20,000 nucleotides of DNA from an uncultured virus (IMG/VR IMGVR_UViG_3300027708_000067) (Duplodnaviria; Heunggongvirae; Uroviricota; Caudoviricetes). A program made the position numbers and the translations under genes. Below the pieces are notes generated by a model. It was not told the DNA's origin. It searched no databases and saw only the letters and a program-made list of their open reading frames with translations. This document shows positions 1 through 20,000 of the stretch, in pieces. Numbering within the stretch: position 1 is the first letter of the stretch; each line of letters starts with the position of its first letter. The stretch lies in IMG/VR virus record IMGVR_UViG_3300027708_000067. One strand, 5' to 3'.

Positions 1-3000
1 GAGAAGCCTGAGATACCTGAGAAACCAGAATCACCAGAGAAACCACTGTAACCAGAAATACCGCTGTCACCAGAGAAACCTGAGTCACCAGAGAAACCGC
101 TGTAACCTGAGATACCAGATTGTCCAGAATAACCAGAGAAACCAGAAATACCAGAACCGCTGTAACCAGATTGACCGCTGTAACCACTGATACCAGATCC
201 ACTATAGCCACTGTAGCCAGAGAAACCACTTACACCAGAACCAGAGTAGCCTGAGAAACCTGAGATACCAGAGCCGCTGTAACCAGAGAATCCTGATTCA
301 CCAGAGAAACCGCTGATACCAGAGTCGCCAGAGAAACCTGAGAAGCCACTGTAACCAGAAATTCCAGATGCGCCTGAGAAGCCAGATCGACCGCTGTAGC
401 CAGAGATACCAGATGCACCAGAGAAGCCTGACTCACCAGAGAAGCCACTGTAGCCAGAAATACCAGAGTCACCAGAGAAGCCTGAGAAGCCAGAGTCACC
501 GCTGTAACCAGAAGTACCTACTTCACCAGAGTAACCTGAGAAGCCAGAGATACCAGAACCACTGTAACCAGATTCACCGCTGTAACCAGAGATACCAGAA
601 CCGCTATAACCTGAATATCCAGAGAAACCGCTTACGCCTGATCCAGAATAGCCAGAGAAGCCTGATAGACCAGAGCCAGAGTAACCAGAGAATCCAGATG
701 TACCTGAGAAGCCAGAGATACCAGACGCGCCGGAGAAGCCTGAGATACCGCTATAACCAGATTTACCAGAGAAGCCTGATGTGCCTGAGAAACCACTGTA
801 ACCAGAAATTCCAGAGTCGCCAGAGAAACCTGAGATACCGCTGTAACCAGATGTACCAGTTGCGCCTTGTAAATTAATATCCCATGGATATACACCCGAA
901 CCAGCGTAATTGTTTACGTTGAATGAGAACAAACCTGTTGTTGGGTTGTATGCTGTAACAGTTACGTTGGCATAGTTAAAGGCGTCGTGAGCAATAACCG
1001 CTGTTTGACCAACAGTCCAGCTTAATCCTGTGCCAACAATAATGGCACCAGAAATATCACCTAGAGCAAAGTCGCCGTCTGTACTGGTAGTTGCATACTT
1101 GTCGCTAGCACCAGAAGTACCACTGTAACCAGAGAATCCTGAGATACCAGAGAAGCCTGATGCACCAGAGTAACCAGAGAAGCCGGAGATACCTGAACCA
1201 GAGTAACCAGATTCACCACTGTAACCAGAGATACCAGATCCGCTGTAACCACTGTAACCAGAGAAGCCAGATGTACCGATACCACTGTAACCAGAGAAAC
1301 CAGACAAGCCAGATCCGCTGTAGCCAGAGAAGCCAGACTCACCAGAGAAGCCACTGTAACCAGATTCACCAGAGAAGCCACTATAACCAGATTCACCAGA
1401 GAAGCCAGACGCACCAGATTCACCGCTGTAACCAGAAAAACCAGATTGACCATCTGGGCCTACGATTTGACCAGCGTTAAACCAGTTTGTGCCATTCCAT
1501 ACATACAAATCGCCGTCGGCTGTAACAATGTACGCATCATTAACTTGGTTGCCAATTAATGGTAAGTCGCCTACTGTTGCAACAGTGCCTTTGAGGTTGA
1601 TTGAAGTACCTTGAGCGCCGCTGTAACCAGAGTAGCCTGAGTAACCTGAAGCACCATCAATACCGCTGTAACCAGAAGCGCCATCAATACCGCTGTAACC
1701 AGAGATACCTGAGAAGCCAGAATCACCGCTGTAACCGCTGATACCGGATCCACTGTAACCACTATAGCCTGAGAATCCAGAGATGCCTGAGCCACTGTAG
1801 CCAGAGAAACCGCTTACGCCAGAGCCACTATAGCCAGACTCACCACTGTAACCGCTGATACCGGATCCACTGTAACCGCTGTAGCCTGAGAAGCCAGAAA
1901 TACCAGAAGCACCGGATGCACCAGAGTAGCCAGAGAAGCCAGATAGACCGTCAATACCACTGTAGCCAGAGAAGCCAGAATCGCCTGACCAACCAGAGAT
2001 ACCAGAGTCACCAGAATAACCTGAGATACCAGAGTCACCGCTGTAACCAGAGATGCCTGAAAAGCCAGAGATACCAGACGCGCCTGAGAAGCCAGAGAAA
2101 CCGCTGATACCAGAGAAGCCAGATGTACCTGAGAAACCGCTGTAGCCAGAGATACCAGATCCACTGTAACCAGAGTAACCTGAGAAGCCAGAAATGCCAG
2201 AGCCAGAGTAACCAGAGAAACCACTGATACCAGAACCTGAGTAACCAGACTCACCGCTGTAACCACTTATGCCGCTGCCACTGTAACCACTGTAACCTGA
2301 GAAGCCAGAAATACCGCTGTCGCCAGAGAAACCAGAAATGCCTGAGAATCCGCTGTAACCAGAGATACCAGAATGGCCAGAAAAACCAGAAATGCCTGAG
2401 AAACCGCTGTAACCAGAGATACCAGAGTCGCCTGAGAAACCGCTGATACCAGAATCACCGCTATAGCCTGAGATACCAGAGTCGCCAGAGAAACCTGAGA
2501 AGCCTGAAATGCCAGAAGCTCCAGATTCACCTGAGAAACCGCTGTAGCCAGAGATACCTGATCCACTGTAACCAGAGTAACCTGAGAAGCCGCTAATACC
2601 AGATCCGCTGTAGCCAGAGAAACCGCTAATACCAGATCCGCTGTAGCCAGAGAAACCGCTGTAGCCGCTTACGCCAGATCCGCTGTAACCACTGTATCCA
2701 GAGAAACCAGAAATACCGGAGTCACCAGAGAAACCAGAATCGCCTGAGAAGCCACTGTAACCAGAGATACCAGAATGGCCAGAGAAACCTGAAATACCTG
2801 AGAAACCGCTGTAGCCAGAGATACCAGAGTCGCCAGAGAAACCGCTGATACCAGAATCACCGCTGTAACCAGAAATACCTGAATCACCAGAGAAACCAGA
2901 GAAGCCAGAAATGCCAGAGTGGCCAGAGAAGCCAGATGTACCTGAGAAACCGCTGTAACCAGAGATACCAGATCCGCTGTAGCCAGAATAGCCAGAGAAG

Positions 3001-6000
3001 CCTGAAATGCCAGAACCAGAGTAACCAGAGAAACCTGAGATACCACTACCACTGTAGCCAGATTCACCACTGTAGCCACTAATACCAGAGCCACTGTAAC
3101 CAGAATAACCAGAGAAGCCAGAAAGTCCAGAGTCACCAGAGAAACCTGAGATACCAGAATCACCGCTGTAACCAGAAATACCAGAGTCGCCAGAGAAACC
3201 GGAAATACCAGAATCACCACTGTAACCACTAATACCAGAGTCGCCAGAGAAACCTGAAATACCGCTGTCACCAGAGAAGCCTGAAATACCTGAGAAACCT
3301 GATTCACCTGAGAAACCAGAAAAACCGCTTATGCCAGAGTCGCCCGAGAATCCACTGTAACCTGAGATACCTGAGCCACTATAACCAGAATAGCCAGAGA
3401 AACCAGAAATACCAGATCCGCTGTAACCAGAGAAGCCAGATACACCGCTTCCAGAATAGCCTGAGAAGCCACTATAACCGCTGTCACCGCTTCCGCTGTA
3501 ACCAGAGTAGCCAGAGAAGCCAGAAAGTCCAGAGTCGCCTGAGAAGCCGCTAATGCCGCTAAAACCGCTGTAGCCAGAAATACCAGAGTCACCAGAAAAG
3601 CCAGAATCGCCTGAGAAGCCACTGTAACCAGAGATACCACTGTCGCCAGAAAAACCTGAAATACCGCTGTCACCAGAGTAGCCAGAAATACCAGACGCGC
3701 CTGAGAAACCAGATTCACCAGAGTAACCAGAAATACCTGAATCACCTGAGATACCAGAATCACCAGAGAAGCCGCTGTATCCAGAAATACCAGATCCGCT
3801 GTAGCCAGAATAGCCAGAGAAACCTGAAGTTCCTATTTCACCGCTGTAACCAGAGAAGCCTGATAAGCCAGATCCGCTATAACCAGAGTATCCAGACTCA
3901 CCACTGTAACCAGAATCACCAGAAAAACCTGAGATACCAGAATCACCACTGTAACCAGAGATACCGCTGTCGCCAGAGAAACCAGAGAAGCCTGAGATAC
4001 CAGAATCTCCAGAAATACCGCTGTCACCGCTGTAACCACTGTAACCAGAGTCACCAGAACCGCTGTAACCAGAATAGCCAGAGAAGCCAGATGTACCTAT
4101 GCCGCTGTAACCAGAGAATCCTGATAGACCACTACCAGAATAGCCAGAGAAGCCGCTATAACCAGAAATACCGCTACCACTGTAACCAGAGTAGCCAGAG
4201 AAACCAGAAGTTCCTACTTCACCGCTGTAACCAGAAAAACCTGATTCGCCAGAGAAACCTGAAATACCAGAATCACCACTGTAACCAGAAATACCAGAGT
4301 CACCACTGTAACCACTAATACCACTGTCACCAGAGTAACCAGAATTGCCACTATAACCAGAGTCACCACTGTAACCACTAATACCACTGTCACCAGAGAA
4401 ACCTGAAATACCAGAGTCACCGCTGTAACCAGAAATACCAGAGTCGCCAGAGAAACCGGAAATACCAGAATCTCCACTGTAGCCACTTATACCACTATCA
4501 CCAGAGAAACCGCTGTAACCAGAGAAACCTGATGTACCAGAGCCACCGCCAGAACCTGGCTGACCGCTGTAGCCAGAGAAACCTGACAAACCGTTTTGTC
4601 CGCTATAACCAGACAAGCCATCTTGTCCGCTGTAACCAGAAGCGCCGTCTTGTCCAGAATAACCAGACTCACCACTTAAACCATCTTGACCGCTGTAACC
4701 AGAGAAACCTGATTCACCGTTTTGGCCAGAGAAACCTGAAATACCAGACGCACCGTTTTGTCCAGAGAAGCCTGAGATACCAGATGCACCATCTTGACCG
4801 CTGTAACCAGAAATACCGGAAGCACCATCTTGACCACTGTAACCGGATTGACCATCTTGACCAGAGTAACCAGAGAAACCTGATTCACCATTTTGTCCGG
4901 AGTAACCAGATTCGCCGGATGCACCGTCAATACCGCTGTAACCAGAGAAACCACTTAAACCATCTTGACCTGAATAACCTGATTCACCAGAAAGACCATC
5001 TTGTCCGCTGTAACCAGAGATACCAGATGCACCATCTTGGCCAGAGAAACCTGAAATACCAGATGCACCATCTTGACCACTGTAACCAGAGATACCAGAT
5101 GCACCATCTTGACCAGAGAAACCTGAAATACCAGATGCACCATCTTGACCACTGTAACCAGACTGACCATCTTGACCAGAATATCCAGACTCACCAGATA
5201 AACCGTCTTGTCCACTGTAACCAGATAAACCAGATGCACCATCTTGGCCTGAGAAACCACTTAAGCCATCTTGACCACTGTAACCAGAGAAACCTGATTC
5301 ACCGTTTTGGCCAGAGAAACCTGAGATACCAGACGCGCCATCTTGACCGCTGTAACCAGACTCACCAGACAAACCATTTTGTCCAGAATAGCCAGAGAAA
5401 CCAGAAATACCAGAGTGACCAGAAACACCAGATCCGCTGTAACCAGAAATACCTGAGAAACCAGAGATACCACTGTCACCACTGTAGCCAGAAATACCAG
5501 AGTCGCCAGAAAAACCACTGTAACCAGAAATACCGCTGTCACCAGAGAAACCTGAGAAGCCGCTGTAACCGCTATCACCAGTTGGGCCAACAATTGGACC
5601 TACGTTGGTCCATGCTGCGCCAGTCCATACATACAAGTCACCATTAGATTGAACAATGTATGCGTCATTTAAATTGCCTGTTGGTGGTAAGTCCCCTGGA
5701 GTTGCAACAGTACCAATAATATTAACTGATGTACCTTGCGCACCACTGATACCAGAGAAACCACTGTAACCAGAAATACCAGAGTCACCTGAGAAACCGC
5801 TGATACCAGAATCACCACTGTAGCCAGAGAAGCCTGAGATACCAGAGTCGCCAGAGAAACCTGAGATACCAGAGTCACCACTGTAACCAGAGATACCGCT
5901 ATCACCAGAAAAACCTGAGAAGCCAGACAAGCCATCTTGGCCACTGTAACCAGATTCACCGGACAAACCATTTTGTCCAGAAAAACCAGAAATACCAGAC

Positions 6001-7160
6001 GCACCATCTTGACCGCTGTAACCAGATTGACCAGACAAGCCATCTTGTCCGCTGTAACCACTTAAACCATCTTGACCAGAAAAACCAGAGAAGCCAGACA
6101 ATCCATCTTGTCCACTATAACCAGATTCACCAGATAAACCATTTTGTCCAGAGAAACCAGACTGACCATCTTGACCTGAGAAACCAGAAATACCAGATGC
6201 GCCATCTTGTCCTGAGAAACCAGAAATACCAGATGCACCATTTTGTCCAGAAAAACCAGAGATACCAGATGCGCCGTTTTGACCGCTGTAACCAGAGATA
6301 CCAGATGCGCCGTTTTGACCGCTGTAACCAGATTCGCCAGACAAGCCATCTTGTCCAGAATAACCAGATAATCCAGAAACGCCATCAATACCGCTGTAAC
6401 CAGAAAAACCACTTAAACCATCTTGGCCTGAATAACCAGATTCGCCAGACAAACCATTTTGTCCTGAATAACCTGATTGACCATCTTGACCTGAGAAACC
6501 AGAAATACCAGATGCGCCATCTTGTCCAGAAAAACCAGAAATACCAGATACGCCATCTTGTCCAGAGAAACCTGAGATACCAGATGCGCCATCTTGACCA
6601 CTGTAACCAGATTGACCGCTTAAACCATCTTGACCGCTGTAACCTGATTCACCAGAAACACCATTTTGTCCAGAATAACCTGATGTGCCATCTTGACCAC
6701 TGTAACCAGACAAGCCGTCTTGACCAGAGTAACCAGAGAAACCTGATTCGCCAGTTTGACCGCTATATCCAGAGTAACCAGAAGCAGAAGCTGCGCCAGG
6801 TGCGCCACTATAACCAGAAAAACCTGAGAAACCAGAATCACCAGATACGCCATCTTGACCTGAATAACCAGAGTCACCTGAAACGCCATCTTGACCAGAG
6901 TAACCAGAAAAACCTGATTGACCGTCTTGACCTGAGTAACCAGAGTCACCAGACAAGCCATCTTGACCGCTGTAACCAGATTCACCACTATATCCAGAGT
7001 AACCAGATGCAGAAGCTTGACCATCTTGTCCAGAATAACCAGAAAAACCTGAGAAACCAGATGCGCCGTCTTGACCACTGTAACCAGAGTCACCAGATGC
7101 ACCATCTTGACCGCTGTAACCAGAAAAACCTGAGTAACCAGAAACGCCAGACGTGCCACT
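1..7160 (-). repeat. Degenerate 9-bp coding tandem repeat (GGT-NNN-TCT/AGY) with higher-order duplications
   Basis: The + strand is dominated by ccagagaaa/ccgctgtaa/ccagaaata/ccagagtca units, interrupted by non-repeat blocks at about 858-1109, 1452-1619 and 5583-5741. Confidence 0.95.
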
Positions 7161-7418
7161 ACCACCGCCAGTGGGTGGTTGTAAAGATAAATTGCCAGCA
7201 CCATCGGTGGTCATTACATAACCAGATGTGCCGTCACTTGTTGGGTACGCTAACCCAGTAATTGTAATTTGTGTGCCAGCTGTTAATACGGCATTAACAA
7301 TATTGTTTGGTGTTGCTTTAGTTGTAACTGTACCGCCGTCTGACACTAAAGGCAATACGTCATTATCCGGTGCAACAGTTGTTACCGGAGGCAATTGTGT
7401 TATTTTTATATCTGCCAT
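1..7418 (-). CDS. Giant Gly-X-Ser repeat (collagen-like) fibre protein, 3'-partial, at least 2472 aa
   Basis: ATG at 7418 gives MADIKITQLPPVTTVAPDNDVLPLVSDGGTVTTKATPNNIVNAVLTAG..., then (SGY/SGF/SGI/SGD/QDG)n. The frame was checked by hand at 5700, 1497, 882 and 3 and is the same throughout. The ORF track lists no closed ORF from this ATG, consistent with no stop before the window edge. Confidence 0.9.
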   Translation of the reverse strand, partial: MADIKITQLPPVTTVAPDNDVLPLVSDGGTVTTKATPNNIVNAVLTAGTQITITGLAYPTSDGTSGYVMTTDGAGNLSLQPPTGGGSGTSGVSGYSGFSGYSGQDGASGDSGYSGQDGASGFSGFSGYSGQDGQASASGYSGYSGESGYSGQDGLSGDSGYSGQDGQSGFSGYSGQDGVSGDSGYSGQDGVSGDSGFSGFSGYSGAPGAASASGYSGYSGQTGESGFSGYSGQDGLSGYSGQDGTSGYSGQNGVSGESGYSGQDGLSGQSGYSGQDGASGISGFSGQDGVSGISGFSGQDGASGISGFSGQDGQSGYSGQNGLSGESGYSGQDGLSGFSGYSGIDGVSGLSGYSGQDGLSGESGYSGQNGASGISGYSGQNGASGISGFSGQNGASGISGFSGQDGASGISGFSGQDGQSGFSGQNGLSGESGYSGQDGLSGFSGFSGQDGLSGYSGQDGLSGQSGYSGQDGASGISGFSGQNGLSGESGYSGQDGLSGFSGFSGDSGISGYSGDSGISGFSGDSGISGFSGYSGDSGISGFSGDSGISGYSGFSGISGAQGTSVNIIGTVATPGDLPPTGNLNDAYIVQSNGDLYVWTGAAWTNVGPIVGPTGDSGYSGFSGFSGDSGISGYSGFSGDSGISGYSGDSGISGFSGISGYSGSGVSGHSGISGFSGYSGQNGLSGESGYSGQDGASGISGFSGQNGESGFSGYSGQDGLSGFSGQDGASGLSGYSGQDGLSGESGYSGQDGQSGYSGQDGASGISGFSGQDGASGISGYSGQDGASGISGFSGQDGASGISGYSGQDGLSGESGYSGQDGLSGFSGYSGIDGASGESGYSGQNGESGFSGYSGQDGQSGYSGQDGASGISGYSGQDGASGISGFSGQNGASGISGFSGQNGESGFSGYSGQDGLSGESGYSGQDGASGYSGQDGLSGYSGQNGLSGFSGYSGQPGSGGGSGTSGFSGYSGFSGDSGISGYSGDSGISGFSGDSGISGYSGDSGISGFSGDSGISGYSGDSGYSGNSGYSGDSGISGYSGDSGISGYSGDSGISGFSGESGFSGYSGEVGTSGFSGYSGYSGSGISGYSGFSGYSGSGLSGFSGYSGIGTSGFSGYSGYSGSGDSGYSGYSGDSGISGDSGISGFSGFSGDSGISGYSGDSGISGFSGDSGYSGESGYSGYSGSGLSGFSGYSGEIGTSGFSGYSGYSGSGISGYSGFSGDSGISGDSGISGYSGESGFSGASGISGYSGDSGISGFSGDSGISGYSGFSGDSGFSGDSGISGYSGFSGISGFSGDSGLSGFSGYSGYSGSGDSGYSGFSGYSGSGVSGFSGYSGSGISGFSGYSGYSGSGISGYSGFSGDSGISGFSGFSGESGFSGISGFSGDSGISGFSGDSGISGYSGDSGISGFSGDSGISGYSGDSGISGFSGDSGLSGFSGYSGYSGSGISGYSGESGYSGSGISGFSGYSGSGISGFSGYSGYSGSGISGYSGFSGTSGFSGHSGISGFSGFSGDSGISGYSGDSGISGFSGDSGISGYSGFSGISGFSGHSGISGYSGFSGDSGFSGDSGISGFSGYSGYSGSGVSGYSGFSGYSGSGISGFSGYSGSGISGFSGYSGYSGSGISGYSGFSGESGASGISGFSGFSGDSGISGYSGDSGISGFSGDSGISGYSGFSGISGFSGHSGISGYSGFSGISGFSGDSGISGFSGYSGYSGSGISGYSGESGYSGSGISGFSGYSGSGISGFSGYSGYSGSGISGYSGFSGTSGFSGISGFSGFSGASGISGFSGISGYSGDSGISGYSGDSGISGWSGDSGFSGYSGIDGLSGFSGYSGASGASGISGFSGYSGYSGSGISGYSGESGYSGSGVSGFSGYSGSGISGFSGYSGYSGSGISGYSGDSGFSGISGYSGIDGASGYSGIDGASGYSGYSGYSGAQGTSINLKGTVATVGDLPLIGNQVNDAYIVTADGDLYVWNGTNWFNAGQIVGPDGQSGFSGYSGESGASGFSGESGYSGFSGESGYSGFSGESGFSGYSGSGLSGFSGYSGIGTSGFSGYSGYSGSGISGYSGESGYSGSGISGFSGYSGASGFSGISGFSGYSGTSGASDKYATTSTDGDFALGDISGAIIVGTGLSWTVGQTAVIAHDAFNYANVTVTAYNPTTGLFSFNVNNYAGSGVYPWDINLQGATGTSGYSGISGFSGDSGISGYSGFSGTSGFSGKSGYSGISGFSGASGISGFSGTSGFSGYSGSGLSGFSGYSGSGVSGFSGYSGYSGSGISGYSGESGYSGSGISGFSGYSGEVGTSGYSGDSGFSGFSGDSGISGYSGFSGESGFSGASGISGYSGRSGFSGASGISGYSGFSGFSGDSGISGFSGESGFSGYSGSGISGFSGYSGSGVSGFSGYSGYSGSGISGYSGQSGYSGSGISGFSGYSGQSGISGYSGFSGDSGFSGDSGISGYSGFSGDSGFSGISGF

Positions 7419-7419
7419 A

Positions 7420-7620
7420 TTAATTTGTCACCAATAAGTCGTTATTTTGGGTGGCGATAATGTCGCCAAATTGTGTAATGATGTATAAGCCTGTTTCATA
7501 CGGGGGCGCATAACTAGTAAAAATTGTGCCACCACCAATACCGTAAAGTGCAATTACTTGAATAGCTTGTCCGCTACTCGTATTTACTCGATCAACTACT
7601 CCTGCAGATCCAATAGCCAT
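7420..7620 (-). CDS. 66-aa small virion protein, putative fibre adaptor
   Basis: Tightly packed ORF (2-nt gap upstream, 1-nt gap downstream). C-terminal IITQFGDIIATQNNDLLVT has a duplicated hydrophobic-T-Q-x-G/N-D motif. Confidence 0.7.
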   Translation of the reverse strand: MAIGSAGVVDRVNTSSGQAIQVIALYGIGGGTIFTSYAPPYETGLYIITQFGDIIATQNNDLLVTN

Positions 7621-7622
7621 GG

Positions 7623-8696
7623 TTAGAAACCACCACCAAAAATACCAGATATTGCGGTAATAGTTGTTCCTGTAATTGCTGCAGGTGTTGTGTTGCCAAT
7701 TACTGGTGGGCTTGATAAATCAAGTGTACCACCTAATGTTAAATTACCAGTTGAAGTTACAGTGCCAGACAAAGTTATTCCATTAACTGTTCCTGCGCCA
7801 CTAACTGATGTTACTGAACCAATACCGCTGTATCCTGAATATCCGCTTGTTCCGCTTCCGCTGTAACCAGATATACCAGAATCACCACTGTAACCACTTG
7901 TACCAGAAAAGCCACTATAGCCAGATATACCAGAGTCACCACTGTAACCGCTTACGCCGCTTCCACTATAACCAGAGATACCACTATCGCCACTGTAACC
8001 AGAAATACCAGAAAAGCCACTGTAGCCAGATTCACCTGAGAAGCCACTATAGCCACTAAAGCTTGAGTAGCCACTGTATCCAGAAAAACCGCTATAACCA
8101 GATGTGCCAGAGTAGCCGCTTACGCCACTTCCGCTGTAACCAGAGATACCAGATCCACTATAGCCCGATATACCAGAAAAACCGCTGTAACCAGAAGTGC
8201 CAGAAAAGCCACTGTAGCCACTAAAGCTTGAGTAACCACTGTAACCAGAAAAACCACTGCGACCAGAATAACCTGAGTAGCCAGAAAAACCTGAAATACC
8301 ACTTCCGCTGTAACCAGAGATACCGCTTCCGCTGTATCCTGAATATCCCGAAGCGCCATCACTGCCAACATATCCAGAAGCACCTGAATAACCAGAGTAA
8401 CCAGAGATGGTGTACTGAATCCAAGGTGAAGATGGTAACTGTCCTGTTGCAACAGCAATCAATTGATTAGTTATATTGTAAACAATACGACCTTCAGCTT
8501 TACCAACTGTGTTTAACGCAGAAGTTGGATCTGCAATGTCGCTTGATGTTACATTTTGCAACACAGCCAAGTTTGCTAAGTTAGCAATGTCTTGTATCTG
8601 AGTTTGTTTTGTGATACCACGTTGGACGACAACAGCCAGCTCATTACCTGTTAGAGCTGTTGCTACTGGTAGTTGCGATATACTTTGATCGGCCAT
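7623..8696 (-). CDS. 357-aa fibre-like protein with central SGY/SGF repeats
   Basis: N-terminus MADQSISQLPVATALTGNELAVVVQRGITKQ resembles the N-terminus of the giant ORF. About 190 aa of Gly-X-Ser repeats are followed by a G/T-rich C-terminus (GSVTSVSGAGTVNGITLSGTVT) typical of phage fibre proteins. Confidence 0.85.
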   Translation of the reverse strand: MADQSISQLPVATALTGNELAVVVQRGITKQTQIQDIANLANLAVLQNVTSSDIADPTSALNTVGKAEGRIVYNITNQLIAVATGQLPSSPWIQYTISGYSGYSGASGYVGSDGASGYSGYSGSGISGYSGSGISGFSGYSGYSGRSGFSGYSGYSSFSGYSGFSGTSGYSGFSGISGYSGSGISGYSGSGVSGYSGTSGYSGFSGYSGYSSFSGYSGFSGESGYSGFSGISGYSGDSGISGYSGSGVSGYSGDSGISGYSGFSGTSGYSGDSGISGYSGSGTSGYSGYSGIGSVTSVSGAGTVNGITLSGTVTSTGNLTLGGTLDLSSPPVIGNTTPAAITGTTITAISGIFGGGF

Positions 8697-8699
8697 GGT

Positions 8700-9098
8700 T
8701 TACGTAATAATATCGCCAGGTTCGCCAGCGGTTGTAGCTTTTTCTTTTGTTTGAGTAATAAATACTGAGTTGCGACCAGGGTTGTTTGGTTGACGTACAA
8801 GCTGCCCGGGAGGGCTGTCAATCGGACCAGTTGGTGCGTCGCCAGTAACAATCTGCTGACCACCAATTGGGCCTGTAGCAACACTGACGTCTGGGCGCGG
8901 GAAGCGCAACGCAATATTTTCTGTTTGTATGGCGGGTAAACGCCATGGGTCAAAATTATCTTTATCTTCTGCACATACTCGCATCCCTGGAAAGTTGGGA
9001 TCGGGCATTAAATCTACATAAGCAAACTTGCGCGAACATCTGTCACATATTGCTACGGACAGTACGCTGTTACCTCGAGTATCAAGGTAGACAGGCAT
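8700..9098 (-). CDS. 132-aa hypothetical virion protein with Cys motif (CDRC...RVC)
   Basis: ORF packed 2-3 nt from both neighbours; AICDRC-x19-RVC motif; Pro-rich C-terminus. Confidence 0.75.
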   Translation of the reverse strand: MPVYLDTRGNSVLSVAICDRCSRKFAYVDLMPDPNFPGMRVCAEDKDNFDPWRLPAIQTENIALRFPRPDVSVATGPIGGQQIVTGDAPTGPIDSPPGQLVRQPNNPGRNSVFITQTKEKATTAGEPGDIIT

Positions 9099-9100
9099 GA

Positions 9101-9424
9101 TTAACCTTTAACGCCAGATTGCAGTAATGTTAATGTTGCTGTACCAGTTCCGGCAGTAACATTTAATCGAATGGTAGCAACAGCAAATGCAAAGTTGCCA
9201 GATTGATTAGAGTTTTTTGAAGTTAAATCAGGATGGTTGTACCAAGTTGCGTTGCTGGGGGTGTAGTCTTGAGTAAACGGATTATCAAACGAATACTGTA
9301 CAGAATATGTTACCGAGCCAGACACAACAATTCCAAGACCCACGTTAAATGGGTTTTGGTATTGGTCCATTGGAACTGGAGCGGTTGCCCCAACTCCAGT
9401 TTGTGATACGGTTATTGCTCTCAT
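9101..9424 (-). CDS. 107-aa hypothetical, beta-rich putative structural protein
   Basis: GGAG Shine-Dalgarno-like sequence upstream; T/V/S/G-rich alternating beta pattern; position in the structural cluster. Confidence 0.75.
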   Translation of the reverse strand: MRAITVSQTGVGATAPVPMDQYQNPFNVGLGIVVSGSVTYSVQYSFDNPFTQDYTPSNATWYNHPDLTSKNSNQSGNFAFAVATIRLNVTAGTGTATLTLLQSGVKG

Positions 9425-9446
9425 GTTGCTCTCCGAAAGGTCAAAC

Positions 9447-9463
9447 GGCGGGACTTGCCCGCC
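9447..9463 (-). terminator. GC-rich hairpin (weak terminator or mRNA stabiliser)
   Basis: GGCGGG-CAAGT-CCCGCC just after the stop at 9470, followed only by GTTTG (poor U-tract). Confidence 0.45.
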
Positions 9464-9469
9464 ATTAAA

Positions 9470-9901
9470 TTAGTTATTGGTATAACCAGAACCGTATGGA
9501 GTAATTGTACCGTCAGCGTTACGTGCAGTGTAAACAACAGAGAACACACCAGCAGAATCATCAGAACCAGCAGCAGCGCGCAATGTTGATGTTGCAGTGC
9601 CAGTGTTAGCTGATAATGTTACGTTAGTTAATACGTTGATGGTTGGGGCGTTAGTTGCTACTGTACCAACAGATACACCATCCAAAGTCACAGCACGTGA
9701 TGTGCCAGTGTTGGTTGGGTAAAATTGTACGTAGCTGATGCAAGAACCTGCAGGTAAGTATACAACTGCATCGGTTGCAGTAGTAACAGTAACTTGTTGG
9801 CTTAGTACGGCTGCGCCAGTATTATCTGGGCTTGTTGTACCATCGTTGCTAGTTGTTTGGCGTGTGTTAACACGTAAAGGGGCTGTAAATGTGCTTGACA
9901 T
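9470..9901 (-). CDS. 143-aa Thr-rich hypothetical structural protein (possible capsid decoration)
   Basis: Likely start is the ATG at 9901 (MSSTFTAPLRVNT...) rather than the TTG at 9970 in the track. It lies directly downstream of the MCP and is beta-rich. Confidence 0.7.
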   Translation of the reverse strand: MSSTFTAPLRVNTRQTTSNDGTTSPDNTGAAVLSQQVTVTTATDAVVYLPAGSCISYVQFYPTNTGTSRAVTLDGVSVGTVATNAPTINVLTNVTLSANTGTATSTLRAAAGSDDSAGVFSVVYTARNADGTITPYGSGYTNN

Positions 9902-9998
9902 TGTTGTATTCCATTTCTCAGTGGGTATCCCAAACTGTCCCTGAGTTGTGATGCCGGGAAGGGTCGGCAATCAGGATGGGATTAATCTTCCTATACCT

Positions 9999-10028
9999 AC
10001 TAATGCAAACTTTTCAAAAAATCCGCCC
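9999..10028 (-). promoter_or_regulatory. Bipartite motif copy 1 (GGGCGGA-N12-TTTGCATTAGT), putative late promoter
   Basis: + strand ACTAATGCAAA at 9999-10009, 12 nt, TCCGCCC at 10022-10028; directly downstream of the MCP terminator. Confidence 0.8.
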
Positions 10029-10035
10029 TAAAAAA

Positions 10036-10068
10036 GCAAAAAAGCCACCTTGTGGGTGGCTTTTTTGT
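10036..10068 (-). terminator. Rho-independent terminator after the major capsid gene (potentially bidirectional)
   Basis: AAAAAAGCCACC-TTGTG-GGTGGCTTTTTT inverted repeat with A/T tracts on both sides, about 14 nt past the MCP stop. Confidence 0.9.
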
Positions 10069-10081
10069 ATTGCGAGGGTTT

Positions 10082-10999
10082 TTAAACGCCTTGAGTACCG
10101 TAAACGTTACGTGCGTCGTGCCAACCAGTAGCATAACGCTCGGTTGCTTTGTAACGCATAGAATCAGTCTCGAAGTCACCTTCCATGGATTTCTCCATTG
10201 GACGACGCATAACGAGCATGAGACCGTTTTCAGCATCAGTCTGAACCCACCAAGCTTTGCTAGAGGTCAAACGTGTTACCACGTGTGTACCTTTAGGCAA
10301 CATGCCTGTTGATTTGATTGGGTTCAAATCGTTGTCGGCTGTACCAGAACGGAGAACAGACTTCAGAATAACTTCTGCCTGGAACTCAAGTGCTGGAGGA
10401 ACAATTAATTGTTCTGCCTTTAAACGAATACGCTTACCGTTGTTGTCAATTGCGCCACGGATTTGAATCAAAATCTGTTCAACAGACGTTTGGCTCAAAG
10501 CAGCAGGAGTTGTCAACTTATTGCTATAGGTTTGACCGTTAGCAATTGGGTGAGCTGTATTGATCAAAGTTACGCCGTCACCGCCTACGTAGCCTGCTGT
10601 GAACGCAAAGTTCAAGAGGTTAGCGCAAAGGGTTTCTTTGGTTTCAATCATTGACTGAGCAAGATGCTTAGCAAATGTTGAGCCGATACGGATGTGATCG
10701 CCGTCTTCCATCAAAACTTTGGTCAAAGCGTAAGCCAAGCCATAGATTTGGTAGATGAAACGGGTGATGTACAATGTACCGCCTTGGTCGTAGCTAACTG
10801 GAGTGCCGTCAGGCATTGAGGGAGCTGCGTTCATACCAAACAGCATTACTTCTTCATGGTAGTTACGTGGGATACCTTGGATCTGCTCTACAAAGCCTTT
10901 CCATTCGTCTGCACGTTGCTCATATACACCATCAAAGACTTCGTTGATAATCGGTTCGACTACCGCACGAAAGTCTGTACTACGCATTGGGGTTGCCAT
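10082..10999 (-). CDS. Major capsid protein (HK97-fold type; family often annotated Mu gpT-like)
   Basis: 305 aa with GGDGVTLINTAHP, LIVPPALEF and EGDFETDSMRYKATERY motifs. It follows the scaffold/cement genes and has a strong terminator downstream. Confidence 0.88.
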   Translation of the reverse strand: MATPMRSTDFRAVVEPIINEVFDGVYEQRADEWKGFVEQIQGIPRNYHEEVMLFGMNAAPSMPDGTPVSYDQGGTLYITRFIYQIYGLAYALTKVLMEDGDHIRIGSTFAKHLAQSMIETKETLCANLLNFAFTAGYVGGDGVTLINTAHPIANGQTYSNKLTTPAALSQTSVEQILIQIRGAIDNNGKRIRLKAEQLIVPPALEFQAEVILKSVLRSGTADNDLNPIKSTGMLPKGTHVVTRLTSSKAWWVQTDAENGLMLVMRRPMEKSMEGDFETDSMRYKATERYATGWHDARNVYGTQGV

Positions 11000-11026
11000 A
11001 GCTTATTACCTTTCTTTCGTTGTTAA

Positions 11027-11689
11027 TTAAACCGATACCTTAGGAGCAACAAAACTGTTGTTCGCAATGGTAACCTGAACAATCGTGTAAGTATCGCCCC
11101 AAGCGTTTAACTCGCCTGCTGGCCATGCTACTTCACGTCCTAAACCTACTACACGAACTTGTCCTTGCGCACCAGAAGCAACAGGACTTGCTGCTAAAGC
11201 GGTTGTGGAGAAACCAGCGCCACCGATACCGATAGTGTAACCATCGGCTGTTGTGAAACCAGCTGCTGCGGAGAAGTTGTACTGTGAACCTACTGCTGAA
11301 GCAGGAACAGAGCCGTTAGCTTGAGCTTCGTATACGAGAACTGGGTCTTGGAAGATCCAGAAAACGATAGAAGAAGCAGCGTCAAGGCTTGCCTTAGAAA
11401 TTGACTTACCTAATGTACGGTTACCTTCGGCGGCTGTGTATTCCACACCGTCAAATACGCCGTAAACAGGGCGGGTTGTATCAGTTGTTGCAATTGTTAA
11501 TTGGCCTGCAGCAGTGATCGATACGGGTTGATACTGGTAGAAAGTCTGACCAGTGCTCAAAGAGTAAGGAGCGCTATAATCCGGTGCGCCAACGACAAAG
11601 CTGTTTGTTCCAACAAATGGAACAGAGCGGTCGAGGCCACTTGGATGATAGATCGGCTTCATGCCAAAGGGTTTAAATGTTGTGGACAT
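11027..11689 (-). CDS. Putative capsid cement/decoration protein
   Basis: 220 aa, immediately upstream of the MCP; PFGMKP N-terminal motif and GVFDGVEY/DPVLVYEAQ motifs; AAAGGA Shine-Dalgarno-like site. Confidence 0.6.
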   Translation of the reverse strand: MSTTFKPFGMKPIYHPSGLDRSVPFVGTNSFVVGAPDYSAPYSLSTGQTFYQYQPVSITAAGQLTIATTDTTRPVYGVFDGVEYTAAEGNRTLGKSISKASLDAASSIVFWIFQDPVLVYEAQANGSVPASAVGSQYNFSAAAGFTTADGYTIGIGGAGFSTTALAASPVASGAQGQVRVVGLGREVAWPAGELNAWGDTYTIVQVTIANNSFVAPKVSV

Positions 11690-11721
11690 TTATGTTTTTC
11701 CTTTGTTATTTTTGAAGTATG

Positions 11722-12276
11722 TTATTCAAAACGAACATTACTATTCGCCTTTGCGGCTTCCTTTTCCATTTCCAAAACTCCACCTTCAAGAATTGAGCGT
11801 CCGCCTTTACCTTCTTGTGCGGTTGAACGCACTTGATCGGTAATGTTACGTTGAAATGCAAGTGGATCTTCCAAATGCATCATACGCATCACTTCTTGAT
11901 AGATTTCTTCTGGTAATTTAAAGAGAACCATTTCATTACAGCTAACACAGCCTTCAAACTTGCCGGAGCTCATTTTACCTAGTCCTTCAAAGCCCTTACC
12001 TAACTCCGAGGCTTTAACTGGTTCATAACCCAACGCTACACGTTTGTCGATACTGTCGTAATTATTTGTAGTGGATAGCCAACACAAATGCATACCCGGA
12101 ATGGCACCTTCCGGAAGGTCAGGCAGTGCGCTATTTGCCCATTTATCTCTGAACGCTTCTGCACGTTCGCGCTTACTTTTGTTTGAAGGATCTTCTGCTG
12201 CAATCCTTTCTTTTGTTTCTTGTACTCGATCCGCTAAGCGGTCATCTAAGTCACGTTTAATTCTTGTATTTGCCAT
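11722..12276 (-). CDS. Hypothetical head-module protein (184 aa)
   Basis: Intact ORF between the scaffold and cement genes, with LCWLS...RVALGYEPV...EMVLFKLPEE motifs; function not identifiable. Confidence 0.7.
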   Translation of the reverse strand: MANTRIKRDLDDRLADRVQETKERIAAEDPSNKSKRERAEAFRDKWANSALPDLPEGAIPGMHLCWLSTTNNYDSIDKRVALGYEPVKASELGKGFEGLGKMSSGKFEGCVSCNEMVLFKLPEEIYQEVMRMMHLEDPLAFQRNITDQVRSTAQEGKGGRSILEGGVLEMEKEAAKANSNVRFE

Positions 12277-12281
12277 GATAA

Positions 12282-13274
12282 TTAACCTTTATTTTGACGA
12301 TCATACGCGGCGTATGCGCGGATCATTTTGTTTCGTTTTTCAATGTCATCCCAAGCACCAGCGTCTTTTATTGCGCTAACACGTTCACGACTTAGCGTGA
12401 TCATGCCAGGTTTTGCTGATGTTGTGTTTGCTACTCGGCTTGAGGCTGTTGGGCCTGCATTACGAGCTTTCTTTTCTCCACCTTTACTTGTATATCGGTG
12501 TGGCAAACGTGATGACAAACGACTATCTAACTCTTCCCAGTATTCAGGATCAGAAGGATCCCAACCATCTGCGGCAAGTTCTTGGTCAATTACTTTGGCA
12601 ATTCTACTATCTGTATCTCGAGCTTGTGGATCATACCAAGAGTTCTGTTTAAGCCATTTTGTGGCATTTTGTTGAACTTCTAGGTTTAATTCATCAGGTA
12701 CATTTTGTTTAGGCGTTTTAGCCTGCTCAACCTGTTGTTTTTTGTAATGCTGAGCTTGTTGCAAACGTTGTTTAGCGTCTGTCAATTGCTCTAAATATTC
12801 AATTTGTCCAGCAGCATCATTTGATTGAGCTGCTTGCAACATCTTCATTTTTGCATATTCAACTCGAGTGGCTTCGTCTTCGATAGCTTTGTCAAGTTGG
12901 GCAAATTGGTAAGATGCCGCTGTATTTTCAAGTTTAGCCAAACGTTCTGCCATTTCGGCGTTTCGTCGTTCTAGTGCTTGAATTTTGTTTTTAGCAGAAA
13001 TTTCGCGTTGTCTTTTTAAATCCTTTTTAAGCCTACGTTCTTCACGACGGGCTTCACGGATTGCTTCACGTTCTTCTGCTGTTTCGCCTTCTTCTGCAGC
13101 TTCATCGTCTTCAATTTCTTCTTGACTACGATTATCTTCCTGTTTTTCTTCTTCAGGAGGCGCTTCTACTTGTACTTCTTGTTCATCCCCAAAATCTTCT
13201 GGAGCTTCTAGCTTGGCTAAAACCGAGCCATCTTCTTGTTCCTTAATCGGAACGTCTTTTTCGTTATCTGCCAT
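12282..13274 (-). CDS. Putative capsid scaffolding protein
   Basis: 330 aa with an acidic N-terminus, a long charged coiled coil and a short helical C-terminal domain; located upstream of the MCP. Confidence 0.7.
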   Translation of the reverse strand: MADNEKDVPIKEQEDGSVLAKLEAPEDFGDEQEVQVEAPPEEEKQEDNRSQEEIEDDEAAEEGETAEEREAIREARREERRLKKDLKRQREISAKNKIQALERRNAEMAERLAKLENTAASYQFAQLDKAIEDEATRVEYAKMKMLQAAQSNDAAGQIEYLEQLTDAKQRLQQAQHYKKQQVEQAKTPKQNVPDELNLEVQQNATKWLKQNSWYDPQARDTDSRIAKVIDQELAADGWDPSDPEYWEELDSRLSSRLPHRYTSKGGEKKARNAGPTASSRVANTTSAKPGMITLSRERVSAIKDAGAWDDIEKRNKMIRAYAAYDRQNKG

Positions 13275-13289
13275 AATTTTCTTTCAAAA

Positions 13290-13733
13290 TTAATCTACAA
13301 AGGCTTTCATTTTTTGCGCATCTTCAAAAGTCTTGACGCGGCAAATGATTTCACGTGCCTGTAATGTAATGAAAATAATTGGAGCACCTTCATCGCCAGC
13401 GTCAAGAACAAAACGATCTCCGCCGTACTTAATGGTTCTCACAATATCGCCAACTTTACACCAAGGGCCTTCTGGCCATGGCTCCAAAGTATCTGGAGAC
13501 TTATACGCTAAAGGTCCAATTTGGACTACTTTTGCAACTGTCTCATTAAACTTTAGTGTTTGCTGGGTTTCATCTGGTAAATACAGGCCACTATTTGTCA
13601 TAGTTTTAACGCGTCTTAATTGCACAAGTACGCGGTCACCTGCAACTTCAACCCCTGGATCTATCACAGGAAAAACTTCTGCTTCCGTGCGTGGATCTGG
13701 TGGGTCATTCTTTTTTATATCATATGCTGCCAT
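13290..13733 (-). CDS. groES: GroES/Cpn10-like co-chaperonin
   Basis: GDRVLVQ strand, TNSGLYLP mobile-loop-like segment, AKVVQIGP and KVGDIV motifs characteristic of Cpn10; AAGGAG SD upstream. Confidence 0.85.
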   Translation of the reverse strand: MAAYDIKKNDPPDPRTEAEVFPVIDPGVEVAGDRVLVQLRRVKTMTNSGLYLPDETQQTLKFNETVAKVVQIGPLAYKSPDTLEPWPEGPWCKVGDIVRTIKYGGDRFVLDAGDEGAPIIFITLQAREIICRVKTFEDAQKMKAFVD

Positions 13734-13753
13734 ACGGCTGCGCTCCTTAACCT

Positions 13754-13945
13754 CTACAGGTCTTCTTCATCTTCCGTCAAAATTTCGTTGACAATGTCCA
13801 AGGTTGTTTCCAACCCTTCAATTTTGCCGATTAAATATTTATAATCTTCAAATGTGTGAACATTTGTCCCAGCGGTGACGGCTTCCGCTAGTTTTGCTTT
13901 TTCATCTTTCGTGCGAGAGATAATTTCTGAAATAAAGTCCTTCAT
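13754..13945 (-). CDS. 63-aa small helical protein, probably leaderless
   Basis: MKDFISEII...YKYLIGKIEGLE; ATG lies 6 nt after motif copy 2. Confidence 0.75.
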   Translation of the reverse strand: MKDFISEIISRTKDEKAKLAEAVTAGTNVHTFEDYKYLIGKIEGLETTLDIVNEILTEDEEDL

Positions 13946-13951
13946 AAACTT

Positions 13952-13981
13952 ACTAATGCAAATTTATCAGAAAATCCGCCC
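13952..13981 (-). promoter_or_regulatory. Bipartite motif copy 2, putative late promoter
   Basis: ACTAATGCAAA at 13952-13962, 12 nt, TCCGCCC at 13975-13981; fills most of the 42-bp intergenic gap. Confidence 0.8.
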
Positions 13982-13987
13982 CAAATA

Positions 13988-14221
13988 TTAATAAAAATTG
14001 CCGCTTGACAAATCTTTAAGGTTTTTATCTGGACCAATTTTGTCAGAATTTGCCATTTTGGCTTGGCTTGCACCAATTTTCCAGTTGTTGTTGCGACTAG
14101 AGCCTGATGGGCCTTTGTCAAGTGTGGTTTCGCCAGGGCCGCCAGCGTAACCAGGGGTGCCTGTCATTTTATAGGCTTTTTTGTAGCCTACTTCGCCGCC
14201 GGGTTGTTTTGTGTTTGCCAT
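13988..14221 (-). CDS. 77-aa Gly/Lys-rich hypothetical protein
   Basis: ATG directly abuts the portal stop codon (TAA-ATG), suggesting translational coupling. Confidence 0.7.
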   Translation of the reverse strand: MANTKQPGGEVGYKKAYKMTGTPGYAGGPGETTLDKGPSGSSRNNNWKIGASQAKMANSDKIGPDKNLKDLSSGNFY

Positions 14222-17089
14222 TTATTGTCCTTGTTGTGGAGGTTGTGCTTCTTGTTGTGCTGCTTGTTGTTCCATTTGCTGCTGATGTTGTTGATCGTTT
14301 TGCATTATTTGCTGTGCATGTTGTTCAGCAGCTTGCTGTTGCTCTTGTTGCGACATTCTAGCTTGATGTTCTGCCTCAATTTGGTTTTGAACTTCAACTG
14401 CTTGTTGCTCAAATGCCTGTTTTTGCACTTCTAAACCATGTTGTCGAATATCATTTTCAGCCGCAATTGTGGCTTCCATGGCAGACAAGTTTTGTTCGTG
14501 CTCAAGTTGGGCTTGTTGTTGGTCCATCTGGGCGCCAGCATTAATTATGGCAACACGCTCTCTTGCCGCGTTGTTAATATTTGCCAATGCAATATCTTTA
14601 GCGTTTTGTTGGCTGTCAATATTAGACTGAGTTTGGTATTTAGCAACCAATTCTTGAACTTGTTGTTGGAGTTCCGCAATTTTAATTTGGTATTCTTGCT
14701 GTGATTTTTGTGTATCCAGCTGCATTTTGGCCTGAGCTTCTTGTGCTTTACGTTGAGTCTCAGCCATTTGCGTTTTAAGAATAACTTGCGCAGTTGGATC
14801 TGATAGCGCGCTAGATTCTTGTTGCTGTTGTTGCGCTTGAGAAACTTTTTGTGCTAATCCTTGGATTTGTTGTACAAATGGCCCTAAACTGCTTTGAGAA
14901 TCTTGGTTTACCATTTGTGAAGCAAGTGCCAAAGCTTGTTGGGCATCTAAATCAAGCGGTTTTTCTTGATGTAATTCAAGAGTATCTTGTCCATTAGATG
15001 CTTGAGCCACATAAGAGCGCATAGATTGCAAATAATGTAAAGTTAAATGCTGTTTAATATGTTCTAGTGCATGCGGCGCAAATGTTGGACCAATAACTGG
15101 GTTACCGCCGTATGCTGGATTTTGAGCGTATTCCAAATGAATCTTAATGTGTGCAATGTGATCTTGGTCTGGATAAGCAGCGGCTGGACGACCCATAGTC
15201 ATAGAAACGTTTTCTAAAGCTGGATTAGATTCATTAGCACCTAATGGGTTTGGTAACACTTCATTTACGCCGGGGACTTTAAGTTGTTCTAAAATACGCT
15301 GATAAACAGCGCGAAGGTTGAACATTCCTGGAGGCGCAGATGTTGCCATTTGCAACAACGCTTGGTTTTGAGCAAGGCGTTGAGTTTCAGAAAAAATGTT
15401 AGGATCTGAAACTGGGCGTACATCATTGTTTGCTGCAAAGTCACGGACTTTAATTTCTTCGCCGGACTGATTGTCCATTTCATCCAAGTACCAATGATTG
15501 ATACGGGAAACGATTGCCAAAGATTTGGCTTGACTGCGATGCAAACGGGCATGAATGCTGGAAAATACTTTAGCGCCTTGTTCAATAAGCGCTTGAGTTG
15601 TGCCAACGGGCATTTGGTTGTTAGCGTCACCAATTTTTTCTTCTGCAGTAGTAACAACACCTTTTGCTGCGTCTGTTAACCAACCTAATAGCTGGAATAA
15701 AACGTTAGACGGCGCATTAAACGGCATCGGCATCGCAATTTTGCGAACGTCGTCAACACCAGGGGCGCCTTCAATTTCAATTACTTGCGTGGGCTCAATT
15801 CGATCAGACTGTCCACCAATGCGTCCACCTTTAAGCTTAAGCATTGTCTGGCTGTTGTTGATATGAGCAGCATCAAGAAGAGCACGCAAGCTACCGGTAA
15901 GAGCAGCACTAAGGCCCCCAATAAGCTGAGGTAATCCAATAGCGTAAGCTCCGCGCCAAGGAATGAATTTAAACTCAACGTACCAGTCGAGTTTTTCGAG
16001 TTTCTCATCGCCAGCCTCCCAGTTGCGGTAAAGAGACAATACTTTGGAGCTTGTCTCGTCAATTGTTAAAATGTACGGAGCGCGACGACCTTCTGTTTCA
16101 GCATCGTCATCTAACCGCATAAAGCAAGTTATCTCATAAATACGGCGTAAACCGTCAATGTTTTTAGAGGGCTCTTCTTTGCCTTCAATTTTGTTGTTTG
16201 CTTTTTCAGATCGGGTTTGATCGTTTAACGGAGCGTCAGATGTGTAGTTAAAATTATCTAGATCGCGGTAAACACCCTGTTCAACACGTTGAAGATACGT
16301 ATCTTCGGTAATGTCTTGAACTTCAGTAACTCGAGGAGATGTATAAAAGTTTGTTGAAGCCCATGGTAGCAAAATGTTGTCAATTGCAACCCATTCGCAC
16401 GTTGGGCGGCGTTGTTCTGATTCATAACGCCATTTAAGGAACTGAGAACCGCCAAGGGGTAGCTGTGTCAACAGCTGTTCCATTTCGTCGCGGTACTCTG
16501 GAATTTGTTCTGTGAACTGCCAGTTCATAAAGTTTACTTTACGATCGGCAACTCTTTCTTTTATTTTGTTTGCTTCGCCCTTAATACTGGATTTAACAAT
16601 ACCTTCTGGGGGAAGTAATTCTTTAGCAGCAGAGGCAGCAAAGTCAACACAAGACTCAGCCATGACAGGATGGACAACTTTAGAAGCGCCATCAAATGTT
16701 GCACCGCCAGGTGCATCTTTACCAAGACCGGTTCGTTTTAAACCTTCTTCGTATTGTTTGTCACGTTGCTTCCTAGATTCTTTGTCTACGTCAATGTAAT
16801 CTAAATACTCAATTGCCATTGATTGAAGAACGCCTTCATCAAACACTTCAGCTAAGTTTTCATAAAACTCAGGATTTTTTTGTGGGCCTTGTTTTTCTTG
16901 AAAGTTAACTATGACAGAGCCATCTTCCAATTCAATGACTTCTTGTTCTAAATCTTCTGGGGTTAAACCCAAGGAATCGGCGTACGCTTCCAAATCATCA
17001 TCTTGCTCTTCAGCATTATGAAGCTCATCTTCACGTTCAAGGGCTGCCAAATTAGCACCGGCTTGAATAGGTAGTTCGGGATTTGCCAT
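14222..17089 (-). CDS. Portal protein with long Gln-rich C-terminal coiled coil
   Basis: 955 aa directly after the terminase; GASKVVHPVMAE, LPLGGSQFLK, LRALLDAAHINN and PVSDPNIFS motifs; acidic N-terminus and Q-rich tail. Confidence 0.85.
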   Translation of the reverse strand: MANPELPIQAGANLAALEREDELHNAEEQDDDLEAYADSLGLTPEDLEQEVIELEDGSVIVNFQEKQGPQKNPEFYENLAEVFDEGVLQSMAIEYLDYIDVDKESRKQRDKQYEEGLKRTGLGKDAPGGATFDGASKVVHPVMAESCVDFAASAAKELLPPEGIVKSSIKGEANKIKERVADRKVNFMNWQFTEQIPEYRDEMEQLLTQLPLGGSQFLKWRYESEQRRPTCEWVAIDNILLPWASTNFYTSPRVTEVQDITEDTYLQRVEQGVYRDLDNFNYTSDAPLNDQTRSEKANNKIEGKEEPSKNIDGLRRIYEITCFMRLDDDAETEGRRAPYILTIDETSSKVLSLYRNWEAGDEKLEKLDWYVEFKFIPWRGAYAIGLPQLIGGLSAALTGSLRALLDAAHINNSQTMLKLKGGRIGGQSDRIEPTQVIEIEGAPGVDDVRKIAMPMPFNAPSNVLFQLLGWLTDAAKGVVTTAEEKIGDANNQMPVGTTQALIEQGAKVFSSIHARLHRSQAKSLAIVSRINHWYLDEMDNQSGEEIKVRDFAANNDVRPVSDPNIFSETQRLAQNQALLQMATSAPPGMFNLRAVYQRILEQLKVPGVNEVLPNPLGANESNPALENVSMTMGRPAAAYPDQDHIAHIKIHLEYAQNPAYGGNPVIGPTFAPHALEHIKQHLTLHYLQSMRSYVAQASNGQDTLELHQEKPLDLDAQQALALASQMVNQDSQSSLGPFVQQIQGLAQKVSQAQQQQQESSALSDPTAQVILKTQMAETQRKAQEAQAKMQLDTQKSQQEYQIKIAELQQQVQELVAKYQTQSNIDSQQNAKDIALANINNAARERVAIINAGAQMDQQQAQLEHEQNLSAMEATIAAENDIRQHGLEVQKQAFEQQAVEVQNQIEAEHQARMSQQEQQQAAEQHAQQIMQNDQQHQQQMEQQAAQQEAQPPQQGQ

Positions 17090-17126
17090 AGAGTGTTCAA
17101 AAATGTGTTATTAGATTCCTAATTAT

Positions 17127-17156
17127 ACTAATGCAAAGAAACGACTGTTTCCGCCC
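17127..17156 (-). promoter_or_regulatory. Bipartite motif copy 3, putative late promoter for the portal gene
   Basis: ACTAATGCAAA at 17127-17137, 12 nt, TCCGCCC at 17150-17156; begins on the base after the terminase stop. Confidence 0.8.
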
Positions 17157-18602
17157 TTATTGCGCATAAGGATTTGTAAACCGCTTTTTGTAGTCGTCAT
17201 CAGCGTAGTCATAATCGCGTGGGGGTAGGGGGTCTAGCTGCAACCACCCAGAATCCCGAAGAACCCGTAATGCTTGTGAAAGGGAATCGACATAGTCATC
17301 GTGACCCCCGGCTTCTGGAAAGGAACAGACTTGGCGAAGGAACCTTTTGGACCAATCTGCAAACTCGCCTTTTTTACCCGGCTCCTCCGGTATGTAAACT
17401 TTTCCTTTTGCCACCAAGGGTGCCACGATGTTCAAACGCTGCACCTTATCGGCTCGTCCTGGGTTGTAACCCCGCACAGGCACCGAGGCGCCTTGGAGCT
17501 CTTGAATCAGGGAGATACCAGCGGACTTGTCTTCCATCAGGATCAAGTCTGCCTTACGGCCTTTGGCAAATGAGTTGTCTGCTCCGTATACCACTTCCTT
17601 AAAGTCGTCGATTACCTTACGACGCAGCTCAGGGTAAGACAGATGGTTGTCCCATGAGTCTAGCAAAATGACGCAAGTGCCGGCGTCTTCTCTATCAAAC
17701 ACACCCCATACCGTACAAGCCGTGGGGTCGTTCATGGTTTTTTCTGAGGTTGCTGGATCGTATGAGGCAATTACGTATTCCAGTGTTGGCGTTGGTTTGT
17801 CCGCAGGCCATAACTTAAACATCTTGCGTTTAATGATGCCAGATGACTCAGGATCCAAGATCTCGCCATAGATCTCTTGGCGGCCCATGTCAGTGCCATC
17901 GTACGTCTCAAGCTGTTTAAAGAACGTTTCAGATAGGTTTTCGCGGTTGTCATACGACGAGGCGTTAACCACATATACGTCACCACCAACTTTGCCCTCA
18001 AATAAATCAACGATTAGTTCTTTAGGTTTAGGCGTTGTGGTGATGATCTGTTGAACACGGGCGATTCTGGGATCTTTGAGACGTAATGTAAATTGCACAC
18101 CATCGTAGGCTTCGTCAAGGTAATCGAAGGCGCAGAGTTCGTCAAACCAAGCTCCGTGATATTGCTTACCTCGATAGCGTTCTGGTTCCGAACCAGGAAT
18201 ACCCTGAATAATTGATCCGTTAATAAGGGTGATTTCAAATAATGATTTGTTGTAGTCCCGGATGATGGCAGGTGGAATAATATTGAGTAGTCCGCTGTCG
18301 CCTTCAAAGCAAGTGGCTCGAATGTCATTACTGGTTGGAGCAGTAACAAGCCAGCGAGTATTGTCATATTTCCAAGCGCGAATCCCAATCCAATGCGACG
18401 CAGTATGGGTCTTTCCAGAACCGCGTCCAGCCAACATAAGAAACGTGTCATATTCCCCGTCTTCTGGTTCTTTTTGGTGTGCTAACGCTTGAAGTGCCCA
18501 TTTGACCTGCCAAATGGCAGAATCAAGCTGTGGTTTAGGCCAGTGCTTATTATTGTCCGCAAACTTCTTGAGCGTCAGTATTTGTTTTTCTGTTAACGAC
18601 AT
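17157..18602 (-). CDS. terL: Terminase large subunit
   Basis: Walker A AGRGSGKT, Walker B AWFDE, motif III ITTTP, and RNase H-like nuclease acidic motifs SYDPA, MEDK and HDDYVDS. Confidence 0.95.
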   Translation of the reverse strand: MSLTEKQILTLKKFADNNKHWPKPQLDSAIWQVKWALQALAHQKEPEDGEYDTFLMLAGRGSGKTHTASHWIGIRAWKYDNTRWLVTAPTSNDIRATCFEGDSGLLNIIPPAIIRDYNKSLFEITLINGSIIQGIPGSEPERYRGKQYHGAWFDELCAFDYLDEAYDGVQFTLRLKDPRIARVQQIITTTPKPKELIVDLFEGKVGGDVYVVNASSYDNRENLSETFFKQLETYDGTDMGRQEIYGEILDPESSGIIKRKMFKLWPADKPTPTLEYVIASYDPATSEKTMNDPTACTVWGVFDREDAGTCVILLDSWDNHLSYPELRRKVIDDFKEVVYGADNSFAKGRKADLILMEDKSAGISLIQELQGASVPVRGYNPGRADKVQRLNIVAPLVAKGKVYIPEEPGKKGEFADWSKRFLRQVCSFPEAGGHDDYVDSLSQALRVLRDSGWLQLDPLPPRDYDYADDDYKKRFTNPYAQ

Positions 18603-19585
18603 GCTATGAATCCTTCTCCTACGAGAATCGTGTTGTCTTCCCCAGTTGTTTCAATATGAACGCAGGACTGTGGGGCAATAGGCTCAATTAGTTTAATAAA
18701 CCGTCTTTTATGATGCACCTTTATCGGCGGCGAGACTTGGTCTTGTATTAATTGTAACCTAGATTTAAAAAATATTGTGAAACTTGGTTTAGAAGGATCG
18801 TGTAACACATTGATTCTATGGCCTAAAGATTCCAACAGACACTGTATCTGCAAAATAATAGGCTGGGTTGTGGCAGAAATTCTAAACCGGTCTTTACCTT
18901 TGGAATACTGGCGCGATTTGGCGTACAAAATTCCACGCAGCAATTCAATTCTTTGTTCTTTAGATGCTAAAAGGTAATTGTTTGGTATCCGTATTGGCAT
19001 ATTGCCAGCCAAATGCGATTCTATTGTAGGAAAAACTACAAACTCTCGTTCGCCGTTGGGAATTTTTTGGTATTCAGTAACCTGATACCCAGCGTCTTGA
19101 AATTGTTTATATATCTCCGGGGCAAATCCACGGGGTGAAGCCATGCGTTTGTTTTTTCGGCGGTTAAAAAACCAAAACCCAAATAGGAAAGGCGGGACCG
19201 GAAGGTCTTGGGTGGGGAAATCTAAGGGTTTTGTTGTGGGGACAGAGAACGAAAGCCTGTTTCGTCTATCCCGAAGACTGGTTTCTGTAAGGGTTGCTAT
19301 AGTTCTGGGGCGTAGTTTGCGCCGAAACTTTTGAATCCCTTTATACGCAGCTTCCTGAGTGCGGCATTTCTTTGTTTCTACCAGAAATCCAAGGTGTTGA
19401 TCCCCTGCCACGGATAGATGATCATCAAATACTACCTCATAGCACTGTTCGGCACGGTATTCTTGTACCAATTTTATTTGGACTATTTTTCCATCTTTAT
19501 CAAAGACATAGTCACCAGGCTGCAAGTTACGGGCAGCTTTCCAATAATCAAGGGTTAGTACTTTTTGGTTCGCTAATATGGCCAT
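18593..19585 (-). CDS. Free-standing intein-like protein (Hint-N + degenerate LAGLIDADG + Hint-C), catalytic residues lost
   Basis: Block A-like AILANQKVLTLDYWK..LQPGDYVFDKDG; block B-like CYEVVFDD..VAGDQH; endonuclease blocks LPVPPFLFGFWF, IPNNYLLASKEQRIELLRGIL and LLESLG; blocks F/G-like FIKLIEPI...HIET...ILVGEGFIACR*. Overlaps the terL start by 10 nt. Confidence 0.8.
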   Translation of the reverse strand: MAILANQKVLTLDYWKAARNLQPGDYVFDKDGKIVQIKLVQEYRAEQCYEVVFDDHLSVAGDQHLGFLVETKKCRTQEAAYKGIQKFRRKLRPRTIATLTETSLRDRRNRLSFSVPTTKPLDFPTQDLPVPPFLFGFWFFNRRKNKRMASPRGFAPEIYKQFQDAGYQVTEYQKIPNGEREFVVFPTIESHLAGNMPIRIPNNYLLASKEQRIELLRGILYAKSRQYSKGKDRFRISATTQPIILQIQCLLESLGHRINVLHDPSKPSFTIFFKSRLQLIQDQVSPPIKVHHKRRFIKLIEPIAPQSCVHIETTGEDNTILVGEGFIACR

Positions 19586-19856
19586 AGAAGTTTTGAAGGA
19601 CCCATTGGTCCAGAAAGTGCCCTAACGGCTCTCTAATATTGCGTTGGACTTTGTAAGGTAGCCTTTGTATGTCCAATGCGTCTTTGGTTAGTTTGAGACG
19701 GTATTCCAAGAAAGCAACTGTTTCTTTGTCAATAATTGACGCTGGAACATCTATCGTTTCAAAATTAATGAAGTTGGATACCAGCACTCGAAAACCGTGT
19801 AGCTTTCCATTGGCCTTTTCTATTGCCCCGGCAATTTGGTATACATATTCATTCAT
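19548..19856 (-). CDS. 102-aa hypothetical protein, probably leaderless
   Basis: Start reassigned to the ATG at 19856 (MNEYVYQ...), 6 nt after motif copy 4. Overlaps the intein-like gene by 38 nt. Confidence 0.65.
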   Translation of the reverse strand: MNEYVYQIAGAIEKANGKLHGFRVLVSNFINFETIDVPASIIDKETVAFLEYRLKLTKDALDIQRLPYKVQRNIREPLGHFLDQWVLQNFYGHISEPKSTNP

Positions 19857-19862
19857 ATATCC

Positions 19863-19892
19863 ACTAATGCAAATTATAGCCGTTTGCCGCCG
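19863..19892 (-). promoter_or_regulatory. Bipartite motif copy 4 (variant CGGCGGC-N12-TTTGCATTAGT)
   Basis: ACTAATGCAAA at 19863-19873, 12 nt, GCCGCCG at 19886-19892. Confidence 0.72.
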
Positions 19893-19917
19893 TAAATCCA
19901 AAAATAAACCCAAATTT

Positions 19918-20000
<83 letters not shown>

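Follow-up and report, generated by a model that had tools for sequence, protein, structure and literature searches.

A 3008-residue collagen-like Gly-X-Ser fibre gene and a linked cassette of putative glycosyltransferases in a freshwater phage

The question raised by this locus was whether a very long reading frame built mainly from Gly-X-Ser triplets is a genuine phage gene, and what kind of fibre such a protein would form. The window, the whole stretch of 20,000 nucleotides analysed from the uncultured virus record IMGVR_UViG_3300027708_000067, carried on its minus strand a frame at 3..7418 which started with ATG and stayed open for 2472 aa up to the window edge, as the initial annotation had reported. 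On the contig the ORF was complete (46506-55532) and encoded 3008 aa, thus the length of more than 2470 aa given earlier was only a lower bound. The gene extended 1609 nt beyond window position 1, ended at contig position 46506 and took up 13% (about an eighth) of the 68.1-kb freshwater phage genome. The stop and C-terminus, which were to be sought by contig extension, were located off-window after block 4, where the protein closed with a 58-aa non-collagen tip (final residues GGTF); the tip had no PDB or Pfam match and one weak PHROG match, to a family of unknown function.

The window part of the protein consisted of G 31.7%, S 27.9%, Y 7.5%, F 6.2%, I 5.6% and D 5.2%, and contained 693 Gly-X-Y triplets in 36 runs (runs of at least 4 triplets). 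Pro made up 0.8% (19/2472) of this part and 0.7% of the full protein, in agreement with the hundreds of G-X-S triplets and the scarcity of Pro noted at the outset. The complete protein had 860 triplets, grouped into 63 runs of three or more; they made up 2580 of the 3008 residues (86%), and the longest run with an unbroken Gly at every third residue comprised 139 triplets (aa 667-1083). The Y position was Ser in 727/860 triplets (85%), while the X position was occupied by Y (218), F (188), I (115), D (68), Q (67) and A (47), i.e. Tyr/Phe in 47% and Tyr, Phe or Ile in more than 60%. With K 6 and R 3 vs D 136 and E 34, the fibre was strongly acidic. The Pfam model PF01391 (Collagen) matched 16 stretches with 811 bits (E 6.2e-251) vs a curated cut-off of 27.2 bits, which placed the Gly-X-Y pattern far beyond chance. 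No published description of such a fibre class was found in literature searches. The chemistry had been called unusual, and it was indeed unlike that of textbook collagens; it was not unique, since the cultured phage P19250A and many IMG/VR contigs carried G-[Y/F/I]-S fibres.

Table 1. Features of the giant fibre gene and its neighbours (window positions unless contig is stated)
Feature	Position	Strand	Basis
Giant fibre gene, 5' 7416 nt (aa 1-2472)	1..7418	-	ORF list, translation, contig ORF
Putative N-terminal non-collagen anchor, aa 1-84 (MADIKITQLP...)	7167..7418	-	sequence comparison
Collagen block 1, aa 85-564, mostly GYS-GQD-GxS-GxS units	5727..7166	-	run analysis
Inter-collagen knob 1, aa 565-610 (GTVATPGDLP...DAYIV..GDLYVW.G..W)	5589..5726	-	match to phage records
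Collagen block 2, aa 611-1939	1602..5588	-	run analysis
Inter-collagen knob 2, aa 1940-1986, paralogue of knob 1	1461..1601	-	67% identity to knob 1 (alignment)
Collagen block 3, aa 1987-2105	1104..1460	-	run analysis
79-aa non-collagen insert, aa 2106-2184	867..1103	-	gap between triplet runs
Collagen block 4, start, aa 2185 onward	1..866	-	run analysis; extends off-window to ~aa 2950
66-aa ORF between two fibre genes	7420..7620	-	sequence read
Second, short 357-aa Gly-X-Ser collagen-like fibre protein	7623..8696	-	PF01391 73 bits
132-aa ORF ahead of fibre genes	8700..9098	-	homology
GT2+methyltransferase	contig 45228-46481, off-window	-	directly downstream of giant fibre
GT-A enzyme	contig 44255-45235, off-window	-	after GT2+methyltransferase
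GT9-like gene	contig 43818-44258, off-window	-	after GT-A enzyme

Block 1 contained two 'SAS' triplets without Gly (aa 136-138 and 211-213), and block 2 held the 139-triplet run, followed by super-repeats of 134 aa. The GSG register breaks described before were recovered as 57 one-residue Gly-X-Gly deletions, of which 54 carried Ser; starting at aa 1079, most lay in clusters of four at spacings of 14-11-14 or 11-14-14 residues. These clusters recurred every ~134 aa, one in each super-repeat, matching a 402-bp DNA super-repeat of ~72% identity. Exact DNA repeats in the gene reached at most 56 bp, and every k-mer of 75 nt or longer was unique.

A protein sequence as repetitive as this could arise through assembly expansion or belong to a decaying repeat pseudogene, and the Logan k-mer contigs of runs X7 and X11 had short-sided joints within the gene. 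However, the sides of these joints measured 20-36 nt (one 71), and the same runs carried SNP-level strain variation; the low identity of the DNA repeats and the lack of any long recurring k-mer also spoke against an expansion. Contigs from three other metagenomes matched the gene at 99.97-99.99%, collinear and with 0 gaps, and run X2 covered 30/30 bins of it with zero indels and zero letter differences. Diverged relatives kept the frame open at 2460/2463 aa and 3272/3275 aa, dN/dS against the orthologues was 0.134-0.215, and the indels relative to the closest relative were 3-aa triplets or 134-aa super-repeats. The expansion that had been named beforehand as one way to overturn the annotation was thus largely refuted, and an artefact or pseudogene is considered extremely improbable. 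Between orthologues, Gly was conserved to 100% and 97.4% in two comparisons, and the Y position was identical in 97.6% and 90.5% vs 83.7% and 67.2% for the X position, so Ser at Y was conserved almost to the level of Gly. Among aligned Ser-Ser pairs, TCN/AGY codon switches were found in 85/703 and 117/502, a count which depends on the repeat alignment and may include paired paralogous units. These results demonstrated that the giant frame is a real gene under selection, encoding a collagen-like fibre protein of 3008 residues.

Given the very strong Pfam Collagen match, the simplest reading of the tracts is a collagen-like triple helix. Three chains would wind into a helix of ~0.7 micrometre, as estimated from 2580 triplet residues at ~0.29 nm each. 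In host-guest peptide data, triple helices form poorly with aromatic residues at X or Ser at Y, and the composition offered neither Pro/Hyp nor Lys/Arg-Asp/Glu pairs, the known collagen stabilisers. The little Pro, the scarcity of basic residues and the abundance of Tyr/Phe at X set the protein apart from characterised collagens such as those of E. coli prophages, in which Pro occupies about half of the X positions according to PMC3368898; the 57 register breaks would also disturb a continuous triple helix. A polyglycine-II-type (PGII) bundle, a beta-rich silk-like filament or a FUS-type disordered aromatic sticky polymer might be proposed on these grounds. Any such assembly is nevertheless judged quite improbable in view of the strict and conserved Gly periodicity, the Pfam match, the indels in whole triplets, and a flanking knob domain which occurs between the collagen repeats of tail fibres in hundreds of phages. 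PGII bundle proteins (snow-flea antifreeze type, phage S16 gp38 type) have antiparallel helices packed through small residues, and bulky aromatic side chains fit poorly into such tightly packed bundles; by inference, Tyr, Phe or Ile at most X positions speaks against a PGII bundle in particular. The PGII and FUS-type hydrogel ideas of the initial annotation gained no support from the analyses made here.

The collagen-type helix would be divided by the two trimer knobs, the 79-aa insert and the periodic Gly-Ser-Gly clusters, which are probably hinges between ~30-nm rods. Knob 1 matched 328 phage records, mostly labelled tail fibre or collagen-like, the best being P19250A gp23 (81% identity); no relative was found among solved structures. 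The 79-aa insert had no PDB match at E < 0.2 and no PHROG match. With a long flexible fibre of this kind, the phage may catch host cells over a wider radius in dilute lake water.

The head genes of the source phage were related to those of Caulobacter phages RW and KcrB, and the phage had an SU10-type adaptor. Its gene order was MCP, small ORFs, fibres, enzymes, Gly-rich tail-fibre-like proteins, lysis genes and SU10 adaptor, in which the giant gene seems to occupy the tail-fibre slot of the structural operon. The slot and the preceding 132-aa ORF matched the annotated tail fibre region of the relative MW202545.1, while the N-terminus of the giant fibre was just 35% like the tail-fibre type. 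Specifically, a homologue of the 132-aa ORF (48% identity) directly precedes the annotated tail fibre of MW202545.1, and KcrB gp075c was 58% identical to this ORF. The N-terminus of the 357-aa fibre was 53% identical over 43 aa to that of the MW202545.1 tail fibre, and this N-terminus type heads the enzyme-linked fibres in most related IMG/VR phages; the N-terminus of the giant fibre bore only a faint likeness to it, with 35% identity to that of the 357-aa fibre over 62 aa (pairwise E 6e-4). The stop of the 66-aa ORF lay one base ahead of the giant gene ATG, and this ORF was 100% identical at the aa level in relative G002, whose fibre is just 86% identical.

Residues 1-84, which were 94-100% conserved in three related phages and had no PHROG match, would hold the fibre on the virion, with the tail or neck as the most likely site. 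A capsid-bound position, as head fibre or decoration, is rather unlikely, although the fibre genes come directly after the gene of the major capsid protein and small ORFs close to the head genes, upstream of the lysis and adaptor/tail core genes, and PDB and PHROG searches identified no anchor domain of known structure. Against a head fibre, MW202545.1 has the same gene order with annotated tail fibre and tailspike genes in the slot and counterparts of both the 132-aa ORF and the fibre N-terminus, and in P19250A-like siphoviruses the cassette follows a gpJ-type tail tip gene. The PHROG matches were also to tail-fibre families (phrog_6320, E 7.9e-296; phrog_5073, E 1.9e-259), with the repeats contributing much of the score; both in relatives and in PHROGs, the 'tail fibre' labels were assigned automatically. 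The proposal of a very long phage fibre-type structural gene was therefore supported by the operon, the PHROG families and the shared knob.

Glycosyltransferases, which were to be sought downstream, were found immediately behind the fibre and linked to such fibres across phages. The three enzyme genes had overlapping or abutting frames and formed one operon with the fibre gene first. They were syntenic with P19250A_0024 to 0026 (61%, 71% and 61% identity), which come after the 1201-aa G-X-S fibre of that siphovirus, and P19250A was absent from the match lists of the MCP and portal of the source phage. The cassette was also present in the P19250A-like backbones L081 and L085. The fibre-plus-enzymes cassette appears to be mobile, as it was found in two unrelated phage backbones. 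In IMG/VR, the enzyme trio occurred in 77/80 loci, a G-X-S collagen ORF ended less than 1 kb upstream of the enzymes in 58/66 testable loci (26/30 clusters) and was missing there by the criteria used in 8/66, and such an ORF lay on either side of the enzymes in 34/37 de-replicated clusters; most of the 80 loci represent one phage group, so these counts are not independent, and the main independent evidence of linkage comes from the P19250A-like backbone (3 members). The MCP was 91-97% identical in 14/14 loci whose flank reached it. A search of genome_contigs gave 4 matches only, all on MAG contigs.

The GT folds found were generic. The 326-aa GT-A enzyme, modelled with a GT-A fold (pLDDT 88.8) and carrying an invariant DDD motif, had as PDB neighbours polysaccharide synthases (hyaluronan synthase, chondroitin polymerase, TarP), COLGALT1 and polypeptide GalNAc-transferases. 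The GT9-like gene matched Pfam GT9 with 28.3 bits over profile positions 166-218 only, and in NCBIfam (E up to 10) it matched only LPS heptosyltransferase I/RfaC/III models, with 23.9 bits vs a cut-off of 185.3. TIGR04414, which we take to be the model of BAHT protein heptosyltransferases (TibC/Aah), was not among these NCBIfam matches, i.e. no protein-glycosylating signature of the BAHT/TibC type was detected.

Other bacterial collagens are stabilised by proline or by Lys/Arg-Asp/Glu pairs, both of which the helix lacks, and glycosylation of the Y-position Ser is proposed. The three downstream enzymes, encoded in the same orientation (GT2 fused to a SAM methyltransferase, a GT-A enzyme and a GT9-type domain), would attach an O-linked sugar to these serines and methylate it, with the sugar possibly supplied through a phage RmlB-like dehydratase. 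Such a coat would keep the helix hydrated, add to its stability and cover the exposed Tyr/Phe stripe. Alternatively, the fibre may be unmodified and the enzymes may have another substrate, such as a different virion protein, the DNA of the phage or polysaccharide on the host surface. In PMC10202952 and PMC12619734, phage glycosyltransferases are often given roles in protecting DNA or altering the host surface; the former discusses modification of DNA or host polysaccharide for other freshwater phages, and the latter gives precedent for phage-encoded virion glycosylation. The polysaccharide synthases among the GT-A neighbours and the missing BAHT/TibC-type signature would fit another target. 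This alternative is regarded as having a low probability, since the enzymes accompany G-X-S fibres in both backbones and nearly all de-replicated clusters, lie between fibre genes within the late structural operon, and are joined to a fibre whose Y-position Ser is almost as conserved as Gly. We consider it reasonably probable, on balance, that the product is a ~0.7-micrometre trimeric collagen-like virion fibre O-glycosylated on Ser. If true, a very long sugar-coated fibre for host-cell finding is suggested.

Surface filaments of collagen-like sequence whose triplets include a hydroxy amino acid are known from BclA of the Bacillus exosporium and from BclA3-SgtA of Clostridioides difficile, which are O-glycosylated by glycosyltransferases encoded beside the structural gene. 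The giant fibre gene likewise adjoins a glycosyltransferase gene, and the methylated deoxy-sugars of BclA glycans parallel the methyltransferase and RmlB-like gene of the phage. BclA and BclA3 are bacterial spore proteins with tens of triplets, mostly GPT/GxT with proline, and a C1q-like C-terminal domain, whereas the giant fibre belongs to a phage genome and had Collagen as its sole Pfam match, with no C1q/TNF-like C-terminal domain; no sequence relation between the cassette enzymes and those of the BclA/BclA3-SgtA systems was detectable. In the very long Thr-rich cuticle collagen of the tubeworm Riftia, O-glycosylated hydroxy residues at Y replace hydroxyproline as stabiliser. The analogy is purely mechanistic, as this protein belongs to animal extracellular matrix, uses Thr not Ser and contains proline.

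Among phages, mycobacteriophage glycosyltransferases modify the phages' own structural proteins (Freeman et al. 2023, as cited in PMC12619734), where modification is directed at the C-termini of capsid and tail-tube subunits rather than at a collagen-like fibre, and hosts and enzymes are different. EPclA-D of E. coli O157:H7 prophages are phage tail-fibre-type proteins, as proposed here, with a trimeric Gly-X-Y stalk between globular phage-fibre domains and a measured rise of ~0.29 nm per residue, on which our length estimate is based (PMC3368898). Their collagen domain has 111 residues (~30 nm), is rich in charged residues and uses Pro at about half of its X positions, and they showed no glycosylation; the giant fibre differs by its 2580 triplet residues, 0.7% Pro, Ser at Y, aromatics at X and linked enzyme cassette.

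The closest system was gp23 of the Methylophilaceae phage P19250A (KX815270.1), which shares the proline-free G-[Y/F/W/I]-S collagen chemistry, the knob and, with gp24-26, the order of the enzymes. No function of its cassette is described in the literature searched. P19250A differs in its siphovirus backbone with a gpJ-type tail tip, in the length of gp23 (1201 vs 3008 aa) and its larger globular C-terminal domain, and in its first enzyme (209 aa), which is without the N-terminal GT2 domain present here. In its record, gp23 is annotated as 'tail length tape-measure protein'.

The window forms the 20-kb end of one virus contig of 68,107 bp, along which the giant gene could be followed to its stop. 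The minus-strand frame that the initial annotation had read as open from position 7418 to the window edge was verified as 2472 codons with an ATG start, and the complete ORF encoded 3,008 aa, in agreement with the earlier estimate of more than 2470 aa and occupying 13% of the genome. The described abundance of Gly-X-Ser and near lack of Pro were also borne out: the window part contained 31.7% Gly, 27.9% Ser and 0.8% Pro, followed by Tyr (7.5%), Phe (6.2%), Ile (5.6%) and Asp (5.2%), and its 693 Gly-X-Y triplets were distributed over 36 runs (runs of at least 4 triplets). In the full protein, 63 runs comprised 860 triplets, equivalent to 2,580 residues (86%), the longest unbroken run being 139 triplets. 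The Y position was Ser in 727 of the 860 triplets, X was occupied by Tyr (218), Phe (188), Ile (115), Asp (68) and Gln (67), and the charged residues were 136 Asp and 34 Glu compared to 6 Lys and 3 Arg. The register breaks reported as GSG were recovered as 57 Gly-X-Gly one-residue deletions, with Ser in 54 of 57. From aa 1079 these breaks mostly formed clusters of four, spaced 14-11-14 or 11-14-14 and recurring about every 134 aa, which agreed with a DNA super-repeat whose 402-bp copies are about 72% identical. The two long plus-strand ORFs within the gene are probably shadow frames of the low-complexity repeat, not genes.

Locations of the giant fibre gene, segments of its product and other features (L001 and L003, parts of the source contig; L006, genome of phage P19250A, KX815270.1)
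Feature	Location	Strand	Length	Remark
Giant Gly-X-Ser gene	window 1..7418, continuing past position 1; contig 46506-55532	-	3,008 aa	
N-terminus of giant protein			84 aa	non-collagen
First knob	giant protein aa 565-610		~46 aa	paralogous to second knob
Second knob	giant protein aa 1940-1986		~46 aa	paralogous to first knob
Insert	giant protein aa 2106-2184		79 aa	non-collagen
C-terminal tip of giant protein			58 aa	non-collagen, ends GGTF
ORF within fibre gene	window 4532-5647	+	371 aa	
ORF within fibre gene	window 6197-7261	+	354 aa	
66-aa ORF	window 7420-7620	-	66 aa	stop one base before giant ATG
Short Gly-X-Ser fibre gene	window 7623-8696	-	357 aa	
132-aa ORF	window 8700..9098	-	132 aa	
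GroES/Cpn10-like co-chaperonin	window 13290-13733	-		between portal and scaffold/capsid genes
Large terminase	window 17157-18602	-		complete, Terminase_6N + 6C
ORF before terminase	window 18593-19585	-	330 aa	
Three Gly-rich PF21722 proteins	L003:2682-7814 = contig 38682-43814	-	431, 423, 842 aa	off-window
Small sigma-70-like factor	L001:4955-5521	+		off-window, early region; Sigma70_r1_2 and r3 matches
RmlB-like gene	L001:9698-10756	+		off-window, early region
P19250A_0021	L006:5383-8160	+		"PE family protein"

Expansion of the repeat during assembly, which the initial annotation had raised against the gene, was essentially excluded by the k-mer content, by collinear assemblies and by diverged open orthologues under selection. 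The repeats had diverged at the DNA level, the longest exact repeat being 56 bp and all k-mers of at least 75 nt being unique, so ordinary reads resolve the gene. Gap-free collinear matches to the source contig, at 99.97-99.99%, came from IMG/VR contigs of three other metagenomes; one of these matches spanned 19,235 bp and included 8.7 kb of the giant gene. In diverged relatives the frame also remained open, encoding 3,272 aa from Met in one (3,275 counted stop-to-stop) and 2,460 aa in another (2,463 stop-to-stop). Amino-acid identity to the two orthologues was 93.7% and 85.8% with dN/dS of 0.13-0.21, and the indels relative to the closer one were single triplets or 134-aa units (134, and 115+19).

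Part or all of the gene was present in 24 freshwater or lake metagenome runs of 17 studies. The four runs compared with the gene in 30 bins consisted of k-mer contigs that fragment in repeats and are therefore no proof of gene length on their own. Run X2 covered 30 of 30 bins with zero differing letters and zero indels, runs X7 and X11 contained short-sided joints compatible with length variants or graph artefacts, and in metatranscriptome run X19 15 of 30 bins were matched by 12 exact pieces, which may stem from transcripts or from DNA carry-over. A length-matched homologue search was dominated by animal collagen VII; the query and its IMG/VR relatives were absent from the results, so the giant protein cannot be ranked by length there, and G-X-S-type environmental proteins among the 52 length-matched matches had at most 248 triplets.

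The Y position was strongly conserved between orthologues (97.6% and 90.5% identity) compared to X (83.7% and 67.2%), with Gly at 100% and 97.4%; the most frequent changes at X were Phe/Tyr and Phe/Ile. Aligned Ser-Ser pairs were encoded by different codon families (TCN versus AGY) in 85 of 703 and 117 of 502 cases. The conservation and the codon switches indicated selection for Ser itself, although repeat misalignment may inflate the codon-switch count.

Pfam Collagen matched the giant protein with 811 bits (cut-off 27.2), and PHROG tail-fibre families matched with E down to 7.9e-296, a score derived mostly from the repeats. The inter-collagen knob was found in 328 phage records, most of them annotated as tail fibre or collagen-like, including Escherichia, Erwinia, Gordonia, Mycobacterium and Serratia phages. 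Searches of solved structures with the knob profile, C-terminal tip and 79-aa insert returned just weak or low-complexity matches (such as villin/gelsolin and collagen chains), and in a PHROG scan neither of the two fibre N-termini, nor the insert, nor the 132-aa ORF was matched. The homotrimer prediction for aa 535-640 (collagen-knob-collagen, three copies, 17-row alignment, run without controls) had a score of 0.00 with an uncertain partner fold, and is neutral on trimerisation. The polyglycine-II bundle or hydrogel assembly that had been suggested for the Gly-X-Ser tracts found no support. According to PMC3368898, E. coli O157 prophage collagens have Pro at about half of X positions and frequent charged residues, unlike the giant fibre, and a collagen domain of 111 residues measures about 30 nm, or 0.29 nm per residue. 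At this rise, 2,580 residues in a fully helical and extended fibre would span about 0.75 micrometre, quoted here as roughly 0.7 micrometre.

The genes of the window lay on one strand in the order large terminase, 955-aa portal, GroES-like protein, major capsid protein (MCP), three small ORFs, 357-aa Gly-X-Ser collagen-like protein, 66-aa ORF and giant gene. The contig continued downstream with three enzyme genes, three Gly-rich, tail-fibre-like PF21722 proteins, a DUF7483 protein, holin and endolysin, and further on with an SU10-type adaptor and additional virion proteins; the early region encoded DNA polymerase A, class II ribonucleotide reductase and primase. The nearest cultured relatives (MCP 64%, portal 50%) were Caulobacter phages RW, KcrB, RLK and GB2A, and the uncultured spring phage MW202545.1 was slightly nearer. 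The giant gene was absent from the corresponding slot of these phages, so KcrB and MW202545.1 offer no experimental handle on the fibre. In MW202545.1, a homologue of the 132-aa ORF immediately preceded the annotated tail fibre, whose N-terminus was 53% identical over 43 aa to that of the 357-aa protein; the N-terminus of the giant protein resembled this type weakly (35% over 62 aa). These counterparts placed the fibre genes in the tail-fibre slot, and we infer that the giant fibre is attached at the tail rather than the head. Taken together, the sequence comparisons established a giant collagen-profile gene under selection in a phage fibre slot, with Ser fixed at Y.

The N-terminus MADQSI[ST]QLP... 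of the 357-aa protein headed the enzyme-linked fibres in most related IMG/VR phages, and its C-terminal end GGGF was similar to that of the giant protein. The 66-aa ORF between the two fibre genes was 100% identical at the protein level in relative G002, compared with just about 86% for the neighbouring fibre. A role of this ORF in assembling or connecting the fibre is a candidate function.

The glycosyltransferases that the initial annotation had proposed to look for downstream were present directly after the fibre. The gap from fibre stop to first enzyme gene was 24-51 nt, the first two enzyme junctions overlapped by 8 and 4 nt, and the third gene was 3 nt apart from the next, tail-fibre-like gene. 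The first product was a GT2-methyltransferase fusion (PF00535, E 1.2e-17; PF08242, E 2.8e-11) with chondroitin synthase and UbiG-type methyltransferases as PDB relatives. The second, of 326 aa, matched Pfam GT2 weakly, was modelled confidently (pLDDT 88.8, pTM 0.87) with a GT-A fold and carried a DDD motif invariant across 36 homologues. A sequence search of PDB with it returned zero relatives; the structural neighbours of its model were hyaluronan synthase, chondroitin polymerase, TarP, the collagen galactosyltransferase COLGALT1 and polypeptide GalNAc-transferases, at E of about 1e-10 to 1e-8 and TM of about 0.45-0.56, which is a generic GT-A match. The third, of 146 aa, resembled the C-terminal half of GT9 heptosyltransferases (PF01075, 28.3 bits) and might form one split GT9 enzyme with the C-terminus of the 326-aa protein, an 82-aa piece with zero Pfam or NCBIfam families at E ≤10. 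A TibC/BAHT-type identity of the GT9-like enzyme was considered and rejected on sequence membership. Among about 186,000 species genomes, the 326-aa enzyme was present on only 4 MAG contigs and is thus essentially confined to phages; these contigs came from four unrelated phyla, so no host is inferable. An RmlB-like dTDP-glucose 4,6-dehydratase-like gene of the early region (TIGR01181, E 1e-72, below cut-off) could be the source of a 6-deoxy-sugar precursor used by the transferases linked to the fibre.

The top phage match of the knob (81%) was gp23 of the cultured siphovirus Methylophilaceae phage P19250A, a 1,201-aa protein annotated as "tape-measure" with the same G-[Y/F/W/I]-S repeats as the giant fibre. 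The three genes after gp23 were 61%, 71% and 61% identical to the enzyme trio in conserved order, the first being devoid of the GT2 domain, unlike the fusion of the source phage. P19250A was absent among MCP and portal matches of the source phage, and ten query pieces of its tail region gave one match on the source contig, to an unrelated small ORF.

IMG/VR contained 394 relatives of the 326-aa enzyme, and linkage was counted in the best 80 of these loci, with a Gly-X-Ser collagen ORF defined by at least 15 triplets and Ser at 60% or more of Y positions. In this set, the complete trio was present in 77 of 80 loci. Of the 66 loci with 600 bp or more of sequence upstream of the enzymes, 58 had such an ORF ending there within 1 kb, as did 26 of 30 clusters formed at 95% nucleotide identity. 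Downstream, such an ORF began within 1 kb of the enzymes in 31 of 55 loci, and 34 of 37 clusters had one on one side or the other. The complete upstream fibres ranged from 658 to 2,463 aa. In all 14 loci whose flank reached an MCP, it was 91-97% identical to that of the source phage, so a single freshwater phage group accounts for most loci and the counts lack independence. The fibre-enzyme cassette was also carried by P19250A-like backbones in two loci, L081 and L085 (gpJ 52-55% identical), and independence of the linkage derives from this backbone type. By gene order and homology, a phage-only trio of glycosyl- and methyltransferases travels with Gly-X-Ser fibres across two backbones. As judged from these comparisons, the source fibre is a collagen-like phage fibre of extreme length, chemically distinctive and accompanied by its own mobile cassette for modification, and this variant is not unique to the source genome.

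The context supported the earlier proposal of a giant virion fibre, possibly O-glycosylated on Ser; Ser O-glycosylation is likely, with the biochemistry standing as a prediction. The giant protein would trimerise into a segmented triple helix, with Gly-Ser-Gly clusters and knobs acting as hinges or registration points. The trio would O-glycosylate Y-position serines and methylate the sugar, and the sugars may make up for the lack of Pro/Hyp and of ion pairs and shield the aromatic stripe. The fibre would serve long-range, reversible capture of the host, with receptor binding via the C-terminal tip or the Gly-rich proteins encoded after the trio.

A broader reading joins a distinct collagen-stability chemistry, methylated-sugar Ser O-glycosylation, an exchanged mobile cassette and a unit-tuned sub-micrometre fibre, and we hold this combination tentatively, as rather unlikely to be right in all its parts. 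Within it, a proline-free and lysine-free triple helix could represent a chemically distinct way of stabilising collagen; the phage-only trio could O-glycosylate the serine at every Y with a sugar that is methylated and possibly deoxy; and these sugars, stacked on the Tyr/Phe stripe at X, could take the place of hydroxyproline and salt bridges. Fibre and enzymes could be one mobile cassette swapped among freshwater phages of unrelated morphotypes, length could be adjusted in steps of one complete 134-aa unit (close relatives have 2460, 3008 and 3272 aa), and the product could be a sub-micrometre "fishing line" ten times the capsid in length. If true, abundant freshwater phages build collagen fibres of sub-micrometre length that contain neither proline nor hydroxyproline, and modify them with glycosylation enzymes of their own. 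This would bear on how a small virus in dilute water widens its capture radius and on fibre-length evolution through unit gain and loss, would extend phage protein glycosylation well past the mycobacteriophage cases, and would offer collagen science and biomaterials a triple helix that can be made recombinantly, needs no hydroxylase, is stabilised by sugars and bears aromatic side chains. With four genes, the cassette is small enough for direct co-expression.

Precedents for glycosylated collagen-like proteins are BclA and BclA3-SgtA, and Riftia collagen, glycosylated on Thr, is a precedent for sugar on collagen. In the literature searched, which included papers citing P19250A rather than its original description, no paper described a phage with a Gly-X-Ser collagen fibre and a glycosylation cassette linked to it. 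In published work, threonine glycosylation is named as a collagen stabiliser (PMC3368898), virion glycosylation in mycobacteriophages, a further precedent, is cited (PMC12619734), collagen repeats are listed among putative receptor-binding proteins (PMC7029224), and freshwater actinophages carry collagen-like proteins in a hypervariable island and glycosyltransferases assigned DNA or cell-wall roles (PMC10202952).

Several other features were observed. The paralogous PF21722 proteins had near-identical N-termini over about 160 aa, lay next to the DUF7483 protein and are possible distal or alternative receptor-binding proteins. P19250A_0021, just upstream of the P19250A fibre cassette, is Gly-rich in stretches that by eye resembled these proteins; BLASTP gave zero matches at E ≤1e-3. 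The window mismatched the contig at 19988, 19990 and 19992 and its final 7 bases (all A) ran past the contig end, an end-of-record oddity within 19988-20000 with no bearing on the fibre finding. The GroES/Cpn10-like gene of the head module was also kept in KcrB (gp090c) and MW202545.1. The 330-aa ORF before the terminase matched terminase-large PHROGs (phrog_15, E 5e-13), KcrB has two "terminase large subunit" ORFs with a methyltransferase between them, and the terminase of the source phage may be split or duplicated.
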